Source of the DNA: a virus | Taxonomy: Duplodnaviria > Heunggongvirae > Uroviricota > Caudoviricetes | Strand: one strand, 5' to 3' | IMG/VR virus record: IMGVR_UViG_2778261509_000015 | DNA length: 33,902 nucleotides | Shown here: piece by piece, positions 1 to 33,902 of the stretch | How positions within the stretch are numbered: position 1 is the first letter of the stretch | Layout of the letters: every line of letters begins with the position of its first letter | Translations under genes and position numbers: made by a program | Notes under the pieces: model-generated | Databases searched by the model: none | Seen by the model: only the letters and a program-made list of their open reading frames with translations | What the model was told of the DNA's origin: nothing

Positions 1-480
1 GGTGGTTTTGCCCTTAATGGTGATGTCTTTTTCCGTCACCCAGCCACCGTTACGCTGTATCTGAACCAGCAGGCGAACTTCCGACGGATTCCGGTCCCCT
101 TTTGAGGTGGTTTCCACCAGTGCCTGCACGCCGAAAGTAAAACGCAGACGGTCAATGTTTGCCGACGTGATGGTCCGGGTGATCGGCGTGTCATATTTCA
201 CTTCCGTACCCAGCACCGTCTCGGAGCCGGAGGATTCAAACCCCTCAGGCGGTATCTGCTCCTGCTCACCGGCACGGAACACCACCGTGACACCGGAGAT
301 GTTGGTATTCCCCTCACTGTCCAGCACCGGCGTGCTGTTCAGCAGCACGCTTTTTAATCCATCCACCGGACCTTCAATCGGCCCTTCGCTGATGGCATCA
401 ATCACACTCAGCAACTGCGTGGACTTCAGATTGTCCTTCGCTTCGCGCGGGGTATGCCCCTTACTGCTGCCTTTACCCAT
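1..480 (-). CDS. J: Tail tip / host specificity protein J, N-terminal 160 codons only (gene continues past window start)
   Basis: ATG at 480..478 (minus); translation MGKGSSKGHTPREAKDNLKSTQLLSVIDAISEGPIEGP matches lambda J N-terminus as recalled; follows gene I. Confidence 0.85.
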   Translation of the reverse strand, partial: MGKGSSKGHTPREAKDNLKSTQLLSVIDAISEGPIEGPVDGLKSVLLNSTPVLDSEGNTNISGVTVVFRAGEQEQIPPEGFESSGSETVLGTEVKYDTPITRTITSANIDRLRFTFGVQALVETTSKGDRNPSEVRLLVQIQRNGGWVTEKDITIKGKTT

Positions 481-540
481 TCGTCATGCTCCATAAACGA
501 CAAAACCGCCCGCAGGCGGTTTCACATAAAACATTTTGCA

Positions 541-1182
541 TCAGCGACCAATCACCACAACCTGACCACCGTCCCCCTCGTCTGCCGTGCTGATCTCCTG
601 AGAAGCCACCCGCGACCCCACGCGCATTTCACCGTACAGAACAGGCAGGACATTGCCCTGGGCAACCATATTATCCAGTGAGGAGAAATAGGTGTTCTGT
701 TTGCCGTTATCCGTTGTCTGTGTGCGGGGAGTTCTGGCTTTCGGTGCCAGCATCTGTGCAACACCGCCAAGCGTCATACTGGCACCGAGAGAAAACAGCA
801 GATTACTCGCCATAATTCCTACCCCCGGCATCCATATAGCAACCGCCATAACAGCCGCCCCCAGCACAGCCTGAAACACACCGCCACTTTTGGCTCCTGC
901 CAGACGCGGCACGATATGGATCACAGCACCATTTGCCAGCGGTTCATTAAGACGGGCTGATAATTCCGTTTCACCTGTATCACGCCCGGCAATCCGTACC
1001 TGATACCAGCCGTCGCTCAATTTCTGACGAAACGCCGGGAGCTGTGTGGCCAGTGCGCGGATGGCTTCAGCCCCCGTTTTCACACGAAGGTCGATGCGGC
1101 GGCCAAATCGTTGCAAATCCCCGTAAAGGCAGATGCGTGCCATGCCCGGTGACGCCAGAGGGAGTGTGTGCGTCGCTGCCAT
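541..1182 (-). CDS. I: Tail assembly protein I
   Basis: 213 aa ORF, MAATHTLPLASPGMARICLYGDLQRFG... near-identical to lambda I as recalled; ATG start; overlaps 3' end of K. Confidence 0.9.
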   Translation of the reverse strand: MAATHTLPLASPGMARICLYGDLQRFGRRIDLRVKTGAEAIRALATQLPAFRQKLSDGWYQVRIAGRDTGETELSARLNEPLANGAVIHIVPRLAGAKSGGVFQAVLGAAVMAVAIWMPGVGIMASNLLFSLGASMTLGGVAQMLAPKARTPRTQTTDNGKQNTYFSSLDNMVAQGNVLPVLYGEMRVGSRVASQEISTADEGDGGQVVVIGR

Positions 1183-1823
1183 TTGTCGGTATACCTCTCT
1201 CGTTTGCTCAGTTGTTCAGGAATATGGTGCAGCAGCTCGCCGTCACCACAGTAAATAGCGGCATGATTCGGCACCGATGAACCAAAACAGCACAGCAGCA
1301 CATCGCCCGGCTGCGCCGCTGACAACGGCACCTGATACAGCCCTGTGGCCTCCAGATTATCCAGATAGAGATTCTGTCCGTGACGCCACCAGTCATCCTC
1401 ACGATGAAAATCCGGCATCTCAATCCCCGCCAGATGGTAAGCATCCCGGAACAGCGTGTAACAGTCCGTCACCCCGTGCCCAAAGCGCCGCCCGGTGAGA
1501 TGCGGCACACAGCGGAACTTATGAATCGCCCCCCGGCAGACCAGCCACCACGGCAAATCACTCTGCACCTGCAGCCGCCTGTCGGCCTCACTCAGCCAGG
1601 GCAGACCACCGGGGTGGCTGTGGACCAGCGCCACAATCTCACCCTGCATTTTGGCCTGCAGCCAGTCCTCCGGAGCCATCCGGAAATAATCCTCCGGCTC
1701 AGCGGAGATATTCACGCAGGGGAAATATCTTTCTCCCTCCGGTGTTCTCACCACGAAGCCGCACGACTCCGCTGGCGCACATCGCCGGGCGTGCGCCAGA
1801 ATCGCTGATTCAGTTTCTGTCAT
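1080..1823 (-). CDS. K: Tail assembly protein K
   Basis: ORF track start is TTG at 1865; first ATG at 1823 gives MTETESAILAHARRCAPAESCGFV..., the recalled lambda K N-terminus; start lies 5 nt after L stop. Confidence 0.85.
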   Translation of the reverse strand: MTETESAILAHARRCAPAESCGFVVRTPEGERYFPCVNISAEPEDYFRMAPEDWLQAKMQGEIVALVHSHPGGLPWLSEADRRLQVQSDLPWWLVCRGAIHKFRCVPHLTGRRFGHGVTDCYTLFRDAYHLAGIEMPDFHREDDWWRHGQNLYLDNLEATGLYQVPLSAAQPGDVLLCCFGSSVPNHAAIYCGDGELLHHIPEQLSKRERYTDKWQRRTHSLWRHRAWHASAFTGICNDLAAASTFV

Positions 1824-1827
1824 GGAT

Positions 1828-2526
1828 TTACTGCGAAAGTTTGTTAATGGAAAGGAAGCCGCCAAAGTTGCCGAGGTTATTGCGAAACTTACAACCGCTC
1901 AGGCATTTGCTGCATTTATCTTTCGTGATATCGGACGTTGGCTGGTCATATTCATCCGCGACCGCCGGACCGCTATAACTGCACTCATCACCGCGATAGG
2001 TCCAGGTGCAGGTATTAGCCAGCATGATGCGCCCAGGAAAAACGGCCCCATCCGTTTCCGTCGGCGTGGACAGTACAAAAGAGGCACTGACCGCACTCAG
2101 TTCGCTGCACTGCTCGATGCGCCAGCGGCTGATCACCTCCTGCTCCGGATCGGCGTCGCTGTTTCCGTTGACGAAGTTCACCGCATCCAGAAAACGGGCG
2201 TAAACCTTACGCCTGACCACCATTCCGCCGACCAGACTCTGCAGGTCTTCCGCCATCCCGGTGACCATGCCGTGCAGGTTAGAAACCGTCAGTGTCGGAC
2301 GGGCTGCACTGCCCTTGCCGTTCAGTTCAAATCCCGTCCCCTGAATGGGATAGGCCTGATACTGCCGCCCCTGCCAGGTAACCGGCTCACCTTTTTCGTT
2401 CTGCTCATTACAGAAAAAATAACGTTCACCACCGACCTCTGTCAGATCGATTTCCCAGAGCACCACGCTGGCCGACTGCTCCGCACGGGTGCATTCATTC
2501 AGTGTTTCCTGCCGGATATCCTGCAT
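1828..2526 (-). CDS. L: Minor tail protein L
   Basis: 232 aa, MQDIRQETLNECTRAEQSASVVLWEIDLTEV... matches lambda L; ATGA start/stop overlap with M. Confidence 0.92.
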   Translation of the reverse strand: MQDIRQETLNECTRAEQSASVVLWEIDLTEVGGERYFFCNEQNEKGEPVTWQGRQYQAYPIQGTGFELNGKGSAARPTLTVSNLHGMVTGMAEDLQSLVGGMVVRRKVYARFLDAVNFVNGNSDADPEQEVISRWRIEQCSELSAVSASFVLSTPTETDGAVFPGRIMLANTCTWTYRGDECSYSGPAVADEYDQPTSDITKDKCSKCLSGCKFRNNLGNFGGFLSINKLSQ

Positions 2527-2855
2527 CAGTTCACCACCTGTTCAAACTCTGCGCTAAACTCAACACGCAACATACTGACCCGAGACGACCATTTTGCGCA
2601 GGTCACCTTTATCTGCCGGTAGCCATAAGGCGGCGTCCACAGAAAGGCCTTCCAGCCCCCGTGCTCAGCCAGAAACGATTCCAGTGCCATGGCCTCCTCG
2701 CGGGGAACAGAAAGCGTCACGCTGTACGTTTTCAGGTCGGCATTCAGCCCGGCAGGCGCTCGCTGGGAATAGCCATCACCAAAGCGCACCTTCCTTACAG
2801 AAGGGGCCGAAGCCACATCCATACCGGGTTTCACTTTCCAGCGGAAGGTTTTCAT
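2526..2855 (-). CDS. M: Minor tail protein M
   Basis: 109 aa, MKTFRWKVKPGMDVASAPSVRKVRFGDGYSQRAPAGLNADLKTYSVTLSVPREEA... matches lambda M; ATGA overlap with H stop. Confidence 0.92.
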   Translation of the reverse strand: MKTFRWKVKPGMDVASAPSVRKVRFGDGYSQRAPAGLNADLKTYSVTLSVPREEAMALESFLAEHGGWKAFLWTPPYGYRQIKVTCAKWSSRVSMLRVEFSAEFEQVVN

Positions 2856-5800
2856 CGTCCACCTCCGGATAACAGCCCACCATCACGGGACTGCTGTTGC
2901 ATAAAGTCAGCTGCTGCTTTTTTCCCGAGGTCATACACCACCTTCAGTGCAGCCGGGCCTATCTGCCCGTTCGTGCCGTCATTATTAATCTCAATGTGGT
3001 ACTGCGGGGCAAACATCGCCATACCCGCACCACTGGTCGCTGCCACAACCCCCAGTTTGCCGTCAGCACCACGACGCAGTGGCAGAATGGCTTCAGGCCC
3101 GGCCTCGCCCATCACACCAGCGCCTTTTGCAAAAGCAAAAAACGTCGGACGGTTAACCACTGTGCCACTGTAGCGACTCAAATCAGCAGACTGATAAACA
3201 CCACCACAGGCATTAAAGGAAAGACTGCCGAGAACAGAACCCAGCCCCAGTGCACTACCAACGCCCTTTACTGCCTGCATCATCGCCATCTGTGCCATAA
3301 TTTTTGCCATATCCGACAACAGGGAAGAGGTGAAGGATTTAAAATTCAGCTTTCCGGTGGTACAGAACGTCGCCAGCCCGTTGCCCATGCTACTGAACGC
3401 GGTATTAAACAACTGCTCAGCGGTACCCGCCGCATTATCCGCATTCTCTGTAAAACTCTGAAAAGCCCGCATGGCACCCTTTTTCCAGTCTGCCTGCATC
3501 AGCTCCTGTTCCTGCCAGTAACGTCTGTTTTCGTTCAGTTGCCGGTTAAGACTGTCTGTCAGCGTCTGCTCAGCATTCCGGTATTCATCTGTGCCGTATG
3601 TTCCTTTCTGCTTACTGTCACGCTCCAGCTGTTCCCGCTGCTGCTGATATTTTTGTTGCAGACTGAACTGTGACTGGTATCGCTGACGCTGTTTATCCCC
3701 CATCCCTGTCGTGGCGATATCCAGGTCATGTTGCTGACGCAGAGCCCGTTCCTCTTCCGCCAGCTGGCTGGCAAGCTGAATGGATTTTTTCTTCAAATCA
3801 TTCAGCGCCGTCTGCTTCTGCAGCTCCTGCTGTTTTGCATCCAGCAGCGTCAGTGCCTGAACCAGCTCATCCTTATGCGCCAGCATGCTTTTTTCATCTG
3901 CCGTCAGCTTTTTACCGGCTAAGTCACTGATACGCTGCTGCAGGGCCAGAAGCTGTTTATGTGCTTCAGTCATCCTTTCAGTGACAATGCCTGCTGACTG
4001 TCTGGCGGCGGCAATCTGCCCCTCCACCTGCGCCTGTTGCTGGCTGTACTGCAGTAATAACCGGGTGGCCTCATCATTGCGGGTGGCAGGCGTTTTTTTC
4101 TTAATGGCTTTTTCGTAACGTTCATTTTCACGTTGTATCGCTGCATCCCTGACCGCCTGATCGGCGTACTGCATGGCATTAATACGCGCAAGTTCACGCT
4201 GATGTCGTGCTGCTTCCGTTTCATTCATCCGGTTCAGCGCAGCATTTTCAGCATTACGGCGTTTCTGTTGCTCCTGATAATTCCGCTCTGCCTGCTCTTT
4301 TGCATCCTGCAAATCCTGCTGGCGCTTTCGCTCTTTCAGCGCATCCAGTTGTTGCTGATCGTATTCCACCGTGGTGGACGCGTTCGTCCACGGAAATCTC
4401 TTCGCACGCTGAATTTTTTCCTGCAGCGCCGAAATCTGTTCATCCAGCGAGTCTTCACGACCAATATTCATGGCCGCATCCCAGAACTGCCTCCACCAGT
4501 CAGACAATGTCTGAAGCGTACTGCCCAGCGCATTGAGGTTATTATCAATATCCGCAGTACGCCGACCGGTTTCCTCTGCCAGTGCAGACATGGCTATCCG
4601 TGCAGCATCACTGGACCGTCCCTGATCCCCAAGGACACGTATCTGCTCAAGCTGAGTGGCAGTAAGAAAATGCAGCTCATTGTCCAGAGCCTTCGCGGCA
4701 TTTACAGGATCATCCTTCAGCCGCTTAAACTGATTTATGGTATCGCTGACCGACTGGCCAACCGATCGCTCCATCTGTGCGGCAGCTCTCGCCACCATAC
4801 CGATATCGTTTCCACGAAATGCACCACTCCCCACCACCTGAGCCAGCGCACCGGCTGCAGCATGTTGCGTGATACCATTCCCGGAAATAGCACGACTGAG
4901 CGTCCACAGCTGCCCGGCAGTGACTCCGGCATAATGCCCCGTCAGCGACAACTGCCGGTTAAATTCTTCCCCCTCCTTCTGACCGTCATACCAGGCTTTA
5001 CCAAGACCATAGACGGCCGCGGCAATACCGCCAATAACCCCGCCCAGCATCATGCCTTTCGGTGACATCAGTGTGTCTATCCATCCGGCACGGTTAGCCA
5101 GCGTTATCCCGGATCCCCTCAGCGCACCTAAATTGCCGCGGGCCAGTTCACCTATCAGAACGCCTATCTCCTGGCGGGCCGCTGCACTTTTCAGACCCAG
5201 CGAATGCGTGGCTTTTCCTGCCTGCTCCATTTTGCGGATATACACTTCTGCAGCACTGCTTACCCCCAGCTGGGCTGCCTTAGCACGAAGCAACTCAGAA
5301 GATGAAAGATTCTGGCGGGTTGCCTGCTCTTTAAGCTGACGGATAAACGCCACTTTCTGTCGGGTAGCCTCTTCCTCAGCCTGTGTAAGAACACGGGTTT
5401 TCGCCGTAACCTCAGAAATCAGCGCCAGATAATCCTGCTGACCAATCCCGCCACTGTTTCTGGCCTGTCGGATCTGCTGCTGAATACGCTGTAATTCCTG
5501 CAGCCCCGCACTGGCCTGTTTCACACTGTCAATCTGACGATAAAACGCAGCAGCCGCTTTATCCTGAGCCTCCGCCAGAGCCATGGCCTGCGCCTGTTCC
5601 TCGCGCATTTTCTGGCTCAGTGCCTCCATGCGCTGGCGGTTTTTTTCCACCTCGCGGGCCATGCGTTCATGAGCCTGTGTGTTCTTCTCCACCGTCTGCG
5701 CATGGACGGATGCGGCTGTTGCAGACGAAGAAGCCGCCTGCGTTGTCTGCCGGGCGGCCTGAGTCTGACGCTCCATAAAACGCTGCATACGGGCAGAAGA

Positions 5801-5914
5801 CCGTTCTGCATCGCTGGCTGCACCATTCAGAAGGTTTTTGATACGGGGAATTTCATTTTTAAACTCTGCCGCATCAATCCCCAAATCAATGACCAGGTTG
5901 GCTATCTGGTCCAT
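2852..5914 (-). CDS. H: Tail tape measure protein (lambda H-like, about 1020 aa)
   Basis: Long coiled-coil-rich ORF with Gly-rich C-terminus between GT and M; ORF track start is TTG at 5944, first ATG at 5914 preceded by GGAGGTG. Confidence 0.85.
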   Translation of the reverse strand: MDQIANLVIDLGIDAAEFKNEIPRIKNLLNGAASDAERSSARMQRFMERQTQAARQTTQAASSSATAASVHAQTVEKNTQAHERMAREVEKNRQRMEALSQKMREEQAQAMALAEAQDKAAAAFYRQIDSVKQASAGLQELQRIQQQIRQARNSGGIGQQDYLALISEVTAKTRVLTQAEEEATRQKVAFIRQLKEQATRQNLSSSELLRAKAAQLGVSSAAEVYIRKMEQAGKATHSLGLKSAAARQEIGVLIGELARGNLGALRGSGITLANRAGWIDTLMSPKGMMLGGVIGGIAAAVYGLGKAWYDGQKEGEEFNRQLSLTGHYAGVTAGQLWTLSRAISGNGITQHAAAGALAQVVGSGAFRGNDIGMVARAAAQMERSVGQSVSDTINQFKRLKDDPVNAAKALDNELHFLTATQLEQIRVLGDQGRSSDAARIAMSALAEETGRRTADIDNNLNALGSTLQTLSDWWRQFWDAAMNIGREDSLDEQISALQEKIQRAKRFPWTNASTTVEYDQQQLDALKERKRQQDLQDAKEQAERNYQEQQKRRNAENAALNRMNETEAARHQRELARINAMQYADQAVRDAAIQRENERYEKAIKKKTPATRNDEATRLLLQYSQQQAQVEGQIAAARQSAGIVTERMTEAHKQLLALQQRISDLAGKKLTADEKSMLAHKDELVQALTLLDAKQQELQKQTALNDLKKKSIQLASQLAEEERALRQQHDLDIATTGMGDKQRQRYQSQFSLQQKYQQQREQLERDSKQKGTYGTDEYRNAEQTLTDSLNRQLNENRRYWQEQELMQADWKKGAMRAFQSFTENADNAAGTAEQLFNTAFSSMGNGLATFCTTGKLNFKSFTSSLLSDMAKIMAQMAMMQAVKGVGSALGLGSVLGSLSFNACGGVYQSADLSRYSGTVVNRPTFFAFAKGAGVMGEAGPEAILPLRRGADGKLGVVAATSGAGMAMFAPQYHIEINNDGTNGQIGPAALKVVYDLGKKAAADFMQQQSRDGGLLSGGGR

Positions 5915-6215
5915 AACGCACACCTCCGGAAATACCTTCCCCAAGATGCATCAGTTCTTCGTCCGTTCGCTCCGGTATCCCGTTCTCTTCCGGTAAAAGG
6001 CTGAAATCAGCCACCGCAGCATCACTGCTGCCGGACACCATTCTCACGATCAATGCCTTCAGCGAGGCAAACTGCGCATCCATCCACACATCACTGAAGC
6101 TCTGCATCCGGAAATAATCGCCCCACTCACCAAGCTCAGTGGCCGACATTTCCGACAGCATCCGCCGCCAGTCTGCCCGCCGGAACTCCCGGGCAAGGCG
6201 CATGACAAACTGCAT
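5886..6215 (-). CDS. T-frame extension of tail assembly chaperone GT, reached by -1 frameshift from G
   Basis: 109-aa ORF in the -1 frame relative to G, overlapping G stop and H start, as in lambda G/GT; no independent RBS. Confidence 0.55.
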   Translation of the reverse strand: MQFVMRLAREFRRADWRRMLSEMSATELGEWGDYFRMQSFSDVWMDAQFASLKALIVRMVSGSSDAAVADFSLLPEENGIPERTDEELMHLGEGISGGVRYGPDSQPGH

Positions 6216-6223
6216 TTCCCGCG

Positions 6224-6240
6224 TCAGGACTTTTCCGGCG
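6224..6240 (-). promoter_or_regulatory. Candidate -1 programmed frameshift site for G to GT (CCG GAA AAG TCC TGA, slip on AAAAG)
   Basis: Minus-strand sequence ccggaaaagtcctga ends G; -1 frame continues open into the T ORF; lambda uses G GGA AAG at the same place. Confidence 0.4.
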
Positions 6241-6613
6241 TCAGCGCCTCATGCTCAAAATCCCCGGCATTCTCAATGGCTCCCATACCGCTCAGCGACA
6301 GAACCATCTCCGCCCCCGCTCCCAGGGCATCATACGACCATGTTGTAATAACGGATGCGCAAAGCGTCTCAACATCCTGAGACTGTTCCGCATTCCACAG
6401 TGAGCGGGAAACCAGCCAGGCATTGATATCCATCCCCATCCGCAGAAAAGCAATCTGTCGTTCAGCCTCCGGCAGTTCTCCCTCTTCGGCATCAAACTTT
6501 GCCGTTCGCTGCTGAACAAACGTCAGATATTCAATTCTCTGCAGCCCGGACAGCTCACTGAGCACCACGGACTGCTTTTCATAATTAAACGTGCCCTGTT
6601 TCAGAAACATCAT
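6224..6613 (-). CDS. G: Tail assembly chaperone G
   Basis: Position between V and H; MMFLKQGTF... resembles lambda G N-terminus; ATG at 6613 preceded by GGTGGAG (ORF track start 6652 is TTG). Confidence 0.8.
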   Translation of the reverse strand: MMFLKQGTFNYEKQSVVLSELSGLQRIEYLTFVQQRTAKFDAEEGELPEAERQIAFLRMGMDINAWLVSRSLWNAEQSQDVETLCASVITTWSYDALGAGAEMVLSLSGMGAIENAGDFEHEALTPEKS

Positions 6614-6627
6614 GTTCTCCACCTGTA

Positions 6628-6650
6628 AAAAAGCCCCGGATAACCGGGGC
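6628..6650 (-). terminator. Hairpin GCCCCGG-TTAT-CCGGGGC followed by TTTTTT between V and G
   Basis: Read directly on minus strand: gccccggttatccggggctttttt, 22 nt after V stop and about 15 nt before G RBS. Confidence 0.5.
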
Positions 6651-6670
6651 AAATGATGAGTATCGTCCTG

Positions 6671-7414
6671 TTAACCTGCGGCGCTGACAGCCACCGTAGC
6701 CACTGCCACAAAATCGCCGTCAGAAGTCATGCCCACAATGCTGACACTGCCCTGCTTCACGCCTTTCACCGTGGCCACAAGCCCGTTCAGGGTCACCGTG
6801 GCAGTCTGTGGATCTGTCGAATGCACACTGATCGCTTTGTCACTGGCTCCGTCAGGTTTTACTGTAAAGGTCAGCGTGGTGGTTGCTCCCACATTGACAC
6901 TGGCGGATGCCGGTGCCACCGTCAGCCCGGTAACGCCAACGGTTTCAGTGCCCTCCTCTGCCAGATATGGACGCCCCACACCGCTGATTTTCACGGTGCG
7001 GGTCATCACGTCTTTTGAGGCAATGGTTTTACCCAGTGAACTCAGCCAGCCACGGAAAACATCAACAGTACCGTTGGGATATTTGATACGAAACGCGCAG
7101 ACTTCACCGGAGTCGAACAACTGAACCAGTTTTTTCTGCCCGCTGTCACCCGGACGCCAGGCCAGCGTCGCCGAAGTATCACCGACGGATTTCTGCCCCT
7201 GGGTTGTCGTTTTCCAGTCTGCATCTTCATCATCGAGATAAGTGTCATCTTCTGCATCAGCGGTCATTTCGCCAGGTTGCAGATCCTTCACCATCGCAAG
7301 ACGCAGCCAGTCAGTGTCCGATAAAGGGTTCGCAAACGCATCGCCCTTGCCGGTGTACATCCAGAACGTCGTTCCCGCACCTTTCGTTTTTGCCAGTGGA
7401 TTTGGTGTGGTCAT
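6671..7414 (-). CDS. V: Major tail protein V with C-terminal Ig-like (Big_2-type) domain
   Basis: MTTPNPLAKTKGAGTTFWMY...NGTVDVFRGW resembles lambda V; ATG at 7414 with AGGAGG 7 nt upstream (ORF track start 7420 is GTG). Confidence 0.9.
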   Translation of the reverse strand: MTTPNPLAKTKGAGTTFWMYTGKGDAFANPLSDTDWLRLAMVKDLQPGEMTADAEDDTYLDDEDADWKTTTQGQKSVGDTSATLAWRPGDSGQKKLVQLFDSGEVCAFRIKYPNGTVDVFRGWLSSLGKTIASKDVMTRTVKISGVGRPYLAEEGTETVGVTGLTVAPASASVNVGATTTLTFTVKPDGASDKAISVHSTDPQTATVTLNGLVATVKGVKQGSVSIVGMTSDGDFVAVATVAVSAAG

Positions 7415-7425
7415 TGCCACCTCCT

Positions 7426-7839
7426 TTAATTCGTGTACGTGATCTGGTACGTGATTTCCGCCATCGCCCAGGTGGCCATCTCATTATCACGTTGATAGTT
7501 AAAACCGAGAGGGATCAGGGTGTCGATGAGTCCGGAAAGTGCCGGTATATCATTCAGGGCCGGGAAAATGGTGCTCTCCATCCACATATCCAGCTCTGAA
7601 TCCGGTGCCTGTGCCCGGATGAAGACAGCAATATGCAGAACAGCCTGCCAGTCATCTTCATCCGTCATTTTTCCGGTGTACTGAGCATCACTCAGCCACA
7701 CCGCCACGGCAGGCAGTTCCTGCGCATCAATAAATGCCGGAAGCCCGTCAAAAAACGTGGCGCTGTCTCCACACTGTTCCCGAAGGCGTGCCAGTACGGC
7801 CTGGCGGATTTGTGTATGTCGGTTCATCGGGTCAGCCAT
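7426..7839 (-). CDS. U: Tail terminator protein U
   Basis: About 133 aa, lambda U-like by position and the FFDG...AVAVWL...ITY pattern; alternative ATG at 7827 gives ATGA overlap with Z stop. Confidence 0.8.
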   Translation of the reverse strand: MADPMNRHTQIRQAVLARLREQCGDSATFFDGLPAFIDAQELPAVAVWLSDAQYTGKMTDEDDWQAVLHIAVFIRAQAPDSELDMWMESTIFPALNDIPALSGLIDTLIPLGFNYQRDNEMATWAMAEITYQITYTN

Positions 7840-8414
7840 AACCTCAGTTGTTGTTTCAGTGCATACCCCAGCTGTTTCGGCATTTCCGCAGCAATGATGC
7901 GGTCGCGGGCATCTTCAAATGCCTGTGTCAGCGGTCCGGACAGCGGGATTTTCACTACCTCCACAGGAAGACGATTTTTTCTTGGCCTGCCCTGATGGTC
8001 ATGCCCTGTTGCAAAACGCGCTTCAGGAAGACGCCTCAAAACATGCCAGCGGCCATTCGCCAGTTGCTGAACAAATGCCCCCCGGAAAAAGTATTTTCCC
8101 ACTCTCAGTCCTTCACCAGCACGCCGCCGTGTTGTGTTCAGTTTGATGGCGGGCAGATTGCCCCGGTTAACGCGGATCCTGGCCGTCATTTTTCCTGACG
8201 GACTGGCTTTAAACACCCGGACACGCTGACGTACCAGTTTCAGGGGGATCCCTTTCACCTGGTTATCTCCCGCAACGGTATTCCCGGCAACCTGCCGGGT
8301 GGCAACCGAGACCGCTTTCTGTGCCACACGGTTTATCGCCCATGCGCTGGCCTGTGGCACCATACGGGTATCAAGGCTGTTCAGATTGCGGATGGCATTC
8401 TCAAGCCCCTTCAT
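7824..8414 (-). CDS. Z: Tail completion protein Z
   Basis: 196 aa basic protein between FII-like and U in lambda order; ATG start. Confidence 0.7.
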   Translation of the reverse strand: MKGLENAIRNLNSLDTRMVPQASAWAINRVAQKAVSVATRQVAGNTVAGDNQVKGIPLKLVRQRVRVFKASPSGKMTARIRVNRGNLPAIKLNTTRRRAGEGLRVGKYFFRGAFVQQLANGRWHVLRRLPEARFATGHDHQGRPRKNRLPVEVVKIPLSGPLTQAFEDARDRIIAAEMPKQLGYALKQQLRLWLTR

Positions 8415-8425
8415 CCCACACCTCT

Positions 8426-8701
8426 TTACTCAATAAAGATCATTGGCTTACCGTTAAAACGTTCATGCCGTGTGACCGTCCATTGTTGTCCGTCATAAAC
8501 AACGCGATCCCCGCGCCGTGGGCGGTATCCCGAAGAAAACACCACCAGAGAGACCGCAGGTCCGGACAGAGCATTCAGCTCTGCCAGTGTTTCGCCCGGG
8601 ATCACAGCCATATCGACATCATTAATCGAGGCTGTCTTTCCCATCTTTCTGACCGTGATCGCATCCATACGCGCTGCCAGCCGGGAAAAGGGATCAGACA
8701 T
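8426..8701 (-). CDS. Head-tail attachment protein (FII-like)
   Basis: 91 aa; position upstream of Z; conserved RRGD motif region resembles lambda FII. Confidence 0.55.
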   Translation of the reverse strand: MSDPFSRLAARMDAITVRKMGKTASINDVDMAVIPGETLAELNALSGPAVSLVVFSSGYRPRRGDRVVYDGQQWTVTRHERFNGKPMIFIE

Positions 8702-9017
8702 TGAGTTTTACCGGCACTTCTTCTGCACTGGTTCCGGCATCTGCCCAGACAACCCCGACCAGCGGATCAGAGCCGCTGTTAGTCAGCTGAACTTTTCCGG
8801 ACTTCAGATAAACCTTCTTACCCGTTTTCATGTCATCCGTTTTCAGCTTAGGCAGCATAAACACACCTTCGGTCATGCCGTCGCCTGTTTCACCCTGTGG
8901 AATATCGGTCAGCGCCACCGCAAAAACATCACCCACCTGCACCAGATCTCCGCTGCTGATGGCTGCACTGGCAACAATCGCCACCGTTTTTCCTTCTTCT
9001 ACAAAATTCTTTGCCAT
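8694..9017 (-). CDS. Small phage head protein, DUF2190-like (possible decoration/cement protein)
   Basis: ATG at 9017 with GGAG upstream gives MAKNFVEEGKTVAIVASAAISSGDLVQVGDVFAVALTDIPQGETGDG...; sits immediately after capsid gene. Confidence 0.45.
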   Translation of the reverse strand: MAKNFVEEGKTVAIVASAAISSGDLVQVGDVFAVALTDIPQGETGDGMTEGVFMLPKLKTDDMKTGKKVYLKSGKVQLTNSGSDPLVGVVWADAGTSAEEVPVKLNV

Positions 9018-9060
9018 AACTGTCTCCGCACAGCCCCGTTCAGGGGCTGATTTCAGGTAC

Positions 9061-9080
9061 AAAAAAAGCCCTTACGGGCC
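9061..9080 (-). terminator. Rho-independent terminator after capsid gene (GGCCCGTAAGGGC + TTTTTTT on minus strand)
   Basis: Hairpin and T7 run read directly, about 25 nt downstream of capsid stop at 9104. Confidence 0.6.
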
Positions 9081-9103
9081 ATCAGAGTTGTTGTCTGCGA
9101 CGT

Positions 9104-11062
9104 TTACGCCGTACATTTCACCAGACCGCGGTGATCAACTGGCGCGACACCGGCGTCAATACGCACTTTCGTTGTCACGCCATCCACACTGAAGCCCTCC
9201 ATCTGATCAATATATGGCGTATCCACACCGTTGAGATAAGCCACTTCAATCGTATCGGAGCCTTTTGACGCAGCCAGGTAGAAGGTGGTCTGGCTGTTAT
9301 CATCAAGACGAGGCTCTGCAATAACGGTCGCAAAATCTTTCACCGGGTTAATAATACCGGCGTTAATGTCAGCCCCCTTGACACTTGAGGAGCGAATGAC
9401 CTGGTTAGCAACAGACTCCATCGCCGTCGGTACCAGTACGAACGCAGGACGAATATTCAGATGACGCTCCCCCTCTTTCTGAACGCGCATCAACTGGCGG
9501 GCTTTATCCAGCGATGCCACGTCCATTGCAGCGCTCTCCAGTACGTTTGCATGTTTCGCTTTATCGAACAGACTTACATTATCTGTGGAGATTTTCGGGT
9601 TAGACGTCAGAATGGCATAAACCAGATCGGCAATAGTGGATTTCGCCGCACGGCCCAGTTTCATCGGGACATCGGTCAGCATATTCAGATCATCATTGAT
9701 AATGGCCTGACGGGTGATACTGAACAGCTCGCCATAGGTCGCCAGTGCAATAGTGGCCTGTTTATCTCCGGTGGTGACGTATTTATATTCCGCCCCTTCA
9801 CGCACCTGACGCAGAGCACTGAAGCCCCCCATACCCACGCGATGGGCAATTTTAAAATCAGACAACTGACCTTTCCGCGTCCACTGTTCATAGGTTTCAG
9901 GGGCATCTTCCCAGCCCTGCAGAATGGCTTTGTTCGCAACATCCAGCAGAATATTACCGAAGTCAGACGTACTGTGTGTGAACGCCGCACCGACCATCTG
10001 CATCGGGTTATAACTGGAAACCCCAATACCCCGTTCAGTCAGTGACATACGGGCATATTCACGCAGGGTCATCCCGTTGTAGACATTATCACGTTCGGTT
10101 TTTTCAAATCCGGCACGCGCCATCAGCGCCTGGCGGATCCCGTCCCCCACAAAATTACCGTTACCGGCATAAATATGAGCCGGGGTATTTTTATTGGATG
10201 GCGTGGACTCGCGCCCCATCTCGTTCAACAGCTTTTCGCGGGCCTGCTCCAGCGAACATTCAGGATCGGCAAGACACTGAGCCTGCAACGACTGATAACG
10301 CCCGCCAAACATGGCAAACAGATCATTAATACCGTTTACACGCGCTTTTTGCTCTGCCAGGACCTGCGCACGGATGCTGTTTTCATCCACCACGGGTGCT
10401 GCTGCCTGCACTGGCGTCCGGGAGGCTGCAGGTCCATCATCCTGTACGCGTGGAGCACTGTTGCGTGGCGGAGTAATCATATTTCGAATGGATTCCGGCA
10501 TCTTTTTAAATTCCTCTGTACGTTTTGACTGAATACATGCCATTGCCTTAACGGCTGGCGTCACCTGATCAGCAAATCCCTGTGCCAGACATTCGGCACC
10601 GGACATCCAGGTCTCATCCGCCAGCATGGCAGCAATTTCATCGGTGGTTTTCCCGGTTTTCTGTGCATAAGCGGGTAACAGAACCGCCTCAACTTTATCG
10701 AGCAGGTCGGCATAGGTGCGCATGTCCTCCGCATCACCGCCCGTAAAGCCAAATGGTTTATGAATCATCATGAAGGTGTTTTCCGGCATAATGACCGGGT
10801 TTCCCACCATCGCAATGACCGACGCCATTGATGCCGCCACACCGTCGACATAAGCGGTAATGGACGCACCATGTGTTTTCAGTGCATTAAAAATGGCGAT
10901 GCCTTCAAAGACATCGCCACCCGGTGAATTGATATGGAGATTAATGTGGGTGATATCGCCCAGTGCATTCAGATCACTGATAAACTGCTTCGCTGTAACA
11001 CCCCAGAAACCAATCTCGTCATAAATATAAATATCCGCGTCACTCTGGTGACCAGCCTGCAT
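9104..11062 (-). CDS. Prohead protease (ClpP/S14-like) fused to HK97-fold major capsid protein, single ORF
   Basis: N-terminal ADIYIYDEIGFWGV...NSPGGDVFEG...MMIHKP is a ClpP-type serine protease; C-terminal two thirds are capsid-like; ATG at 11062 lies 44 nt after portal stop (ORF track start 11323 overlaps portal). Confidence 0.75.
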   Translation of the reverse strand: MQAGHQSDADIYIYDEIGFWGVTAKQFISDLNALGDITHINLHINSPGGDVFEGIAIFNALKTHGASITAYVDGVAASMASVIAMVGNPVIMPENTFMMIHKPFGFTGGDAEDMRTYADLLDKVEAVLLPAYAQKTGKTTDEIAAMLADETWMSGAECLAQGFADQVTPAVKAMACIQSKRTEEFKKMPESIRNMITPPRNSAPRVQDDGPAASRTPVQAAAPVVDENSIRAQVLAEQKARVNGINDLFAMFGGRYQSLQAQCLADPECSLEQAREKLLNEMGRESTPSNKNTPAHIYAGNGNFVGDGIRQALMARAGFEKTERDNVYNGMTLREYARMSLTERGIGVSSYNPMQMVGAAFTHSTSDFGNILLDVANKAILQGWEDAPETYEQWTRKGQLSDFKIAHRVGMGGFSALRQVREGAEYKYVTTGDKQATIALATYGELFSITRQAIINDDLNMLTDVPMKLGRAAKSTIADLVYAILTSNPKISTDNVSLFDKAKHANVLESAAMDVASLDKARQLMRVQKEGERHLNIRPAFVLVPTAMESVANQVIRSSSVKGADINAGIINPVKDFATVIAEPRLDDNSQTTFYLAASKGSDTIEVAYLNGVDTPYIDQMEGFSVDGVTTKVRIDAGVAPVDHRGLVKCTA

Positions 11063-11108
11063 CCTGAACCAGGAATTATTCTTCGGACTGGTCGTCGGTG
11101 TGCTGCGG

Positions 11109-12584
11109 CTACTGTCGTTTCGTTGCGGCACTGCTGCCTCCTTTATCACTGGCCGGATCGGTATCAAATACCAGGTCCAGCTTGCGGTTTTCATCAATTT
11201 CGGCCTTGCGCCGACGTTTGACATCATCCGGATTACGACCACCTGCACGTACCCAGTCTGATTCTGTCGCCGCTCCACCACGAATCTGGATTTTCCAGGC
11301 CTCAGCCTCCTTAACAGGGTCAATCCACGGCATCACCGGTCCGGAATACACCGCGGTATACAGTGAAGAACGGTCAAGATCGCGGGGTAGCCTGATAACA
11401 CCGGATGCCACAGCCTGTTTCAGCCAGGCACGATACATCGGGCGGGTGACGGCACCAATAAACCAGTCCTGCAGGATCAGGTAGCCATCAGTGGATTCAA
11501 CCAGCTCCTGACGCTGGGCGCTGTAAGTGCCGTTATAGTTGCGCGCTGTACTGGAAAAACTCAGACGACTGCCCGCCGCCACGGCACGCAACTGAGCATT
11601 ACGAAAAGTTTCAAGGTTAGGATTTGGGCGATCCGACTTCACCATTCCGATTTCTTCGCCGGGTTTCAGATCGTCGTAAATAATGCCTGGCTGAATGGTA
11701 AGCTCGCGTTCATTCTCCTTGCTGTCATTACCATCCGTTTCATAGCTCTGTCCGTCGCCTTTGCGGATGTACATCCCCAGAGCAGCGGCGACCCTTGCTG
11801 CAGTCAGCTCAGAATCTTCATACTCTTTCAGGGCGCTGAGGCGGATCAGCACACCGGACAATAAAGACGTCCCGCGCATCTGGTGCAGACGGCGAACAAA
11901 TTTAAGATGCAGCATTCGCTCTGCATCCACTTCTTTGGTTTCCATCTGCCGTCCGGATACAGGACGACTTTTATACACCAGATATTTTTCGGGACGCCCC
12001 CAGTCATCAACAAACACGCCCTGATTCAGCCTGTTGCTCTCATCACTGGTCATGGGAATAAAGTCCGGCTCGAGCGCCTCCAGCCAGAAATGAACACCGG
12101 CAGAAGGCGTCAGGCTGTTTATGCGCCCGGAAACCATCTGGGCAAACACCTCACCATCGCGCAGCCAGGTACGCAGCATCAGACGTTCCAGCATCGGACG
12201 GGTAAACTGCCCGGTGACCTCCGGACTGACAGACCATTCACTCCATCGGGTACGTATCTCCGCTGCCAGATCACGGGCAATGGCCCCATTGCGTAATACC
12301 GGATGTGGCTCGACAATAATCCCGTTTTTCCCCACCACCCGTTCTTCCAGCTTGTCAAATACACCAATGACCAGATCGTGGTTGTTATCAAGGTAACGGG
12401 CCTGCTCACGTAACGACACGGCCCCGTACTGGCTTAACTGGTCGGCAGTTCGGTTCTCCCGTCGGGCTTTGTGTGTCCGCGTCGTTTTTACGGCCTCATA
12501 AGCCTGGATCACCGCACGGGAACGCAGCCTTGCCGCTTTCCATCCTGGTGAAAAAACGCCAATCACATCATCAAGAATTGCCAT
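11109..12584 (-). CDS. Portal protein
   Basis: About 490 aa between gpW-like gene and protease-capsid; ATG at 12584 forms ATGA overlap with W stop. Confidence 0.8.
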   Translation of the reverse strand: MAILDDVIGVFSPGWKAARLRSRAVIQAYEAVKTTRTHKARRENRTADQLSQYGAVSLREQARYLDNNHDLVIGVFDKLEERVVGKNGIIVEPHPVLRNGAIARDLAAEIRTRWSEWSVSPEVTGQFTRPMLERLMLRTWLRDGEVFAQMVSGRINSLTPSAGVHFWLEALEPDFIPMTSDESNRLNQGVFVDDWGRPEKYLVYKSRPVSGRQMETKEVDAERMLHLKFVRRLHQMRGTSLLSGVLIRLSALKEYEDSELTAARVAAALGMYIRKGDGQSYETDGNDSKENERELTIQPGIIYDDLKPGEEIGMVKSDRPNPNLETFRNAQLRAVAAGSRLSFSSTARNYNGTYSAQRQELVESTDGYLILQDWFIGAVTRPMYRAWLKQAVASGVIRLPRDLDRSSLYTAVYSGPVMPWIDPVKEAEAWKIQIRGGAATESDWVRAGGRNPDDVKRRRKAEIDENRKLDLVFDTDPASDKGGSSAATKRQ

Positions 12585-12796
12585 CAGAACCTCGCCAGCC
12601 GGTACCCGGGATGCCCACGTCGTCGTGTAATCAGAGCCGCAAGGCGGCGCTCCCACTCCTGCCGCCCCTGCCGGATCTCAGATAAGTTTTCCATGGTCAT
12701 CTGCTGACCATTAAAAGTGACGGATTTTCCGTCCAGCACCGCCATTTCAGCTTCCGTATAACGCTGAATCATGGCTTCAATATCATTCTGATTCAT
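12584..12796 (-). CDS. Head completion / head-tail joining protein (gpW-like)
   Basis: 70 aa from ATG 12796 (GGAGG 6 nt upstream), immediately after terminase large stop; lambda W-like position and size. Confidence 0.6.
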   Translation of the reverse strand: MNQNDIEAMIQRYTEAEMAVLDGKSVTFNGQQMTMENLSEIRQGRQEWERRLAALITRRRGHPGYRLARF

Positions 12797-14892
12797 AACC
12801 ATCCTCCGGAAGTCAGCCAGGGGTTAACATCGTCAGTTACTGTTTTCTTCCGTTTTTGTTTTTTAACAGGCGTGGATACCGGTTCCGGTGAGGGTGACGG
12901 TTCGGTACTGTCCGGGACACACTCCAGCCAGGTTTCCCGGCTCGCCCACTCCGGTGCATCCGGCCAGCGGATCTTTTCGTATCCATGCAGAATGACCAGA
13001 GCCTCGGCATACACCATCAGGTCAAAAGCTTCGTTGGCACCGCGACCCGGCTTACTCCATTTCCCGTCACTGCTCCGCTCTTCATACGTCAGTTCGTCGT
13101 AAAACCAGCTCCCCAGCCAGTCAGGGAAATGCACATAGCCGGGACCTGGCGAGTCACGCCATAACGCGTTATTCACCCGGTCTTTCAGGGCATCCGTCTG
13201 AAGAAGCCAGAGCGGCACATCACCTGCGGCCTGCGCCCGTCGGCCCGTTCGTCCGGTGTTATCAGGGAATGTACGGCTGATCAGTTTTGCGCGCCGGATG
13301 CTGTCGCCCTTAAACAGGTAAATACGTTTACCAAGGCCATCACGACGGCAACGACGCCAGAATTTATAGGCATTATCAGTGACCCCGTCTTCACCGCCGG
13401 AGTCCACCGCCATTGCCATCAGTCGCATTTGTTGAGAAGGATCGGAGGCCAGCGGCCAGCTTTTATGAAAAACATCTGTCAGCAGGACATCCCAGTCTTC
13501 CGGATAGCTGGCCGGATCAATTCGCTGGCTCTCCCCGTCGCAGTCACTGCGCAATGACTGCGTGATGTTGTAACGATCAATAATCCAGCGTTCGCCACGA
13601 CTGCCATAGCCTGTTACCTGAACCACAAAACGGCGATGACGTCCCGCCTGCACATCCACTGTCGCCACAAGGAAATTAACGCCATCCGGCACACTGCGGG
13701 AAGGAACTGGCTCTGCCCGCTGCTCAAGCAATTCACTTTTTCGTTGCTCCATGCTGGCACGAGGAAGATAAGGCAATCCCCAGTCGGTGTTGATAACCGC
13801 CCTGAGTGTTTCTTCGCTTCCTGTCGCTTCATACTCCTGTTCTGCAGTCAGTAATTTGTAAACCAGTTGCGCCCAGGTCTGATACGCAGCAGCTGGCCCT
13901 TCCATCCAGAAACTGGCGATACGGGAGCGGCGCGGTTCACCGGAAACGTTGCCGTTACGATCAATGACCTGACCTTCACGCAACCAGACTCCTGCACTAT
14001 TGAGCTCACGCTTTTTCTCCGCAGTGATAATGCCGCTGCAGTGCGGGCAAAGTAGATACGCCGCCTCACTGGCTTTAAAGGGATCCGGTTCATTACGGTA
14101 GCCGGTCATGGCATCCATGGCTGGCTGAAAATATTCACCGCAGTGCGGACATGGCCAGTACCAGCGGCGGCGGTCACCACGATTGTAAAGGGAAAGAATA
14201 CCAGTCGTCGGTGGCGCTTCATGAGGCGACTTACGTCGCCATTTGCTGTCGCAGATGTCACGTCCCGGCGAGCTCTCCACCAGAGTCATCCCGGCGGACA
14301 TAAATGTGGTGGTACGTTTTGAGGCCAGGGAGAAACCATCACCCTCGCTGTCGATATTCTCCGGAAAACGGTCGTAATCGGTTAAGGCGACAAACCGGTA
14401 ATCCGACGACGACATAATGTTGACCGAGGGCCAACCAATTTTAAGGAACGAGCCATCCCTGAACGTCTTATCATGAACATTATTGTCGTTACGACGTGGA
14501 CTCATTCTTTTCTTTACCGCCGCACTGCTTCTGAACGTTCTGTCGAGGCGCTTTTTAGAATGCTCGCGGGCCTTATCTTCGGTCATCTGCACAACGAGCA
14601 TGTCCGAAGGATCGCAAACGATGGTATAGACAATCCATCCATCGATCAGACCAATGGTCTTCCCTGTTCGCGCAGGACCAACAAAAATCACCGCATCGTA
14701 TTCACGCGATGCCAGGCAGTTCATGGGCTCAATGATGTAGGGTGTCAGTTCAGGATCCCATGGCACCGAGTTACCAGCCCCCTTGGGAACACGCATGAAT
14801 TTTTTAACAGCCTCCGAAATCGGCATGCGACGTGGTGGGGAAAATCCTGCCGATATGTCCCTTCCCAAATTTCGGGCTGATGAAAAACCCAT
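12793..14892 (-). CDS. Terminase large subunit (lambda gpA family)
   Basis: 699 aa; Walker A-like VGPARTGKT near N-terminus, C-terminal nuclease region; ATG at 14892 with AGGAGG 4 nt upstream. Confidence 0.9.
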   Translation of the reverse strand: MGFSSARNLGRDISAGFSPPRRMPISEAVKKFMRVPKGAGNSVPWDPELTPYIIEPMNCLASREYDAVIFVGPARTGKTIGLIDGWIVYTIVCDPSDMLVVQMTEDKAREHSKKRLDRTFRSSAAVKKRMSPRRNDNNVHDKTFRDGSFLKIGWPSVNIMSSSDYRFVALTDYDRFPENIDSEGDGFSLASKRTTTFMSAGMTLVESSPGRDICDSKWRRKSPHEAPPTTGILSLYNRGDRRRWYWPCPHCGEYFQPAMDAMTGYRNEPDPFKASEAAYLLCPHCSGIITAEKKRELNSAGVWLREGQVIDRNGNVSGEPRRSRIASFWMEGPAAAYQTWAQLVYKLLTAEQEYEATGSEETLRAVINTDWGLPYLPRASMEQRKSELLEQRAEPVPSRSVPDGVNFLVATVDVQAGRHRRFVVQVTGYGSRGERWIIDRYNITQSLRSDCDGESQRIDPASYPEDWDVLLTDVFHKSWPLASDPSQQMRLMAMAVDSGGEDGVTDNAYKFWRRCRRDGLGKRIYLFKGDSIRRAKLISRTFPDNTGRTGRRAQAAGDVPLWLLQTDALKDRVNNALWRDSPGPGYVHFPDWLGSWFYDELTYEERSSDGKWSKPGRGANEAFDLMVYAEALVILHGYEKIRWPDAPEWASRETWLECVPDSTEPSPSPEPVSTPVKKQKRKKTVTDDVNPWLTSGGWL

Positions 14893-14900
14893 TATTCCTC

Positions 14901-15428
14901 CTAGAGACTCTCTCCTTCCTCATCAGGAATTAATTCAGCAGCACAAGCCTCGTAGGATTTTTCCTGAAGAGTGTATCGCAGGTCATCAATGGCCTGCTGT
15001 ACAACGCCGACGGCCTGAGGAGTCAGGGCGCAATCGCGCTCAAGAACATCCGGAATTGTCTCCAGAACCTGGACGACAGCCTTTCTCATGGACGAATAGA
15101 CGATGACTACTTCATCAACGGGGATGAGTTTTCGCTGCTCCTTTTCCAGCTTGATCCTTTCATTTTCAGACTGGTACCAGTCCTTTCTCTCTTTCGGCTC
15201 CATACGGGATGGATCATGAACAGAGTCTGCTGCCTCATGCTTCACACTAAACAGGGCAGGCCCGACATGCTGCAGGGCGTAAACGGGGTTCCCCCTGACA
15301 GTCGCTGCCACAGGAGTGTTGGCCGCGAGGAGCCGTTTTTTTACTGTGTCCCGGTGAAGCCCAAAGGCCTCGGCGATTTTAAAAACACTCCAGTAATAAG
15401 CATCACCGATCCCGCTCACATTTGACAT
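14901..15428 (-). CDS. Terminase small subunit (Nu1-like, HTH)
   Basis: About 175 aa directly upstream of terminase large; ATG at 15428 with GGAG 8 nt upstream; DNA-binding N-terminus. Confidence 0.7.
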   Translation of the reverse strand: MSNVSGIGDAYYWSVFKIAEAFGLHRDTVKKRLLAANTPVAATVRGNPVYALQHVGPALFSVKHEAADSVHDPSRMEPKERKDWYQSENERIKLEKEQRKLIPVDEVVIVYSSMRKAVVQVLETIPDVLERDCALTPQAVGVVQQAIDDLRYTLQEKSYEACAAELIPDEEGESL

Positions 15429-15594
15429 AAGCAACTCCATCTGGCAGGTGAAAATCGGGTTTATTTATATATTTCAATTAATTGCAAACTAGTCTAATGA
15501 CAGGGAGAAAAAAATATTGTACAGGCGAAAAGAGAAATAACTTTTAATTATCAATAAATTACCGAACATGCTGCCGCCGCCATGGAAATGCAAA

Positions 15595-15630
15595 AACTAG
15601 CCTTTTTCCGCGACGCTCCCGCCCCGTGGC
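15595..15630. other. Candidate cos site (cosN-like), lambda-type variant
   Basis: Minus-strand ACGGGGCGGGAGCGTCGCGG resembles lambda cos GGGCGGCGACCTCGCGG as recalled; lies about 190 bp upstream of terminase small, as in lambda. Confidence 0.4.
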
Positions 15631-15870
15631 AAGGCCACCCCACCGGGAGGACCCATGAAAAATGAGAGCAATTATCATTTATGCTCAATTAAACATCAGC
15701 ATTATCGCAGCCCCTCACTGAAGGACTGCTGTAATGCTGATTGTTCAACATCAAAAAACCCAATCTGTTGCAAGTTATAAAAGCAACAAACGACATTGCG
15801 CGTTAAGATTTTCTTAATATTTAAGAAATATATTTTTTAATCTCATTTATTTTTGCAAAAGACTTTTCAT

Positions 15871-16446
15871 ATGCAGCGTCGAGAAATAAAGAAAATTACT
15901 TATTTAATCACTTTGATTTTAACTACTCTTTTGTTTGTTTATTTTTTAAGAACACCCACCACAATCAATATGAAACAGGCGCATAAAATAAATCAACAAC
16001 ACCAGACAATTTTCCTTATCCGTCACGGTGAACGATGTGACAGAAGCAAAAATGCATGTCTCTCAAGCAATAAAGGAATTACCGTCAATGGTGCCATTAA
16101 AGCTCGTGATTATGGAAAAATATTTAGCAATACTTTCCCGTCATTCAGCCTTTACTCCACGGATACCATACGGACAATGCAGACAGCCTGTTTTTTCTCT
16201 GGAGGAAAAGCAGCCTCCCGGATACCGTTGGCTGCAACATGCGGACTTGATGCTGCAAAGAACATACTCAAATTGTCATCCGATAATAAAACTACCGTTA
16301 TATTCACCCATAATCATTGCCTGACACAAATAGCAAAAAAAATGAAATGGTGGAAGTTAAAGCCAGAATATCTTGAAACACTGGTTCTTCATATCGAAAA
16401 CAATCGTCTCATTCTTGACGGAAAACTGACTCACGATAAAGCGTAA
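15871..16446 (+). CDS. Ais/PmrG-like histidine phosphatase (putative LPS core heptose(II)-phosphate phosphatase), N-terminal membrane anchor
   Basis: LIRHGERCDRS catalytic RHG motif, FTHNHCL motif, overall resemblance to E. coli Ais as recalled; ATG at 15871 (ORF track start 15853 is TTG); AT-rich flanks; opposite strand to late genes. Confidence 0.7.
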   Translation: MQRREIKKITYLITLILTTLLFVYFLRTPTTINMKQAHKINQQHQTIFLIRHGERCDRSKNACLSSNKGITVNGAIKARDYGKIFSNTFPSFSLYSTDTIRTMQTACFFSGGKAASRIPLAATCGLDAAKNILKLSSDNKTTVIFTHNHCLTQIAKKMKWWKLKPEYLETLVLHIENNRLILDGKLTHDKA

Positions 16447-16517
16447 CAATCATTCAAAGAGTCAACATATTTTCTGCATTAACCCCGAACAGTTCCTCTG
16501 CCGGGGTTTTGTATTAG

Positions 16518-16895
16518 TTATCGCCTCAACTGAAAATGCGGTCCGTCTTTCAGGCTAGTCCAGTCCCCGCCCCATTCGATGGCAGTTCCCAGCTCTGCGG
16601 CAGCCTGCTTAAATGCCTGCGCGATTTTCTCGTACAGAGGCCAGTCCCATGACACCTGGCTGCCAACCCAGGCCACAACATCCACCGCATCACCGGTCAG
16701 GTGGCGGCTGTTCATGGTCTGGCTCTTGCCTTCTGCAACCAGCTGTTTCTGGCGTTCTTTCGTGCGCAGGCCTTCCGTAATACCGAAATCAACCTCCGAC
16801 AGTTCAAGGGCGCGGCGAACTACAGCAACCAGCTGTGGTTTGACGCCTTCCAGATTTTTCTCGCTCCGGCGGCTGAATCTGAATTTACCCGACAT
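16518..16895 (-). CDS. Endolysin, peptidase M15-type (L-alanyl-D-glutamate / D-Ala-D-Ala peptidase fold)
   Basis: SRHLTGDAVDV and PHFQL zinc-ligand motifs; ATG at 16895 with GAGGTGA upstream (ORF track start 16901 is GTG); follows holin genes. Confidence 0.7.
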   Translation of the reverse strand: MSGKFRFSRRSEKNLEGVKPQLVAVVRRALELSEVDFGITEGLRTKERQKQLVAEGKSQTMNSRHLTGDAVDVVAWVGSQVSWDWPLYEKIAQAFKQAAAELGTAIEWGGDWTSLKDGPHFQLRR

Positions 16896-16897
16896 AT

Positions 16898-17173
16898 TCA
16901 CCTCAACAATGGAAAGATTCTTGTGACGTTCCCGCGTGCGCGTATCACCAGCACGCAGAACAGCAGATTAAAAAACACATCCAGCCAGCCCGTTGCTAAC
17001 GGGCGACCACACAGATAGCTGAGAGGCGCAAAGGCATACAGCAGCATCAGCAGCCAGGCCAGCCATGACATCAGCGGTTTATGTCTGGAATCACGGCGAC
17101 GATAAAAAAAGAGCGTCAGCACGATAACCGTGCATAACGCCACATTCAGCAATCCGGGAAGGTTACTTAACAT
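16898..17173 (-). CDS. Small 3-TM membrane protein in lysis cassette (second holin or antiholin candidate)
   Basis: ATG at 17173 with GGAGGAGG 5 nt upstream; 91 aa with three hydrophobic helices; overlaps holin stop and endolysin start. Confidence 0.45.
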   Translation of the reverse strand: MLSNLPGLLNVALCTVIVLTLFFYRRRDSRHKPLMSWLAWLLMLLYAFAPLSYLCGRPLATGWLDVFFNLLFCVLVIRARGNVTRIFPLLR

Positions 17174-17555
17174 TACCGCCTCCTCCGCCTCGCAAGCGGG
17201 AGAACAGTCCTGACACCAGCGATGCAATATCCTGCTGGTGGATGAACGACAGAATCTTCACCGACACCACAGACACCAGCACTGCACACAGCGCGTCGAC
17301 AGATTTACTGTGAAGCCCCAGTTTTTCGACCAGATAAGACGCCATCACATCCGCCCCCAGTACGCCGATAATAAACGACACCAGAAAATGCGCCGCCACC
17401 CGCCAGACAGAAAGCGCCTGCGGCATCGTTGCCACAAACAACGCCCCCGCGAACGCACCAAACACAATCCCGAAATCCGTTCCGGTGAACAGCCCGAATA
17501 CCGTCGCCCCTCCGAGCGCAGCCGCCGTGCCGGAACCGGATAAGGGTTCAGACAT
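17163..17555 (-). CDS. Putative holin (about 130 aa, 3-4 TM, Gly-rich C-terminal tail)
   Basis: ATG at 17555 with AGGAG 9 nt upstream; hydrophobic helices; first gene after tR'-like terminator and before endolysin. Confidence 0.5.
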   Translation of the reverse strand: MSEPLSGSGTAAALGGATVFGLFTGTDFGIVFGAFAGALFVATMPQALSVWRVAAHFLVSFIIGVLGADVMASYLVEKLGLHSKSVDALCAVLVSVVSVKILSFIHQQDIASLVSGLFSRLRGGGGGNVK

Positions 17556-17570
17556 ACTTTTTTCTCCTGT

Positions 17571-17596
17571 AAATAAAAAAGGGCCACCAGCGGCCC
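17571..17596 (-). terminator. Rho-independent terminator (tR'-like) just upstream of holin
   Basis: Minus strand GGGCCGCTGGTGGCCC followed by TTTTTTATTT, 15 nt before holin RBS. Confidence 0.6.
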
Positions 17597-17723
17597 GTAA
17601 AAAACAACACCCCGTCAAAGGCACCCACAGATACCTTTTGTGTGGTGTATTCAGATTTGACATACGCTGAGCAGGGCGAAGAAATGAAAAAGGCCCGCAG
17701 TAGCGAGCCATGAAGAAACTGAA

Positions 17724-17749
17724 TAAAAAAAAACCGCCTGGTACGGCGG
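17724..17749 (-). terminator. Second rho-independent terminator between tRNA-Gly and holin
   Basis: Minus strand CCGCCGTACCAGGCGG followed by TTTTTTTTT. Confidence 0.55.
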
Positions 17750-18013
17750 TTAAGATGAATTTCCAGGTTTTGCTTAATACGTGATTAATCTCAACGTTTT
17801 TTATAGATGTTAACAACATCGGAATGATGCATCACCGGCCCTGTCAGGAAATACAAAATCTCCACCGATAATGCACCATTACGCTGTTGTAAAAAAACAG
17901 CACTGGACTGTAACCGATATCACGTATTACAGAACAGGATGTGGATAAAGATTCAGGAAAACATCCCACATATAATATGTCAGTGCCCAAAACAACTTGG
18001 TATCGTCTACTGC

Positions 18014-18088
<75 letters not shown>

Positions 18089-18505
18089 ATACTATGCGGT
18101 CTTCAGTAATCACACGAATTACCGTGAAAGCCAGCACTGGTCTTTCCGACGGTAGTAACACCCCTGTGAACACCAAAATAACCGTCTTCCAGACCGACGA
18201 GAATACTAACGACATTTTTTCAGATATCAAAAATATATTTTGTTTTTAGTTTTTAATATATGTATGCATCTGTATCAGAAATATACAATTTATATCATTA
18301 CTAAATTAAAAACATTTCTCTGACGTCTGATTAAAACGTTCCTGTTCCAGTTCCGCGCCAATCACACATGGTCATTGCGTTTTACCAGTCCATCGCCACT
18401 ATCAGGCTGACCAGGGGACGCCCCACCCGAACTGCTGAGAATGCCAGGCACACAAAGAATAATGCCCGCCAAAGCGTTCCTGCATACAATGACTGCAAAA
18501 TTCAG

Positions 18506-19249
18506 TTATTCTTGAGCGGAGCCAGAACTCATCTCACTGAATGCAGCCATCCTGTAACCTTCCGGGGTGACCCCAAAATAACGCCTGAATACACTGATAA
18601 AATAAGATGTATTATTATAGCCACACTGCACAGCGATTCTGTTGATGGCACAGCTATATTGATGCAACAGCATTGCTGCCATTCTCATTCTCTCCGTAAG
18701 CAACAACTCACTGAAACATGTGCCTTCTTCTTTCAGTCTTTTTTTTAACAAACTTTCACTCATACATAACCGTGATGACACATCTCGCAGAGTCCAGTTT
18801 GCTGCAATGTCTGTATGAAACAACGCACCAAGCCTGCCGCTGATAGTACTGATACACGCGGTCATAAACGACGAAAACATTTTATCTGATGAAAAAAACG
18901 CCAGACACGAAAAGGAAAGCATTTCCGCTAAATTGTCCGTATGAATCTTTTCCTCATAAAGATAATCAATCAGGATGCCCATCAATTCTGGCCTGGGAAA
19001 ACTCATGCAAAGATATCGTGGCATTTTCCGGACTAAAACAACATCCTGTTTTACCCCACTACGCAACAGGTAACGGCTAATTGTCGATTCACTGAGACTT
19101 ATACGCCGAAAACATTCAGAAAAGGGCAATAACGGTCCAGCCCCTCCCCTGACAAGAAGTGCACTACCACTTTCCAGAGAGAGTACTTTTCCTTCGAAGA
19201 GCACAACAAACGGGGAATGAACAAAAATAACAGAACAGGCCTCATTCAT
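18506..19249 (-). CDS. AraC/XylS-family transcriptional regulator (AppY/YdeO/GadX-like)
   Basis: C-terminal AraC HTH (IAVQCGYNNTSYFISVFRRYFGVTPEGYR); N-terminus MNEACSVIF resembles AppY; ATG at 19249 (ORF track start 19357 is GTG); AT-rich flanks. Confidence 0.8.
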   Translation of the reverse strand: MNEACSVIFVHSPFVVLFEGKVLSLESGSALLVRGGAGPLLPFSECFRRISLSESTISRYLLRSGVKQDVVLVRKMPRYLCMSFPRPELMGILIDYLYEEKIHTDNLAEMLSFSCLAFFSSDKMFSSFMTACISTISGRLGALFHTDIAANWTLRDVSSRLCMSESLLKKRLKEEGTCFSELLLTERMRMAAMLLHQYSCAINRIAVQCGYNNTSYFISVFRRYFGVTPEGYRMAAFSEMSSGSAQE

Positions 19250-19372
19250 ATCAATATCCCTGACATTACTGGTCGCAAGATAAGTATATATCACTTTACA
19301 AAAATGCAAGCCGTGAGCCCCGAATTCACGACCACCAGCGTGTTTACTGTACTGCACCAGGTTTACAGGTAC

Positions 19373-19395
19373 AAAAAAACCCGCTCGACGGCGGG
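19373..19395 (-). terminator. Hairpin CCCGC-N6-GCGGG with T7 run on minus strand, upstream of AraC gene
   Basis: Read directly: aaaaaaacccgctcgacggcgggttt. Confidence 0.5.
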
Positions 19396-19822
19396 TTTAA
19401 GCTGTGTGGCGAAGTAACCACCCTTAACAGCATAACCAATTTTTTACGTACGTAAACCTCTAAACAATATTTGTGAGAATGATATCGAGTGTTCAAAACA
19501 CCACCACAATCACATAAGGAAAAATAAACAAATAATCATTAAATAATTTCTGGCGTTATTTTTAGTGCATTTAAATTAAATAGATGAATTATAAAACGCT
19601 TATAAATAACAACCTTTAATATGATTTTGCTACCAAATTTATTTTCTTTCAGGTAATAGTCATGTACAGCATGCAATAGAAAAAGTTCAGATGAAAATAG
19701 AGATCTAGCTCACAATTTAAATAAGAATCTAAAACTTACATCTTGAATTAATCACATTGATTAGATGAATATTTGTCGCGCAGGGCATCATTTTTTAATA
19801 AATTTCAAAAAAAGGTCTCACG

Positions 19823-20920
19823 ATGAAAAAATTAACAGTGGCAATTTCTGCTGTAGCTGCATCAGTACTGTTGGCGATGTCTGCTCAGGCAGCAGAGATT
19901 TATAATAAAGACAGTAACAAACTCGATCTGTACGGAAAAGTTAATGCTAAGCACTACTTCTCCTCTAACGAGGCAGATGATGGTGACACTACTTATGTTC
20001 GTCTGGGCTTCAAAGGCGAAACCCAAATCAACGATCAGCTGACTGGTTTCGGTCAGTGGGAATACGAATTCAAAGGCAACCGTGCTGAATCTCAGGGTTC
20101 TTCCAAAGATAAAACCCGTCTTGCGTTCGCTGGCCTGAAATTCGGTGACTACGGCTCCATCGATTATGGTCGTAACTACGGTGTAGCATACGATATCGGT
20201 GCGTGGACTGACGTTCTGCCAGAATTCGGTGGTGATACCTGGACTCAAACCGACGTATTCATGACTCAGCGTGCAACTGGTGTTGCAACTTACCGTAATA
20301 ACGACTTCTTCGGTCTGGTTGATGGCCTGAACTTTGCAGCTCAGTACCAGGGCAAAAACGATCGTAGCGATTTCGAGAACTACACCGAAGGTAACGGTGA
20401 TGGCTTCGGTTTCTCTGCTACCTATGAATACGAAGGATTCGGTATCGGTGCAACTTATGCGAAATCTGATCGTACCGACACTCAAGTTTATGCAGGGAAA
20501 GTTCTTCCTGAAGTATTTGCTTCCGGTAAAAATGCAGAAGTTTGGGCCGCAGGTCTAAAATATGACGCTAACAACATTTACCTAGCCACTACCTATTCTG
20601 AAACCCAGAATATGACTGTATTTGCTGATTACTTCGTTGCTAATAAAGCTCAAAACTTCGAAGCTGTTGCACAATATCAGTTCGATTTCGGTCTGCGTCC
20701 GTCCGTTGCTTACCTGCAATCTAAAGGTAAGGATCTTGGAGTATGGGGCGATCAGGACTTAGTCAAATATGTTGATGTAGGTGCAACCTATTACTTCAAC
20801 AAAAATATGTCTACTTTCGTTGATTACAAAATCAACCTGCTTGACAAAAATGACTTCACTAAAACACTCGGTGTAAGCACTGACAACATCGTTGCTGCAG
20901 GATTGGTTTACCAGTTCTAA
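19823..20920 (+). CDS. Outer membrane general porin (OmpC/OmpF/NmpC/Lc family)
   Basis: Signal peptide [24 protein letters not shown]-terminal [18 protein letters not shown]-terminal Phe (VYQF), 365 aa; opposite strand to late genes as nmpC in DLP12. Confidence 0.9.
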
Positions 20921-21055
20921 TTTGGTTACTAAAAGATATGTTGCGGGAGGCGTTGCCTCCCCAACATATAAGTGGCTCCCTCAAGCCACTTCCTTTAGAA
21001 GCACTACCTTGCTTCTGACTATATAAACCTTCTGTTATATATTACCCTTTATTTT

Positions 21056-21080
21056 GGGGGCGTTTATACGCCCTATTTTT
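21056..21080 (+). terminator. Porin terminator (GGGCG-loop-CGCCC followed by TATTTTT)
   Basis: Read directly about 135 nt after porin stop; a second hairpin GGGAGGC-GTT-GCCTCCC sits at 20945..20961. Confidence 0.5.
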
Positions 21081-21107
21081 AATAAAATTAAGTGAACAAT
21101 TAGCGTA

Positions 21108-21491
21108 TCAATTAGACTTCGTAACAACGACATCCATCTCTAACCGGATATCTAATGCCATTAACATCCCTTCAATTATTCCCTCAGCCTTCTGTAACTT
21201 TTTCCCGATATAACCATCAGAGCAACGATGCTTACTTGCCAGTGACATGAATGTCATACCACCTACATAATAATCCACTAATAAATCGTGCAAATCGCTG
21301 TTGTTCTTTTTCAGACGGGCCATGCACCCGCAAATGATCATCGCGTCATCGTCACAACATTGCGGACGGGGTTTTACTTTTGAAGGAAGTAATCCCTTAA
21401 AACCGGCAGCAATGGACGACCAGGTCACATCCTCATGATTATTAGCCGCCCATGCCCCCCAACGTTCAAGAACCATTTGAATATCACGCAT
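21108..21491 (-). CDS. Late gene antiterminator Q (phage 82 / QuuD-like)
   Basis: ATG at 21491 with GGAGG 7 nt upstream gives [26 protein letters not shown]..., matching DLP12 QuuD as recalled; Cys-rich zinc motif. Confidence 0.85.
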
Positions 21492-21508
21492 CAACTTCCT
21501 CCACAAAA

Positions 21509-22504
21509 TCAGGCCAGCACGCCTATTGCCAGCGCACGATCGATAAAACGAAATATCAGCTCCAGCTGGGAGCCATACTTCTCTTCAAATGCCACGGTAT
21601 CCGCATGCAGCTCGTCGTGATGCTTTCTGCACAAAGGCAACACAAAGAGGTCATGCGCTTTTGTTCCCATTCCACCCTGACCGTAACCTATCAGGTGGTG
21701 GGGATCATCAGCGGGCTTTCCACAACATGCACACGGCTGTGTCTTAACCCAGCGCGTGTACTTTTCATTAACCCAGCGGCGACGTTTTGGGCGTAACATA
21801 AAAGACTCCGGCGACTCCGGATCCACTTTCAGCGCCAGCACCTTTTTCGCCTTATCCTGGATGATGCTGGTGGCAGGAACCGAAGGCACAAGGTCACTTT
21901 CCCGGGTGACAGACGGCACAACAGGCTTCGGTAATCTCAGTGCCTTACGGGCTGCGCTTTCCGGTAAGGCATCCGCCAGATCATTACGAACCAGCCACCA
22001 GCACAGTTCCGGCATTGTCACAACGTGACTGTCATCAAAACCGAGATCCCGACGCACAACAGACAACACCCAGCGGGCACAGTTATCCGTTGCCATTGAT
22101 TCCAGCCGTTCCGTGAACTGATCGCGCAGCTGGTTATCGCAGTGCCAGCATAGACGGATTGCACCCGGAGCGTGTCGCATTGTGGTCATGTTCTCGCTGT
22201 GCCAGTCGGAATGAGGCCACTGGCAGCCTTTTTCACGAAGTAACCAGCTTTCAAGACATTCCACGCCACCAGCACGACGGATCACTGCCTCATTGCGGAA
22301 CACGGCCCGAACGGCAGGATCATCCGCCAGCGGTTGTGATGCCGCGGGAACGGCACCACTGGCGAAAGATGAATAACGCTCCGGCTCAGGCTCCAGCAGG
22401 ACACGCCCCTGCATAAACAGGGGCATCAGCTCTGAACCTGGCCTGAACAATACGATCCCCATACGCGGGGCAATTTCAGGGGTCAGTAGTGCTCTCACGG
22501 TCAC
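21509..22504 (-). CDS. DUF968-family phage protein (YdfU-like, HNH-like Cys/His motif)
   Basis: C-terminal CACCGK...HH...CRKHH motif; sits upstream of Q as ydfU does in Qin; GTG start coupled to upstream stop (alternative ATG at 22462). Confidence 0.6.
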
Positions 22505-22505
22505 C

Positions 22506-23315
22506 TCAATGAACGGTATCGAGCAGCTTTAACAGCTCAGGGAATCGGGATTCGAAGAAATGCGGCTGCGTCTCGCGCGGATTTGCGGGACTGGTGATGT
22601 TCTTGCCGAACATGCAACCTTTCGCTGTCAGCGACCAGAATTTTTTGATGTTGTTAATCGCGGTACGGCTGTATCGTTCGCGCTGCTCGACGATCCCCAG
22701 TTTCACCATCTGATGATATGCCTGATTAGCCGTCAGGCGTATACCATACTGTTTCAGCAGTGCACTCAGTGACAGTGTCGGGCGACTTGAGCCATCGTGT
22801 GCATCAGCAGGAGCATCAATGGCATAGCGCGGTGCCAGATTCGGTAAGCCAACAGCCTCCTGGAGTTTCTGACAGGCACCAAGCACTGAAGAGTTAGACA
22901 GGTTTAACTCCCGACGCATAAAGTCCAGCAGAATCACACCAGCCTGCATCTTGTCAGCAGCCTGTCCGGATAATTTTTCCGGTGCGCTGGTTACCATATC
23001 GAAAGTACGGATCACCTTCAGATGGAATGACGGGCTGATCCACATTGCATAGGCATACACCAGTTCCTTGCAGACATACGTTCCCCGTTCATTTCCCCCA
23101 TGAATCACACTCACCGGGTCAACACCCAAATTCTGGGTGTTGGTCAATTCATGAACAAGCTCAACAGTCTGTTGGCTGGAAAGAAACTTTCCTGGCTCCT
23201 TGGTTCTGGCATTTGCACCAGATGCTACTGCTGCGCGATGCAGATCGTTCAGGCTGTAACGCCCATAAGCATCACGACGAACTTCAATACCATCAATGAC
23301 CATCAGATTATTCAT
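22506..23315 (-). CDS. KilA-N domain protein (antirepressor-like)
   Basis: ATG at 23315 with AGGAGA upstream gives MNNLMVIDGIEVRRDAYGRYSLNDLHRAA, a KilA-N-type N-terminus. Confidence 0.65.
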   Translation of the reverse strand: MNNLMVIDGIEVRRDAYGRYSLNDLHRAAVASGANARTKEPGKFLSSQQTVELVHELTNTQNLGVDPVSVIHGGNERGTYVCKELVYAYAMWISPSFHLKVIRTFDMVTSAPEKLSGQAADKMQAGVILLDFMRRELNLSNSSVLGACQKLQEAVGLPNLAPRYAIDAPADAHDGSSRPTLSLSALLKQYGIRLTANQAYHQMVKLGIVEQRERYSRTAINNIKKFWSLTAKGCMFGKNITSPANPRETQPHFFESRFPELLKLLDTVH

Positions 23316-23334
23316 ACTTCGTTTCTCCTCTTTA

Positions 23335-23724
23335 TCAGGCAGCTGCACCCGCCGTTTTCTCGTACTTACTGATAGTGATCTCGACCTTCCCTTCCGGGAT
23401 AACCGGTCCCCACTCCACCAGCATTCTTTTCACCTGACTGTCGTCTTCCCACACACCCGCGTGGGTCAGGGCGTCAAACAGCGCCTTGTTATAGTTGTCC
23501 AGATCGCGGATCCGGTTATCCGGCGGAAACAACACGATCTCCACTGAAGCAGGTGCCGACGTTGGTTTCGGCAGACGACGTAACTGCTCAACTATTGCTG
23601 CACACGCCGCGCTCTGGAATTTGCGCCCCGCCGCGCTTATCAGGCTCTTACCTGCAAACGCCCCTTTGTTGGGGTGTCGCCAGTACGTGTTCACGCAGGG
23701 CGGAAAAGGCAGGATCAGCTTCAT
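23335..23724 (-). CDS. rusA: RusA-family Holliday junction resolvase
   Basis: 129 aa; DLDNYNKALFDALTHAGVWEDDSQV matches the RusA catalytic region. Confidence 0.8.
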   Translation of the reverse strand: MKLILPFPPCVNTYWRHPNKGAFAGKSLISAAGRKFQSAACAAIVEQLRRLPKPTSAPASVEIVLFPPDNRIRDLDNYNKALFDALTHAGVWEDDSQVKRMLVEWGPVIPEGKVEITISKYEKTAGAAA

Positions 23725-24047
23725 ACTTTCAGGCCTCTCTCATGTAACCAGTGGGCTGCACGCAACCTGGCGTTCTCCTCACCGGCAAGCAGTGCGCGGA
23801 TGATACCGACCGCCTCGCTGTCGTCGTCCTTCACCGCGGTATGAAGCGTGATCCCCCGGGCCACGCCACGCTTTATCGTGATGACGCCTTTTTTCTCCAG
23901 TGCGCGAAGATGCTCTACCGCTGCATTCACTGAACGGTATCCCAGCATGGTTGCCACCTCCTGATTGGTTGGCGGGAAGCCACGTTCTTTCTGGTAAGAA
24001 ATCAGCATATCCAGCACCTGCTGCTGGCATTGAGTTAACGTCGTCAT
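23721..24047 (-). CDS. LexA-type winged-helix DNA-binding protein lacking the S24 peptidase domain
   Basis: ATG at 24047 (ATGA overlap with upstream stop) gives MTTLTQCQQQVLDMLISYQKERGFPPTNQEVATMLGYRSVNAAVEHLRALEKKGVI, closely resembling the LexA N-terminal domain; only 108 aa. Confidence 0.6.
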   Translation of the reverse strand: MTTLTQCQQQVLDMLISYQKERGFPPTNQEVATMLGYRSVNAAVEHLRALEKKGVITIKRGVARGITLHTAVKDDDSEAVGIIRALLAGEENARLRAAHWLHERGLKV

Positions 24048-24373
24048 GCCGCCATCTCCCTGACCAGTTTTTCCGCCTGGCGAGTCAGGCACAAAATCAC
24101 CCGGGAATCGTTAGTGCCGACATAGAAATTGCGCACAGGTCTGGTTTCACGAACTGGTTGTGGTTCCGGCTCCTGCGCTCTCTCAGCCAGGCGTGGGAAA
24201 TGTCTGCGTGTATCTCCTTCACAACGGTGAGCCACACGCCCACTCTGACGTAACTTGCTTGCTGACTGCAGAACGTGCTGCCGTGAGTAACCTGCAAAAG
24301 CATCCGCAATGTCTCCGGAAGTACACCCCGGATGGGCTTCAATGAATTTCTGAACTTCATTCAAAAGACTCAT
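24044..24373 (-). CDS. Hypothetical phage protein (possible winged-helix)
   Basis: ATG at 24373 with GGGGGTG upstream; coupled to O-like stop and LexA-like start; no confident homology. Confidence 0.4.
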   Translation of the reverse strand: MSLLNEVQKFIEAHPGCTSGDIADAFAGYSRQHVLQSASKLRQSGRVAHRCEGDTRRHFPRLAERAQEPEPQPVRETRPVRNFYVGTNDSRVILCLTRQAEKLVREMAA

Positions 24374-24375
24374 GA

Positions 24376-25194
24376 TCACCCCCTGAATCCTGCCGGGATC
24401 TGGCTGTAGTCCACGTTGTCGTAACTGGCTTTGAAGTACGGGTCCTCGCGTCTGGCTGCAGATACTGCAGGAACTTCCCAGGATTCTTCGAAATGACGAT
24501 CCGGACCAAAGAACGTGACAGCCTGTTTCACAAATTGTGTGCCGCTGTTACCCATCGCAGATACCCAGCCCGCGTAGCGTTTCACACCTTCCAGCATGGT
24601 TTCGGGTTTTACCCCCTCATTCAAACGAGCTTTCCAGGCTTTGAAGGCTGCAGATTTTGAATTGCCACCAGCACGTTTGGGGTATGCCAGCCATGCCTGC
24701 TCAAACTCCGGAGAGTATTCCGGTCGGTTTGAACGAACTCGCACGGACTCATCAGCAGATGCACCAACAGCTATTGGTTCATTGACTGGTTCTTTGACTG
24801 GTTCAAAAGAGTGACTGGTTCTGGGTGAATCTCCTGCACCACCCCCTGGTGCAACTCCTGCACTACCTGGTGAATTTGCTGCACCAGATAGTGAATTATT
24901 TGCACTACCCCATAGTGAATCTCCTGCACCATCAAGATGAAGGAGATAGATATTACTTGAGTTACCTTTTTCACCTTTCCGGGTGACTTTTTTTACCAGC
25001 CCGGACTCACAAAGGGCCGCAATATGATTCATCACAGAACGTTTGCTAATTTCGCACTGGTCAGCAATATGCTGGTAGCTGGGCCAGCACTCACCCTGAT
25101 CGCTGGCATTATCAGCCAGCTTGATCAGAACCAGTTTTCGCAATGGATTACCCACTCGAATTTTCATCGCTTTAACCATCAGCTCCATACTCAT
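24376..25194 (-). CDS. Replication initiation protein (O-like; N-terminal wHTH, central low-complexity linker)
   Basis: N-terminal LRKLVLIKLADNASDQGECWPSYQHIADQCEISKRSVMNHIAALCESGLV HTH; iteron array inside the gene as in lambda O; ATG at 25194 with GGAGGTG upstream. Confidence 0.65.
   Translation of the reverse strand: MSMELMVKAMKIRVGNPLRKLVLIKLADNASDQGECWPSYQHIADQCEISKRSVMNHIAALCESGLVKKVTRKGEKGNSSNIYLLHLDGAGDSLWGSANNSLSGAANSPGSAGVAPGGGAGDSPRTSHSFEPVKEPVNEPIAVGASADESVRVRSNRPEYSPEFEQAWLAYPKRAGGNSKSAAFKAWKARLNEGVKPETMLEGVKRYAGWVSAMGNSGTQFVKQAVTFFGPDRHFEESWEVPAVSAARREDPYFKASYDNVDYSQIPAGFRG
24771..24975. repeat. Candidate replication origin: two iteron arrays plus AT-rich stretch inside the O-like gene
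   Basis: Four copies of TTGACTGGTTC-like 11-mer (24771..24821) and five copies of a ~20-bp GTGAATCTCCTGCACC-like repeat at ~21-24 bp spacing (24824..24933), then AT-rich 24934..24975. Confidence 0.6.
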
Positions 25195-25427
25195 GCTGCA
25201 CCTCCGAGATGCTTCATGTTTTTTCCGGAGCGAAAGGCTATAAGCGGCATACTGACGCGGTAATTACGGCCCAGCGGTTCACAAATCACCTTCTGGCATT
25301 CACGGTCAACCAGGCTAACACGTAGAACATGCCCTGCAGGCGTGGTGTACCACTGCCCAACTGTAGGAATTGATGTTTTTTTACGCTGAAGCAAACGGCA
25401 AATATTGAGGATCAACGGATTAAGCAT
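25191..25427 (-). CDS. Hypothetical protein (78 aa)
   Basis: ATG with GGAGGG 8 nt upstream; ATGA coupling to O-like start; no homology recognised. Confidence 0.4.
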   Translation of the reverse strand: MLNPLILNICRLLQRKKTSIPTVGQWYTTPAGHVLRVSLVDRECQKVICEPLGRNYRVSMPLIAFRSGKNMKHLGGAA

Positions 25428-26256
25428 GACGATGCCCTCCGCTGATATTCAGGAGACGGTGAATATGAAAATTAGCCTTATCCGCCAGACGAATACGTTC
25501 AGCCTGCAAGTTAAGAAGGGTTTCTACCAAAACCTGATGCGCCTGCGGATCCGAAAGAGTTACCTTGCGCAGAGCACGTAGTGCAGTTGTTACATAACTG
25601 AGTTTATGTAAGTCTTCATCATTCAGACGAGTGAGGGCTGGGACAGTAGCCATGATGGCAGCCTCCTTGATCGGTGAAATACTTCCACCACCGGAAACGC
25701 CAATTTCGCTGGTGGTGAACTGAACGGGGTTGGCGTAACCGGTGATCAAGGAAACCGGCGCATCTTTCGATGCCCCCGCCCAGCCCACCATAACTTTGAT
25801 GTGAGCAAATGCGGACGATAAAAAAGACGCTGGCGCGTCATATATCGCCTTGATCAATTCCAGGACGCCAATCCCGGCACCCGCTTTATAAGGTGCCTGA
25901 ACAGTGTAACGTCCCGGAATGGCAGAATCAATGTGCTGGTGGTCCTTCACACTCAACAAAATCACGCCTGAATTTCCACAAAGGACTAAAGCACTCATGC
26001 GGGTAGTCTTTGCGAAGATAGATAACGCGCTGTGTTTCTGGCTCCCAACGAATAACATGGACATAAAGCCCTCTTCCATCACGAAACCAGCGGTTAAGTT
26101 CCTGCACAACTCGCCCCCCACAGTCAGGTAAAGTTCTCTGTGGTTACTTACAGCCAGGTGATTTGGTAATCTGCATTCATGCCGTAACAACAGGTGTTCA
26201 GCGACGCTGACCACCAGCTGTTGCGACAAACGGTTATTTGCCGTTAAACTGTTCAT
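25420..26256 (-). CDS. Hypothetical phage protein (278 aa), function unknown
   Basis: Long ORF, ATG with GGAGAA upstream, ATGA coupling to upstream gene; size and position resemble Rac ydaU-like genes, but no sequence recall. Confidence 0.5.
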   Translation of the reverse strand: MNSLTANNRLSQQLVVSVAEHLLLRHECRLPNHLAVSNHRELYLTVGGELCRNLTAGFVMEEGFMSMLFVGSQKHSALSIFAKTTRMSALVLCGNSGVILLSVKDHQHIDSAIPGRYTVQAPYKAGAGIGVLELIKAIYDAPASFLSSAFAHIKVMVGWAGASKDAPVSLITGYANPVQFTTSEIGVSGGGSISPIKEAAIMATVPALTRLNDEDLHKLSYVTTALRALRKVTLSDPQAHQVLVETLLNLQAERIRLADKANFHIHRLLNISGGHRHA

Positions 26257-26816
26257 GCGTTAGTTTCTCCACAGACACAAAACGCCACGACGCCCGGAGC
26301 TGCACACTCGCGGGCGTCACTCTTTTCTGGAGCGCAAAAGATTTTGTAGACCAGTGCTGCATGCTCCTGGAGCTTCGAAATTGACAGATACAACTCATCA
26401 TTAATTGCTGTCTGCTCGTGTGGCTCCACTACCCCATCTTCGATTGCCGAACGAATCTGCTTTGAGTAACTCCCGATCTGTTCGATGACTTCCAGCAGGC
26501 GCTGGTTTATATCGGCGTTCTCTACTTCCTCAATTTCAGGAAGCGATACAAACACCCCACCAGCAGACTGTGCGACAGCATCCGCAATGTAGTGAGTGCC
26601 AGCCGCGCGCTGTAAAATCATTGCCCATCCCAGCGGGAAAATCTGATCGCCATCTGCACGAAGGCGGTTGAATAAAGCGTTCTCTGTTACATCCAGCCAC
26701 TCAGCAGCTTCAGCGTAACCCCCCGGCAACGCCGCGATAGTTTTTCTGACAGCTTTCACGTACCACTCAGGCTGTTTTTCTACTTTCCAGTGATGCTTAC
26801 CCACGGTTAGCCTCAT
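26253..26816 (-). CDS. Putative CII-like / YdaT-like early regulatory protein (187 aa)
   Basis: Position immediately downstream of cro-like gene; weak family resemblance only; no clear RBS. Confidence 0.4.
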   Translation of the reverse strand: MRLTVGKHHWKVEKQPEWYVKAVRKTIAALPGGYAEAAEWLDVTENALFNRLRADGDQIFPLGWAMILQRAAGTHYIADAVAQSAGGVFVSLPEIEEVENADINQRLLEVIEQIGSYSKQIRSAIEDGVVEPHEQTAINDELYLSISKLQEHAALVYKIFCAPEKSDARECAAPGVVAFCVCGETNA

Positions 26817-26847
26817 CGTTCTGTGGTTAAAAATTGAAGGTGTTCTG

Positions 26848-27048
26848 TTAATCTTTCGGATAGATATCCGGTCTTAAGTCAGATTTCGTAATTGCACCTG
26901 ACGTGCATTGCTCAAGTTTTTTAGCCAGCACAAAACTGGCTTTTTTATAACCATTGAAAACCAGCCGTAAGTAGCCTGGTGTTGAGCCAACTTTTCCGGC
27001 CAACTCGCCCTGCTGTTCTTTGGTTAAAGAGTCCCAATACGCTTTCAT
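26848..27048 (-). CDS. Cro-like repressor (YdaS-family HTH)
   Basis: ATG at 27048 with GGAGG upstream gives 66-aa MKAYWDSLTKEQQGELAGKVGSTPGYLRLVFNGYKK...SDLRPDIY; divergent from the cI-like gene. Confidence 0.65.
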   Translation of the reverse strand: MKAYWDSLTKEQQGELAGKVGSTPGYLRLVFNGYKKASFVLAKKLEQCTSGAITKSDLRPDIYPKD

Positions 27049-27053
27049 ACAAT

Positions 27054-27132
27054 ATGTACCTCCGATATACATATTACATGATTGAGATGAACCTTCAAGA
27101 TACTTGTACCCTATCGGTACAAAGGTTTTAAT
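27054..27132. promoter_or_regulatory. Immunity switch: operators O2 (27054..27072) and O1 (27104..27122) with divergent pR-like and pRM-like promoters
   Basis: O1 is the palindrome TTGTACCctatcGGTACAA; O2 is ATGTACCtccgaTATACAT. pR (minus) has -35 TTGAAG, 16 bp spacer, -10 TAATAT; pRM (plus) has -35 TTGTAC, 17 bp spacer, -10 TTTAAT and would give a leaderless cI mRNA. Confidence 0.5.
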
Positions 27133-27138
27133 TTCGTT

Positions 27139-27813
27139 ATGAAAACAGTCCATGACATCCGGCGGTCTAACGCCAGAAAACTGAGAGATGGTGTTGGCGG
27201 GAATTCTTCCTTTGCCACCATGATTGATCGCGAGCCAACCCAGACCAGCAGGTTTATGGGAGATGGTGCTACTAAAAATATCGGTGACAGCATGGCACGG
27301 CACATCGAAAAATGTTTCGACCTTCCTGTCGGATGGCTTGATCAAGAACACCAGACAACAAACATCACAAAAAAACCTGATGTTTCAATTACTAACAAAC
27401 AAATAACGTTAGTCCCTGTCATATCATGGGTACAGGCCGGAGCATGGAAAGAAGTTGGCTATTCTGAGGTTGATTTGAGCACAGCAGAAACTTATCCCTG
27501 CCCTGTACCCTGTGGCGAAATGACTTATATCTTGCGGGTGATTGGTGATTCAATGATTGATGAGTACCGCCCGGGAGACATGATTTTTGTAGATCCTGAA
27601 GTCCCTGCCTGCCACGGTGACGACGTTATTGCATTGATGCACGATACAGGCGAAACCACCTTTAAGCGGTTGATAGAAGATGGAACACAGCGTTACCTCA
27701 AAGCATTAAACCCAAACTGGCCTGAACCTTACATTAAGATCAACGGTAATTGCTCTATAATTGGTACAGTAATTTTCTCAGGAAAACCAAGAAGATACAA
27801 AATAAAGGCCTAA
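27139..27813 (+). CDS. CI-like repressor with C-terminal S24 (LexA-like) autopeptidase domain
   Basis: 224 aa; C-terminal GDSM...KR motifs of S24 peptidases; divergent from cro-like gene; start codon abuts predicted pRM start site. Confidence 0.8.
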   Translation: MKTVHDIRRSNARKLRDGVGGNSSFATMIDREPTQTSRFMGDGATKNIGDSMARHIEKCFDLPVGWLDQEHQTTNITKKPDVSITNKQITLVPVISWVQAGAWKEVGYSEVDLSTAETYPCPVPCGEMTYILRVIGDSMIDEYRPGDMIFVDPEVPACHGDDVIALMHDTGETTFKRLIEDGTQRYLKALNPNWPEPYIKINGNCSIIGTVIFSGKPRRYKIKA

Positions 27814-27825
27814 TCAATATTTATA

Positions 27826-27848
27826 ACCTGCTTCGGCAGGTTTTTTTA
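27826..27848 (+). terminator. Rho-independent terminator after cI (stem AACCTGC / GCAGGTT, UUCG loop, T7 run)
   Basis: Read directly: aacctgcttcggcaggttttttt, 13 nt after cI stop. Confidence 0.8.
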
Positions 27849-27851
27849 TAC

Positions 27852-27879
27852 TTGACAATGTACCCATGAGATACATAAT
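27852..27879 (+). promoter_or_regulatory. pL-like sigma70 promoter with overlapping operator O3
   Basis: -35 TTGACA (27852..27857), 16 bp spacer, -10 CATAAT (27874..27879); operator-like ATGTACCcatgaGATACAT (27858..27876) fills the spacer and -10. Confidence 0.6.
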
Positions 27880-28296
27880 GTATCTAAAAGAAACATGTCA
27901 CAGGCAAGATTAAACAAAATTTGGTTGTAACACGGCGTATGGCACATGCGTCGTTAGCGGTCTGGGGACGTTAAAGGGGACAATCCACTCCTTGCTCGGG
28001 CAAACAAACCAGGTAGCCGGAATGTGCAAGTCAATGATGATGCTGATAAGACGCCTAACCAGCGTGGCGATCCGGTTTGACGCCTGGGAAGAGACCAGGG
28101 TGCAACGATGAGGGCATTTATGGAGCCGCGACAAAGTGTGGTGCCGTAACTGGCTAAGTGCTCTCAGCGTTGTGGTAATCCGCGAAATGGCGCGGCGGTA
28201 AGTATGGCGGGGTTACTCTTTCCCCGTTGAGGACACCGGATTGTCAGGTTGACCATACGCCTGAGTGACAACCCCACCACAACAGCCACTGCTTTG

Positions 28297-28341
28297 GCGG
28301 TACCAGTTTGTACACTTTCTTCCGGCTGGTACCGCTCTTTT
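28297..28341 (+). terminator. Terminator-like inverted repeat in the pL leader (GCGGTACCAG...CTGGTACCGC + TCTTTTT)
   Basis: 10-bp perfect arms at 28297..28306 and 28326..28335 with 19-nt loop, followed by a T-run. Confidence 0.4.
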
Positions 28342-28479
28342 TACAAAACAGAGAAGAGCATCACCGGACGACGGGCTCATAACCCAATCCACCCGGGCGG
28401 CTGCCACCGCAGGTGTTCTTCTCTGTTTTGTGGAGAAACCAACCGACCTTGCAGGGTCGATATGATGAGGAGCAGCAAA

Positions 28480-28842
28480 ATGGCTAGCGAACGCAGTACT
28501 GATGTGCAGGCATTTATCGGGGAGCTGGACGGCGGCGTATTTGAAACCAAAATCGGCGCAGTTCTCAGTGAAGTCGCTTCAGGTGTGATGAACACGAAAA
28601 CCAAAGGTAAGGTCTCACTCAACTTGGAAATCGAACCATTTGATGAGAACCGTGTGAAAATCAAACACAAACTCTCATATGTTCGCCCGACTAACCGCGG
28701 GAAAATTTCCGAAGAAGACACCACCGAAACGCCGATGTATGTCAATCGCGGTGGTCGCCTGACTATTCTGCAGGAAGACCAGGGACAATTACTGACTCTT
28801 GCCGGTGAACCTGACGGAAAACTCCGCGCAGCAGGTCATTAA
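28480..28842 (+). CDS. YfdP-like hypothetical protein (120 aa)
   Basis: ATG at 28480 with GAGGAG 8 nt upstream; size and position match CPS-53 yfdP (sizes recalled); first gene of the yfdPQRST-like operon. Confidence 0.5.
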   Translation: MASERSTDVQAFIGELDGGVFETKIGAVLSEVASGVMNTKTKGKVSLNLEIEPFDENRVKIKHKLSYVRPTNRGKISEEDTTETPMYVNRGGRLTILQEDQGQLLTLAGEPDGKLRAAGH

Positions 28843-28907
28843 TATCGTTCTTAATTAACCGATTATTTATCTCATCACTGAATATCTTTATATAGTGAGG
28901 ACTTATT

Positions 28908-29732
28908 ATGTCTCAGAACTTAGACGCAACCGCAATTAATCAAATCCATGCCCTTATTTCTGCTCAGGGTGTTAATGAAATTATCAGTAAGATTGGTGCC
29001 GATGCGGTGGCATTGCCTGAGAATTTCCGCATTCATGATCTGGAAAAATTTAATTTAAATCGCTTCCGTTTCCGTGGTGCGCTTTCCACTGCCAGCATCG
29101 ATGACTTTACCCGTTATTCTAAAGATCTTGCAGATGAAGGCACCCGCTGCTTTATCGATGCCGATAATATGCGTGCCGTCAGTGTGCTTAACCTGGGTAC
29201 TATTGATGAACCAGGTCACGCAGATAACACCGCCACTCTCAAACTGAAAAAGACAGCACCGTTTTCTGCTCTGTTGTCTGTTAATGGCGAGCGTAACTCC
29301 CAGAAGTCACTGGCAGAATGGATTGAAGACTGGGCCGACTACCTAGTGGGCTTTGATGCTAATGGTGACGCCATTCAGGCAACAAAAGCGGCTGCGGCTG
29401 TCCGTAAAATCACGATTGAAGCAAACCAGACCGCTGATTTTGAAGATAATGACTTCAGCGGCAAACGCTCCCTGATGGAGTCTGTCGAAGCGAAGACCAA
29501 AGATATTATGCCAGTGGCATTTGAATTTAAATGCGTTCCGTTTGAAGGTCTGAAAGAACGTCCATTTAAATTACGCCTCAGCATTATCACTGGCGATCGT
29601 CCTGTACTGGTTCTGCGCATTATTCAGCTGGAAGCAGTGCAGGAAGAAATGGCTAACGAATTTCGTGATCTGCTTGTTGAGAAATTCAAAGACAGCAAAG
29701 TAGAAACCTTTATTGGTACTTTCACCGCCTGA
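28908..29732 (+). CDS. YfdQ-like DUF2303 protein (274 aa)
   Basis: ATG with GTGAGGA upstream; length identical to CPS-53 YfdQ as recalled; gene order P-Q-R-S-T conserved. Confidence 0.65.
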
Positions 29733-29859
29733 TTTTATTACTGCAAATGCCCCTGCGGGGGCATTTATGGAAACGTAATTAACTCAATAATCGCCGGATG
29801 GTGAGGGCTTCCTTTTACCAGAATTCAGCGCGGTGCAGCGCATATACGTGGAGAACAAA

Positions 29860-30396
29860 ATGTCATTTATTAAAACTTTTTCCGGTAAGCATTTTTATTA
29901 TGACAGGATAAATAAAGACGACATCGATATTAACGATATCGCGGTTTCCCTTTCAAATATCTGTCGCTTTGCCGGTCATCTTTCGCACTTCTACAGCGTC
30001 GCCCAACATGCGGTTCTTTGCAGCCAGCTGGTACCGCAGGAATTTGCTTTTGAAGCGTTAATGCATGATGCAACAGAAGCGTATTGCCAGGACATCCCCG
30101 CTCCACTGAAACGCCTTCTTCCTGACTATAAACAGATGGAAGAAAAAATAGACGCCGTAATCCGTGAGAAATACGGGTTACCCCCGGTTATGAGTACGCC
30201 CGTGAAATATGCCGATCTCATCATGCTGGCAACCGAACGCCGCGATCTCGGGCTTGATGATGGCTCTTTCTGGCCTGTACTGGAAGGCATCCCGGCAACA
30301 GAGATGTTCAACGTGATTCCACTGGCACCGGGCCATGCCTACGGGATGTTTATGGAACGTTTTAACGAGTTATCGGAGTTACGCAAATGCGCATGA
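29860..30396 (+). CDS. YfdR-like HD-domain 5'-deoxynucleotidase (178 aa)
   Basis: ATG at 29860 with GGAGAA upstream; H...HD metal-binding motifs (VAQHAV, MHDATEAY); length matches YfdR. Confidence 0.7.
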   Translation: MSFIKTFSGKHFYYDRINKDDIDINDIAVSLSNICRFAGHLSHFYSVAQHAVLCSQLVPQEFAFEALMHDATEAYCQDIPAPLKRLLPDYKQMEEKIDAVIREKYGLPPVMSTPVKYADLIMLATERRDLGLDDGSFWPVLEGIPATEMFNVIPLAPGHAYGMFMERFNELSELRKCA

Positions 30397-30749
30397 ATGT
30401 TTTCGAAATGGAAGGGTTTCTTCGTGGGAGATGTGTACCGCGAGATCTGAAAGTGAATGAAACAGATGCTGAATACCTGGTGCGTAAATTCGATGCGCTT
30501 GAAGCTAAATGTGCAGCACAGGAAAACAAAGTAATACCAGTGTCAACTGAACTGCCACCAGCAAATGAAAGTGTTTTGTTATTCGATGCTAACGGAGAAG
30601 GCTGGCTAATTGGCTGGCGTTCTCTCTGGTACACCTGGGGACAAAAAGAAACCGGAGAATGGCAGTGGACATTTCAGGTCGGGGACCTTGAAAACGTCAA
30701 TATCACTCACTGGGCAGTAATGCCAAAAGCACCGGAGGCTGGAGCATAA
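30387..30749 (+). CDS. YfdS-like DUF551 protein (120 aa)
   Basis: ATG with GGAG upstream, overlaps upstream stop; Trp-rich C-terminal domain; length matches YfdS. Confidence 0.6.
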   Translation: MRMNVFEMEGFLRGRCVPRDLKVNETDAEYLVRKFDALEAKCAAQENKVIPVSTELPPANESVLLFDANGEGWLIGWRSLWYTWGQKETGEWQWTFQVGDLENVNITHWAVMPKAPEAGA

Positions 30750-31054
30750 TGACCACTTTTACCGACAAAGAACTGATTAAAGAAATTAAAGAGCGTATCA
30801 GCAGCCTTGACGTGCGAGACGATATTGAGCGCCGTGCTTATGAAATCGCACTCCTATCTCTGGAAGTAGAACCAGATGAACGCGAAGCTTATGAATTATT
30901 CATGGAAAAGCGTTTCGGTGACTTAGTAGATCGTCGGAGAGCAAAAAACGGCGATAACGAATACATGGCATGGGATATGACTCTCGGTTGGATCGTCTGG
31001 CAGCAACGAGCTGGTATCCATTTTTCAACAATGTCACAACAAGAGGTGAAATAA
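30749..31054 (+). CDS. YfdT-like hypothetical protein (101 aa)
   Basis: TAATG coupling to upstream gene; length matches YfdT. Confidence 0.5.
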   Translation: MTTFTDKELIKEIKERISSLDVRDDIERRAYEIALLSLEVEPDEREAYELFMEKRFGDLVDRRRAKNGDNEYMAWDMTLGWIVWQQRAGIHFSTMSQQEVK

Positions 31055-31404
31055 TGGAGCCATACAGCCTCACACTCGATGAGGCCTGTCATTTTCTCAA
31101 GATATCCAGACCGACTGCCATTAACTGGATACGCACAGGGCGTCTTCAGGCAACACGCAAAGATCCCACTAAGAATAAATCTCCTTACCTCACAACACGA
31201 CAAGCCTGCATTGCGGCTCTTCAGTCTCCGCTGCATACTGTCCAGGTGAGCGCGGGTGATGGCATAACAGAGGAAAGAAAATGTCACTCTTCCGCAGAGG
31301 TGAAATATGGTACGCCAGTTTCACATTGCCGAACGGTAAAAGATTTAAACAGTCTCTTGGAACAAAGGACAAAAGGCAGGCGACAGAACTCCATGACAAG
31401 CTAA
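31054..31404 (+). CDS. Excisionase (AlpA/MerR-like HTH)
   Basis: ATG at 31054 with AAGAGGTGA upstream gives [33 protein letters not shown]; reading frame runs 124 nt into the integrase gene. Confidence 0.55.
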
Positions 31405-32444
31405 AGGCTGAAGCATGGCGGGTCAGCAAACTTGGTGAAATACCTGATATAACGTTCGAGGAAGCGTGTGTCAGGTGGCTTGAAGAGAAAGCACATAAAA
31501 AATCACTGGACGATGACAAAAGCCGGATCGGATTCTGGCTTCAACATTTCGCAGGAATGCAACTAAGAGACATTACTGAATCAAAAATTTATTCAGCAAT
31601 GCAGAAAATGACGAACCGGCGTCATGAGGAAAACTGGAAACTCAGGGCAGAAGCATGCAGAAAAAAAGGGAAACCTGTTCCAGAATACACGCCAAAACCA
31701 GCGTCCGTTGCAACGAAGGCTACGCATCTTTCATTTATAAAGGCCCTACTAAGAGCCGCAGAGCGTGAATGGAAAATGCTGGATAAGGCACCAATTATTA
31801 AAGTGCCCCAACCAAAGAATAAACGGATCCGCTGGCTGGAGCCCCATGAAGCACAAAGGCTGATTGATGAATGTCCGGAGCCATTAAAGTCTGTTGTTGA
31901 ATTTGCACTGGCAACAGGCCTAAGACGCTCGAACATCATCAACCTTGAATGGCAACAAATAGATATGCAGCGCCGGGTGGCATGGATAAACCCGGAAGAG
32001 AGTAAATCAAACCGCGCAATTGGCGTTGCGCTGAATGATACTGCATGTCGCGTATTGAAAAAACAAATCGGGAATCATCACCGTTGGGTATTTGTGTACA
32101 AGGAAAGCTGTACCAAACCAGACGGAACGAAAGCGCCAACAGTCAGGAAGATGCGGTATGACGCAAACACAGCCTGGAAAGCGGCGCTGAGACGGGCTGG
32201 TATTGATGATTTCAGATTTCACGACTTGAGACACACCTGGGCAAGTTGGCTGGTTCAAGCCGGAGTCCCGTTGTCAGTGTTACAGGAAATGGGAGGCTGG
32301 GAGTCTATCGAAATGGTTCGTCGATATGCTCACCTTGCACCTAATCACCTTACCGAACACGCACGGCAAATAGACTCGATCCTAAACCCATCGGTCCCAA
32401 ATTTGTCCCAGTCAAAAAATAAGGAAGGTACTAATGATGTGTAA
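31281..32444 (+). CDS. Tyrosine integrase (phage integrase family)
   Basis: 387 aa; catalytic R...HDLRHTWAS...RYAH motifs; GAGGAAAG RBS; ends 14 bp from tRNA-Thr 3' end. Confidence 0.9.
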
Positions 32445-32458
32445 CTTATTGATTTAAA

Positions 32459-32534
32459 TGGTGCCGATAATAGGAGTCGAACCTACGACCTTCGCATTAC
32501 GAATGCGCTGCTCTACCAACTGAGCTATATCGGC
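32459..32534 (-). tRNA. thrW: tRNA-Thr (anticodon CGU), host thrW; prophage attachment site
   Basis: Minus-strand GCCGATATAGCTCAGTTGGTAGAGCAGCGCATTCGTAATGCGAAGGTCGTAGGTTCGACTCCTATTATCGGCACCA; anticodon loop TTCGTAA; lies between integrase and proA as in E. coli. Confidence 0.9.
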
Positions 32535-32648
32535 CCTGAAAGGACATGTTCACGAACGTGAATCACGGTGGACAAGGTTAAAACTAACCGGGCGATGCGT
32601 CAATGGCCTTGTGAATCAAATGGCTACTTTTGCATCACCCGGTTTTAT

Positions 32649-33902
32649 TTACGCACGAATGGTGTAATCACCAATGCCGATCCACTTGTAAGTGGTCAGT
32701 GCTTCCAGCCCCATTGGGCCACGCGCGTGGAGTTTTTGTGTGCTTACCGCCACTTCCGCACCCAGACCAAACTGGCCGCCGTCGGTAAAACGCGTAGAGG
32801 CGTTAACGTAAACAGCGGACGAATCCACTTCGTTAACAAAACGCTGGGCGTTGCGCATATCGCGGGTCAGGATCGCATCGGAGTGTTGTGTGCCGTGTTC
32901 ACGAATATGGGCGATGGCATCGTCAAGATCGCTGACGATTTTGACGTTCAAATCTAATGACAGAAACTCATCGTCATACTCTTCGGCTTTAACAGCAACC
33001 ACCTTCGCAGGGCCTGCCTGCAACTGCGCCAGTGCAGCTGCATCTGCGTGTAATGTCACGCCGCTTTCCGCCATTTGTTTGCTTAATGCGGGCAGGAAGC
33101 TATCGGCGATGTTTTTATTCACCAGCAACGTTTCAACCGTATTACATGTGCTCGGACGCTGAGTTTTCGCGTTGACGATCACTTTTAATGCTTCAGCGAT
33201 CTCTACACTTTCATCAACGTAAATATGGCATACGCCTATACCACCTGTGATCACCGGGATTGTCGACTGTTCACGGCACAGTTTATGCAAACCAGCGCCA
33301 CCACGCGGGATCAGCATGTCGATGTATTTATCCATACGCAGCATTTCACTGACCAGCGCACGGTCAGGATTATCAATCGCCTGCACGGCACCCGCCGGTA
33401 AGCCGCAGGATTTCAGGGCGTCCTGAATCACCGCCACCGTTGCAGCGTTAGTGCGACACGTTTCTTTGCCACCGCGCAGGATCACCGCATTACCGGTTTT
33501 CAGGCACAGCGAAGCGACATCAACCGTCACGTTCGGGCGCGCTTCATAAATCACGCCAATAACCCCCAGCGGTACGCGACGACGCTCAAGACGCAGGCCG
33601 CTGTCCAGTACGCTGCCATCGATTACCTGCCCCACCGGATCGGCGAGGTTACACACCTGGCGCACATCATCGGCAATGCCTTTCAGCCGTGCGGGCGTCA
33701 GTGCCAGACGGTCAAGCATCGCTTCGCCAAGGCCATTGGCACGCGCGTCAGCAACATCCTGGGCGTTAGCGTTGAGGATGATTTCGCTTTGTGCTTCCAG
33801 TTCATCGGCGATTTTTTCCAGCACGCGATTTTTTTCGCGGCTGGAGAGTTGCGCTAATTTATACGAGGCTTGCTTCGCGGCAATGCCCATTTGTTCCAGC
33901 AT
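32649..33902 (-). CDS. proA: Gamma-glutamyl phosphate reductase (host gene)
   Basis: 417 aa [38 protein letters not shown]..., essentially identical to E. coli ProA as recalled; ATG occupies the last three bases of the window. Confidence 0.95.

What the first reader, a model, noticed from the sequence alone, without database searches (positions are those of the whole stretch)
15441..16517. AT-rich moron encoding an Ais/PmrG-like histidine phosphatase between cos/terminase and the lysis cassette
A 191-aa protein with the RHGERCD catalytic motif of branch-1 histidine phosphatases and an N-terminal membrane anchor closely resembles the chromosomal Ais LPS core heptose(II)-phosphate phosphatase. 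It is encoded on the strand opposite to all surrounding late genes and is flanked by AT-rich DNA. A phage-borne copy could remodel LPS core phosphorylation in lysogens, affecting polymyxin or cationic peptide sensitivity, or acting as receptor-level superinfection exclusion.
Basis: partly seen in the sequence, partly recalled or inferred. Interest (0 to 1): 0.6.

Follow-up and report, generated by a model that had tools for sequence, protein, structure and literature searches.

The report
Prophage-borne Ais-like LPS phosphatase gene
A lambda-like prophage of pig-associated E. coli carries, between its lysis genes and its DNA-packaging site, a self-contained gene for an Ais/PmrG-type envelope phosphatase whose promoter looks like those of the host's own PmrA/BasR-controlled LPS-modification genes.

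Summary
An ORF at 15871-16446 (+), 191 aa with RHGERCD, lies antisense between the terminase/cos region and an M15 endolysin. Its DNA is 30-41% GC against 52-58% for its neighbours.

It passes the NCBIfam LPS core heptose(II)-phosphate phosphatase subfamily model (207.9 bits, cutoff 142). It fails the PmrG equivalog model (111.1 bits, cutoff 170) and is only 45% identical to K-12 Ais. The predicted fold is a SixA-like histidine phosphatase, and the catalytic Arg and His residues are invariant.

It is not a recent copy of chromosomal ais. It belongs to a phage-resident clade found at this same slot (where lambda carries bor), always antisense, in prophages with at least five different packaging modules. 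These include a Stx1 phage and an O104:H4 prophage.

Every phage copy examined except one carries a PmrA/BasR box, then 10 nt, then a -10 hexamer, 64-71 nt before the ATG. E. coli arnB, eptA, waaH and eptC show the same layout.

Best reading: a lysogenic-conversion gene that the host BasS/BasR system switches on, trimming phosphate from the LPS inner core. Enzyme substrate, regulation and phenotype are all inferred. RefSeq already annotates the gene, so this is a new member of a known kind and moderately interesting.

The parts
15585..15654 (.). GC-rich cos core of the prophage. The probable cohesive-end cut is near 15624. It belongs to the phage backbone, not to the inserted cassette.
   Evidence: The records of phages cdtI and Tritos start exactly at window 15624 and run towards the terminase genes. 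E. coli genomes with a different left neighbour share the window from 15585 onward.
15692..15745 (+). Strong conserved hairpin at the left edge of the cassette; function unknown.
   Evidence: Free energy -24.5 kcal/mol, z = -6.0, and none of 200 shuffles folded as well. The core 15694-15737 is 80-97% identical in phiP27 (L007), L013, L014 and L026, whose surrounding DNA otherwise differs.
15802..15818 (+). PmrA/BasR box-like direct repeat GTTAAG-ATTTT-CTTAAT, 69 nt before the ATG.
   Evidence: The published consensus is CTTAAG-N5-xTTAAT (PMC3973317). This site has one mismatch. The half-sites are the invariant columns in an alignment of seven diverged promoters. A box is present in all phage copies with upstream DNA except L042.
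15829..15834 (+). Predicted -10 hexamer TATATT, exactly 10 nt after the box. The predicted transcription start is near 15841.
   Evidence: The same box + 10 nt + -10 layout occurs in E. coli arnB, eptA, waaH and eptC and in all phage homologues with a box. The generic sigma-70 scan found no -35/-10 promoter here, as expected if an activator site replaces the -35 element.
15871..16446 (+). CDS for a 191-aa Ais/PmrG-family histidine phosphatase with an N-terminal signal-anchor-like segment (residues about 9-26).
   Evidence: NF011945 scores 207.9 bits against a cutoff of 142, and PF00300 scores 23.1 against 21.7. The AlphaFold model has pLDDT 92. Foldseek top hits are all histidine phosphatases, with SixA 1ujb at target-normalised TM-score 0.71. 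R51, H52, R101, H147 and H149 are invariant. dN/dS is 0.08-0.35.
16475..16513 (+). Intrinsic-terminator-like hairpin followed by UUUUGUAUU, ending the + strand gene just before the convergent endolysin stop codon.
   Evidence: Fold energy -16.1 kcal/mol, z = -2.0. On the - strand the hairpin is not followed by a U-run. The strict terminator scan did not report it, because the stem has an internal loop.
15700..16517 (+). The cassette as a unit: hairpin, promoter, CDS and terminator.
   Evidence: Homology with L011, which has a different packaging module, starts at 15700. Homology with phiP27 and the Stx2k phage, which have the same lysis cassette but no such gene, starts at 16519-16526. The GC trough matches these bounds.

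Best explanation
The region is a self-contained lysogenic-conversion cassette at the right end of a lambdoid prophage integrated at tRNA-Thr next to proA. It lies between the endolysin gene and cos, the slot where lambda and DLP12 carry bor. It encodes an Ais/PmrG-family histidine phosphatase. A basic N-terminus plus an 18-residue hydrophobic segment, with no signal-peptidase site, probably holds it in the inner membrane with the catalytic domain in the periplasm. It is read antisense to the phage late operon from its own promoter, in which a PmrA/BasR box replaces the -35 element, and it stops at its own terminator. In a lysogen it should therefore be silent until the host BasS/BasR (PmrB/PmrA) system is activated by Fe3+, Al3+ or mild acid. 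It would then be co-induced with arnB, eptA, eptC and waaH. It would then remove phosphate from the LPS inner core, most likely from heptose II as Salmonella PmrG does. That lowers surface negative charge and should favour tolerance of metal cations and cationic host peptides. Shown here: the gene, its family, fold, conserved catalytic residues, purifying selection, moron anatomy, its recurrence at this slot, and the conserved promoter architecture. Inferred: BasR binding and activation, membrane topology, the substrate, and every phenotype.
For: Family and fold: NF011945 207.9 bits against cutoff 142; His_Phos_1; model pLDDT 92 with only histidine phosphatases among the top PDB matches; R51, H52, E54, R55, C56, D57, R101, H147, N148, H149, C150 and H174 invariant across 24 homologues. 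Selection: dN/dS 0.08-0.35, with synonymous sites often saturated. Moron anatomy: GC trough, antisense orientation, terminator, and absence from phiP27 and the Stx2k phage, which share the lysis cassette at 92-94% identity. Recurrence: homologues of 55-86% identity sit between the lysis and packaging genes, antisense, alongside DUF1441+GpA, ParB/TAGT/Terminase_2, HNH/Terminase_4/TerL, Nu1+GpA and 933W-type terminases. There are also 22 IMG/VR viral contigs. In an NJ tree the phage copies form one clade, separate from chromosomal Ais and IncI1 TraG. Promoter: box (at most 1 mismatch) + 10 nt + -10 lies 64-71 nt before the ATG in every phage copy with upstream DNA but one, in at least 7 sequence variants. 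The half-sites and -10 are the invariant columns in the promoter alignment. The same layout occurs in arnB, eptA, waaH and eptC. The composite motif occurs once in the 33.9-kb window. In about 800 kb of fetched DNA (both strands) it occurs only at these promoters, at arnB and eptA, and at 2 stray sites. Its chance of occurring in 110 nt of similarly AT-rich DNA is 0.0023. Chemistry: PmrG dephosphorylates HepII, and removing that phosphate reduces peptide killing (PMC8129183, PMC3720879).
Against: No experiment on this protein or any phage copy was found. It fails the PmrG equivalog model (111.1 bits against 170) and is only 45% identical to Ais, so the substrate could differ. The first half-site in the window reads GTTAAG rather than CTTAAG. 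Taken alone, the box is not enriched in the window (2 found, 1.55 expected). One phage copy (L042) has lost half-site 1. The -10 assignments in the control promoters are my reading of the sequences, not mapped transcription starts. Signal anchor versus cleaved signal peptide rests on a simple hydrophobicity and -3/-1 check. Relatives in fimbrial operons and in IncI1 transfer regions hint at a role linked to surface organelles rather than charge tolerance.
Confidence: 0.6

Rival explanations
1. Same enzyme family but a different envelope substrate: another phosphate on LPS or a periplasmic phospho-molecule, such as HepI phosphate or pyrophosphoethanolamine, lipid A 1-diphosphate, or a phosphorylated intermediate used in assembling surface structures.
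For: It fails the PmrG equivalog cutoff. It is 45% identical to Ais and sits in a separate clade. Paralogues accompany fimbrial operons, an AIDA-I autotransporter region and the IncI1 transfer region. No structure or biochemistry exists for the family.
Against: It scores well above the curated subfamily cutoff. It shares every invariant residue with Ais. It has a promoter of the kind that drives LPS-modifying genes.
Confidence: 0.2
2. The gene mainly serves the phage. By changing the LPS inner core of the lysogen it blocks adsorption of competing phages (receptor-level exclusion) or limits loss of progeny on cell debris.
For: The same prophage also carries an OmpC/NmpC-like porin and an AraC-type regulator in a second AT-rich island, which suggests general outer-membrane remodelling. 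The gene persists in the phage gene pool across many backbones.
Against: A promoter tied to a metal/acid-sensing host system, rather than constitutive or phage-controlled expression, fits a host-benefit conditional trait better. There is no hit in PADLOC. No adsorption data exist.
Confidence: 0.12
3. It is an AfrS-type factor that, directly or indirectly, controls expression of fimbriae or adhesins, not primarily an LPS charge modifier.
For: A truncated identical copy in strain UMNF18 was deposited as 'transcriptional activator AfrS'. The sister clade sits at the 3' end of Pef/AF-R1-type fimbrial operons, after an EAL-domain gene. From memory (Cantey et al. 1999, not retrievable here), AfrS was needed with AfrR for AF/R1 pilus expression.
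Against: The window has no fimbrial operon. The prophage's AraC-type regulator resembles YdeO (about 35% identity), and no homologue of it was named AfrR. The protein has a phosphatase fold with an export signal and no DNA-binding domain. I could not obtain the AfrS sequence, so the name is untested.
Confidence: 0.06
4. It is a decaying passenger with no current function.
For: Some copies are truncated: 150 aa in UMNF18/L025 and 128 aa in L040. One promoter has decayed (L042). The window allele occurs in only 29 of 5426 complete E. coli genomes.
Against: The reading frame is intact, the catalytic residues are invariant, dN/dS is 0.08-0.35, and the promoter elements are conserved despite saturated synonymous divergence.
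Confidence: 0.02

Closest known systems
Ais (E. coli) / PmrG (Salmonella): PmrA-activated LPS core heptose(II)-phosphate phosphatase
   Same: Same NCBIfam subfamily (PRK15416), same size, same RH(G/A)ERCD and THNHC motifs, and an export signal. The promoter is of PmrA/BasR type.
   Different: Only 45% identical and in a separate clade. It fails the PmrG equivalog cutoff. It is carried by a phage rather than lying next to the arn operon. The hydrophobic N-terminus lacks the Ala-x-Ala type cleavage site that Ais has.
Lambda bor / DLP12 borD moron
   Same: Same slot, between the last lysis gene and cos. Same antisense orientation inside the late transcription unit, with independent signals and an envelope-directed product. 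The bor position is from general knowledge.
   Different: Bor is a small lipoprotein linked to serum resistance, not an enzyme. From memory, unverified here, borD is PhoP-activated; here the wiring is to PmrA/BasR.
Phage-encoded O-antigen modification in lysogenic conversion (gtrABC glucosylation, Oac acetylation)
   Same: A temperate phage changes the LPS of its lysogen.
   Different: Those systems decorate the O-antigen and act as receptor-level exclusion. This gene would act on an inner-core phosphate, under a host stress-sensing two-component system. No such phage function was found in the literature searched, and PHROGs has no family for it.
IncI1 plasmid TraG and the AfrS-position genes of Pef/AF-R1-type fimbrial operons
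   Same: Paralogues of the same family on mobile elements.
   Different: 37% (TraG) and about 50% (fimbrial type) identical to the window protein. They lie inside operons without a PmrA box. TraG is dispensable for conjugation (PMC4288162).

Membership tests
Histidine phosphatase superfamily, branch 1 (PF00300) | Profile match above the curated cutoff | tested here: met
   23.1 bits against 21.7. The match is marginal and covers only the N-terminal third of the profile.
Histidine phosphatase superfamily, branch 1 (PF00300) | RHG motif with nucleophilic His, a second Arg and a second His | tested here: met
   R51-H52-G53, R101, H147 and H149 are present, and all but G53 (nearly invariant) are invariant in 24 homologues.
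Histidine phosphatase superfamily, branch 1 (PF00300) | Alpha/beta fold of the superfamily | tested here: met
   Model pLDDT 92.1. The top 50 Foldseek PDB hits are all histidine phosphatases (SixA, PGAM5, PspA-type, MutT1 C-terminal domain), E down to 2e-7.
Ais/PmrG LPS core heptose(II)-phosphate phosphatase | Subfamily model NF011945 (PRK15416) above cutoff | tested here: met
   207.9 bits against 142, covering positions 6-199 of 201.
Ais/PmrG LPS core heptose(II)-phosphate phosphatase | Equivalog model NF052369 (PmrG) above cutoff, i.e. same function inferred by NCBI rules | tested here: not met
   111.1 bits against 170.
Ais/PmrG LPS core heptose(II)-phosphate phosphatase | Export to the periplasmic side | tested here: inconclusive
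   A basic n-region plus an 18-residue hydrophobic core (mean Kyte-Doolittle 2.26), followed by RTP with no small-x-small site. This is a heuristic only. Invariant C56 and C150 and nearly invariant C63 are compatible with periplasmic disulfides.
Ais/PmrG LPS core heptose(II)-phosphate phosphatase | PmrA/BasR-activated transcription | tested here: inconclusive
   In silico only. The box + 10 nt + -10 layout is conserved and matches arnB, eptA, waaH and eptC. There are no binding or expression data.
Ais/PmrG LPS core heptose(II)-phosphate phosphatase | Removes the phosphate from heptose II of the LPS core | not testable with these tools
   Needs core oligosaccharide mass spectrometry.
Phage moron | Absent from related phages whose flanking genes are otherwise the same | tested here: met
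   phiP27 and phiSTEC1575-Stx2k share the holin-holin-endolysin block at 92-94% identity but carry other small ORFs after it. Homology starts at 16519-16526.
Phage moron | Own promoter and terminator, and distinct base composition | tested here: met
   Promoter-like elements at 15802-15834, a terminator at 16475-16513, and GC 0.30-0.41 against 0.52-0.58. Function of the signals is inferred.
AfrS (AF/R1 pilus regulator) | Encoded with AfrR beside an AF/R1-type fimbrial operon | tested here: not met
   The window has no fimbrial genes. The nearby AraC-type regulator is YdeO-like. The AfrS reference sequence was not obtainable.

The most novel reading that the evidence does not exclude
Lambdoid phages of E. 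coli maintain a dedicated, long-resident clade of Ais-like phosphatase genes in the bor slot. Its promoter has been kept compatible with the host PmrA/BasR regulon. As a result, prophages in porcine ETEC, Stx phages and the O104:H4 outbreak lineage add an inducible LPS inner-core dephosphorylation step to the host's envelope stress response. This would measurably change tolerance to Fe3+ or host cationic peptides, gut colonisation, or phage and colicin susceptibility.
Probability: 0.35. Interest if true: 0.6.

Novelty: new member of a known kind. Interest (0 to 1): 0.45.

Why it matters
Few prophage genes are known to be switched on directly by host global regulators; a review of Salmonella prophages says only a handful have been identified (PMC7380047). 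Here a phage cargo gene appears to carry the same activator-site geometry as the host's own LPS-modification genes, and it has kept that geometry while the coding sequence diverged to 55% identity. If confirmed, this would be a clear example of a phage gene plugged into a host two-component regulon. It would also be the first phage-borne modifier of the LPS inner core, as opposed to the O-antigen. It is present in pathogens of veterinary and clinical concern: porcine ETEC, a Stx1 phage, and E. coli O104:H4. The predictions are cheap to test.

Tried and rejected
1. AfrR/AfrS pair idea. I tested whether the prophage's AraC-type regulator (18506-19357, -) pairs with the phosphatase as an AfrR/AfrS module. 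Its relatives are YdeO-like (about 35% identity) and none is named AfrR, so I rejected the idea. Searches for AfrS literature found nothing usable, and Cantey 1999 is not held in the library.

2. PmrA box alone. One-mismatch matches are not enriched in the window (2 found, 1.55 expected). Only the composite motif (box + 10 nt + -10) and its conservation across homologues carry weight.

3. Generic scans. The sigma-70 and terminator scans found nothing in 15300-16700. The promoter lacks a -35 element, and the terminator stem has an internal loop that the strict scan excludes.

4. Sequence search of the PDB gave no hit, so fold comparison was needed.

5. Rfam gave no credible RNA family in 15300-16700.

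6. PHROGs and PADLOC have no matching family.

7. Displaced spanin idea. I considered whether the cassette had displaced a spanin gene. The small ORFs that follow the same endolysin in phiP27 and the Stx2k phage do not look like spanins, so no claim is made.

8. Chromosomal ais promoter. No composite motif lies upstream of E. coli ais in its own orientation. The box in the ais-arnB intergenic region faces arnB.

Full report
**What is in the sequence**

The + strand holds an ORF from 15853 (TTG) or 15871 (ATG) to 16446. The 191-aa form starts MQRREIKKITYLITLILTTLLFVYFLRTP and contains IRHGERCD and IFTHNHC. Every neighbouring gene is on the - strand:
- GpA-type large terminase, 12793-14892
- DUF1441 small terminase, 14901-15440
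- M15 endolysin, 16518-16901
- two holins

GC drops to 0.30-0.41 over 15300-16500, against 0.52-0.58 on either side.

The window is 100% identical to a prophage of E. coli RM10740 (feral pig), integrated at tRNA-Thr beside proA.

The phage cos region is about 15585-15654; the records of phages cdtI and Tritos begin at window 15624. The inserted cassette is about 15700-16517.

**What the protein is**

- It passes the NCBIfam subfamily model NF011945/PRK15416 (207.9 bits, cutoff 142).
- It fails the PmrG equivalog model (111.1 bits, cutoff 170).
- It just passes Pfam His_Phos_1.
- It is 45% identical to K-12 Ais over 159 residues.
- No PDB sequence matches.
- An AlphaFold model built from 24 homologues is confident (pLDDT 92.1). 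Its 50 best Foldseek PDB matches are all histidine phosphatases. SixA 1ujb gives a target-normalised TM-score of 0.71.
- Across homologues down to 35% identity, R51, H52, E54, R55, C56, D57, R101, H147, N148, H149, C150 and H174 are invariant.
- Pairwise dN/dS among phage copies is 0.08-0.35, with synonymous sites often saturated.
- The N-terminus has a basic stretch, an 18-residue hydrophobic core, then RTP. It lacks the small-x-small motif that K-12 Ais has (GTHA|AW). A signal anchor is therefore more likely than a cleaved signal peptide, but this rests on a heuristic only.
- The family is small: 118 of 1.84 billion cluster representatives match at E <= 1e-3.

**Where its relatives live**

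The window allele is in 29 of 5426 complete E. coli genomes. The listed examples are mostly porcine ETEC. Relatives fall into five contexts:

1. Chromosomal ais, divergent from arnB.
2. TraG of IncI1 plasmids, between traF and traH. It is about 97% conserved in roughly 1350 plasmids and dispensable for transfer (PMC4288162).
3. The last gene of Pef/AF-R1-type fimbrial operons, after an EAL-domain gene, on pCROD1 and IncF plasmids.
4. An IS-flanked copy on an IncF plasmid that also carries an AIDA-I autotransporter gene a few kb away.
5. Prophages.

The prophage copies are 55-86% identical to the window protein. They always sit between the end of the lysis cassette and the packaging genes, and always antisense. 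The flanking modules differ:

| Locus | Packaging or lysis module |
|---|---|
| window | DUF1441 + GpA |
| L011 | ParB_N / TAGT / Terminase_2 |
| L013 | HNH / Terminase_4 / TerL |
| L014, L015, L042 | Nu1 + GpA; L015 and L042 have a lysozyme (with Rz or Rz1) lysis cassette |
| Stx1 phage GER2 and an stx-less prophage of O104:H4 | 933W-type terminase |

The GER2-type allele is present in 43 of 5426 genomes. IMG/VR holds 22 viral contigs with a relative. In a neighbour-joining tree the phage copies form one clade. The IS-flanked plasmid copy nests inside it. The fimbrial-operon copies are its sister group, and chromosomal Ais and IncI1 TraG lie apart. The gene is therefore not a recent capture of ais. 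It is a long-term resident of the lambdoid gene pool, at the slot where lambda carries bor.

**Moron anatomy**

Phages phiP27 (Stx2e) and phiSTEC1575-Stx2k share the holin-holin-endolysin block at 92-94% identity. After the endolysin they carry other small ORFs, and homology to the window begins at 16519-16526. Homology with L011, whose left neighbour differs, begins at 15700.

A hairpin followed by UUUUGUAUU at 16475-16513 (-16.1 kcal/mol) ends the + strand gene. The - strand version has no U-tract.

**The promoter**

Sixty-nine nt before the ATG lies GTTAAG-ATTTT-CTTAAT (15802-15818). The published PmrA box is CTTAAG-N5-xTTAAT (PMC3973317). Exactly 10 nt further on is TATATT (15829-15834).

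Taken alone the box is not significant in the window: 2 matches found against 1.55 expected. The supporting evidence is as follows:

- Every phage copy with upstream DNA, in at least seven sequence variants, has a box with at most one mismatch, then 10 nt, then an xAxxxT hexamer, 64-71 nt before the ATG. The exception is L042, where half-site 1 has decayed.
- In an alignment of seven diverged promoters, most invariant columns fall in the two half-sites and the -10 hexamer. The rest are two Ts just after the box, a few positions near the ribosome-binding site, and the start codon.
- I read the same box + 10 nt + -10 layout in four E. coli genes of the PmrA/BasR regulon:

| Gene | Box | -10 hexamer |
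|---|---|---|
| arnB | CTTAAGGTTAAGTTAAT | TAAAAT |
| eptA | CTTAAGGTTGGCTTAAT | GAGCAT |
| waaH | CTTAATAGTTTCTTAAT | TAAAAC |
| eptC | CTTCAGATATCCTTAAG | TACATT |

- In waaH and eptC the box starts 65 and 64 nt before the start codon.
- The composite motif occurs once in the window. In about 800 kb of fetched DNA (both strands) it occurs only at these phage promoters, at arnB and eptA, and at two stray sites.
- Its chance of occurring in 110 nt of similarly AT-rich DNA is 0.0023.
- Paralogues inside fimbrial operons or the IncI1 tra region have no box.

Regulation by BasR is thus a well-supported prediction, not a demonstrated fact. The -10 assignments in the control promoters are my own reading of the sequences.

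**Most likely mechanism**

In the lysogen the cassette would be transcribed independently of the phage late operon when BasS/BasR is activated. The enzyme, facing the periplasm, would remove a phosphate from the LPS inner core. By homology with PmrG the target is the HepII phosphate (Nishino 2006, as cited in PMC8129183 and PMC3720879).

Loss of that phosphate through waaY mutation makes Salmonella 2-4 logs more tolerant of LL-37 and two other cationic peptides, at a fitness cost of about 1% (PMC3720879). By contrast, deleting pmrG in a PmrA-constitutive E. coli left polymyxin B resistance unchanged (PMC8129183).

The alternatives are listed with the rival explanations: a different envelope substrate, receptor-level exclusion of other phages, an AfrS-like effect on adhesins, or decay.

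**Comparison with what is known, and novelty**

The protein works like Ais/PmrG and belongs to that subfamily, but it is not an equivalog. The cassette works like lambda bor: same slot, same orientation, same independence.

The gene is already named in RefSeq and in the GER2 record. Its presence in prophages is therefore visible in public data, though PHROGs v4 has no family for it. I found no paper that discusses it.

I rate it a new member of a known kind. The conserved PmrA-type promoter and the fixed phage slot are new, testable observations. Interest is moderate.

Noticed in passing
window 17820-21100: A second AT-rich island (GC 0.26-0.44) lies between the Q antiterminator (21108-21491, -) and the holins. 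It holds tRNA-Gly(tcc) at 18014-18088 (-), a YdeO-like AraC-family regulator at 18506-19357 (-), and an OmpC/NmpC-like porin at 19823-20920 (+). Phages phiP27 and phiSTEC1575-Stx2k, which have the same lysis cassette, carry their stx genes in this slot. With the phosphatase, the prophage carries three cargo genes aimed at the outer membrane or its regulation.
   Followed up: partly
window 15692-15745: A strong hairpin (-24.5 kcal/mol, z = -6). Its core is 80-97% identical in phiP27 (between the HNH gene and L33), L013, L014 and L026, where the surrounding DNA differs. No U-tract follows it on either strand, and it matches no Rfam family. Its function is unknown.
   Followed up: partly
window 16049-16446 versus L013 and L014: There is mosaicism inside the gene. 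From 16049 through the lysis genes, L013 and L014 are 82-86% identical to the window at the DNA level. The 5' third of the gene and the promoter are too diverged to align, so the overall protein identity is about 63%. This implies recombination within the coding sequence among phage alleles.
   Followed up: partly
L009 (IncI1 plasmid pSKLX3330) 5001-5585; about 1350 plasmids: The IncI1 transfer gene traG, between traF and traH, is a paralogue of Ais (37% identical to the window protein). It is nearly invariant across IncI1 plasmids of Escherichia, Salmonella, Shigella and Klebsiella, although transposon sequencing scored it dispensable for conjugation.
   Followed up: partly
L005 (C. rodentium pCROD1) 5914-6507; L010 7914-8507: Another paralogue clade is the last gene of Pef/AF-R1-type fimbrial operons, directly after an EAL-domain gene. 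This is probably the source of the 'AfrS' name given to a truncated copy of the window gene in strain UMNF18.
   Followed up: partly
L042 about 3930-3960; L025; L040: Signs of decay appear in some phage copies. In L042 half-site 1 of the PmrA box is lost (CAAAAAG in place of CTTAAG). The copies in L025 (UMNF18 type) and L040 are truncated to 150 and 128 aa.
   Followed up: no
L046 about 4931-4963 (chromosome of Enterobacteriaceae bacterium H11S18): A chromosomal homologue in another enterobacterial species (46% identical) has a degenerate box, GATAAT-GTTCC-CTTAAG, then 10 nt and AATAAT, 70 nt before its ATG. The promoter layout may therefore predate the phage clade.
   Followed up: no
window 15655-15780 (+): A 41-codon Cys-rich ORF (MKNESNYHLCSIKHQHYRSPSLKDCCNADCSTSKNPICCKL) overlaps the hairpin, between cos and the phosphatase promoter. 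There is no evidence that it is a gene.
   Followed up: no

Follow-up and report, generated by a model that had tools for sequence, protein, structure and literature searches.

A phiP27-type lysis cassette of an Escherichia coli prophage with an ais-like module in place of the post-endolysin lipoprotein gene

The lysis cassette and its place in the prophage

The window, by which we mean the whole 33,902-nt stretch of viral DNA analyzed here (IMG/VR record IMGVR_UViG_2778261509_000015), carries an E. coli prophage lysis cassette of three minus-strand genes within positions 16518..17555, which encode two small membrane proteins (hol8 and hol3_7) and an M15 endolysin. The host element is a lambdoid prophage, seemingly intact and integrated at thrW next to proA. 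The features of the region, in descending coordinates, are the following:

21108..21491, minus strand: gene for a Q-family antiterminator, marking where the late region begins (annotated in RefSeq at the 99.9%-identical RM10740 locus)
18014..18088: tRNA-Gly gene, between Q and the cassette
17581..17751, minus strand: three tandem terminator-like hairpins (17751-17732, 17709-17692 and 17596-17581) just upstream of hol8, from a terminator scan
17163..17555, minus strand: hol8, 130 aa; PF16931 Phage_holin_8 (E 4.5e-21) and phrog_198 'holin' (E 1.6e-41)
16898..17173, minus strand: hol3_7, 91 aa; PF05449 Phage_holin_3_7 (E 1.1e-21) and phrog_217 'holin' (E 2.8e-38)
16518..16901, minus strand: M15 (LAS-type) endolysin, 127 aa from a GTG start; PF13539 Peptidase_M15_4 (E 3.6e-12) and phrog_465 'endolysin' (E 9.1e-75)
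16447..16517: spacer of 71 bp between the endolysin stop and the stop of the ais-like gene
15853..16446, plus strand: Ais/PmrG-like gene (RefSeq start 15871); NF011945 at 207.9 bits against a cutoff of 142
15680..16521, plus strand: ais-like moron module of about 840 bp, replacing or inserted, with flanks common to the related locus L015
14901..15440, minus strand: DUF1441 gene in the small-terminase position (RefSeq annotation), with the large terminase gene next

Judged by the families of its products, the cassette is of the type carried by the Stx2e phage phiP27 (Phage_holin_8, Phage_holin_3_7 and M15 endolysin), which is common, already catalogued and not new. The first three phiP27-type genes are present in order and with overlapping ends, their products are 85-100% identical to those of 80 IMG/VR loci, and DNA identity to the phiP27 cassette is 91.9% over the whole cassette length. 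PF16931, PF05449 and PF13539 all score above their gathering thresholds and all three genes fall in the PHROG category 'lysis', so that holin-type small membrane proteins are encoded beside a muralytic enzyme. The cassette lies downstream of Q and the terminators and upstream of the packaging genes; genes for an AraC-family regulator and an OmpC-like porin also stand between it and Q. The three hairpins before hol8 are as expected for a late operon that is read through by Q antitermination. Past the cassette, DUF1441 is the next late gene and other lysis genes have no room; the 412-bp gap at 15441..15852 holds solely cos-like GC-rich sequence and ORFs that were rejected as candidates, having no ribosome-binding site.

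The endolysin start annotated in RefSeq, the ATG at 16895 (16518..16895, 125 aa), is likely the true one. The product is predicted to be an L-alanyl-D-glutamate endopeptidase, given its matches to solved enzymes of this specificity (ChiX, 5opz, E 7.8e-42; 8q2g, E 4.6e-43; T5 Lys, 2mxz, E 1e-23), which span residues 5-125. Its translation contains S65-R-H67-L-T-G-D-A-V-D74 and D119-G-P-H122 (127-aa numbering), and we take these SxHxxGxAxD and DxxH motifs to be the zinc-binding and catalytic motifs of the M15/VanY family. The 14-kDa protein has neither a signal nor a SAR sequence. The gene shows a pN/pS of 0.10, and DNA matching it is present in 826 of the complete E. coli genomes, roughly 15%. 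The first-pass annotation had named an M15-family peptidase endolysin, which the PF13539, phrog_465 and ChiX/T5 Lys structure matches bear out. It had set this enzyme against a lysozyme or transglycosylase, but a peptidase-type endolysin is not out of the ordinary: T5 Lys, ChiX and the endolysins of P2-like prophages belong to the same family.

The first gene of the cassette, hol8, has a GGAG five nucleotides upstream of its ATG and is named 'putative holin' in RefSeq. A Kyte-Doolittle scan gave three clear transmembrane (TM) segments and a weak Gly/Ala-rich N-terminal segment in its product, and the same scan gave three clear segments in hol3_7, so that the counts of four and three proposed earlier are reasonable. 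The values of pN/pS are 0.24 for hol8 (62 unique alleles) and 0.32 for hol3_7, and the two genes overlap by 11 nt. A 218-aa ORF from 17819, which would extend hol8 upstream, was rejected because its translation runs through the terminator hairpins. The hol3_7 protein has a basic loop (YRRRDSRHK) and a basic C-terminal tail, and the positive-inside rule predicts an N-out/C-in topology of the class-I holin type.

All 105 homologues of hol3_7 are named 'phage holin family protein' or are unnamed, and the gene pairs with hol8 throughout the family's cassettes, the 74 with a lipoprotein gene among them; a search of genome contigs returned one fragmentary locus only. Known antiholins are either products of a dual-start holin gene or separate regulators such as P1 LydB, T4 RI and P2 LysA. 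There is no alternative in-frame start near the ATG of hol8 or hol3_7, our search of the literature on Phage_holin_8, Phage_holin_3_7 and phage-borne PmrG returned nothing functional, and no source names the 91-aa protein as a known antiholin, a reassignment that had been considered. The suggestion that this protein substitutes for a spanin finds no support. It belongs to a holin family and has a predicted class-I topology, and its presence in every family cassette, also beside a lipoprotein gene, means that it does not stand in for a spanin specifically in the variant with the ais-like gene.

The ais-like module and the lipoprotein gene of related loci

The product of the Ais/PmrG-like gene, which carries an N-terminal signal or anchor and scores below the cutoff of the PmrG equivalog, is putatively a periplasmic phosphatase of heptose(II) phosphate in the lipopolysaccharide (LPS) core. 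The gene is antisense to late transcription and stands at the place that lambda gives to bor. Ais-like genes also follow lysis genes in GER2 and in locus L078, and this post-lysis position is typical for such morons. The 71-bp spacer contains a hairpin at about 16475..16513 followed by UUUUGUAUU on the plus strand (fold of -16.1 kcal/mol, z -3.0 on that strand), an arrangement resembling a terminator for the ais-like gene. The converging gene follows the endolysin closely and the gap leaves no room for Rz/Rz1, as had been noted from the sequence.

Comparison with relatives revealed a replacement. At the position of the 840-bp ais module of the window, L015 has 1.55 kb that includes a lipoprotein gene; both flanks are common, and in blastn the breaks fall at 16522, the endolysin stop codon, and at 15679. 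Homology stops at the same 16522 against all three lipoprotein-bearing relatives compared by blastn (L015, L012 and L002). Of 5426 complete E. coli genomes, 29 have the ais module, and in 28 of these it is joined directly to the endolysin gene; these 28 genomes with the endolysin-ais junction come almost all from pigs. The junction occurs in at least three packaging-module backgrounds, and in strain A10 a copy at 11% divergence is found with a different terminase. Its presence in 28 complete genomes and in at least three packaging backgrounds indicates that it is neither an assembly artefact nor a one-off deletion. There is no lipoprotein gene at the junction in the window, strain A10 or six viral loci (L005-L010). 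No deposited phage genome was found to carry the junction, so that the viability of the variant as a phage is presumptive.

The gene that stands after the endolysin in 74 of the 80 related IMG/VR loci encodes a conserved lipoprotein of 51-60 aa (phrog_7528); in 45 of these 74 it starts 45 bp past the endolysin stop. Its pN/pS of 0.31 indicates purifying selection. The signal peptide ends in a lipobox (L-V/A-G-C) with Val at position +2, which under the Lol rules would presumably sort the protein to the outer membrane, and the mature part comprises only 30 residues, is not proline-rich and has no conserved inner-membrane partner. SpaninDB lists this lipoprotein as the o-spanin of phiP27. However, the published phiP27 'i-spanin' ORF is found in 2 of about 85 loci, where it is antisense to a better-conserved 90-aa gene; consequently, the 'two-component spanin' entry of phiP27 is a weak point in the spanin catalogue, and within the family phrog_7528 alone is left as a candidate for the outer-membrane step. 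By tblastn the gene is absent from the window and from loci L001 and L085. Among the 80 related loci no other o-spanin-type lipoprotein gene lies downstream of the endolysin except in L078, a single case in which lambda-type Rz/Rz1 are present and the phrog_7528 gene is 5'-truncated.

We searched for other genes that could serve the outer membrane with lipobox and TM scans of our own making (heuristics distinct from SignalP, LipoP and TMHMM), which recovered their positive controls, the phiP27-type lipoprotein and the P2-type LysC. No credible ORF with signal peptide and lipobox was found in the six frames of the cassette, in the 33.9-kb window or, beyond it, in the tail end of the prophage as present in the 99.9%-identical strain RM10740. 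The TM scan of the window and the rest of the prophage gave no i-spanin-like type-II membrane protein in a real-gene frame, and there is no unimolecular spanin of the T1 gp11 type, since without a lipobox ORF there is none with a C-terminal TM segment. Searches of the window by tblastn with lambda Rz and Rz1 and with the phiP27 lipoprotein gave no match. The first-pass claim that separate or embedded spanin genes are lacking thus held in all frames scanned.

The search for an Rz1-like ORF embedded in the endolysin gene was likewise negative. The nested +1 ORF at 16550..16693 (47 aa, GTG start, 'LAARC') has Arg at -1, no lipobox and no proper h-region, and is not under coding constraint: truncations occur in 5 of 59 alleles, and among 104 variants synonymous in the endolysin 96 are nonsynonymous in the nested frame and 4 create stops. 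Other nested ORFs at 16712..16807 (cationic), 16968..17066 (in hol3_7), and 17173..17289 and 17345..17587 (in hol8) were rejected for want of a signal peptide and ribosome-binding site and for their variable start codons. The cationic short ORF at 15559..15678 in the cos-like region is, like that at 16712..16807, without a ribosome-binding site and unconstrained. A 52-aa alternative-frame ORF on the minus strand at 36..194, inside the conserved J gene, has an 'LSAC' lipobox; it lies 16 kb away, has no Shine-Dalgarno sequence and was set aside as a chance occurrence.

Explanations for the outer-membrane step

The reading that we favor, and consider probable on balance, is that the lipoprotein was lost when the ais module replaced its gene, which leaves a prophage that encodes no dedicated function for disrupting the outer membrane. 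The earlier proposal had offered three possibilities, that spanin function is missing, is supplied in trans or is taken over by the 91-aa protein. The first is the best supported, because the lipoprotein gene that usually follows the endolysin in relatives is replaced here, and the last found no support above. In the sequence of events that we propose, Q-antiterminated transcription would pass the three terminators and reach the cassette; the membrane proteins, either one or the pair, would build up in the inner membrane and trigger, forming holes that pass the folded 14-kDa enzyme; and the released endopeptidase would cut the L-Ala-D-Glu bond in the stem peptides of peptidoglycan. We infer these three steps from the known roles of the protein families, the family assignment itself coming from tool results. 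By predicted topology hol3_7 would be the more typical holin of the two, and the role of hol8 could be that of a co-holin or of a regulator of timing, as the analogy of P2 Y and LysA suggests. The last step would be passive rupture of the unsupported outer membrane, presumably efficient when there is shear, bile or a low level of divalent cations and poor otherwise, and the predicted phenotype is spanin-defective, with spherical cells in still culture with Mg2+. Note however that persistence of the junction across backgrounds and at 11% divergence, together with the LT-II toxin phages that have no lipoprotein, weakens this prediction of a lysis defect. Loss of phrog_7528 may cost nothing, its part in lysis being putative, and the outer membrane may be attacked by a non-canonical disruptor, whether a peptide resembling disruptin or one of the holin-family proteins.

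Several rival explanations bear on whether anything essential was lost. The whole phiP27-type family could be independent of spanins, the holin pair and endopeptidase sufficing or one of them destabilizing the outer membrane, in which case the lipoprotein may be an accessory or an unrelated moron and the window may have lost nothing essential. The absence of a conserved inner-membrane partner (with an 'i-spanin' ORF in only 2 of about 85 loci), the lack of any substitute o-spanin-type lipoprotein across the 80 loci besides L078, and the recurrence and persistence of lipoprotein-less variants (ais-linked, LT-II-linked and in Cronobacter) speak for such independence. Yet in most loci the lipoprotein gene sits 45 bp from the endolysin on the same strand and under purifying selection, its truncation beside the Rz/Rz1 genes of L078 fits functional redundancy (a single case), and we know of no holin that disrupts the outer membrane; we hold family-wide independence to be unlikely. 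In a related explanation, the phiP27-type cassette would have no true spanin and phrog_7528 would be a new, partner-free, single-component disruptor of the outer membrane that is nonetheless dispensable, given that the ais variant and the LT-II phages have swapped to conversion genes and still circulate. The solitary lipoprotein may then be functionally nearer to the colicin-release (lysis) lipoproteins than to Rz1 and, in the strongest form of the argument, the swapped-in LPS core phosphatase may pre-weaken the outer membrane and take over its role. We judge this combination decidedly improbable. Supply in trans would have SOS co-induce other lambdoid prophages, whose spanins or phrog_7528 finish lysis. 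The cassette query matches five places in RM10740 and up to 10-11 per genome elsewhere, and spanins of unrelated phages are interchangeable in a lambda complementation platform (PMC6139136), both of which favor such help. However, lysis would then require the helpers to be induced at the same time and would break down once the phage moved to a new host, and the presence of the junction in different phage backbones speaks against reliance on any one helper; we rate supply in trans as very unlikely.

Two further possibilities appear remote. If the Ais-like phosphatase compensated for the loss, less heptose(II) phosphate would mean less cross-bridging by cations and a weaker outer membrane that bursts. 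The direct joining of the ais module to the endolysin in 28 of the 29 module-bearing genomes, with no lipoprotein at the junctions examined, fits this idea, as do the N-terminal signal or anchor of the protein and its score as an LPS core heptose(II)-phosphate phosphatase. LPS core phosphates stabilize the outer membrane through cation bridges, but loss of the heptose II phosphate alone, as in waaY mutants, causes mild outer-membrane defects. Furthermore, a gene antisense to the late operon is more simply a lysogenic-conversion moron (with receptor or LPS modification, or metal or polymyxin-related resistance, as alternative roles), L078 and GER2 have a related ais-like gene as well as Rz/Rz1, and one ancestral recombination event can explain the association. 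We give compensation little credence indeed. It is comparably far-fetched that a spanin or disruptin-like gene is present and escaped detection, being non-canonical, very small, nested or provided with an odd lipobox. There are precedents, since LambdaSo of Shewanella was deemed spanin-less until extensively nested Rz/Rz1 ORFs were found (10.1101/2024.01.23.576932) and phiKT has a 56-aa cationic peptide in place of a spanin (10.1101/515445), and short ORFs do exist in the window (16550..16693, 16712..16807, 15559..15678, and 36..194 in the J gene). However, none of these four combines a ribosome-binding site with a lipobox signal peptide, the nested ORFs vary freely in protein and are interrupted in some alleles, and the positive controls of the scans worked.

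On its own the window locus is an ordinary lysis cassette in which one gene has been swapped. Its modest significance lies in being a natural spanin-less variant of the cassette carried by Stx2e and Stx2k phages. The hol8 and hol3_7 pair of this cassette, with a different endolysin, is also found in LT-II toxin phages, which occur in pig and human E. coli and rely on lysis by the phage for toxin release. Were the outer-membrane step impaired or dependent on conditions (Mg2+, bile or shear), the same would hold for the release of phage and toxin from such lysogens. The widespread, uncharacterized phrog_7528 lipoprotein is left as the family's only candidate for that step, and since a single module separates the window lineage from relatives that have the lipoprotein, the two offer a ready-made comparison for the role of the lipoprotein.

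Comparison with known lysis systems

The closest systems are phiP27 (NC_003356, L28-L30) and the Stx2k phage phiSTEC1575, which share with the window the same three genes, their order and their overlaps, with DNA identities up to the endolysin stop of 91.9% and 89.9%, respectively, and a location between Q (plus toxin or moron genes) and terminase. Both carry phrog_7528 about 0.5-0.6 kb downstream, whereas the window has the ais-like module and no lipoprotein. With the S-R-Rz/Rz1 and bor region of lambda the window shares a common plan, in which a Q-dependent holin and an endolysin are followed by a converging conversion gene and then by cos and terminase. Unlike lambda, it has two holin genes of unrelated families, a peptidase instead of a transglycosylase and no Rz/Rz1, and its converging moron encodes a putative LPS phosphatase where lambda has Bor.

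ChiX of Serratia marcescens (ChiWXYZ) and T5 Lys are close relatives of the window endolysin and have the same zinc-binding motifs. ChiX occurs together with the spanin-like ChiY and ChiZ and has its role in protein secretion, whereas the window enzyme belongs to a prophage late operon without spanin genes. P2-like prophages of E. coli carry an M15 endolysin gene 79% identical to that of the window beside a holin-family gene, but there DUF2570 (LysB) and the Rz1-like LysC directly follow the endolysin, neither of which the window has. P2 itself pairs a holin of three TM segments with LysA, a timing protein of four, and the 91-aa and 130-aa proteins may be analogous to these two.

The LT-II prophages of type II ETEC (Rac-SA53 and relatives) have the same hol8 and hol3_7 pair, at 78% and 68% identity. 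As in the window, a virulence or conversion gene directly follows the endolysin and no lipoprotein or spanin ORF is nearby; they differ in encoding a GH108 muramidase with a PG_binding_3 domain and the LT-II toxin subunits downstream. Phages without spanins make up about 13% of phages of Gram-negative hosts (PMC6139136). Among them phiKT resembles the window phage in infecting E. coli and in having a holin and an endolysin but no recognizable spanin. It has a dedicated cationic peptide, gp28 (10.1101/515445), to which we found no comparable gene in the window, and in the window the absence of a spanin is traceable to a gene replacement.

The lysis cassette and its prophage

The lysis cassette consists of three overlapping or abutting ORFs on the minus strand, with coordinates exactly as the first-pass annotation had placed them, and the factual part of that description was correct. 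The genes of this region are as follows.

Lysis genes, Ais-like gene and moron block of the window (coordinates, strand, description)
15853..16446, +, Ais-like gene; NF011945 "LPS core heptose(II)-phosphate phosphatase", 207.9 bits (NCBIfam)
16518..16901, -, endolysin; PF13539 Peptidase_M15_4; phrog_465 "endolysin", E 9.1e-75
16898..17173, -, hol3_7, 91 aa; PF05449 Phage_holin_3_7, E 1.1e-21; phrog_217 "holin"
17163..17555, -, hol8, 130 aa; PF16931 Phage_holin_8, E 4.5e-21; phrog_198 "holin"
18506..19357, -, AraC-family regulator, moron block
19823..20920, +, OmpC-like porin gene, moron block
within 18014..20920, tRNA-Gly(TCC), moron block, between Q and the lysis genes

The three proteins belong to these families, and we infer their functions. 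The endolysin, 127 aa long if begun at a GTG and 125 aa if begun at the RefSeq start (ATG, 16895), had been called a peptidase, an assignment upheld by PF13539, phrog_465 and matches to solved L-Ala-D-Glu endopeptidases (Serratia ChiX 5opz, E 7.8e-42; 8q2g, E 4.6e-43; phage T5 endolysin 2mxz, E 1e-23). Its sequence contains SxHxxGxAxD and DxxH, which we take to be the motifs of the L-Ala-D-Glu endopeptidase (M15/VanY) family, and lacks a signal or SAR sequence. By predicted topology the 91-aa protein resembles a class-I holin: it is read as three transmembrane segments, N-out and C-in, with a loop and a tail that are both basic. Two Gly/Ala-rich segments lie near the N-terminus of the 130-aa protein, which may, by analogy, be a co-holin or timing regulator; P2 Y and LysA are the precedent for such a pair. 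No database source labels either membrane protein an antiholin. The two genes constitute a mobile unit, found also beside a GH108/PG_binding_3 endolysin in LT-II prophages and one Cronobacter prophage (L090-L094), where LT-II toxin genes or a DUF6645 gene directly follow the endolysin and no lipobox ORF lies within 3 kb.

The window covers the greater part of a lambdoid prophage whose integration site is next to tRNA-Thr and proA, and is 99.9% identical to part of the E. coli RM10740 chromosome. The prophage begins with integrase, yfd-type early genes, repressor, replication genes and Q, followed by the porin, AraC-family regulator and tRNA-Gly of the moron block and then by the lysis genes. 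After these come the Ais-like gene on the opposite strand, a DUF1441 gene, large terminase, portal and head/tail genes to J. In RM10740 the tail end beyond the window comprises J, tail fibre, tail-fibre assembly and then a restriction-modification system, whose cytosine methyltransferase and type II restriction endonuclease pair lies past the tail-fibre genes at the far prophage end (7889..10565 of the RM10740 stretch L085). Structural and regulatory genes are nearly all intact by annotation. The moron block occupies the place, between Q and the lysis genes, where Stx phages have toxin genes. Three terminator-like hairpins precede hol8, the first cassette gene, as expected for a Q-dependent late operon.

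The search for a spanin

Two scripts of our own were used, one trying every start codon in six frames for a signal peptide with a lipobox after it, the other detecting hydrophobic segments. The positive controls of the lipobox scan were the small lipoprotein, taken from phiP27 and from phiSTEC1575-Stx2k, and a LysC of P2 type from an O103 prophage; the scan recovered them and therefore works, and in all six frames of the window it returned alternative-frame artefacts only. The only genuine membrane proteins in the hydrophobic scan were the holin-family pair, the Ais-like protein and the porin, and tblastn of lambda Rz, Rz1 and the phiP27 lipoprotein gave no match in the window. These searches agree with the initial reading that no recognisable spanin is present. 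The prophage tail end outside the window, scanned likewise in RM10740, gave no spanin candidate. An alternative-frame 52-aa ORF in the J gene (36..194, -) shows an "LSAC" lipobox and a signal peptide that looks plausible; it lacks a ribosome-binding site and was judged a chance occurrence.

The absence of an embedded lipoprotein frame was likewise borne out when an Rz1-like ORF was sought inside the endolysin gene. The one candidate that might resemble Rz1, a nested ORF at 16550..16693 (+1 frame), has no lipobox, an Arg preceding its Cys; 5 of 59 alleles interrupt the ORF, and it is under no coding constraint, 96 of 104 endolysin-synonymous variants altering its protein and 4 creating stops. 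Shewanella LambdaSo calls for caution, since its supposedly "missing" spanins proved to be nested ORFs after all (10.1101/2024.01.23.576932); a search of this kind in the window was negative. Among the same 59 alleles, synonymous diversity drops at 16571..16661 (endolysin codons 81-110): each of the two 10-codon blocks in codons 81-100 has 4 variants, vs an average of about 8-9. The nested ORF does not account for this dip, which may reflect chance, codon bias or a DNA- or RNA-level element.

The lipoprotein gene and the ais module

An endolysin of 91-99% identity is encoded on 80 IMG/VR contigs, and both membrane-protein genes lie upstream of it in every contig reaching far enough. Next after the endolysin, 74 of the 80 have a small, conserved lipoprotein gene, which starts 45 bp past the endolysin stop in 45 loci. 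Examples of the lipoprotein gene are:

L012, 3926..4081
L086, 2796..2978, -
L002 (phiP27, NC_003356), 5614..5769

The precursor is 51-60 aa long, with signal peptide KWALVAILVPF(F/L)L(V/A)GC and a mature part of 30 residues, CVSLDKARQLFDTASQVCEIVDGVRQCLQN, with three cysteines. The protein is phrog_7528 ("unknown function"), has no Pfam or NCBIfam model, and is named "hypothetical protein" or "lipoprotein" throughout E. coli, Salmonella, Citrobacter, Cronobacter and Yersinia. Its pN/pS of 0.31 indicates purifying selection, similar to that of the membrane proteins (0.24 and 0.32). Kongari et al. catalogued it as the phiP27 o-spanin, and no periplasmic span in their data set is shorter (PMC6139136). 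The catalogued i-spanin ORF (TTG start, 64 aa; L002 5256..5450, equal to NC_003356 20348..20542) occurs in only 2 of ~85 related loci and runs antisense to a 90-aa ORF (phrog_36812), of which four other loci have 45%-identical homologues. The 64-aa ORF is unlikely to be a gene, which would leave the phiP27 "o-spanin" without a partner. In 20 loci (e.g., L003 5507..5680) a 57-aa ORF with a C-terminal transmembrane segment stops 4 nt before the lipoprotein gene; absent from most loci, it could be an unconventional inner-membrane partner. The lipoprotein may be a stand-alone outer-membrane lysis factor. The more interesting point, which goes just beyond the window itself, is that this solitary protein may be a new kind of outer-membrane disruptor and may also be dispensable.

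The six contigs without the lipoprotein gene (L005-L010) are those nearest to the window, and all six have an Ais-like gene instead. In the window, as first noted, the converging gene lies close after the endolysin; its end is 71 bp from the endolysin stop, and the spacer holds a single hairpin resembling the ais terminator. The related locus L015 is 94.6% identical to the window on the endolysin side until 16522 (the endolysin stop) and 98.9% identical from 15679 onward on the cos/terminase side. Between these flanks L015 has 1.55 kb, with the lipoprotein gene and three other ORFs, and the window has the 840-bp ais module (15680..16521), with its Ais/PmrG-like LPS core phosphatase gene. A moron has therefore taken the place of the lipoprotein gene in the window. 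Elsewhere in L015 (2942..3091), the 3' part of hol8 is fused to a piece of a lambda-type Rz gene that codes for its N-terminal end (MSRLTAIISALVICIIVCL...), which suggests recombination of two different lysis cassettes.

The junction of ais module and endolysin stop is not an artefact or private deletion. It is found in 28 complete E. coli genomes and is joined to at least three different packaging modules; in the wild-bird strain A10, the same junction is formed by an 89%-diverged ais module. The module itself is present in 29 of 5426 genomes, 27 of the 29 from pigs, mostly ETEC and edema-disease strains. None of the deposited phage genomes contains the window's junction, and a literature search on a phage-borne PmrG-like gene found nothing. 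In phage GER2, an Ais-like gene follows Rz, an equivalent post-lysis position. In the locus L078 (3900..5239), M15 is followed by a 155-aa Rz of lambda type in which Rz1 is embedded, next by an ais-like gene (61% identity) in converging orientation and last by a 5'-truncated lipoprotein gene; this looks like the exchange of one outer-membrane system for another.

The outer-membrane step and known systems

In the lysis mechanism that is most likely, Q-modified RNA polymerase would pass through the terminators and both membrane proteins would build up in the inner membrane. At least one would have to make large holes, given that the 14-kDa endolysin is soluble and carries no signal. The endopeptidase would then cut stem peptides at L-Ala-D-Glu, destroying the peptidoglycan. 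The prophage has no recognisable gene for the outer-membrane step, so a passive terminal step is expected, which would depend on conditions (shear, divalent cations, bile) and give the classical spanin-defective phenotype under stabilising ones.

It may be, though, that the phiP27-type family never relied on a spanin and that the window lost only an accessory gene. The published i-spanin ORF, in just 2 of ~85 loci and antisense to a 90-aa gene with homologues, points this way, as does the confinement of the possible 57-aa partner, directly upstream of the lipoprotein, to 20 loci. Furthermore, among the 80 related loci only L078 has another o-spanin-type lipoprotein, and where the same holin pair accompanies a GH108 endolysin, LT-II toxin genes come straight after it and a lipoprotein is again lacking. 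Spanins may also be provided in trans by co-resident prophages, with which cassette copy numbers of up to 10-11 per genome are consistent. The near-constant joining of the ais-like gene to the endolysin gene would fit a phosphatase that could itself weaken the outer membrane by acting on LPS; this is contradicted by the presence of ais-like genes together with Rz/Rz1 in L078 and GER2, and a conversion gene is the simpler reading. A non-canonical disruptor may have escaped detection, for which the phiKT disruptin is a precedent (10.1101/515445).

The cassette arrangement is already known as the phiP27 type: DNA identity to the window cassette is 91.9% in the Stx2e phage phiP27 (phage genes L28-L30) and 89.9% in the Stx2k phage phiSTEC1575, and the endolysin gene has a DNA match in 826 of 5426 complete E. 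coli genomes. The endolysin belongs to the same family as ChiX and T5 Lys; P2-like E. coli prophages also have a peptidase endolysin, with ordinary LysB/LysC spanins. Recognisable spanins are missing in ~13% of phages of Gram-negative hosts (PMC6139136). What is specific to the window is that their absence can be traced to the swap of the family's only outer-membrane candidate for a moron that modifies LPS, and that the lineage has lasted and undergone recombination.

Follow-up and report, generated by a model that had tools for sequence, protein, structure and literature searches.

An NmpC/Lc-type porin and an AraC-family regulator side by side in the Q-to-lysis interval of a lambdoid prophage

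Related cargo and the layout of the locus

Among the described systems closest to the locus analysed here are cryptic prophage DLP12 (qsr'), which carries nmpC, and phage PA-2, which carries lc. Both porin genes lie directly downstream of a QuuD-type Q gene, convergent with it, and upstream of the lysis genes S/R/Rz; K-12 nmpC is interrupted by IS5 (nmpC::IS5). In strain NCM3722, where DLP12 nmpC is intact, NmpC accounts for ~2% of the proteome and rises under carbon limitation, and OmpC is >10-fold higher in a strain with disrupted nmpC (PMC8144880). A search of the open-access literature for PA-2 biology returned nothing.

The prophage AraC-family regulators AppY, PatE, PsrA and PsrB wire acquired DNA into acid-resistance and virulence networks, and regulon reprogramming is an established idea for PatE, PsrB and AppY (PMC10877973; PMC10057817). 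All four act on gadE/hdeA (PMC10057817; PMC10877973), and YdeO, GadX and GadW have been reviewed as activators of the acid fitness island (PMC10057817). PsrA and PsrB are also tied to effector loci (PMC10877973). PsrA (ECs_1087, prophage Sp4 of E. coli O157:H7 Sakai) occupies the same slot as the regulator described below, being downstream of Q on the late strand and upstream of late genes, with tRNA genes immediately after it; the order in Sp4 is Q, two ORFs, psrA and three tRNAs (ileZ-argN-argO). PatE (z0321, OI-8/CP-933H), a protein of 247 aa, is encoded by a prophage at thrW. We infer that PatE is ECs_0287 of Sakai Sp1, because ECs_0287 is the sole stand-alone transcription regulator annotated in Sp1 and gives a full-length alignment with the AraC group; its gene lies outside the Q-to-lysis slot, at the far end of the prophage remnant past the tail-fibre genes, as appY does in DLP12. 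In the Stx2 late region (Q, PR', tR', tRNAs, stx2AB, lysis genes), the cargo is a toxin accompanied by tRNAs, whereas the cargo considered here is a transcription factor.

We analysed a stretch of 33,902 nucleotides (the window), which is a lambdoid prophage integrated at thrW in E. coli RM10740 (feral pig) and is 100% identical to the RM10740 chromosome. A reading made from the sequence alone (the sequence-only reading) had placed a porin and an AraC-family regulator at 18089-21107, between Q and the lysis genes, and both are indeed present there. This interval begins one base past tRNA-Gly(TCC) and ends one base short of the Q stop; the content between Q and the holins is an intact porin gene (plus strand), an intact AraC-family gene (minus strand) and a tRNA-Gly(UCC) gene. 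The features in 18089-21107 are not due to chance, because the domain E-values are of the size given below and the sequence is 100% identical to a deposited genome. From Q to the lysis genes, the features are:

21108..21506, minus strand: antiterminator Q, QuuD type, Q21 family (PF06530, E=1.8e-53; phrog_79, anti-termination protein Q-like)
20921..21107, no strand: Q-porin gap, with the porin terminator hairpin (plus strand) and a candidate PR' site
19823..20920, plus strand: general porin of the NmpC/Lc type, 365 aa, transcribed in the opposite direction to the late genes (Porin_1)
19399..19822, no strand: AT-rich region upstream of the porin (27-29% G+C, composition profile)
19377..19398, minus strand: intrinsic terminator hairpin, AAACCCGC-CGTCGA-GCGGGTTT and then a T run (terminator scan)
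19250..19376, minus strand: regulator leader; a ribosome-binding site (AGGGA) precedes the ATG by 7 nt
18506..19249, minus strand: AraC/XylS-family regulator, 247 aa (HTH_AraC, HTH_18)
18089..18505, minus strand: spacer from regulator to tRNA
18014..18088, minus strand: tRNA-Gly(UCC), CCA end encoded (ARAGORN; Rfam tRNA, 65.6 bits)
17732..17751, minus strand: second terminator-like hairpin, between tRNA and holin (7-bp stem with 5 G-C pairs, T9 tail; terminator scan)
16518..17555, minus strand: lysis cassette bounding the slot (Pfam, PHROG lysis families, RefSeq annotation)
17163-17555, minus strand: Phage_holin_8 holin (Pfam)
16898-17173, minus strand: 3TM holin (Pfam)
16518-16901, minus strand: M15 endolysin (Pfam)

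Compared with DLP12 and PA-2, the window has a regulator-tRNA module inserted between the porin region and the holin, and a lysis cassette of holin-8, 3TM holin and M15 endolysin in place of S/R/Rz. Where PsrA is followed by three tRNAs, the regulator of the window is followed by a single tRNA-Gly(UCC), which is ~97% identical to a tRNA-Gly gene found in essentially every E. coli genome; the host counterpart is probably glyT. The spacer between regulator and tRNA contains a promoter-like TTGATA, 16 nt, TAGTAT at 18230-18203, ~115 nt upstream of the tRNA (promoter scan); relatives of the E21845 type lack the spacer and have the holin right next to the regulator. We conclude that the prophage cargo is a new mix of known cargo types and not a new kind of system.

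Several observations concern the wider setting. RefSeq annotates Q as a CDS at 21108-21491 named quuD, and Q matches the solved Q21 structure 6P18 at E=2e-8; a kinship of QuuD with Q82 was rejected, since Pfam and the search against solved structures both put it in the Q21 family. Over its last 249 aa, the tail-tip protein J is 93-94% identical to that of phage 434 and lambda h434. The AT-rich flanks described by the sequence-only reading were evident as 27-29% G+C in the divergent gap (19400-19850), against 52-59% in the flanking late and early genes. An Rfam search of the region gave no match besides the tRNA, and weak matches to Trp-leader and GcvB were discarded as mere terminator hairpins. 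No spanin was recognisable in the prophage, and one partial gene and one frameshifted gene nearby are signs of decay.

The porin and the gap to Q

The porin matches the full Pfam Porin_1 profile (positions 1-337 of 337, E=9e-155) and is also assigned to phrog_410. It shares its 365-aa length with NmpC and Lc, and is 97.5% identical to rejoined K-12 NmpC and 96.4% identical to Lc of PA-2; identity to the chromosomal porins is 63.6% for OmpC, 56.9% for OmpF and 61.6% for PhoE. Unlike K-12 nmpC, the ORF is intact, with a signal peptide (23 letters), a YQF C-terminal end and no internal stop codon, and the protein is complete as a 16-strand general-porin domain with signal peptide and C-terminal Phe. 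RefSeq/PGAP names the protein OmpC, and it passes the NCBIfam "porin OmpC" subfamily model (529 bits vs a cut-off of 484 bits); orthology to OmpC was ruled out by the 63.6% identity to K-12 OmpC vs 97.5% to NmpC. Judged by its sequence, the porin is the classic phage porin NmpC/Lc itself.

The porin is carried by 42 phage records, and the order Q, antisense porin, holin is the same in DLP12, 434B, mEp332, ev099, ev243 and PA-2. The sequence-only reading was right to name an OmpC/NmpC-family porin and wrong to see in it a novel replacement for known cargo, given 96-98% identity to NmpC/Lc in the layout of DLP12, PA-2, mEp332 and ev099. The porin adds nothing new, besides being an intact NmpC/Lc in a prophage with an OmpC-dependent, 434-type tail tip. 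The same reading had credited the porin with its own AT-rich promoter and terminator. The AT-rich region is present, and the terminator scan found a hairpin and T run at 21057-21074 (plus strand); the promoter scan returned a single weak promoter-like match, at 19509-19536 (plus strand). Set against a moron, a cargo gene that is transcribed on its own, with its own promoter and terminator and a deviating base composition, the porin has a terminator and an AT-rich upstream region, yet its promoter match is weak. The upstream region is conserved at 84-92% with DLP12 and PA-2 (84% for PA-2), and it includes equivalents of both CRP sites that the lc record of PA-2 (J02580) annotates; mapping the features of J02580 onto the window placed them at 19402-19422 and 19697-19717.

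Conservation of the Q-porin gap with K-12 DLP12, mEp332 and PA-2 is ~92%; the hairpin keeps its stem unchanged and varies in its loop. A distant search with the 3' end of Q plus the gap returned 36 matching phage records, all of them lambdoid (36/36), and the porin adjoins the gap in the matches that were inspected (mEp332, 434B, ev099, ev243 and PA-2). On the late strand, the gap contains a -10-like TAATAT and, 14 nt downstream (starts 20 nt apart), TATAGT; a good -35 is absent. The gap is one of two candidate sites for PR', the other being the 60-nt stretch upstream of the hairpin at 19398-19377. We compared both with the literature on the promoters of phages 82 and 21; both fall below the threshold of the promoter scan, and a clear pause element is absent from each. 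In none of its 25 occurrences is the block upstream of the hairpin an immediate neighbour of a Q gene, and no promoter directly upstream of the hairpin was demonstrable for the Q type of the window, unlike in the Stx2 contig described below. The window does have the order Q gene, intrinsic terminator, late genes of a Q-dependent cassette. It is plausible that late transcripts cross the porin antisense.

The hairpin and the regulator module

The earlier description of the island lacked one element, the strong late-strand hairpin at 19398-19377. This hairpin is both the 5' edge of the regulator module and the joint of two mosaic modules; similarity to the DLP12 type and similarity to the regulator-module type overlap at the hairpin only. 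Its stem is invariant and its loop variable across 10 contexts, and it has >120 exact matches in IMG/VR. In a Stx2 contig (L095), the hairpin lies ~45 nt past TAAATT, 6 nt, AACGATGGG, with three tRNAs and stx2AB after it, such that the same hairpin directly precedes the cargo; the form common to the Stx2 late region and the window is AACCCGCC-NNN-GAGCGGGTTTTTT. In Stx2 and ydfT-type contexts the hairpin comes after a lambda-like promoter and pause element. By contrast, 1.7 kb that include the porin gene separate the hairpin of the window from Q. On sequence grounds, we conclude that the window hairpin and the hairpin after the late promoter of a Stx2 phage are homologues.

Downstream of the hairpin, the ORF at 18506-19357 gives HTH_AraC and HTH_18 matches at E about 1e-15. 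The RefSeq start is a GTG at 19357, giving 283 aa; homologues are 245-247 aa long and begin MNEACSV, and the start is most likely the ATG at 19249, giving 247 aa, with the RefSeq start 36 codons too early. The leader (~128 nt) is nearly invariant across 10 different genomic contexts and contains a weak promoter-like TTGCAT, 15 nt, TATACT below the promoter-scan threshold, which we regard as a putative promoter. Set against a moron, the regulator deviates in base composition, with 43% G+C against 51-58% for the lysis genes, but its terminator lies on its 5' side and no promoter exceeds the scan threshold. dN/dS between two alleles is 0.30.

The regulator aligns end to end with YdeO, GadW, AppY, ECs_0287 and PsrA-like proteins, with Cys5 invariant and Ser6-Val7 nearly invariant within an MxxxCSV start. 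It shares this start and its subgroup with PsrA and PsrB (~240 aa), its subgroup and length with PatE, and its two-domain architecture with K-12 YdeO, GadW, GadX and AppY, all of which except GadX align over their full length. Identity is 39% to PsrA, 39% to ECs_0287 (likely PatE), 36% to GadW, 35% to YdeO and 31% to AppY (over 233 aa, the lowest among comparators aligning at full length); GadX and EnvY are each 39% identical in the C-terminal half, to which the GadX alignment is confined. Outside the clade, identity to uncharacterised relatives reaches 42%. The regulator is of the PatE/PsrA/PsrB type, with a C-terminal double helix-turn-helix of the AraC/XylS family, ~240-250 aa and full-length alignment, and it matches positions 11-248 of 254 of phrog_1450. 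As a yardstick for close kinship, PsrA and PsrB are 90% identical to each other, and the 39% identity to PsrA and ECs_0287 falls well outside that range. The best NCBIfam matches were YdeO and then GadX; both identities were rejected (NF007407, 143.4 vs a cut-off of 348 bits, with 35% identity; NF007432, 103.8 vs a cut-off of 500 bits, C-terminal domain only), as were AppY orthology (31%) and a close match to ECs_0287 (only 39%). By alignment, therefore, the regulator is its own new clade in the YdeO/GadW/AppY/PatE/PsrA group, which upholds the AppY/YdeO-like AraC regulator proposed from sequence alone and shows the label "AppY-like" to be loose, the nearest characterised members being PsrA and likely PatE.

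An AlphaFold2 model of the regulator (pLDDT 83.7) has an Rns/ToxT-like fold; over the full length, the closest folds are those of Rns, CsvR and ToxT (E about 1e-12 to 1e-8), and its DNA-binding domain superposes on the GadX structure 3MKL with a TM-score of 0.90 at 43-44% identity. The recognition-helix regions are alike across the whole group and therefore do not point to a particular regulon. A literature search by the protein accession found nothing.

Members of the clade occur in 65 of 5426 complete E. coli genomes (~1%), and none turned up when one genome of each GTDB species was scanned. The clade was not found among deposited phage genomes, in which identity peaks at 39%; just upstream of holin S, phages of the Lambda_ev203 type encode a relative with 36% identity. 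One allele, at >=99% identity, occurs almost only in pig ETEC and oedema-disease strains, and another mostly in bovine isolates. In IMG/VR, a lysis cassette was recognisable at 30 of 44 loci, and there the regulator precedes it on the late strand; the regulator is followed by a holin of the same type in 30 of the 44, and any recognisable Q gene is found upstream of the regulator. In every context examined, the regulator is on the late strand directly after the hairpin, and in the simplest contexts no regulator terminator precedes the holin.

Porin and regulator occur together in 1 of 5426 complete genomes and one IMG/VR contig; upstream of the regulator, four or more other neighbours are seen, and 42 phages have the porin without the regulator. 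We conclude that porin and regulator are independent modules joined at the hairpin and not one co-evolved island; the sequence-only reading had treated the pair as one cargo island. With the combination so rare, functional coupling of the two would be incidental. The parallel that reading drew with the Stx slot is exact for the regulator, which follows a hairpin matching the one ahead of the tRNAs and stx2 in a Stx2 phage. Both genes are intact, so the pseudogene possibility raised there did not materialise.

Proposed expression and roles of the cargo

We consider it probable, taking the parts as a whole, that the slot contains two side-by-side cargo units, with expression, acid-resistance targets and exclusion as set out here. 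Recombination would have placed independent units next to each other between Q and the lysis genes. The porin unit retains its own AT-rich regulatory region, with the CRP-site counterparts, and its own terminator; an NmpC/Lc-type porin is expected to be a major general porin of the lysogen, most of all when carbon is limiting, and to displace OmpC in part. Phage 434 is OmpC-dependent. With less OmpC, phages that use the same class of receptor may re-adsorb and superinfect less, an effect we would expect because the J C-terminus is 434-type, 434 depends on OmpC and the porin would lower OmpC; a 434-type J is visible in only some porin-carrying phages. In the regulator module, the order is intrinsic terminator hairpin, ~128-nt leader, 247-aa regulator and, in the window variant, tRNA-Gly(UCC). 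A weak leader promoter may give a low level of regulator in the lysogen, and Q-driven read-through of the hairpin may give strong production after induction. The leader-promoter proposal is countered by the promoter scan, which found no sigma-70 promoter in the leader above its threshold.

The regulator may activate the acid fitness island promoters (gadE, hdeA) and so raise acid resistance, because the characterised members of the group, AppY, PatE, PsrA, PsrB, YdeO, GadX and GadW, do so. Control of acid-resistance genes by the regulator may reasonably be expected from its family membership, and common targets with relatives at 31-42% identity are not guaranteed. A counter-observation to the acid-island proposal is that the best full-length folds, Rns, CsvR and ToxT, control pili or toxins and respond to fatty acids. 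The regulator represents a further uncharacterised clade of prophage AraC regulators, found in ~1% of complete E. coli genomes, in the position held by stx2 in Stx phages. If it activates the acid fitness island, it would add to the examples of phages that adjust how livestock-associated E. coli survive the stomach.

A joint reading, in which the regulator is Stx-like, Q-dependent late cargo and the 22-nt hairpin is a universal cargo-swap joint, strikes us as unlikely. The regulator is always the first gene behind the conserved hairpin, so Q would govern its main burst of expression. If true, induction of the prophage in some of the cells would be linked to a reprogramming of host regulons (acid fitness island, envelope), the pig ETEC/oedema allele would aid stomach passage or colonisation, and lambdoid phages would swap stx, AraC regulators, tRNAs and lysis cassettes at the hairpin.

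Improbable, too, is that the regulator controls colonisation factors (fimbriae, toxins, secretion), perhaps in response to gut fatty acids, with little role in acid resistance. Full-length matches to the AlphaFold2 model led by Rns, CsvR and ToxT point this way, as do a sequence match to Rns over residues 87-232 and the near confinement of the >=99% allele to pig ETEC and oedema-disease strains; type III secretion is also affected by PsrA and PatE (PMC10877973). However, sequence identity to Rns and ToxT is only 17-20%, whereas YdeO, GadW, ECs_0287 and PsrA align over their full length at 35-39%; the TM-score to Rns is about 0.41 because the domain orientation differs, and the association with pig strains may stem from clonal sampling.

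The regulator might instead be mainly lytic, made only under Q and tuning host or phage genes such as those for the envelope or lysis timing; this we regard as distinctly improbable. It would fit the invariable position directly after the hairpin on the late strand, the simplest contexts without a regulator terminator before the holin, and the same-type holin after the regulator in 30 of 44 loci. On the other hand, production minutes before lysis would leave the regulator little time, the conserved leader could hold its own promoter, and PsrA, PatE and AppY are made and act in lysogens without induction (PMC10877973; PMC10057817; PMC13502914).

We judge it very improbable that the cargo is silent or decaying, with both genes held off by H-NS and no phenotype. 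The AT-rich flanks are typical of H-NS targets, K-12 nmpC is inactivated by IS5, and the prophage is partly decayed (no recognisable spanin, one partial gene and one frameshifted gene); yet both ORFs are full length, the regulator dN/dS is 0.30, the regulator leader is nearly invariant across contexts, and the product of intact nmpC is among the most abundant proteins of NCM3722 (PMC8144880).

Least probable of all, and by our estimate scarcely credible, is an EnvY-like control of the divergent porin by the regulator as a regulator-target island: the two genes do diverge across a 573-bp AT-rich gap, but we rejected the pairing on the distribution of both genes (together in 1 of 5426 complete genomes and one IMG/VR contig, at least four other upstream neighbours of the regulator, and 42 phages with the porin and without the regulator), and the modules meet at a recombination joint, with a terminator hairpin between the regulator gene and the porin promoter region. 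As background to that proposal, AraC regulators often control divergent neighbours, and EnvY modulates porin expression in K-12.

On the annotation side, the porin carries the RefSeq name OmpC, and the annotated start codon of the regulator is probably 36 codons early.

Gene order and module boundaries

The chromosome of E. coli RM10740, a strain from feral pig faeces, matches the window at 100% identity. The insertion site of the lambdoid prophage is thrW, the tRNA-Thr(CGT) gene adjoining proA, and its late genes lie on the minus strand. Listed in the late direction, the features are:

DUF968 gene, first in the order, before Q
21108-21506, minus: antiterminator gene Q (PF06530, Q21 family)
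187 bp gap between Q and the porin gene
19823-20920, on the strand opposite to the late genes: porin gene
AT-rich region between the porin gene and the hairpin, 27-29% G+C
19398-19377, minus: terminator hairpin
18506-19357 as an ORF, minus: AraC-family gene (the regulator)
18014-18088, minus: tRNA-Gly(UCC)
17751-17732, minus: second terminator-like hairpin
Lysis genes, last: two holins and an M15 endolysin

The sequence-only reading had described a porin and an AppY-like AraC regulator between Q and the lysis genes (18089-21107) as one cargo island. Its coordinates and gene calls are correct, since the observed late-direction order matches, and the presence of the porin and the regulator is real. 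Its interpretation stood for the gene identities and the slot but not for a unitary island, because similarity to other genomes divides the interval into separate modules. DLP12-type similarity spans 19375-21533, and similarity to genomes carrying only the regulator starts at 15400 or 15591 and ends at 19397 or 19430. Overlap between these blocks is confined to the hairpin. The neighbours of the regulator also vary: it directly follows a ydfT-type Q in ETEC1730, a DUF6731 gene and a small opposite-strand ORF in W13-16, and an ORF6N gene in E21845. Among 44 IMG/VR loci, Q is upstream of the regulator wherever Q is recognisable, and the regulator lies upstream of the lysis cassette on the late strand in 30, the number in which a cassette is recognisable. 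The pairing with the porin is repeated in just one of these loci and, among complete E. coli genomes, is confined to RM10740. Based on these comparisons, the "island" is a place where independent modules meet.

In the early region, RefSeq flags one hypothetical gene as partial and yfdP as frameshifted (26266-26580 and 30681-31042 of comparison sequence L001; about 24065-24379 and 28480-28841 of the window). The prophage otherwise looks complete, and the decay is mild.

The hairpin, the late promoter and the Stx slot

In ten contexts compared, the stem of the hairpin is invariant and the loop variable, and similarity between contexts starts exactly at the hairpin. That similarity between different lambdoid late regions begins or ends at this point suggests that cargo is exchanged by recombination at the hairpin. 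In ydfT-type contexts (relatives with the regulator module behind a ydfT-type Q) and in an Stx2 contig, the hairpin is preceded by a -10 element (TAAATT or TAAGAT), 6 nt and then AACGATGGG, within a promoter-like stretch that is ~45 nt long in the Stx2 contig and ~90 nt long in the ydfT contexts when measured from the -35. We take this to be the layout of the lambda late promoter with its pause element. The published description of lambda pR', with GGG at +7 to +9, agrees with it (PMC5001585).

Three tRNA genes come next after the hairpin in the Stx2 contig; their anticodons (CAT, TCG and TCT by ARAGORN) match the ileZ-argN-argO cluster of Sakai Sp4, and stx2A and stx2B lie beyond them. Because the same hairpin precedes these genes, the regulator and its tRNA stand strictly in the slot of Stx cargo, and for the regulator the earlier comparison with Stx cargo holds. 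A like order is found for PsrA of Sakai Sp4 (Q, two ORFs, psrA, ileZ-argN-argO), and Lambda_ev203-type phages carry a relative 36% identical to the regulator directly upstream of holin S.

We did not locate PR', the late promoter from which Q acts, for this Q type in the Q-porin gap or in the conserved block upstream of the hairpin. The gap contains two -10-like hexamers without a usable -35; the block contains a weak TTTACG, 16 nt and TATGCT, and never adjoins a Q gene. An E21845-type relative has a strong promoter and a terminator directly after Q. Under the canonical cassette (10.1101/651190), late transcripts would likely cross the porin gene antisense.

The tRNA-Gly(UCC) (18014-18088, minus) has an encoded CCA end. 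A host tRNA-Gly gene about 97% identical to it, probably glyT, occurs in essentially all E. coli genomes. A role in rare-codon supply would fit, since 11 of the 18 glycine codons in the holin gene just downstream (17163-17555, minus) are GGA or GGG. DH5alpha has a segment of ~80% similarity that also includes a tRNA-Gly gene.

The exact hairpin, AACCCGCC-NNN-GAGCGGGTTTTTT (window 19377-19398, minus; 3270-3293 of the Stx2 contig, L095), is widespread in viral contigs, with >120 IMG/VR contigs among the matches listed. Some contigs have it ahead of apparent structural rather than lysis genes.

The regulator clade

RefSeq starts the regulator (18506-19357, minus) at a GTG only 20 nt past the hairpin, giving 283 aa. 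This start is probably 36 codons too early and the protein 247 aa long, because close homologues, 245-247 aa long, start with MNEACSV, the ATG at 19249 has an AGGGA ribosome-binding site 7 nt upstream, and the upstream extension varies with context (308 or 315 aa in other genomes). The protein aligns end to end with YdeO, GadW, AppY, ECs_0287 and PsrA-like proteins, which share an MxxxCSV N-terminus in which Cys5 is invariant and Ser6-Val7 nearly so. Identity to the regulator is 42% for P0010, the best uncharacterised relative outside the clade, 39% for ECs_0287 of Sakai Sp1 (which we infer to be PatE), for PsrA (ECs_1087) and for the C-terminal half of GadX, 36% for GadW, 35% for YdeO and 31% for AppY; the regulator falls far below the equivalog cut-offs of YdeO and GadX. 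An AlphaFold2 model (pLDDT 83.7) shows a beta-rich domain at the N-terminus and a double helix-turn-helix domain at the C-terminus; its best full-length matches are Rns, CsvR and ToxT, and the GadX DNA-binding domain superposes on it with a TM of 0.90.

The clade is present in 65 of 5426 complete E. coli genomes, as an allele at least 99% identical in 23 genomes, nearly all from pig, and one about 91.5% identical in 42, mostly from cattle and farm environments. It was found in none of the deposited phage genomes or GTDB species representatives. The dN/dS between the two alleles is 0.30, indicating purifying selection on the regulator.

AppY, PatE, PsrA and PsrB act on gadE or hdeA (PMC10057817, PMC10877973, PMC13502914), as do YdeO, GadX and GadW (PMC10057817). 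At the family level, with identities of 31-42%, we infer that the regulator would act on gadE or hdeA in like manner, and it would be expressed at a basal level in lysogens and Q-dependently upon induction. The novelty is limited: the porin is known, and the regulator represents a new clade, with a predicted role, of a prophage regulator class that is already known, at a position that is known too.

The Sp1 prophage remnant of O157 Sakai (20042-30627 of L008), with the PatE-like ECs_0287, also lies at thrW; two different members of the regulator group therefore reach one chromosomal site in different lineages.

The porin and other cargo

The full-length porin ORF is 97.5% identical to K-12 NmpC after removal of the IS5 insertion, 97.3% to the mEp332 porin and 96.4% to Lc of phage PA-2, as against 63.6% to OmpC, 61.6% to PhoE and 56.9% to OmpF. 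By these identities the porin is an NmpC/Lc orthologue, and the RefSeq name "porin OmpC" for 19823-20920 (plus) is misleading. The porin is encoded by 42 deposited phage genomes, and the order Q, antisense porin, holin is common to DLP12, a 434B recombinant, mEp332, ev099, ev243 and PA-2. The Q-porin gap is ~92% conserved among the porin-carrying phages compared, and the two CRP sites marked in the PA-2 record have counterparts upstream of the porin. In NCM3722, intact DLP12 nmpC accounts for ~2% of total protein and is up under carbon limitation, and OmpC is >10-fold higher in a strain with disrupted nmpC (PMC8144880). Given the NmpC/Lc identity, the shared phage layout and this published proteome, the porin is a textbook phage cargo gene, already known.

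The last 249 aa of the tail-tip protein J (2895-3641 of L183, the RM10740 sequence, outside the window) share 93-94% identity with phage 434 and lambda h434 and about 93% with many Stx1a- and Stx2c-converting phages, which implies that the prophage and these phages have a receptor class in common. The receptor of phage 434 is OmpC, and Lc takes over from OmpC in PA-2 lysogens. The porin would be made in the lysogen under catabolite control and would partly replace OmpC; since J is of the 434 type, phages that share its receptor class might then adsorb less.

A further cargo gene (15853-16446, plus) is located in the stretch from the endolysin to the terminase region. It encodes an Ais/PmrG-like LPS core heptose(II)-phosphate phosphatase (NCBIfam NF011945; 208 bits, cut-off 142), runs antisense to the late genes, has 29-30% G+C and finds no match in PHROG. 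It may change the LPS core and hence phage or peptide susceptibility. A spanin was not recognisable after the M15 endolysin (15441-16517); in the related prophage E21845 that position is taken by a small ORF that carries a lipoprotein signal (6286-6441 of L004). Lysis is perhaps impaired in this prophage, since the Ais-like gene stands where the spanin would. Genes for a DNA cytosine methyltransferase and a type II restriction endonuclease (7389-10065 of L183, just past the prophage tail genes) come immediately after those for tail-fibre assembly and may form another cargo module of the same prophage.

Follow-up and report, generated by a model that had tools for sequence, protein, structure and literature searches.

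IsrK-like and C4 antisense RNAs lie within an apparent 278-codon gene of the early-right operon of an SfV-like Escherichia coli prophage

The 278-codon open reading frame located between the cro-like and O-like genes of an SfV-like E. coli prophage is not one protein gene. It is a read-through of five separate elements, namely a short ymfM-like 5' ORF, a nested DUF4222 gene, an isrK-like leader RNA, a C4 antisense RNA and a 76-aa ORF. The two RNAs constitute an isrK plus C4 antisense-RNA module that is already known from P1 and P4, and which here is placed between the DUF4222 gene and orf76 in a lambdoid operon. The window, i.e. the whole stretch of 33,902 nucleotides that was analysed (IMG/VR record IMGVR_UViG_2778261509_000015), contains this region between the cro/YdaS-like gene (26848–27048) on one side and the O-like replication initiator (24376–25194, minus strand), the gene that the module would gate, on the other. 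The DNA matches E. coli RM10740 at 100% identity and orf36–orf39 of Shigella phage SfV at 98%; the host element is an SfV-like E. coli prophage, and the stretch belongs to the early-right operon of the SfV-type lambdoid kind. The operon is likely to read, in order, cro, ymfL, the short ymfM-like ORF, the nested DUF4222 gene, the antisense-RNA module, orf76, orf78 and the replication initiator, a judgement that we make jointly with that of a P1/P4-type action of C4.

The first-pass annotation had described three coupled genes for unknown proteins in this slot. The three ORFs are present on the minus strand, with 187 codons (26253–26816), 278 codons (25420–26256) and 78 codons (25191–25427), but "three unknown proteins" no longer describes them, since gene 1 is YmfL and the 278-aa ORF is a composite with a known antisense-RNA module. 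Their junctions had been given as ATGA or TAATG overlaps; ATGA is indeed found at the 187/278 and 78/O-like junctions, whereas the 278/78 junction is ATGCTTAA, an 8-nt overlap and not TAATG. The remark that the cro–O slot holds more than a cII equivalent is borne out, with YmfL as the positional cII equivalent and further elements behind it, and the suggested lysis-lysogeny or immunity function agrees with what the sequence predicts for the CII-like YmfL and the isrK and C4 RNAs.

Gene 1, ymfL (26253–26816, minus strand), directly follows cro. Its product scores 169 bits against NCBIfam NF041471 YmfL (cut-off 90) and 55.3 bits against Pfam PF06892 Phage_CP76 (CII) (cut-off 26; 8.5e-15), and matches phrog_101 'CII-like transcriptional activator' at 5e-73, while a PDB sequence search returned no relative. 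The counterparts in RM10740 and in the SfII annotation are named ymfL or cII. As judged from these family matches, gene 1 is YmfL, a regulator of the CII (CP76) family in the position of cII. The annotated start is GTG 26804 (183 aa), with a GAGG Shine-Dalgarno sequence; the longest ORF begins at ATG 26816 (187 aa), where there is no Shine-Dalgarno sequence.

The 5' part of the 278-codon frame contains two overlapping elements. The short ymfM-like ORF (26108–26256, minus strand; MNSLT..., frame A) starts over the stop codon of ymfL (ATGA), and frame A meets its first stop only at 25420. The dN/dS of this ORF is 0.27 against ST64B, and that of its e14-type equivalent is 0.32 against a Klebsiella phage; among SfV-type variants, which provide only 16 variable sites, it has no coding signature. 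The DUF4222 gene (25928–26107, minus strand; 59 aa) lies in the -1 frame of the 278-aa ORF and has a GTG start behind a G-rich Shine-Dalgarno sequence. It scores 51.1 bits against Pfam PF13973 (cut-off 27; 9.5e-14), is called by PGAP in RM10740, and has tblastn matches in 115 phage records at 38–98% identity. Its dN/dS is 0.09 against ST64B and 0.044 between e14 and the Klebsiella phage. True dual coding of frame A over DUF4222 was rejected, because the dS of DUF4222 is as high as that of the neighbouring gene, and frame A over the same stretch (e14 versus the Klebsiella phage) shows a dS of 0.04 and a dN of 0.26. A programmed -1 frameshift at G GGG GGC, leading out of the MNSLT frame into DUF4222, was considered because DUF4222 is always found in the -1 frame, and was discarded as superfluous, since the gene has its own Shine-Dalgarno sequence and start in every lineage. 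The frame relation arises from an ATGA junction as in Yersinia phage YeP2, in which the stop of the ymfM-like ORF (53 aa) and the start of DUF4222 share an ATGA.

The same 5' arrangement occurs in e14 and SfII. Specifically, the cI-cro-ymfL block of e14 is 92.8% identical to that found here, the MNSLT start lies over the ymfL stop in both e14 ymfL–ymfM and SfII cII–orf40, and in both the DUF4222 gene is nested in the -1 frame. Unlike the present stretch, e14 and SfII are without the RNA module, orf76 and orf78, their frame-A ORF stops after 112 codons, just before the replication gene, and the central part of their 5' ORF has no sequence relation to that found here. SfII, e14, mEp390, a Klebsiella phage and YeP2 are all without C4, and in them DUF4222 abuts the replication gene. 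As a side observation, a DUF4222 gene of far higher conservation lies, in another frame, within ymfM of K-12, the gene that is reported to be the SfiC division inhibitor.

Next to the DUF4222 gene lies the isrK-like leader RNA (25820–25896, minus strand), the equivalent of P4 seqA, which matches Rfam RF01394 with 64.2 bits (gathering score 50). The leader contains the sites a1 (TTGGCGT, 25871–25865) and b1 (GATCAAGG, 25855–25848), complementary to a' and b' of C4, respectively, and an intrinsic terminator (stem 25839–25826 plus U6) that was listed by the scan. A candidate promoter (25903–25931, minus strand) is comprised of a -35 hexamer TTGATT (25931–25926), which includes the stop codon of DUF4222, a 17-nt spacer and a -10 hexamer TACACT (25908–25903), with a predicted +1 G at 25896. 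The hexamers stand 6 nt before position 1 of the isrK model; identical hexamers at the identical distance from the isrK +1 recur in modules with unrelated upstream flanks, and P4-like modules have TTGCTT.../TATAGT at this position. The promoter was absent from the generic scan list because only 8 of its 12 positions match the consensus. The score above the gathering value, the 3' terminator and the conserved candidate promoter together point to membership of the isrK family.

The C4 antisense RNA (25708–25795, minus strand), the equivalent of the P4 CI RNA, matches Rfam RF01695 with 82.3 bits (gathering score 45) over the full length, positions 1–87 of the 87 in the model. Both Rfam matches fall inside the 278-aa ORF and on its coding strand. 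The minimum-free-energy fold of C4 is the Rfam structure, at -45.4 kcal/mol, with a long outer stem around two hairpins. Of the stem cells in 55 distinct sequences, 99.9% pair, and 17 of the 27 pairs change on both sides, as counted in an alignment fitted to the model, which favours the structure. The covariation score is 0.539, compared with 0.227 for shuffled alignments (0 of 500 reach the observed value) and at most 0.09 when the partners are slid. The fold that defines the C4 family is thus backed by compensatory changes.

C4 and its targets are matched in sequence. The b' loop of C4 is UUUCCUUGAUCA (25754–25743) and the a' junction is UACGCCAA (25737–25730), and the target sites on the mRNA (25654–25703, minus strand) are a2 (TTGGCGT, 25703–25697) and b2 (GATCAAGG, 25672–25665), the latter overlapping the orf76 Shine-Dalgarno sequence AAGGAGG (25668–25662). 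a' and b' are exact complements, 7–9 nt long, of a1/b1 as well as a2/b2, at fixed offsets, and these sites vary together. In three SfV-type phages that are otherwise 94–100% identical, b', b1 and b2 change in concert; cognate b':b2 duplexes have energies of -14.5 to -16.7 kcal/mol and non-cognate ones of -7.0 to -8.3 kcal/mol, an approximately twofold difference in stability. Among 137 unique IMG/VR modules, b' complementarity was scored by exact 8-mers, 9-mers being too strict; of the 39 loop types, 17 have the complement of b' at b2 and 10 have it at both sites, as compared with at most 1 in 2000 shuffles. For a', the complement is at a2 in all 19 junction types, and a', a1 and a2 match in 17–19 of the 19. 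That the a'/a2 and b'/b2 variation is strictly concerted shows selection on the pairing between C4 and its target.

The RNA stretch has commonly been read as protein. The 278-aa ORF, which the first-pass annotation could assign to no family and for which a PDB sequence search gave no relative, does match Pfam PF10554 Phage_ASH (67.7 bits, gathering score 26; aa 117–210), and the match coincides with the isrK and C4 RNAs, both above the gathering scores of their Rfam families. From the DNA of the ORF, PGAP makes a 181-aa 'ash family' ORF and, in another frame, the DUF4222 gene (25928–26107). If the ORF of 278 (or 181) aa were a real protein of an 'Ash family', a regulator or antirepressor, with the RNA matches incidental, this would account for the Pfam score, for PHROG families labelled 'transcriptional regulator', for the 2111 database proteins at E <= 0.001, and for the 278-codon frame being open (837 nt) in 58 of 58 SfV-type haplotypes of three specificity types, in which the other two frames carry several stops. 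We consider such a protein very improbable. Only the RNA stretch is common to distant relatives, and its variation is compensatory in the RNA stems, concerted with the RNA targets and depleted at the third codon positions of the 278-aa frame, which hold 12 of the 68 variable sites; the changes in that frame are 21 synonymous and 68 nonsynonymous. Moreover, the spacer between isrK and C4 is variable at 19 of 24 sites, natural relatives cross the Ash/C4 stretch in other frames or have in-frame stops 24–33 nt before the ATG, and the best-conserved 'Ash' motif, EAAIMAT, is the Shine-Dalgarno sequence plus ATG of orf76. The 'Ash' stretch is without protein-type selection. In a preprint, PF10554 is taken to be the epsilon antirepressor of P4, and this identity is rejected: P4 epsilon belongs to a different family, PF25738, and in P4 Phage_ASH matches the obsolete 137-aa 'cI' ORF over the C4 (CI RNA) match.

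The first cistron after C4 is orf76/77 (MATVPALTRLNDEDL..., 25420–25653, minus strand), which is in frame with the upstream ORF and has a perfect Shine-Dalgarno sequence 8 nt before its ATG. Its own frame fits the polymorphism best of the three, with 12 synonymous and 14 nonsynonymous changes, and relatives of 25–46% identity follow C4 in other phages. The AF2 model predicts a helical hairpin (pLDDT 81.6), for which the fold search gave no significant match (none with E < 0.1); Pfam and NCBIfam contain no family for it, and its profile found no relative in the PDB sequence search. By NCBIfam it is neither Icd-like (NF033153) nor Rha, and it has no likeness to antirepressors in sequence or fold. 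The ATG found at this offset in sister modules is the start of an Icd-like or Rha gene, and ORFs at the orf76 position match the corresponding NCBIfam models with 78 and 105 bits. The next gene, orf78 (25191–25427, minus strand), is coupled to orf76 through ATGCTTAA and to the replication gene through ATGA. orf78 is a real gene, and its product is modelled as a small SH3-like beta-barrel; the fold search gave generic SH3/Tudor/KOW matches only, and the comparison with DUF4222 gave a BLASTP E of 0.013 and an hhalign E of 0.006 with 6% probability. PADLOC defence models have no meaningful match among the products.

The replication initiator matches Pfam HTH_36 and DnaD_N in its N-terminal part and phrog_270 'replication initiation protein' at 1.4e-87, and has no PDB relative by sequence. 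No P or DnaC-like gene is seen beside it in the window, as the first-pass annotation had noted, and that orf78-like genes always stand directly before the replication gene might likewise recommend one of the three ORFs as the helicase loader for the O-like initiator. We regard this as extremely improbable: searches of Pfam, NCBIfam and PHROGs gave no loader family for any product, the predicted folds are an SH3-like barrel (orf78) and a helical hairpin (orf76), and in a related Stx1 phage O is followed by a separate helicase gene. The only loader-like signal lies in the C-terminal half of the initiator itself, which matches phrog_1701 'DnaD-like helicase loader' and phrog_9327 'primosomal protein'.

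The module probably acts as in P1 immI and P4 immunity, C4 blocking translation of orf76 and, by coupling, of the initiator. By analogy with P1, P4 and Gifsy-1, the RNA module would be transcribed from its own promoter, probably outside CI control, and the isrK-like leader would offer a1 and b1 as decoy sites ahead of the terminator at its end. C4 would expose a' and b' in single-stranded form, and on any transcript extending further these would pair with a2 and b2, so that the Shine-Dalgarno sequence of orf76 is covered and its translation blocked. Since the stop and start codons that join orf76, orf78 and the initiator overlap, polarity should silence the replication gene as well, both in the lysogen and in superinfecting phages that have the same RNA specificity.

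The mechanism of P1 c4-icd-ant is published (PMC8198154). P1/P7 immI (c4, icd, ant1/2) has, as here, a C4 of the same Rfam family and fold, with a'/b' facing upstream a1/b1 and downstream a2/b2, and with b2 over the ribosome-binding site of a first small ORF to which the following genes are translationally coupled. The two differ in that immI is a separate immunity operon and the present module lies in a lambdoid cro-cII-O operon. The cargo is also different, since the first ORF here is not Icd-like and no ant gene follows; icd and ant are replaced by orf78 and the replication initiator behind orf76. In P4, replication-gene expression is stopped by the CI RNA within the seqA/CI/seqC arrangement (PMC4825925). 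The P4 region (PLE, seqA, CI RNA/seqB, seqC) resembles the present one in the order of isrK and C4 Rfam matches, the equal distance of the promoter, the replication genes downstream and the translation of the region into a Pfam 'Ash' match. Unlike here, neither a CI/Cro protein switch nor a cII-like gene lies upstream of it, the genes carried as cargo are epsilon, orf151 and that of the alpha primase-helicase, and P4-like modules have a longer isrK–C4 spacing, with b1 at -135 as compared with -96.

The isrK-orf45-anrP locus of Gifsy-1 provides a different precedent, in which the short IsrK RNA activates rather than represses (PMC4825925). Like the present module, as far as its sequence predicts, this locus has an RNA of the isrK family that possesses a promoter of its own and a leaky terminator (PMC4825925). 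A processed stable RNA lies just downstream of isrK (processing being a prediction here), and the ORF across it is conserved in nucleotide but not protein sequence and is sometimes fused to the next gene in annotation, again as here (PMC4825925). It differs from the present module in its antirepressor cargo (AnrP) and in IsrK being an activator (PMC4825925), and it does not lie between cII and O. If the same logic applied here, the long transcript would be inactive by folding, the short IsrK RNA would activate orf76 translation in trans, and C4 would not be the main repressor. The isrK match, promoter position and terminator do reproduce the anatomy of Gifsy-1 IsrK, for which activation was shown by reporter fusions and compensatory mutations (PMC4825925), but selection on C4–target pairing over a Shine-Dalgarno sequence is the repressive geometry of P1 and P4, and we find an activating role of this kind rather unlikely. 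C4 repression and IsrK activation are compatible, because a1/b1 in IsrK could titrate C4.

The Gifsy-1 ORF across the C4-like RNA is translated and is required for downstream translation (PMC4825925). Given this, and with a frame that none of the 58 haplotypes interrupts, the mechanism here may also involve translation across the RNAs. It is conceivable, though doubtful, that the stop-less MNSLT frame, coupled to ymfL, carries ribosomes on the PR transcript past the isrK terminator, across C4 and over the blocked Shine-Dalgarno sequence into orf76; lytic expression would then be immune to C4, and transcripts from the internal promoter would still be repressible. Such an override would explain why orf76 shares the open frame, why an intrinsic terminator can stand inside the operon, and why the 837 nt are free of stops across three specificity types when the other frames are not, and it has a parallel in S. 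dysenteriae, in which orf45 and anrP are fused into 287 aa (PMC4825925). Against this, the openness may come merely with the conserved RNA sequence, some modules have the stops upstream of the ATG mentioned above, and the 5' part is without a coding signature in SfV-type variants.

Combining this override with the P1/P4-type action of C4, we tentatively propose that isrK and C4 may form a second, RNA-based immunity of SfV-type lambdoid phages that, as in P4, gates the initiator, here from a CI-independent internal promoter, with a' and b' defining immunity groups and the ymfL-coupled frame overriding the lock on induction. If true, a' and b', which vary independently, would sort phages with an otherwise common CI into immunity groups at the level of replication, and induction would override the RNA lock as ribosomes on the PR transcript pass the terminator and the blocked ribosome-binding site.

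Once recognised, the module gives a point at which control of prophage replication, and of cross-immunity between otherwise similar prophages, can be tested. The isrK/C4 stretch has matches in 306 phage records, many Stx phages among them. In these records, the RNA switch is annotated as a protein, under 'ash family', 'transcriptional regulator', 'antirepressor' or 'peptidase', and the annotation therefore misses the RNA genes and the nested DUF4222 gene as well as the true downstream start. Additionally, a 3.6-kb query (24300–27900; including cI, cro, ymfL and the O-like gene) has a partial match in 3145 of 5426 complete E. coli genomes and a near-complete one in 492.

The slot between the cro/YdaS-like gene (26848-27048) and the O-like replication gene (24376-25194) holds three minus-strand ORFs of 187 (26253-26816), 278 (25420-26256) and 78 codons (25191-25427), with a divergent LexA-type cI upstream (27139-27813, plus strand). 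In DNA the region matches E. coli RM10740 at 100% identity and orf36-orf39 of Shigella phage SfV at 98%. Two annotations of this DNA conflict: the SfV record gives a single 278-aa orf37, 'immunity region', while PGAP places in another frame a DUF4222 gene of 59 aa and adds a 181-aa 'ash family protein'. The first-pass annotation had described three translationally coupled genes of unknown function; the ORFs, their positions, the cro-to-O slot and the ATGA overlaps stand, but the junctions in order are ATGA, ATGCTTAA and ATGA, with no TAATG. Its view of three unknown proteins has to be abandoned, as gene 1 encodes YmfL and the 278-aa ORF spans a DUF4222 gene, isrK and C4 RNAs, and a further small gene, orf76. 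In a widespread lambdoid prophage, the region forms an immI/P4-type RNA switch that separates the cII-like gene from the replication gene. A switch of this kind is already known, and in this prophage type it is systematically annotated as protein.

Gene 1 is identified as YmfL by its match to NCBIfam NF041471 (169 bits); its annotated start is GTG 26804, with a GAGG Shine-Dalgarno. It also matches Pfam Phage_CP76 (CII; 8.5e-15) and belongs to phrog_101, 'CII-like transcriptional activator'. ymfL is the positional cII equivalent, and the SfII annotation calls its counterpart cII.

Two small genes, read in different frames, lie at the 5' end of the 278-aa ORF and share its first third. One comprises the initial ~49-58 codons of the ORF's own frame (frame A, starting MNSLT), which show coding behaviour, with dN/dS of 0.27 and 0.32. 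The second gene is a DUF4222 ORF with a GTG start (25928-26107, minus; Pfam 9.5e-14), which tblastn detected at 38-98% identity in 115 phage records, frequently just 5' of the replication gene. Its frame is under strong purifying selection, with dN/dS of 0.09 (window vs ST64B) and 0.044 (K-12 prophage e14 vs a Klebsiella phage). Across the same nucleotides frame A evolves without protein-level selection, with dS of 0.04 and dN of 0.26 (e14 vs the Klebsiella phage). In Yersinia phage YeP2, a short MNSLT-type ORF ends via ATGA at the DUF4222 start, and this ATGA junction accounts for the -1 frame of DUF4222 in each of the six lineages examined. Separately, in database protein P0242 an N-terminus from DUF4222 continues into the 'Ash' frame (MQELNRWF...RKDYRISALVL...); a single-base indel in the contig would produce this fusion, and it illustrates how easily frames are fused through assembly or annotation.

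In e14, SfII, mEp390 and the Klebsiella phage, all without the RNA module, frame A has 112 codons and corresponds to K-12 ymfM, whose 112-aa product is reported to be the SfiC division inhibitor on the basis of a whole-ORF pBAD clone. At e14 6323-6681, the counterpart of window 25928-26256, ymfM encloses the DUF4222 ORF, which starts at TTG 6502 in the -1 frame, 8 nt past an AAGGAG Shine-Dalgarno, and is absent among the CDS listed for that stretch of the K-12 record. Of the 59 DUF4222 codons, 53 would be present in the ymfM clone. Since term searches of the ymfM/SfiC paper's text found no frame-specific controls, the inhibitor could be either the 5' peptide or DUF4222.

The middle third of the 278-aa ORF is an antisense-RNA module and not a protein domain. 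Specifically, isrK RNA (25896-25820; Rfam 64.2 bits, gathering score 50) and C4 antisense RNA (25795-25708; 82.3 bits, gathering score 45) lie on the coding (minus) strand. Phage_ASH, the Pfam match at aa 117-210 (about 25908-25627), spans precisely this RNA stretch and the first codons of the next ORF. Distant 'Ash' proteins have only aa ~104-210 in common, and the motif best conserved among them, EAAIMAT, corresponds to AAGGAGGCUGCCAUC-AUG, in which the start codon follows a perfect Shine-Dalgarno. The RNA stretch carries no coding signature: only 12 of its 68 variable sites are frame A third codon positions and 21 synonymous stand against 68 nonsynonymous changes; the 24-nt spacer has 19 variable sites.

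A C4 covariance model built from three variants recovered 67 C4 copies at 57 loci. In the model-fitted alignment of 55 distinct sequences, 99.9% of cells pair, both partners vary in 17 of the 27 pairs, and the covariation score is 0.539 vs 0.227 in shuffles (0/500) and <=0.09 with slid partners. Among 58 SfV-type haplotypes the hairpin-2 loop (b') occurs in three versions (UUGAUCA, GAUAACG and GUAUGCG), each with exactly complementary changes at b1, within isrK, and at b2, which overlies the next ORF's Shine-Dalgarno. The b':b2 duplex energies are -14.5 to -16.7 kcal/mol for cognate and -7.0 to -8.3 for non-cognate pairs. An IMG/VR scan yielded 137 unique modules, whose loops fall into 39 types; 17 types have an exact b' 8-mer complement at the position of b2 (+81 to +91), 12 have one at b1 and 10 have both, vs maxima of 1, 0 and 0 over 2000 shuffles. 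For the 7-nt junction element (a'), all 19 junction types show an exact complement at a2 (+53 to +59), and 17 of the 19 show one at a1. Three b' types among near-identical phages imply distinct RNA specificities. Additionally, eight IMG/VR contigs (L105, L180, L202, L162, L099, L122, L125 and L153) each hold two or three copies of C4, separated by a few hundred bases, in line with tandem Ash repeats in database proteins P0137, P0149 and P0155; arrays of modules with differing specificities may exist.

The same misreading is seen in P4, where the Phage_ASH model matches the old 137-aa 'cI' ORF (8168-8584), overlying a C4 match (8420-8507) with an isrK match upstream (8692-8615). A preprint on P4-like satellites takes PF10554 as the epsilon profile. 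We reject this assignment, as epsilon scans as PF25738 'Derepression' (7888-8584 compared) and PF10554 matches the obsolete 'cI' ORF over the CI RNA (C4) gene. In Gifsy-1, as with the 'Ash' stretch here, an ORF over a C4-like RNA is reported to be conserved as nucleotides, not amino acids, and to be fused to the next gene in one Shigella annotation (PMC4825925).

A candidate module promoter (TTGATT, 17-nt spacer, TACACT; minus) ends 6 nt before isrK position 1 (G 25896). Its hexamers recur at the identical place in modules with unrelated upstream DNA, and P4-like modules have TTGCTT.../TATAGT there. A generic scan, which reported the isrK terminator, missed this promoter because only 8/12 consensus positions match. 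The DUF4222 stop codon lies within the -35 hexamer, which marks the left edge of the mosaic insert; no C4 match was found in e14, SfII, mEp390, Klebsiella phi6.3 or YeP2, in which DUF4222 abuts the replication gene.

By inference from P1, P4 and Gifsy-1 (PMC8198154, PMC4825925), the internal promoter would most likely produce a leader, with most transcripts stopping at the isrK terminator and read-through yielding C4. C4 would then pair through a' and b' with a2 and b2, occluding the orf76 ribosome-binding site. Overlapping stop and start codons link orf76 through orf78 to the initiator, so that a failure to translate orf76 should also silence the replication gene, through lost coupling and polarity, much as P4 CI RNA prevents replication-gene expression (PMC4825925). 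The leader a1/b1 copy could fold back on C4 or titrate it; the short IsrK RNA may act as an activator, as in Gifsy-1. The stop-less frame from MNSLT, translated through the RNAs, may be an override on PR transcripts, which would have to pass the internal isrK terminator. The stretch leftward of cI (28249-29732, plus) holds no lambda N-type gene but CPS-53-like yfdP, yfdQ, yfdR and yfdT homologues, with yfdP frameshifted according to PGAP.

An earlier suggestion that one ORF serves as helicase loader or exclusion gene found no support: Pfam, NCBIfam, PHROG and PADLOC searches gave no match of the ORF products to P, DnaC or PADLOC models, and it is the initiator's own C-terminal half that carries the loader-like and primosomal PHROG matches.

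The 3' part of the 278-aa ORF is orf76 (ATG 25653 to 25420, minus), with its ATG 8 nt past the Shine-Dalgarno. Its coding signature is weak (12 synonymous vs 14 nonsynonymous changes); relatives of 25-46% identity follow C4 in other phages. Its model is a helical hairpin (pLDDT 81.6) for which structure searches gave no significant match. In other modules, the same offset (+106) opens Icd-like (NF033153, 78 bits), Rha-family (TIGR02681, 105 bits) or Bro/Ant-like genes, none of which orf76 matches. The following orf78 is a phrog_1153 member confined to Enterobacteriaceae, 'hypothetical' in every annotation, and conserved as protein (dN/dS 0.19 vs the Stx1_699 equivalent, likewise directly 5' of an O gene). 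A relationship of orf78 to DUF4222 is possible.

Elsewhere, at 24044-24379, comparison with SfV (1933-3074) shows that the window has no dam methylase gene and is missing the 3' portion of orf40; PGAP calls the remnant an incomplete pseudogene. At 23721-24092 (minus), adjoining RusA, a 108-123-aa protein carries a LexA DNA-binding domain alone (PF01726, 4.2e-19), without the S24 peptidase domain, and on this architecture could be an uncleavable LexA mimic. Two tRNA genes, tRNA-Gly(UCC) and tRNA-Thr(CGU), lie at 18014-18088 and 32459-32534, both on the minus strand.

Follow-up and report, generated by a model that had tools for sequence, protein, structure and literature searches.

A probable two-part replication origin inside the HTH_36-type initiator gene of a lambdoid prophage

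Results

The initiator gene and its product

The window, by which we mean the whole 33,902-nucleotide stretch of DNA that was analysed, carries on its minus strand (24376..25194) a replication initiator gene encoding a 272-aa protein of the SfV orf39 / ST64B sb42 / "Eru6" HTH protein type. The product matches the Pfam model HTH_36 (PF13730) above cutoff (1.8e-11, 44 bits) and phrog_270, "replication initiation protein" (1.4e-87), which by sequence places it among the HTH_36 winged-helix phage initiators (PHROG 270/8540/391, including SfV orf39, ST64B sb42 and the Eru5/Eru6 HTH proteins). The Pfam scan returned no match to Phage_rep_O (PF04492) at E < 0.01 and a below-threshold match to DnaD_N (1.9e-05). 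In the early-right operon the gene is preceded by cI, cro, cII, an Ash-family gene and orf78, and it is followed by genes for a PerC/YfdN-like protein, a LexA_DNA_bind protein and RusA; no lambda-P-type loader gene lies 3′ of it, nor is a loader gene of any kind present in the window, and host DnaB/DnaC are therefore presumably used.

The initiator gene shows 98-99% identity to the annotated replication protein genes of SfV, mEp460, 2H10, cdtI and Stx2a_WGPS2, the match to the last (AP012537) being 98.3% across the full 819 bp. SfV, mEp460, 2H10 and cdtI, with their 98-99% identical replication genes, are viable phages. The protein has 5573 relatives at E ≤ 1e-10, and the gene is found at a coverage of at least 80% in 897 of 5426 complete E. 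coli genomes. Its carriers comprise the serotype-converting phage SfV, Eru6-type Shiga-toxin phages and prophages of Pseudomonas, Vibrio, Shewanella, Aeromonas and Pasteurellaceae; plasmid records of 38-45 kb with the gene, which probably represent circularised phage genomes, were excluded as evidence.

An AlphaFold2 model built from a 22-sequence alignment (single-sequence prediction reached only pLDDT 39) divides the protein into three parts. The N-terminal part, aa 1-90 (24925..25194, minus strand), is predicted to form one single winged helix (pLDDT 80-93) with helices at 17-29, 40-47 and 51-64 and strands at 67-73 and 79-85, aa 51-64 being the predicted recognition helix. No homologue of solved structure was found by sequence, a profile search gave only weak generic winged-helix matches, and Foldseek with the N-domain model returned generic winged-helix folds, among them the DnaD N-domain (2v79). 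Residues 91-157 (24724..24924, minus strand) form a predicted disordered linker (pLDDT < 50) whose coding sequence holds both of the repeat classes described below. The evidence on the C-terminal domain, aa 158-272 (24379..24723, minus strand), consists of PHROG matches, partial tblastn matches to other initiators and natural chimeras. The PHROG matches (phrog_26426, 1701 and 9327) are to the C-termini of proteins named "DnaD-like helicase loader" or "primosomal", and on this evidence the domain is an exchangeable module related to them.

Dyad repeats

A reading made from the sequence alone had placed two classes of repeat in the linker-coding part of this gene, and both exist where they were placed, Tandem Repeats Finder (TRF) and a second repeat search being in agreement. 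The first class, described in that reading as five repeats of about 20 bp at roughly helical-turn spacing, does have five members, of type GTGAATCTCCTGCAC, starting on the plus strand at 24825, 24849, 24870, 24891 and 24915; their conserved core, however, is a 15-bp dyad of consensus GTG(C/A)A-N5-T(G/T)CAC, and the intervals of 24, 21, 21 and 24 bp correspond to about two turns rather than one. Counted from the end nearest the N-domain, the putative iterons read on the coding strand GTGCAGGAGATTCAC (iteron 1, 24915..24929), GTGCAAATAATTCAC (iteron 2, 24891..24905), GTGCAGCAAATTCAC (iteron 3, 24870..24884), GTGCAGGAGTTGCAC (iteron 4, 24849..24863) and, again, GTGCAGGAGATTCAC (iteron 5, 24825..24839). 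The array occupies 24825-24929, equivalent to aa 89-123, and thus puts five similar repeats, as compared to the at least three to four required of such an array, between the parts coding for the N- and C-terminal domains. The pattern GTGMANNNNNTKCAC has 5 matches in the 33.9-kb window, all in the initiator gene, against 0.34 expected and with 0 of 100 shuffles reaching 5; the same scan of the window revealed no other iteron-like array.

That such repeats might be a by-product of a low-complexity linker rich in Gly/Ala/Ser and EPV repeats, with no function as DNA, is suggested by the window itself, where all five dyads lie in one frame and encode GAGDS-like pentapeptides, where copies 2-4 of the short repeats encode EPVK, EPVN and EPIA, and where the region is predicted to be disordered. 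Third codon positions are not invariant among the window's five dyads. In a comparison set of 80 or more gammaproteobacterial homologues, however, neighbouring dyads in 72 homologous genes are separated by 21 bp (83 times), 22 bp (41), 23 bp (48) or 24 bp (74), dyads occupy more than one reading frame within the gene in 52 of the 72, and the same dyad DNA encodes GAGDS in one copy but VQQIH in another, while dyad number ranges from 1 to at least 8 among near-identical initiator proteins. The mixed frames and the spacings of 21-24 bp indicate that the dyads are conserved as DNA and not merely as peptide repeats, and they are sites constrained at the DNA level. The peptide explanation is further contradicted by the short repeats, of which copies 1 and 2 are in different frames in the window and across the family, and by silent sites that are fixed while amino acids change; we consider it very improbable, and the sequence-only reading's own refuting case, that the repeats reflect amino-acid coding alone, clearly fails.

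The dyad half-site was found to change with the residue preceding the invariant His of the recognition helix. Helices of the type ..(M/I/V)-(N/S/T..)-H go with CA or AA at half-site positions 4-5, and those of the type ..M-R-H with AC or AT (7 genes and two helix contexts in the 80-locus genome set). Two further M-R contexts, with half-sites GTGAC or GTGTC, come from mEp013 and Vibrio phage D79, and in genes with the helix S(T/A)V(R/K)xH the GTG-N9-CAC dyads are absent and other repeats are present instead. In this tabulation, which is descriptive and correlative and ignores shared ancestry, the dyads co-vary with the recognition helix, and the iteron sequence, as judged by comparison of homologues, fits the specificity of the cognate initiator. 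The dyads are thus most likely initiator-binding iterons. Dyad symmetry is also typical of operators, and plasmid Rep dimers repress at inverted repeats, so that the dyads could instead serve autoregulation or copy control of the initiator, the true origin lying elsewhere in the phage. Such operators would have to act from 265-370 nt inside the coding region, with no promoter-like site in 24300-25500; furthermore, lambda's own iterons are dyad-symmetric, three to six copies at two-turn spacing within an initiator gene is the pattern of the lambda, P22 and L origins, and no second iteron-like array was seen in the window. We regard an operator role as quite unlikely.

The 10-mers and the invariant block

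The second class, previously taken for four 11-mers, consists of three exact 10-mers and a degenerate fourth copy. The exact copies, TGACTGGTTC on the plus strand at 24783, 24795 and 24812, are the sole exact copies in the window and on the minus strand read GAACCAGTCA: copy 1 (24812..24821) is read R-T-S-H, copy 2 (24795..24804), 17 bp further on, is in the E-P-V-K frame, and copy 3 (24783..24792) follows after 12 bp. Copy 4 (24771..24780, minus strand), GAACCAATAG (CTATTGGTTC on the plus strand), retains 8 of 10 bases, its leading GAACC being kept family-wide (positions 31-35 of the conservation profile). The number of 12-nt units varies, giving 2-5 10-mers in total among near-identical genes.

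The 10-mers form part of a 37-nt block, CCAGAACCAGTCACTCTTTTGAACCAGTCAAAGAACC (24788..24824, minus strand), which is nearly invariant in 58 non-redundant genes, with the consensus CCAGAAYCAGTCACTCTYYTGAAYCAGTCAwwGAACC; by this comparison class 2 belongs to a family-wide element and is not phage-specific. Allowing at most 5 mismatches to a 29-nt core, which the window matches with 0, the block was detected at the same place in 75 of 86 sampled genes, a sample retrieved by N-domain peptide patterns (CWPSY, KLVLxKLA) and descriptive of that subfamily only. The signature defined in the present work, dyads followed by a GAAYCAGTCA block, is present in the window, and the iteron-to-block junction TGCAC-CCA-GAACC is fixed family-wide, iteron 5 and the first 10-mer being 3 bp apart. 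The spacing of the 10-mers among homologues is 17, 16, 15 or 12+14 bp.

Codon usage places the constraint on the DNA. Silent codons are fixed in the block at Arg AGA (55/55), Ser AGT (55/55) and Ser TCT (56/56), as they are at Thr ACC (38/38), His CAC (51/51) and Glu GAA (56/56), whereas conserved residues of the adjacent N-domain are specified by 4-6 synonymous codons each with a top-codon share of 0.2-0.7 (57 non-redundant genes), their silent sites, unlike those of the block, being saturated. Where codons of the block do vary, they vary non-synonymously (ACC to ATC, CAC to AAC, CCA to TCA). Both repeat classes are thus under DNA-level constraint. An alternative is that a host replication protein docks on the peptide RTSHSFEPV(N/K)EP as a short linear motif, the conservation of the DNA being secondary: the peptide is well conserved and lies in a disordered linker, the usual home of such motifs. 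Yet a constraint on the peptide leaves six-fold codons free, and AGA, AGT and TCT stand at 100% across Pseudomonas, Vibrio, Shewanella and enterobacterial hosts of very different codon usage; the tolerated changes alter the peptide (T to I, H to N, P to S, F to L), and a spacing of 15 bp puts the second 10-mer of three Shewanella genes (L153, L154 and L156) in the other frame. A docking motif as the primary cause is accordingly considered improbable.

An exact 27-mer scan of viral contigs gave 120 matches, all in ORFs, of which 116 carry the N-domain signature of the initiator, the other 4 being cut off or disrupted. The block is paired with at least 8 unrelated C-terminal domains, the genes bearing it are followed by lambda-P-type (Phage_lambda_P), DnaC/IstB-type, DnaB-type or Toprim genes or by none of these, and their hosts include Enterobacterales, Pseudomonas, Vibrionaceae, Shewanella, Aeromonas, Marinomonas, Pasteurellaceae and others. 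The block is therefore linked to the N-domain, whatever the C-terminal domain and whatever the helicase or loader gene. As it borders the N-domain-plus-iteron module on one side and this variety of C-terminal modules on the other, and as the natural chimeras P0061, P0066 and P0072 cross over at it, the block might be a recombination joint for swapping C-terminal, helicase-recruiting modules and not a replication element. Selection for future recombination is weak, however, and crossovers at the sole shared sequence are expected whatever its primary function; a joint also leaves unexplained the direct 10-mers with their conserved spacing, the 3-bp phasing to the last iteron, the variation in the number of 12-nt units and the concerted change of both 10-mer copies in one gene (L148). 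There seems little chance that this is the block's main role.

The 10-mers might alternatively be bound by a host factor common to Gammaproteobacteria, to which all sampled hosts belong, and not by the phage initiator, for they stay constant as the recognition helix varies, and no initiator residue was found to track the rare 10-mer variants (W37F carriers keep GAACCAGTCA, and TAACC variants occur in 3 genes only). This idea is countered by the 10-mers themselves, which we take to be unlike a DnaA box, an IHF site or a GATC site and which show no promoter-like match. The block, moreover, is confined to genes with the N-domain and is missing from the lambda-O type, Bcep22 and Vibrio D79 initiators of the same hosts, a distribution that argues for a partner encoded by the cassette; a host factor is unlikely, if less so than the motif or the joint. 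The block is likewise absent from the more distant winged-helix initiators of Vibrio D79 and Va_PF430-3, though iterons are present there.

Base composition and other functions

An AT-rich stretch had been proposed to follow the repeats, within the linker like them. The iterons and 10-mers do fall in the linker (aa 91-157), but the stretch (24935..24975) falls in the coding sequence for aa 74-87 (pLDDT ~70-80), the wing of the folded winged-helix domain; it is mildly AT-rich (GC 0.33-0.40, ~60-67% AT) and lies on the N-terminal side of the iterons, upstream in gene direction, which is the side opposite to that in lambda. Family-wide, its AT excess is only +0.08 to +0.10, and a role in the origin is doubtful. 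The slot directly after the iterons in gene direction is filled by the invariant 10-mer block, whose A+T content is ~10% (+0.10) above its surroundings, so that it is not a classical easily melted tract. Across the family no strong conserved AT-rich tract was found, only these two modest bumps of +0.1; an A-rich tract follows the block in some AT-rich hosts (S1249, mEp013, L136) and is not present there in the window.

Other functions were looked for in the region. No sigma-70-like site occurs in 24300-25500, and the one terminator-like hairpin in that interval is at chance level. The sole Rfam match is a sub-threshold miRNA model (22 vs 84 bits), and the predicted single-strand fold of 24765-24940 is no better than that of shuffles (z = -0.83). 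As to an overlapping gene behind the silent-site conservation, the other two frames are open for 13-396 and 3-325 codons in 69 loci, and such variable spans indicate that there is no conserved ORF over the block.

Discussion

The repeats in the initiator gene most likely constitute the prophage's replication origin, made up of phage-specific sites and a near-unchanged 37-nt block. More specifically, the vegetative origin of this lambdoid prophage probably lies in the linker-coding middle of the gene and has two parts, dyads and block. The proposal of an iteron-type origin inside the initiator gene is thereby supported by the DNA-level conservation of the repeats in homologues, while its likening to the layout of lambda ori holds in part. 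The lambda origin has iterons and an AT-rich tract in the middle of O, whose product binds ssDNA, and iteron number differs among lambda relatives, with 4 vs 6 in Stx phages (933W, P27 variants) (PMC7466680). The arrangement in the window resembles it in the position of the repeats between the parts coding for a DNA-binding N-domain and a helicase-recruiting C-domain, in several dyad iterons about two turns apart, in a number that varies among relatives and in transcription within the early-right operon. It differs in that the initiator is of HTH_36 type and not a Phage_rep_O homologue, in an unrelated iteron sequence, in the weak AT stretch upstream in gene direction where that of lambda is downstream of the iterons, in an invariant direct 10-mer block in place of a strong AT-rich tract, and in that no P gene follows.

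Other systems offer partial parallels. Gene 18 of P22 and gene 18 of phage L have their own iterons within the coding region, in phage L six copies of an 11-bp repeat, but these arrays are described as single-class, and no element common to distant initiators is reported (PMC8022706). In the plasmids RK2 and F, double-stranded iterons bound by the winged helices of TrfA or RepE stand beside sequence-dependent short direct repeats (PMC4081077, PMC10602881). A Rep protein that is holding the iterons also binds, as ssDNA, the 13-mers repeated in the unwinding element (PMC4081077). Sequence-constrained short direct repeats beside iterons are also found in the window, as near-invariant 10-mers with fixed silent sites; those origins, however, are intergenic with AT-rich 13-mers, whereas the element described here, compared by sequence alone, is coding and mildly AT-rich, and the Rep proteins, of Rep_3 type, carry a pair of winged-helix domains where the initiator is modelled with one, making membership in that family unlikely. 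In the Eru6 region of Stx phages the HTH_36 protein comes second after an Ash/Rha-type gene upstream of cI (PMC8951638), and the initiator gene of Stx2a_WGPS2 (AP012537) is the same gene as that of the window; that classification is gene-based and mentions neither iterons nor an origin (PMC8951638). The likeness to DnaD is marginal, consisting of a weak DnaD_N match of the N-domain and the DnaD-like loader PHROG matches of the C-domain, and DnaD is not an origin-specific iteron binder. In the searchable literature outside subscription journals, neither an experiment nor a paper on the present origin was found, nor any experimental evidence of origin activity or binding in its initiator family; the Eru papers, the yfdO/CPS-53 papers and the HTH_36-plus-iteron literature hold nothing on the present origin, and literature matches to the repeat sequence strings were primers only.

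The presence of two repeat classes had been thought unusual and possibly indicative of two binding specificities or of a hybrid origin. The two classes adjoin and lambdoid replication genes are mosaic, as a fusion of the origins of two phages would require, but the same two-part layout and junction recur in the 75 of 86 sampled homologues that carry the block, in many genera, which makes co-occurrence the rule in essentially every sampled member and the layout the standard architecture of this initiator family; a hybrid is already contradicted and hardly conceivable. The suggestion of two specificities survives in modified form, one class varying with the recognition helix and the other being family-invariant.

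Initiator binding, unwinding and helicase loading would, we infer, take place at these repeats. Dimers of the N-terminal winged-helix domain most likely bind the five dyads, about two turns apart, to form an O-some-like complex, the dyads carrying a phage-specific "address". The 37-nt block, on the C-terminal side of the dyads, would be the activation part of the origin, and it may be the site of duplex opening by the iteron-bound complex and of helicase entry. Alternatively, it may provide a second sequence-specific contact, in double- or single-stranded form, for a conserved face of the N-domain, in the manner of plasmid Rep proteins contacting the repeated 13-mers of their unwinding element. 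As the recognition helix varies and the block does not, the initiator, if it reads the block, must use another surface. The exchangeable C-terminal domain would recruit whatever helicase or loader a given phage uses. Taken furthest, the block would be a universal "activation code" read sequence-specifically, probably as melted DNA, by a conserved face of the winged-helix initiator, with the dyads as the "address"; this we offer tentatively, as a possibility falling somewhat short of an even chance.

The initiator gene is very common; its origin is apparently undescribed, and as replication control in Stx phages affects toxin output, locating such origins has practical value. The comparison yields a testable model in which the dyad half-site and one recognition-helix residue are the determinants of specificity. 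The block is a separate element under extreme DNA-level constraint within a coding region, a clean natural case of a non-coding function that keeps silent codon positions fixed within coding sequence, and it marks the joint where the N- and C-terminal modules of the initiator are exchanged. If the activation-code reading is true, origin specificity and firing would be two separable DNA elements in one gene throughout a very large family of prophage origins, and the block would be their common handle, serving as a generic marker for finding such origins and as a possible target for cross-phage interference, satellites and defence systems.

Results

The initiator ORF (272 codons, 24376-25194, minus strand), which holds both repeat classes, is 98-99% identical to annotated replication genes of SfV (orf39), mEp460, 2H10, cdtI and Stx2a_WGPS2; of 5426 complete E. 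coli genomes, 897 carry it at ≥80% coverage. Its counterpart in the Stx-phage 'Eru6' replication region is the HTH_36 protein; that region has been defined by gene content, with iterons unmentioned (PMC8951638, PMC8044961). The N-terminus matches Pfam HTH_36, the Pfam scan giving no Phage_rep_O match, while PHROG 270 'replication initiation protein' matches the whole protein and the last 120 residues align with the C-terminal ends of PHROGs annotated as 'DnaD-like helicase loader' or 'primosomal protein'. An AlphaFold2 model, for which an alignment of 22 relatives served as input, comprises a confident winged helix (residues 1-90, recognition helix 51-64), a segment of pLDDT < 50 (residues 91-157) and a helical C-domain of moderate confidence, and Foldseek returned only generic winged-helix proteins, including DnaD-N. 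Upstream in the operon lie a divergent cI, a CII/CP76-type gene, an Ash-family gene and a 78-aa ORF; downstream (23335-24379, minus strand) are genes for a PerC/YfdN-like 111-aa protein and a 123-aa LexA_DNA_bind-only protein, and rusA. ORF, Pfam and PHROG annotation found no helicase or helicase-loader gene next to the initiator. Among circular 'plasmid' records of 38-45 kb, NZ_CP148393.1 and CP077666.1 carry the initiator gene and NZ_CP118695.1 a 72% homologue; these appear to be circularised genomes of phages that were deposited as plasmids.

Direct reading of 24400-25400 placed, on the plus strand, the 10-mer TGACTGGTTC at 24783, 24795 and 24812, a degenerate copy CTATTGGTTC at 24771, and five GTGAATCTCCTGCAC-type repeats starting at 24825, 24849, 24870, 24891 and 24915. 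Tandem Repeats Finder and a repeat finder recovered the same arrays, thereby confirming the two repeat classes proposed by the sequence-only reading. The exact 10-mer has three copies in the window, none outside the array, and GTGMANNNNNTKCAC, a degenerate pattern, is matched five times in the 33.9 kb of the window (0.34 expected), always at the array. Of the four short repeats originally counted, three are exact and the one at 24771 is degenerate. The long repeats are spaced at 24, 21, 21 and 24 bp, or about two helical turns instead of one. As residues 91-157 have a pLDDT < 50, the iterons and 10-mers do lie in the coding region of a predicted disordered linker; the AT-rich stretch at 24935-24975, which had been assigned to the same linker, is only ~60-67% A+T and codes for the folded domain's wing (aa 74-87). 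A hairpin followed by a T-run at 24971-24986 (plus strand) is terminator-like and antisense to the initiator gene, and with one found against 1.1 expected from shuffles it is probably due to chance.

Comparison by tblastn with phage records, in which some phages share just the N-terminal 90-140 residues and others just the C-terminal 120, showed that the initiator protein is modular. Six phage homologues (ST64B, Aeromonas AsXd-1, Vibrio D67, Stx2a_F403, Stenotrophomonas BUCT708 and Klebsiella ST15-VIM1phi2.1) were compared, and their N-domain alignment was used to find further loci: 80 from IMG/VR, with N-domains essentially identical to that of the window, and another 80, at 68-86% amino-acid identity, drawn from species-representative genomes (genera including Pseudomonas, Enterobacter, Rahnella, Xenorhabdus, Providencia, Proteus, Erwinia, Aeromonas, Shewanella, Parashewanella, Marinomonas, Aliivibrio, Avibacterium, Zymobacter, Microbulbifer and a Cardiobacteriaceae genome). 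Because retrieval relied on two peptide patterns, CWPSY and KLVLxKLA, the sample covers the initiator subfamily that has them.

Every sampled homologue carries three to six repeats at the same gene position, the unit in most being a 15-bp dyad, GTG(C/A)A-N5-T(G/T)CAC. Neighbouring dyads in 72 genes are 21 bp (83 cases), 22 bp (41), 23 bp (48) or 24 bp (74) apart. The dyads of a single gene occupy more than one reading frame in 52 of the 72, and the same dyad DNA encodes GAGDS/SAGAAP in one copy and VQQIHQ/VQEIHQ in another, so the repeats cannot have arisen purely at the peptide level. Across loci L007-L086 and proteins P0001-P0041 (window 24825-24929 and 24771-24821), near-identical E. coli and Shigella proteins of 242-302 aa contain from one to at least eight iteron units, whose gain and loss is the main source of these length differences. 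The cdtI initiator gene has 66 extra bases. The dyad spacers are C5T (CCCCCTA) or AG5 (CCAGGGGGTA) in most of the family (linkers L087-L166, window 24840-24914), and owing to these tracts each dyad may belong to a longer palindrome. Two initiator ORFs (gene start 1501) are shortened, to 133 aa in L106 (Pseudomonas bharatica), where this looks like a linker frameshift, and to 118 aa in L137 (Erwinia tracheiphila); both, probably decaying prophages, have intact dyads and 10-mer block.

Recognition helices of the type ..(M/I/V)-(N/S/T/A..)-H-I/V go with GTGCA or GTGAA half-sites (several hundred half-sites), and ..M-R-H helices with GTGAC or GTGAT (seven genes in two contexts, SKRSVMRHI and D(R/K)RTAMRHI). 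Two further M-R contexts are those of phage mEp013 (..TAMRAV..), with GTGTC/GTGAC...GTCAC dyads, and the distant Vibrio phage D79 (..FMRKI..), with GTGAC...GTCAC. With S(T/A)V(R/K)xH helices GTG-N9-CAC dyads are entirely absent, and the genes carry instead TGTAGGCCCAGAAAGCACA, (C)TATGCC-N7-9-GCAYA or GGGGCAGGAGCTGCCC. Dyad sequence tracks the recognition helix, as would be expected of a helix that reads the half-site, in a correlation uncorrected for shared ancestry.

The 10-mers belong to a block that is nearly invariant in the family. The stretch C AGA ACC AGT CAC TCT TTT GAA CCA GTC A is identical at all positions, silent ones included, in four of the six homologues compared first, with flanking coding sequence diverged to about 50-70% amino-acid identity. 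Its 29-nt core, always 340-450 nt into the gene, is present in 72 of 85 genes if up to four mismatches are allowed and in 75 of 86 if up to five are. Silent sites were compared in 57 genes with DNA identity below 90%: each conserved N-domain residue is encoded by 4-6 synonymous codons, the commonest taking a share of 0.2-0.7 (six codons each for Ser39, top 0.21, and Arg72, top 0.19), and in the block Arg is AGA (55/55), Thr ACC (38/38), Ser AGT (55/55), His CAC (51/51), Ser TCT (56/56), Phe TTT (28/28) and Glu GAA (56/56), with Pro CCA at 0.94 and Val GTC at 0.98. The changes seen are protein-altering (ACC to ATC, CAC to AAC, CCA to TCA, TTT to CTT or TTA) and recur at the same few DNA positions. 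That the repeats are a by-product of peptide repeats with no DNA-level conservation, the refuting case named by the sequence-only reading, is excluded by the reading-frame shifts and these fixed silent sites.

A per-position profile gave a 37-nt block, CCAGAAYCAGTCACTCTYYTGAAYCAGTCAwwGAACC, which begins right after the last dyad (TGCAC-CCA-GAACC) and beyond which conservation collapses; its positions 29-35 are conserved despite lying outside the search pattern. GAAYCAGTCA occurs in it twice, 17 bp apart, so the two copies are read in different frames (R-T-S-H and E-P-V). Further copies, or partial GAACC at 12-bp spacing, usually follow, and near-identical genes, having gained or lost 12-nt GAACCAGTCAAx units, contain two to five 10-mers in total. 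Variant spacings are 15, 16 or 12+14 bp, and in L148:1501-2290 (Shewanella profunda) both copies, 15 bp apart, are changed alike to GAATCTATCA, in what looks like a concerted change. No promoter-like match, credible Rfam match, unusual single-strand fold or conserved overlapping ORF was found in the block, whose A+T fraction exceeds that of the surrounding sequence by only ~0.10; the supposed AT-rich stretch on the other side of the iterons has a similar small excess.

An exact 27-mer scan of IMG/VR gave at least 120 loci, all within ORFs among the matches listed; 116 of the 120 listed carry the N-domain signature and the remaining four are cut off or disrupted. Past the block, sampled genes have at least eight unrelated C-terminal domains. 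The following gene also varies, being of lambda-P type (L111, L157, L006), DnaC/IstB type (L108, L104), DnaB type (L150, L005), a Toprim primase (L004), of no recognised kind, or absent as in the window. L104:1501-3194 (Rahnella woolbedingensis) has a window-like C-domain (EFEKAWKVYPAREGSNPK...) followed by a DnaC/IstB-type loader that the window lacks. The post-initiator gene of Stx2a_F403 (L004:3388-5540), a Toprim primase-like 'replication protein', has LAGLIDADG_3 and Hom_end_hint matches, suggesting a possible intein or homing-endonuclease insertion. Iterons without the block occur in the distant winged-helix initiators of Vibrio D79 and Va_PF430-3, and in Bcep22, which has another N-domain.

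Discussion

The presence of the block in genes with the N-domain signature, across varied C-domains and partners, ties it to the N-domain and iteron cassette, independently of the mode of helicase recruitment. The family-wide co-occurrence of both repeat classes excludes the hybrid origin initially suggested.

We consider it probable that this region is the replication origin and that the dyads are the initiator's sites. The lambda O protein binds iterons located midway in the gene that encodes it, next to a tract that opens, and has single-stranded DNA-binding activity as well (PMC7466680); by analogy, winged-helix-domain dimers would sit on the dyads and wrap the DNA. That the dyads are an operator instead is unlikely, as position and architecture argue against it. 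The block occupies the place of the lambda AT-rich tract, in fixed phase to the last iteron. It is the best candidate for the site of duplex opening and helicase entry, and we tentatively propose it as an unwinding or second-contact element. An invariance beyond what composition needs recalls RK2 and F, whose unwinding elements contain repeated 13-mers of required exact sequence, which winged-helix Rep proteins bind as single strands while holding the iterons (PMC4081077; PMC10602881). Some AT-rich hosts have an A-rich tract after the 10-mers (S1249, mEp013, L136), matching the lambda order (here iterons, 10-mers, A-rich tract); this window has none.

As the recognition helix varies and the block is constant, the latter would be read by a conserved N-domain surface or by a host factor, and it is possible that the 10-mers are a host-factor site. 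A peptide docking motif is very improbable, since it leaves unexplained six-fold codons frozen across hosts of opposite codon usage. Recombination at the block is real: chimeras P0061, P0066 and P0072, in which an F403/Eru5-type or Klebsiella ST15-type N-domain with its iterons is joined to a window-type C-domain, cross over at the 10-mer block (window 24788-24824). Such a joint is a consequence, and unlikely to be the selective cause. The helicase system, here presumably host DnaB/DnaC, would be brought in by the exchangeable C-domain.

An intragenic iteron origin in a lambdoid initiator gene is classical (lambda, P22 and L; PMC8022706 for P22 and L). We found no description of the origin or invariant block of the HTH_36 family in the searchable literature, outside which lie many subscription papers, so an earlier mention is possible. 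Variable iterons are ordinary, and the unusual part is a family-frozen, frame-independent element that replaces the AT-rich tract.

Follow-up and report, generated by a model that had tools for sequence, protein, structure and literature searches.

Genes and control elements

The window (the whole 33,902-nt stretch of DNA analysed here) carries a small cro-like gene and a repressor gene that diverge from a 90-bp gap, and the repressor gene is followed by a terminator, the pL promoter, and a leader that precedes the first pL gene. The cro-like protein gives a weak Pfam match to YdaS_toxin/HTH_3 and is annotated as cro in SfV and as ymfT in E. coli genomes. The repressor, annotated as cI in SfV and ymfK in E. 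coli, contains the motifs of an S24 autopeptidase domain (Ala100-Gly101, Ser138, and Lys176) and matches structures of the lambda CI C-terminal domain; for the N-terminal domain the match is weak, to the phage repressor structure 5d50 (E 0.0026). The switch comprises the following features.

26848..27048, minus strand: cro-like gene, 66 aa, YdaS/HTH family, homologue of ymfT and SfV cro; first gene of the pR operon
27054..27072: predicted OR operator site 1, ATGTACCTCCGATATACAT; 22.9 bits; covers the start region of pR and the Shine-Dalgarno sequence of cro (GGAGG, minus strand)
27071..27098, minus strand: putative pR promoter; -35 TTGAAG (27098..27093), 16-nt spacer, -10 TAATAT (27076..27071)
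27087..27105: probable OR operator site 2, ATGAACCTTCAAGATACTT; 13.0 bits; overlaps the pR -35 and adjoins the pRM -35
27104..27122: predicted OR operator site 3, TTGTACCCTATCGGTACAA; perfect 7+5+7 palindrome; overlaps the putative pRM -35, TTGTAC (27104..27109)
27127..27132, plus strand: putative pRM -10, TTTAAT; separated by 17 nt from TTGTAC upstream and by 7 nt from the repressor ATG downstream
27139..27813, plus strand: repressor gene, 224 aa, lambda-CI/LexA-type; Pfam Peptidase_S24, 1.5e-26
27825..27849, plus strand: intrinsic terminator of the repressor gene, AACCTGC-TTCG-GCAGGTT then a T-run; the SfV and Ayreon annotations mark a terminator here
27852..27879, plus strand: pL promoter; TTGACA (27852..27857), 16 nt, CATAAT (27874..27879); 11/12 match in the promoter scan
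27858..27876: predicted OL operator site 1, ATGTACCCATGAGATACAT; 24.9 bits, the highest score in the window; fills the pL -35/-10 spacer
27878..27896: probable OL operator site 2, ATGTATCTAAAAGAAACAT; 18.7 bits; over the predicted pL start

A predicted five-member operator family

The segment 27054..28335 holds 11 copies of the tetranucleotide GTAC, where its density in the window predicts 3.4 (Poisson P about 7e-4), and at least 11 copies are reached by only 0.15% of equal-sized sliding windows. The excess over chance claimed in a preliminary description of this DNA is thus borne out, and the three GTACC-centred 19-bp sites that it listed are all present, at 27054, 27104, and 27858. When as many as 2 mismatches are allowed, WTGTAYC-N5-GRTACAW matches at 6 places where 0.87 are expected, a number reached in 0 of 100 shuffles. 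A prophage-wide motif search had also been suggested, and a matrix trained on those three sites alone and run over the whole 33.9-kb window recovers two members that the description had overlooked, 27087..27105 and 27878..27896, as ranks 4 and 5. The named sites therefore do belong together, in a family of five rather than three, with members at 27054, 27087, and 27104 in the gap between the cro-like and repressor genes and at 27858 and 27878 at pL. Their matrix scores range from 13 to 25 bits, and their consensus is TGTACC-N5-GGTACA, a 17-bp core that extends to 19 bp with the flanking A/T. None of the GTAC copies within the repressor ORF (27430, 27505, 27564, and 27764) is operator-like, and a comparison of 17 orthologous loci places a pseudo-site at +365 from the repressor ATG only in this window and e14.

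These loci comprise the immunity regions of K-12 e14 and 16 other genera, with repressors 73-88% identical, and make 18 sequences with the window included. Measured from the repressor ATG, the core sites of e14 and the 16 genera lie at -84, -51, -34, +721, and +741. In the 18 regions (alignments A3 and A4) 5-bp spacers that vary freely separate invariant half-sites, and every site in the orthologous loci that scores at least 9/12 has a 5-bp spacer. OR site 1 is at -84 in 17/17 loci, with TGTACCTCC and TACA invariant (A3), and OR site 3 is at -34/-35 in 17/17, with invariant half-sites around a spacer that differs in almost every genus (A3). OL site 1, found in all 17 at +719 to +748 and mostly at +721, again combines invariant half-sites with a variable spacer (A4). 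Placement at lambdoid OR and OL positions, invariant half-sites, and variable spacers together support the earlier proposal that these are repressor operators at pR/pRM and pL, a role we regard as predicted from sequence.

The promoters are conserved along with the sites. Neither pL hexamer, TTGACA or CATAAT, varies in alignment A4, and the equivalent of pL is annotated as a promoter in phage Ayreon. At pR, alignment A3 shows conservation of TTG in the -35 and of the -10 block; the pR hexamers fall below the threshold of the consensus scan, and we therefore infer pR from a reading of the sequence, as we do the start sites of pR, pRM, and pL. The putative pRM -10, of which TAAT is conserved in A3, is assigned by analogy with lambda pRM, and its position only 7 nt 5' of the repressor ATG would imply a leaderless-type mRNA. 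If match to the consensus reflected affinity, the presence of the best palindrome, OR site 3, on the putative pRM would be the reverse of the lambda affinity order.

Operator sequence changes along with repressor specificity. Two loci with the same leader and other repressors (L003 and L004) have 0 GTACC sites and carry other operator-like repeats, of the TTGCGCAA and AACTAAG types, and 65 contigs that bear the leader hairpin described below without this repressor type have 0 matches to the operator matrix, apart from one contig with 1.

We consider it quite unlikely that only the three originally named sites are operators, with the sequences at 27087 and 27878 maintained by their overlap with the pR -35 and the pL -10/start, respectively. 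Such a reading draws on the fact that both weaker sites do overlap promoter elements, that the right half of 27878 is degenerate, and that the 17-bp core of 27087 abuts that of 27104 with no gap, which is why OR site 2 carries lower confidence. Against it, TGAACC, the left half of OR site 2, is invariant in 18/18 sequences although outside the -35 hexamer, and most genera have GGTAC as the right half, which matches better than the right half in the window. The site itself has 2 mismatches, and 0.31 matches of similar score are expected per shuffled window; it scores at least 9/12 at -51/-52 in 14/17 orthologous loci. Matches scoring like OL site 2 are expected at 0.005 per shuffle. Its left half is invariant, and five bases further on about 12 of the 18 sequences retain G-N-(A/T)AC (A4); its distance from OL site 1, 20 bp centre to centre or about two helical turns, would suit cooperative binding. 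We therefore retain five sites, two of them as probable. The 17-bp centre-to-centre distance between OR sites 2 and 3 is unusually tight for two dimers, and the invariant left half of OL site 2 overlaps the pL -10/start, where some of the conservation could reflect constraint on the promoter.

The pL leader

Downstream of OL site 2 the leader contains the following features.

28169..28275, plus strand: 107-nt leader element, 93.5% shared with the ydfC-dicF spacer of K-12 prophage Qin (alignment A2)
28296..28342, plus strand: terminator-like RNA hairpin; 5' arm GGCGGTACCAGTT (28296..28308), 15-nt loop with TGTACA, 3' arm GGCTGGTACCGCT (28324..28336), then CTTTTT
28340..28434, plus strand: conserved, unannotated three-way-junction RNA; 23-bp outer stem of 28340..28362 with 28412..28434
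28480..28842, plus strand: yfdP-like gene, 120 aa, which opens the pL operon; yfdQ and yfdR come next, and further on a xis-like gene and the integrase

The hairpin has 13 bp and a predicted fold of -21.2 kcal/mol (z -4.0), and is followed by CUUUUU. Homologues in other genera were located, at 8 of the 16 loci, by paired GGTACC and a conserved core downstream, and it is these homologues that make the case for covariation: the inner stem appears as UACC/GGUA, UGCC/GGCA, CAUC/GAUG, CGUC/GACG, or UUAUCC/GGAUAA. Among homologues from other genera, pairs 5-7 of the stem are variously UA/CG, AU/GC, or CG/UA, and of the 13 homologues aligned, 13/13 have a U-run after the hairpin. One-sided changes yield G-U pairs. 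An alignment of E. coli hairpins alone has 95% of cells paired, which is not significantly above shuffles. The hairpin at 28296..28342 was not called by a consensus terminator scan; its 15-nt loop is larger than that of a typical intrinsic terminator (about 3-8 nt), and the apex of the DicF terminator is similarly open. The hairpin most likely terminates or attenuates pL transcription.

The three-way junction lies directly 5' of the yfdP ribosome-binding site and encloses one sequence-conserved and one variable arm within its outer stem. Its fold reaches -47.1 kcal/mol (z -5.6), and RNAalifold on 12 diverse sequences assigns compensatory changes to 9 of its 38 pairs. Neither a scan of the whole window against Rfam at gathering thresholds nor one of the leader that allowed E values as high as 10 gave anything relevant in 27800..28520, and ARAGORN found no tRNA in the leader. 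The segment 27932..28175 resembles a stretch immediately upstream of a prophage tRNA-Arg. The leader module is present in 2520 of 5426 complete E. coli genomes (about 46%), against 563 with the whole immunity region, and its copy in K-12 e14 lies beneath the annotated ORF 'ymfH'.

Alternative roles for the distal GTAC copies and the hairpin

GGTACC occurs at 28299..28304 and 28328..28333, with TGTACA between at 28309..28314. The preliminary description took these distal copies, 440 bp downstream of pL, for everted half-sites that might support repressor-mediated looping or serve as an autoregulatory site like OL3; repressor bound at OL would then loop to them. Points in favour are that the region is rich in GTAC, that GGTACC agrees with either operator half-site at 5/6 bases, that the E. 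coli phages with this repressor (the window, SfV, and e14) all have a GGTACC hairpin somewhere downstream of pL, and that looping between clusters of operators is established for lambda-type repressors. The copies are instead the two arms of one inverted repeat (28296..28308 and 28324..28336). GGTACC is its own reverse complement, so that a copy in one arm of the stem requires another in the opposite arm, and the pair should not be counted as independent observations. The best operator-matrix score anywhere in 28280..28345 is -4.5 bits, and the sole paired arrangement, GGTACC-N4-TGTACA, has a 4-bp rather than a 5-bp spacer. The distance between the GGTACC copies ranges from 28 to 51 bp among homologues, and TGTACA is absent from the e14 loop. 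Hairpin and repressor are also separable: of 101 hairpin-bearing viral contigs, 65 lack this repressor type and carry others, and at 5 of the 8 other-genus loci where a homologous hairpin was found, compensatory stem changes have removed GTAC while this repressor and all GTACC operators are kept; the inner stem at such loci is CAUC/GAUG, CGUC/GACG, or UUAUCC/GGAUAA. At the remaining 8 of 16 loci the hairpin was not found in the downstream sequence examined. An auxiliary role in repressor binding is thus extremely improbable, and these comparisons already largely refute it in silico. Judged on sequence, the distal GGTACC copies are not operators; they form the arms of a predicted RNA terminator hairpin that is unrelated to the repressor.

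What this hairpin does is a separate matter. It occupies the position of the DicF terminator of Qin, downstream of the common 107-nt element. The 5' arm TTTGGCGGTAYCAGTTT and the stem base and U-run CCGCYCTTTTT are common to both, and in both a long-range stem follows the hairpin before the next gene. The 3' end of DicF is reported to arise by Rho-independent termination (PMC5069750), and the equivalent operon yields DicF by termination and RNase processing (PMC5069750; bioRxiv 10.1101/2023.04.14.536235). The hairpin could by the same route be the 3' end of a trans-acting sRNA, a DicF paralogue made from the pL leader whose main role would concern host mRNAs and not pL attenuation; the pyrimidine-rich loop CUUUCUUCC, which resembles an anti-Shine-Dalgarno seed, and the very wide distribution of the module would fit such a product. 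Against this, the loop and 3' arm differ from those of DicF, and the 5' 12 nt of DicF (UUUCUGGUGACG) are missing from the leader. The leader gives no match to Rfam DicF (RF00039) even at E up to 10, whereas DicF in Qin, as positive control, scores 76.7 bits against a threshold of 48. The loop sequence is also unconserved among homologues, which argues against a conserved seed. Predicted pairing of the hairpin with the ftsZ leader does not surpass that of shuffled sequences (duplex energy z +0.5), in a crude test that does not separate DicF itself (z -1.2). We regard a trans-acting role as rather doubtful, and termination or attenuation of pL transcription as the more likely function of the hairpin.

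Discussion

We propose that this region is, very probably, a lambdoid immunity switch of the SfV/cdtI/e14 type with five operators, and that its distal GGTACC copies are arms of an RNA hairpin. The CI-like repressor, with an N-terminal DNA-binding domain and a C-terminal self-cleaving S24 domain, would bind as dimers to the 17-bp cores; occupying the three OR sites in the 90-bp gap between the cro-like and repressor genes and the two OL sites, it would shut pR and pL. We infer both repressor binding to the five sites and the order in which they are filled. The cro-like protein would presumably use the same operators in the opposite order, and RecA-stimulated cleavage at Ala100-Gly101 would lead to prophage induction. 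The hairpin, about 455 nt into the pL transcript, would belong to a separately mobile leader module that precedes the first pL gene, and most likely determines, jointly with the long stem after it, how the genes downstream are processed and expressed.

The switch itself is of the ordinary, known lambda type, with an operator region that the SfV genome record has marked since 2002. Our analysis contributes a five-site operator model, TGTACC-N5-GGTACA, for a repressor type that is present in hundreds of E. coli genomes; K-12 e14 and the Cdt-I and Stx2c phages have it, as do relatives from 16 or more other genera. It also provides an example of a palindromic hexamer in an RNA stem that mimics extra operator half-sites. 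Our search of the literature on the SfV, e14 YmfK, and cdtI operators, whose coverage did not extend to the SfV genome paper, returned no binding, footprint, or transcript-end data.

The hairpin and three-way-junction RNA form the only part of the region that might repay experiments. We tentatively suggest, as a real possibility, that 28296..28434 represents an undescribed family of prophage leader RNAs, a mobile cis-regulatory module that is possibly a source of a DicF-like sRNA and maybe gates the pL operon in lambdoid phages without N. The N gene is absent from this phage group (PMC3851460), and the leader RNA is relevant to the control of early leftward transcription in such phages.

Comparison with known switches

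The organization resembles that of lambda in its divergent cro/repressor pair, with three 17-bp inverted-repeat sites over pR and pRM, and in a second cluster of sites on pL, just past the repressor gene and on the same strand. The repressor likewise combines a lambda-CI-like S24 C-terminal domain with a VQAG cleavage motif, and a leaderless repressor mRNA, as in lambda, is probable here. The two switches differ in operator sequence, TGTACC-N5-GGTACA here against TATCACCGCCAGTGGTA-type operators in lambda, and in OL, which has two sites here and three in lambda. OR and OL are separated by about 755 bp here and by 2.4 kb in lambda, a shorter distance because no rex genes lie in between, and in this region site 2 abuts site 3. 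The closest relatives are much nearer. Over the segment from cro through the operators and repressor to OL, DNA identity is 96.8-99.1% with SfV (GenBank U82619) and cdtI and 95.4% with K-12 e14 (ymfK/ymfT), and the immunity region is essentially the same module in all of them. In the SfV record the stretch that corresponds to 27054..27122 is labelled a 'putative operator region', with individual sites unresolved and the OL sites unannotated. Homology with e14 stops at 27895, the end of OL site 2, and downstream of that site the leader of the window differs from those of SfV and e14.

Immunity region and candidate operator sites

A lambdoid prophage lies in the window, integrated at a tRNA-Thr gene beside proA. 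Across 26800..28500 its DNA identity is 99.1% to phage cdtI, 98.7% to a series of Stx2c phages and, in pieces, 96.8% to Shigella phage SfV; the K-12 e14 element (ymfT/ymfK) matches the cro-operator-repressor part at 95.4%. The repressor contains a Peptidase_S24 domain (1.5e-26) and matches structures of the lambda CI C-terminal domain; its motifs VQAG (Ala100-Gly101), GDSM (Ser138) and TFKRL (Lys176) align with the lambda CI cleavage site and catalytic dyad.

Genes, promoters and candidate operator sites of the immunity region
26253..26816 (-), ymfL, cII-like
26848..27048 (-), cro-like gene, separated from the repressor gene by 90 bp
27054..27072, site 1, just downstream of the putative pR -10 (TAATAT, - strand, 27076..27071); includes the cro Shine-Dalgarno sequence
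27087..27105, site 2, over the putative pR -35 (TTGAAG, 27098..27093); abuts the putative pRM -35
27104..27122, site 3, contains the putative pRM -35, TTGTAC
27127..27132, putative pRM -10 TTTAAT, conserved, 17 nt after TTGTAC and 7 nt before the repressor ATG
27139..27813 (+), repressor, 224 aa
27825..27849, terminator of the repressor gene
27852..27857 and 27874..27879 (+), strong promoter pL from the promoter scan (TTGACA, 16 nt, CATAAT), co-directional with the repressor
27858..27876, site 4, exactly fills the pL spacer
27878..27896, site 5, over the pL start, 20 bp centre-to-centre from site 4
pL leader, ~600 nt, precedes yfdP
28480..28842 (+), yfdP, followed by yfdQ, yfdR and more genes, the last being an xis-like gene and integrase

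The preliminary description named three 19-bp sites and distal GGTACC/TGTACA copies, all of which are present where it placed them, and its claim that GTAC exceeds chance holds: 27054..28335 contains 11 copies against 3.4 expected (P ~7e-4), a count reached by only 0.15% of equal-sized sliding windows across the 33.9-kb sequence. A whole-window search for WTGTAYC-N5-GRTACAW with at most two mismatches returned 6 matches against 0.87 expected, five of them in the two regulatory regions (starting at 27054, 27087, 27104, 27858 and 27878). The sixth, 18270..18288 (CTGTATCAGAAATATACAA, 2 mismatches, 9.2 bits), has a chance-level score and lies alone ~180 bp from a tRNA gene (18017..18088).

When a weight matrix trained only on the three named sites was scored against the window and shuffled windows, 27878 ranked fourth (18.7 bits, 0.005 such matches per shuffled window) and 27087 fifth (13.0 bits, 0.31 per shuffle). 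This brings the family to five members, of which the original three are an incomplete set. Site 2 is weak in the window, its core touching that of site 3, and the right half of site 5 is degenerate. With pR and pRM read from sequence, the sites appear to map onto the promoters in the lambda manner, and the conserved half-sites and promoter overlap support the proposed operator role at pR/pRM and pL, extended from three sites to five.

On the pR side, Rfam matches to C4 antisense RNA (82.3 bits, 25708..25795, -) and the Hfq-binding RNA isrK (64.2 bits, 25820..25896, -) lie inside or beside an Ash-family 'immunity region' ORF (25420..26256), and SfV has the same pair. These matches suggest a second, RNA-controlled immunity layer resembling P1/P7 immI.

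Conservation of the predicted operators across genera

When one genome per species was scanned for repressor orthologues, 16 more genera proved to carry this repressor type (73-88% amino-acid identity), among them Pseudocitrobacter, Klebsiella, Leclercia, Atlantibacter, Phytobacter, Enterobacter, Pantoea, Trabulsiella, Kluyvera, Limnobaculum, Rahnella, Edwardsiella and Entomohabitans. Across the 16 genera and e14, 17-bp TGTACC-N5-GGTACA cores lie at near-constant distances from the repressor ATG (-84, -51, -34, +721 and +741). Alignments of the OR (A3) and OL (A4) regions show invariant half-sites around five central bases that differ in almost every genus; at site 3, for example, the spacers include CTATC, TTTAA, AACAA, CAAGA, ACAGA and TATTT. 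Invariant halves with a free spacer are the signature of a putative dimeric DNA-binding protein, rather than of blanket intergenic conservation. Two E. coli prophages that share the downstream leader and encode other repressors, L003 and L004, have no GTACC sites and carry operator-like repeats of TTGCGCAA type and AACTAAG type, respectively; predicted operator specificity thus co-varies with the repressor. Homology to e14 stops at 27895, the end of site 5, so that the five sites and two genes make up a single exchangeable immunity module.

In 16 of 18 sequences (27104..27876 in the window, and orthologues), OR site 3 and OL site 1 are 753-756 bp apart, the exceptions being 765 and 782 bp, despite repressor lengths of 221 to 224 aa and an otherwise diverged stop-to-terminator spacer. 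This constancy may reflect a spacing constraint imposed by looping, or merely few indels. Any looping would more plausibly be between OR and OL than to the distal copies.

Directly after OL, a conserved leader motif, CAGGCRGGAYGCCCACGAAGTAGCCGCC, occurs in SfV (L001, 2595..2660), e14 (L126, 3100..3160) and seven other-genus loci (just after OL in L130, L132, L133, L134, L137, L140 and L144); the window leader differs at this point. The motif may be a conserved RNA element at the start of the pL transcript in these N-less phages, the N gene having been reported absent in this group (PMC3851460).

Distal GTAC copies lie in an RNA hairpin

The distal copies, ~440 bp downstream of pL, had been read as possible sites for repressor-mediated looping or as an OL3-like autoregulatory site. 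They fall within 28296..28342 (+), GGCGGTACCAGTT-TGTACACTTTCTTCC-GGCTGGTACCGCT-CTTTTT, a hairpin with a 13-bp stem, 15-nt loop and U-run; its folding energy as RNA is -21.2 kcal/mol, where shuffled sequences give -11.2 +/- 2.5 (z -4.0). Since GGTACC is its own reverse complement, a copy in the 5' arm entails one in the 3' arm. The best operator-matrix score in this region is -4.5 bits, and the sole paired arrangement, GGTACC-N4-TGTACA, is spaced by 4 bp, against 5 in every operator core of the orthologous regions. Homologues space the two GGTACC copies anywhere from 28 to 51 bp apart, a variation that no protein of fixed geometry could accommodate, and the e14 copy, with the same repressor, has a loop without TGTACA.

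Homologous hairpins, recognized by the flanks TGCTGT..TTGGCGG and CCGC.TTTTTAC and by conserved RNA downstream, occur in 8 of the 16 other-genus orthologous loci. Five of these eight have lost GTAC from both arms through compensatory inner-stem substitutions (CAUC/GAUG in Leclercia and Enterobacter, CGUC/GACG in two Atlantibacter loci, UUAUCC/GGAUAA in Klebsiella), and all GTACC operators in the five loci are intact. As judged by sequence comparison, these loci are the decisive evidence against distal operators. E. coli variants with a UGCC/GGCA stem also occur, and one-sided stem changes produce G-U pairs, which are meaningful in RNA and lack a duplex-DNA counterpart. With the matrix score, the spacer and the orthologues all against the earlier reading, the distal copies are almost certainly not operators.

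The hairpin sequence retrieved 101 viral contigs with 1.5 kb or more of sequence upstream of it. This repressor type is encoded by 36, with 4-5 matrix matches each; the other 65 have a different repressor or none within 3.5 kb, and no matrix matches bar a single match in one contig. Complete E. coli genomes with the hairpin module number 2520 of 5426; those with most of the immunity region number only 563. By their distribution, hairpin and repressor belong to different modules.

A structured RNA in the pL leader

Right after the U-run and before the yfdP ribosome-binding site, 28340..28434 (+) forms a three-way-junction RNA (-47.1 kcal/mol, z -5.6) with a 23-bp outer stem and two arms, one conserved in sequence (CACCGGRYGACGGGYTCATAACCCAATCC..CCGGG) and one variable. 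RNAalifold on 12 diverse sequences from 7 genera gives 38 pairs, nine with compensatory double changes. No Rfam family covers 28340..28434, and in RefSeq genomes the element is unannotated or labelled 'hypothetical protein'; the K-12 e14 copy lies under ORF ymfH. The element occurs in 2520 of the 5426 complete E. coli genomes. Different phages have different first genes after it, and it is therefore part of the leader, not of yfdP. RNase III sites exist in the lambda N leader and the dicF-dicB spacer, and by analogy the leader RNA may serve in processing or in translation control.

Elsewhere in the leader, its first part (27932..28175, +) is 83.5% identical to 1501..1745 of another E. coli prophage (L196), a segment ending exactly at a tRNA-Arg gene start; ARAGORN finds no tRNA in the window's pL leader. 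Of 5426 E. coli genomes, 4790 match some part of the 1.7-kb query, and many of the short matches sampled lie within 28169..28275.

Discussion

The operator finding has a precedent in the SfV GenBank record (U82619.2), where a 69-bp 'putative operator region' is already annotated; its limits on the window coincide exactly with the start of site 1 and the end of site 3. We found no experimental operator-binding data in the literature searched. The operator finding as stated is of low interest, and the unannotated leader RNA beside it of moderate interest.

Our data very probably describe a lambda-like switch in which the distal copies are a pL-leader hairpin. We propose that repressor dimers on three OR and two OL sites would shut pR and pL, that pRM would be controlled by site 3 and/or the cro-like protein, and that SOS-triggered repressor self-cleavage would induce the prophage. 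The comparisons establish a conserved sequence family; we infer binding order, cooperativity and pRM activation from site 2. The TTTAAT-to-ATG distance points to a leaderless mRNA for the repressor, like that of lambda. The hairpin would most likely terminate part of pL transcription ~455 nt from its start.

The closest known counterpart of the hairpin is in the K-12 prophage Qin, whose ydfC-dicF spacer is 93.5% identical to the 107 nt at 28169..28275 (+) upstream of it. The DicF operon is itself a pL-type operon of a defective lambdoid prophage, and DicF ends other than the 3' end are made by RNase E and RNase III (PMC5069750; bioRxiv 10.1101/2023.04.14.536235); the 3' end has been reported to arise from Rho-independent termination (PMC5069750). 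We considered whether the element is DicF and rejected this: an Rfam search with E values as high as 10 gave no match (Qin DicF control, 76.7 bits), the 5' 12 nt of DicF are missing, and loop and 3' arm differ. A crude ftsZ-pairing test gave no signal for the hairpin, nor for DicF itself. In alignment A2 of the leader with the Qin dicF region, the hairpin takes the position of DicF and has TTTGGCGGTAYCAGTTT and CCGCYCTTTTT in common with it. The window hairpin is best read as a pL-leader terminator or attenuator, a positional relative of the DicF terminator.

Follow-up and report, generated by a model that had tools for sequence, protein, structure and literature searches.

DicF is among the oldest known bacterial small RNAs and, to our knowledge, its genomic setting has so far been regarded as a mere intergenic spacer. 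It belongs to the dicBF operon (ydfABC-dicF-dicB-ydfD) of the Qin prophage in K-12, a repressor-controlled early-left-type operon of a lambdoid element, for which termination as well as cutting by RNase E and by RNase III has been shown experimentally; Hfq binding is a further trait of DicF. The 5′ end of DicF depends on RNase E (PMC5069750), and a 72-nt DicF species consists of the 53-nt form plus 19 nt, with a 3′ end generated by RNase III (PMC5069750, PMC9438474). A “dicF-like region” is annotated in the tRNA-containing ban operon leader of P1 (AF234173), behind the C1-controlled Pban promoter. The put RNAs of HK022 suppress downstream terminators through the zinc-binding domain of the RNA polymerase β′ subunit. 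They are about 70 nt long, lie directly after the promoter, have two stem-loops with a triplex at stem I, and are present as putL and putR (PMC9378689). SroC, CpxQ and MicL are 3′-UTR or intra-operonic small RNAs cut by RNase E (PMC9438474).

In the window analysed here (the whole stretch of 33,902 nucleotides), about 590 nt without a credible gene separate a repressor-controlled promoter (27852-27879) from a yfdP-like gene at 28480 (Table 1). This leader is probably the counterpart of the dicF small-RNA locus: the head of an early-left operon, built as a mosaic of module B, module C, a terminator hairpin and a long hairpin E. Judged by sequence, its layout appears homologous to both the Qin ydfC-dicF-dicB interval and the P1 Pban leader. 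The first-pass annotation had treated the leader as one unit, but we find a mosaic of independently distributed modules. Its proposal of a regulatory ncRNA or a processed structured leader is backed by homology to the Qin dicF segment, by a DicF signal, and by the position and shape of the long stem. Every sequence feature it named was recovered in place: the promoter, the operator-like palindrome, both inverted repeats and the boxA-like CGCTCTTT.

The promoter is the sole promoter-like site on the + strand of 27800-28480, and its spacing predicts a transcription start near 27886. The operator-like pair overlaps the start site as well as the spacer and -10 element of the promoter, and a third copy of ATGTA-N9-TACAT, an exact one, is found at 27054-27072, at the divergent promoter of the cro/PR side; these three sites, all in the immunity region, are the only matches in the 34-kb window and compare with 0.66 expected. 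S24 repressor, Cro-like and CII genes are the neighbours of the leader. The description of the leader as gene-free held up: the + strand of 27880-28479 contains no ATG-started ORF of at least 20 aa, and a GTG-started frame at 28265-28465 was judged non-coding. From the repressor gene to the yfdP-like gene, the first of the early-left operon, no N gene was found; the yfdP-like gene has no Pfam match and is followed by a DUF2303/YfdQ gene. The small hairpin just ahead of it, which the terminator scan also reads as terminator-like on the - strand, is a possible 5′ stabiliser of a processed yfdP-like mRNA. That the leader is heavily structured was confirmed by folding z-scores of -5.1 (28336-28490), -4.2 (28284-28345) and -2.8 (27886-28345, + strand, vs -1.8 on the - strand). 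An Rfam scan of the whole window at gathering cut-offs gave no match within the leader. A literature search for the literal leader sequence, with the 1994 dicF paper and the P1 genome paper outside its reach, likewise gave no match.

Table 1. Features of the leader and its flanks, with positions in the window.
Feature	Position	Strand	Basis or description
S24-type repressor gene	27139-27813		Pfam Peptidase_S24, E 1.5e-26
Intrinsic terminator of the S24-type repressor gene	27825..27842	+	Terminator scan: 7-bp stem, 4-nt loop, T-run
Early-left (PL-type) promoter, TTGACA-16-CATAAT	27852..27879	+	11/12 consensus positions
Two adjacent operator-like sites, ATGTA-N9-TACAT	27858-27876 (exact), 27878-27896 (1 mismatch)	.	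Motif search
Module B, conserved structured RNA	27917..28168	+	RNAalifold, 28 divergent copies
Module C, “pre-DicF” element	28169..28283	+	Four helices and a probable pseudoknot, 115 nt
Module C, P1	28169-76/28276-83
Module C, P2	28180-84/28191-95
Module C, P3	28208-12/28222-26
Module C, P4	28238-46/28266-74
Module C, P5, probable pseudoknot	28202-07/28254-59
Linker AGCCACUGCUUUG	28284..28296	+	0 polymorphic sites among 32 near-identical copies
DicF-like terminator hairpin / putative small-RNA cassette	28293..28341	+	DicF alignment, folding z
Hairpin E	28338..28436	+	25-bp stem at the base, taking in the terminator U-run; three-way junction on top
Small hairpin CGACCU-UGCA-GGGUCG	28444..28459	+	Predicted fold; just 5′ of the ribosome-binding site
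Ribosome-binding site GAGGAG (28467-28472) and yfdP-like gene (ATG 28480), first early-left gene	28467..28842	+

Comparison with dicBF starts from module C, which lies directly 5′ of the terminator hairpin in both loci: 28169-28283 has 90-94% identity with the sequence directly 5′ of dicF in K-12 Qin, and the match to 28169-28275 falls in the ydfC-dicB interval of K-12 Qin. In the K-12 Qin sequence (L002), Rfam places DicF at 4133-4184, 17 nt past the end of module C (4001-4115). The two loci also have a common terminator-hairpin base (UUUGGCGG...CCGCyCUUUUU) and a long stem that runs from the U-run to before the ribosome-binding site of the next gene; the hairpin of the leader, like dicF, lies in a prophage early operon with a conserved segment 5′ of it and a long stem before the next gene. 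They differ in that ydfA/B/C stand upstream in Qin, where the leader has module B, in the 19 nt carrying the DicF 5′ end and seed, which the leader does not have, and in the loop sequence and its ftsZ complementarity. The Qin stem is not sequence-homologous to hairpin E, and dicB rather than a yfdP-like gene lies downstream. P1 resembles the leader in having a repressor-controlled early promoter followed by module C, which overlaps the annotated dicF-like region, and an intrinsic terminator; the 5′ 190 nt of module B are also present, between trnI and ban. Modules B and C are, however, 2 kb apart in P1 with tRNA and tci genes between them, the terminator has a UUCG tetraloop, and module C is only ~75% identical.

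Among 5426 complete E. coli genomes, 4261 (~79%) carry module C, which is annotated in none of them, and its other carriers include P1 and prophages of at least six Enterobacterales genera. Its structure was tested on 66 distinct copies aligned independently of structure: 95.4% of cells are paired and 10 pairs show double changes, whereas none of 500 shuffles matched any of these measures and sliding the partners left 31-55% paired. The unpaired segments are almost invariant across genera. The assignment of P5 as a pseudoknot remains tentative because its 5′ strand appears essentially invariant; it is supported by one U-A to C-G exchange and wobbles, and scans of viral contigs that required non-consensus bases in this strand returned 3 singletons only (1 wobble, 2 mismatches). 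A covariance model of module C found no second copy in the 33.9-kb window, the next match (13 bits) being on the opposite strand and overlapping the same copy. An intrinsic terminator (hairpin and T-run) of variable sequence lies 9-45 nt 3′ of module C in all 46 distinct downstream sequences, the P1 type included, and module C is far better conserved than this hairpin. Next after the terminator in the enterobacterial prophage types, P1 left aside, comes a long hairpin from one of two families. In mEp460, a different insert (C′) is held between the same outer-stem sequences, and T-arm-like remnants such as CTGGTTCAATTCCAG occur in related leaders. Relaxed Rfam scans produced only noise for module C (no match at E<=10) and no family for the mEp460-type insert, again noise only.

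The hairpin behind module C is made up of the stem GCGGUACCAG/CUGGUACCGC, a 19-nt loop (UUUGUACACUUUCUUCCGG) and the tail UCUUUUU, and is seen in the DNA as a 10-bp perfect inverted repeat (28297-28306 and 28326-28335) followed by TCTTTTT. Because of the 19-nt loop, 28297-28341 escaped the simple terminator scan, and its strength as a terminator is uncertain. The boxA-like motif (28333-28340) of the first-pass annotation is the 3′ arm of this terminator together with the U-tract, and homologues read CCGCCCTTTTT, CCGCCGTTTTT or CCGCCATTTTT at this place. A lambda-type N/nut system was rejected since this motif varies among homologues, no N-like ORF is present and Pfam gives no match for the first gene. 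Against the Rfam DicF model (RF00039), the hairpin scores 11.8 bits (E 1.8; gathering cut-off 48), with model positions 12-52 at 28293-28337; the signal emerges only if an 87-nt stretch is submitted by itself, the gathering scan showing none, and K-12 dicF scores 76.7 bits. It is nevertheless the sole part of the leader with any Rfam signal, in the same register as DicF. On this alignment, the hairpin appears to be homologous to the 3′ two-thirds of DicF, with a different loop. The Pas small RNAs and HnrS, recently described prophage families that were also considered, are located in late regions and are unrelated.

Pairwise alignment with K-12 opens a 19-nt gap at the segment with the mapped DicF 5′ end. 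The single-stranded 5′ region UUUCUGGUGACG, in which DicF has both its xylR seed and the 5′ end mapped as a product of RNase E, is absent from the window and from all window-type cassettes. Because this Qin segment is missing, the hairpin may never be set free as a small RNA of its own, and it could instead stay joined to module C in one longer product. For ftsZ complementarity, a crude whole-molecule estimate (duplexfold) gave a duplex energy z of +0.6 for the window variant vs -1.8 for DicF, and the loop has no target inside the prophage window within 3 mismatches. With the DicF 5′ seed absent and no ftsZ match, the small RNA encoded here would be a relative of DicF, not DicF itself, and its target would differ. 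The hairpin is one of a series of cassettes that share the pattern “UUUGGCGG...CCGCC(C)UUUUU” and each lie 3′ of module C, their apices being hypervariable; the loops include two different ftsZ-complementary ones and several others, and the P1-type hairpin carries a simple UUCG tetraloop in place of a seed-like loop. The linker in front of the hairpin is a candidate RNase E site (cut between GC and UUU), proposed because the DicF 5′ end is known to be RNase E-dependent.

Hairpin E begins within the terminator U-run, and its repeat arms (28343-28367 and 28407-28431) are perfect over the first 15 nt. Compensatory changes, which the first-pass annotation had suggested looking for in homologues, were found: the base pairs of hairpin E covary across genera, with A-U to C-G and G-C to A-U exchanges, and across 33 variants its 38 pairs are preserved at 98.5%. 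In Erwinia and Izhakiella, identity to the window is 85-96% for hairpin E and 81-86% for module C, but 64-68% for the yfdP-like gene. This better conservation of C and E across genera than of the downstream protein gene points to selection at the RNA level. In Qin, the 72-nt DicF species has its 3′ end within the analogous, non-homologous long stem (z = -4.9): with 19 nt added to the 53-nt form, this end falls at 4203 of L002, within the 5′ arm of the stem. Hairpin E is, by this analogy, a candidate RNase III substrate.

Of the 5426 complete E. coli genomes, 1638 carry module B. For 28 divergent copies of it, RNAalifold predicts 36 pairs, 6 of them with double changes, and 99.1% of cells are paired vs 32-46% with the partners slid. 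Compensatory changes are seen in the helices 28051-54/28062-65 and 28083-86/28096-99, and further helices are predicted at 27933-41/27945-53, 27958-65/28009-19 and 28024-27/28100-03. A relaxed Rfam scan (E<=10) matched no family and gave noise only; two of the conserved folded modules of the leader, B and C, thus match no curated RNA family. In P1 and P1-like plasmids, module B begins directly 3′ of the CCA with which tRNA-Ile(CAU) ends; in TL-2011b-like (podophage-like) phages and prophages, it stops exactly at the start of tRNA-Arg(UCU), at the junction where the window has module C. The near-identity of the B/C and B/tRNA-Arg junctions (GTTGTGG, then Y-A-W-T) reaches ~8 nt into the tRNA. 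Modules B and C, both of them non-coding, conserved and folded, occupy positions that tRNAs hold in other phages; they could be processing handles, stable RNAs or terminator modulators.

If the leader works as dicBF does, loss of the repressor would let RNA polymerase start near 27886 and transcribe module B, module C, the DicF-type terminator hairpin and hairpin E in this order. Part of the transcripts would terminate at the U-run (28337-28341), and a cut by RNase E in the linker behind module C would free a hairpin RNA of ~45-50 nt, with the 19-nt loop as its likely base-pairing surface. Transcripts that read through would instead form hairpin E, in which the U-run becomes base-paired; cleavage of the 25-bp stem by RNase III would then provide the small RNA with another 3′ end and detach the yfdP-like mRNA, which would retain its small protective 5′ hairpin. 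We infer termination and both cleavages from the dicBF precedent. SroC, CpxQ and MicL are comparable in that a terminator hairpin ends a structured precursor and the 5′ end is expected from endonucleolytic cleavage, but their precursor is an mRNA with a simple guiding stem-loop, while that of the leader is non-coding and its upstream structure is far larger and more conserved.

This DicF-type explanation leaves the near-invariant loops of B and C unaccounted for, and other readings of the leader were weighed against it. That it encodes a small protein, either in the + frame through hairpin E (28265-28465) or in minus-strand frames, is barely credible. The + frame is open in the window, mEp460 and F1055, an AGGAG with ATG or GTG in the hairpin loop leads into it in Erwinia, Izhakiella, Trabulsiella and F1055, and hypothetical proteins are annotated on the minus strand in the cdtI, mEp460 and Ayreon records. 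However, variable sites in the + frame are distributed 9/15/11 over the codon positions, with the second position the most variable, its stop shifts among homologues, and in the window it lacks a Shine-Dalgarno sequence, its only start codon being a GTG enclosed in helix P4; the minus-strand frames are broken between lineages. Frames in B and C fare no better (codon-position counts 14/16/11, 14/9/15 and 10/11/8; indels of 1, 2 or 4 nt), module B showing no codon periodicity and indels that are not multiples of 3. The conserved coding frame that the first-pass annotation had held up against an RNA was thus not borne out. We also consider it very improbable that the leader is functionless, a mosaic filler left by recombination in tRNA and small-RNA regions and folded only to resist Rho and nucleases. 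Shuffling of modules among contexts is typical of phage mosaicism, and no known function can be attached to B or C, yet the helices are kept by compensatory changes, the loops are near-invariant in Escherichia, Citrobacter, a Salmonella phage, Trabulsiella, Erwinia, Izhakiella and P1, and C and E outdo the adjacent protein gene in conservation.

The remaining readings give the modules upstream of the hairpin the leading part. Module C might be a cis-acting RNA that steers RNA polymerase at the adjacent terminator, as a put-like processive antiterminator or as a ligand- or factor-dependent attenuator, with the hairpin mainly a gate to the operon; the terminator of variable sequence that always lies behind it, P1's seedless tetraloop included, agrees with this, as do near-invariant unpaired segments of the kind expected of a surface binding host machinery, the lack of an N gene and an operon past the terminator that is needed for excision (int, 31281-32444). 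We nevertheless think it rather improbable. Membership of the HK022 put family, raised by the first-pass annotation, did not stand: both are structured nascent RNAs near an early promoter of an N-less lambdoid phage, ahead of terminators, but module C is 115 nt long, begins ~280 nt past the start site and has four nested helices and a pseudoknot, and it occurs once in the window instead of as a left and right pair, put being taken from its published description (PMC9378689). In Qin, moreover, three ORFs precede module C and the promoter is far off, and the K-12 terminator works, termination making the 53-nt DicF (PMC9438474). Inspection of the cassette types by eye showed no conserved alternative pairing between module C and the terminator arms, the region downstream has no additional strong intrinsic terminator that would need processive antitermination, and Rfam gave no riboswitch or antiterminator match. 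It is likewise unlikely that B and C are handles or decoys derived from tRNA arrays, excised by RNase P and RNase E as stable RNAs that act, for example, against tRNA-targeting defences, the hairpin being merely their terminator with a loop that occasionally gains a target. The tRNA junctions of module B suit such an origin, as do the cloverleaf topology of module C (outer stem, three arms and loop-to-junction tertiary pairing), its conservation well above that of the hairpin, the T-arm-like remnants and the insert swap within the outer stem in mEp460. Against it, ARAGORN found no tRNA in 27880-28480 and Rfam no tRNA, tmRNA or tRNA-like match at E<=10, no conserved CCA follows the outer stem, the arm sizes are far from tRNA dimensions, and the shared junction could be a mere recombination hotspot. 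A broader reading is possible, though we hold it tentatively: there may be a larger, undescribed RNA system of which DicF and its relatives form only the rapidly evolving terminator tail, and in which B, C and E are primarily selected and act on host machinery (RNA polymerase at the terminator, or tRNA-processing or -targeting enzymes), the loop serving as a swappable “seed cassette”.

On the preferred reading, in which the leader is the counterpart of the dicF locus, the N gene would be missing from these lambdoid phages because an RNA occupies its space. In our analysis the setting of dicF emerges as a set of structured RNA modules, conserved more strongly than DicF and than the neighbouring protein genes, and the position of DicF is filled by a series of hairpins with interchangeable loops, which offers a concrete route to studying how the targets of phage small RNAs diversify. 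It also brings to light two RNA elements, widespread (4261 and 1638 of the 5426 genomes) and unannotated, that can be tested directly in inducible phages such as cdtI, mEp460, Ayreon or P1.

Comparison with related loci established the anatomy and homology of the early-left leader, the conservation of its structure and its non-coding nature. The early-left promoter (TTGACA-16-CATAAT) matches 11 of 12 consensus positions and is overlapped, as the first-pass annotation had it from an operator-like palindrome, by two 19-bp ATGTA-N9-TACAT sites. The 34-kb window has just one further copy, which sits at the divergent promoter on the cro side (27054-27072); as the three sites compare with 0.66 expected by chance, these are real operator-type sites. 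The same annotation described a heavily structured leader without an ORF and holding two inverted repeats; both repeats were found (28297-28341, and 28343-28357 with 28417-28431), no ATG-started plus-strand ORF of at least 20 codons precedes the yfdP-like gene (28480), and the RNA folds more strongly than shuffled controls (z = -5.1 for 28336-28490 and -4.2 for 28284-28345; for the upstream 460 nt, -2.8 on the plus strand versus -1.8 on the minus strand).

Positions of the leader parts and other window features
Feature	Position	Strand	Remark
tRNA-Gly(UCC)	18014-18088	-	within prophage body
C4 antisense RNA	25708-25795	-	Rfam gathering-level, 82.3 bits
isrK	25820-25896	-	Rfam gathering-level, 64.2 bits; adjoins C4 match
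S24-type repressor gene	27139-27813		Pfam Peptidase_S24
Hairpin terminator closing repressor gene	27825-27842		
Early-left promoter	27852-27879		
Module B	27917-28168		
Module C	28169-28283		
Linker	28284-28296		
DicF-like terminator hairpin	28293-28341		
Hairpin E	28338-28436		
tRNA-Thr(CGU)	32459-32534	-	directly after 387-aa ORF 31281-32444 (presumed integrase)

The leader is a mosaic whose modules each have a distribution of their own. In a megablast search of 5426 complete E. coli genomes, 27814-28479 had matches in 4788, most of the leader being present in only 895, and these matches fall into separate blocks: the promoter/operator block is restricted to its immunity type, module B occurs in 1638 genomes and also in P1-like plasmids, module C occupies 8360 places in 4261 genomes and is annotated in none, and the 3' block (28293-28479) travels with yfdP-like genes. 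The entire leader is found at 98-99% identity in the known phages cdtI, Ayreon and 2H10 and in Stx2c phages, and the mEp460 leader shares module B and the 3' block with the window but has another middle module. This middle module, C' (2757-2889 of the mEp460 locus L005; also in L176, L160, L221 and others), is a structured insert of ~125 nt in place of module C, without a match to any Rfam family, and its flanks are the outer-stem sequences of module C (GTTGTGGTGA ... TCACCACAAC). Since C and C' sit between the same sequences, the outer stem acts as a cassette boundary.

By sequence comparison, dicF anchors the leader to known biology. In K-12, module C is located between ydfC and dicB of the Qin prophage (locus L002, 4001-4115), and DicF (4133-4184; 76.7 bits in Rfam) begins 17 nt downstream of it. 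The window hairpin aligns pairwise with the 3' two-thirds of DicF (UUUGGCGGUAyCAGUUU...CCGCyCUUUUU) and lacks the K-12 DicF 5' end, which falls in a 19-nt gap; DicF is also the sole Rfam match of the 87-nt stretch scanned alone, in the same register, at 11.8 bits (cut-off 48). The P1 match to module C falls in the leader that follows the C1-controlled Pban promoter; a 'dicF-like region' is annotated there in GenBank, before tRNA-Asn and tRNA-Thr. Upstream of ban (~4975-5000 of the P1 locus L007), ATTTTCTGGTGATGAC, which follows the module B copy and sits right ahead of the ban ribosome-binding site, closely resembles the DicF 5' seed AUUUUCUGGUGACG. In a record labelled Actinobacillus phage vB_Apl-pPE4 (L008, 2501-2720), a DicA/Kil/exonuclease VIII region of E. 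coli type includes module C together with a DicF-like cassette (85% identity). This is unusual in a phage of Pasteurellaceae, and the prophage may be of Escherichia type or its host mislabelled.

A hairpin with a T-run follows module C in 46/46 distinct downstream sequences. Enterobacterial prophage cassettes share a conserved base (UUUGGCGG...CCGCC(C)UUUUU), from which that of the P1-type hairpin differs, and a hypervariable apex. The series includes canonical DicF, the window type, an ftsZ-complementary type, short types, a compensated GGUGG/CCACC type and long types in Erwinia, Izhakiella, Trabulsiella and Salmonella. Across 32 near-identical leaders, no RNA segment is as polymorphic as the hairpin loop, in which 21% of sites vary (6-10% in stems). 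The ftsZ-complementary type, from an IMG/VR contig (L057, 5584-5629, minus strand), has a loop, AGTTTCTCTCC, with 11 nt of perfect complementarity to the Shine-Dalgarno region of ftsZ, GGAGAGAAACT, and would be a second, independent ftsZ-directed loop, unlike that of canonical DicF. The window loop showed no ftsZ complementarity and no partner within the prophage. Long terminator hairpins in L029 (Erwinia), L030 (Izhakiella), L026 (Trabulsiella) and L006 (F1055) conserve an apical AGGAG followed by ATAATG/GTG; the frame starting there runs through the terminator 3' arm, the U-run and hairpin E, and the codon-position test speaks against coding.

Module C is a genuine structured RNA. Scanning IMG/VR, and contigs representing one genome per species, for its pattern yielded 66 distinct copies from Escherichia (coli, albertii, ruysiae), Shigella, Citrobacter, Trabulsiella, Erwinia and Izhakiella, from a Salmonella phage and a phage record labelled Actinobacillus, and from P1-type elements. 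On a MAFFT alignment unfitted to any structure, a model of four nested helices (P1-P4) and one crossing helix (P5) pairs 95.4% of cells, against only 31-55% with slid partners; both sides changed in ten pairs, covariation lies mostly in P3 and P4, and 0/500 shuffles attain any of five measures. The pseudoknot helix P5 is probable, supported by a single exchange of U-A for C-G (P1 lineage) and by wobbles; its 5' strand was nearly invariant in two extra scans. Module C matched no Rfam family at E<=10, and a covariance model built on the alignment detects a single copy across the window. The module B 5' end (27925-27944, GGUUGUAACACGGCGUAUGG) is complementary to the P5/P4 3' strands (28254-28274, CCAUACGCC...ACAACC), and in the whole-leader minimum-free-energy fold this long-range pairing replaces the covariation-supported local fold; it is not conserved in P1, where the modules are far apart.

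Module B is likewise structured and non-coding. Of the 36 pairs that RNAalifold predicted from 28 divergent copies, six have compensatory changes, mainly in two hairpins whose loops are conserved; pairing holds in 99.1% of cells versus 32-46% with slid partners, figures that derive from about three contributing lineages and from a structure tested on its own alignment. Substitutions by codon position lack a third-position excess in divergent copies of B (14/16/11 and 14/9/15) and C (10/11/8), among which indels measure 1, 2 or 4 nt. The only open frame that persists, 28265-28465, was ruled out as coding: its variable sites (9/15/11) fall mostly at codon position 2, its GTG start lies within P4 without a Shine-Dalgarno sequence, and its homologues stop at different positions. 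Minus-strand frames, given as hypothetical proteins in some phage records, are broken between lineages. Erwinia tracheiphila and Izhakiella maintain the order C, cassette, E, yfdP-like gene, and because C (81-86% nucleotide identity) and the E segments (85-96%) are more alike across genera than the yfdP-like gene (only 64-68%), selection acts on the leader RNA.

Hairpin E has a precedent in dicBF. In K-12, the DicF 5' end is RNase E-dependent, the 53-nt DicF ends at an intrinsic terminator, and RNase III processing of the full operon transcript yields a 72-nt DicF (PMC5069750, PMC9438474). The 53-nt end plus 19 nt corresponds to L002 4203, within the 5' arm of a long Qin stem (z = -4.9) reaching from the U-run to just ahead of the dicB ribosome-binding site. 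The 25-bp window stem (UUUUUACAAAACAGAGAAGAGCAUC / GGUGUUCUUCUCUGUUUUGUGGAGA) also begins at the U-run and bears a three-way junction; the two stems are alike in design but unrelated in sequence. The 38 pairs of hairpin E are 98.5% kept over 33 variants, and compensation in homologues, which the first-pass annotation had proposed as a check on the two inverted repeats, is seen in hairpin E across genera as A-U to C-G and G-C to A-U exchanges.

That module C acts as an antiterminator on the terminator behind it is attractive because a terminator always follows it, yet the idea found no positive support; membership tests did not place module C among HK022 put RNAs, to which the first-pass annotation had likened the leader as one option, and the operon has no further strong terminators downstream. 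A tRNA-like nature of modules B and C fits the genomic context and agrees with the topology, although none of the tRNA models matched. In P1 and P1-like plasmids, module B begins directly after the CCA end of tRNA-Ile(CAU), an anticodon that ARAGORN labels Met; in TL-2011b-like prophages, tRNA-Arg(UCU) begins exactly at the module B end, the junction at which the window has module C, and shared sequence reaches ~8 nt into the tRNA. Modules B and C thus occupy tRNA slots.

The TL-2011b tRNA-Arg(UCU) itself (L004, 2742-2818; ARAGORN), directly 3' of the module B copy, is absent from the GenBank annotation. In F1055 (L006, ~2400-2510), L219, L222 and L233, remnants resembling a T-arm (CTGGTTCAATTCCAG, TCCGTTCAATTCGGA) precede module C, in a region where ARAGORN found no tRNA; they suggest that F1055-type leaders hold decayed tRNA genes. 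The tRNA-Thr(CGU) of the window is presumably the attachment site. Elsewhere in the window, the C4 and isrK matches both lie within a long ORF of the early-right operon with an Ash-family Pfam domain (25420-26256, minus strand), and the pair resembles an immI-like module for antisense control, of P1/P4 type but carried by a lambdoid prophage.

In Rfam and the searched texts, no description was found of modules B and C or of the DicF position behaving like a cassette site; the upstream conserved block may already be described in the 1990/1994 dicF papers or the P1 genome paper, which lie outside those texts. Owing to the DicF connection, the core finding is a variant of the known DicF system. 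By analogy with dicBF, transcription would terminate partially at 28341, RNase E would cleave the invariant linker, and RNase III would cut hairpin E within its stem, which would create a second 3' end and separate off the mRNA downstream.
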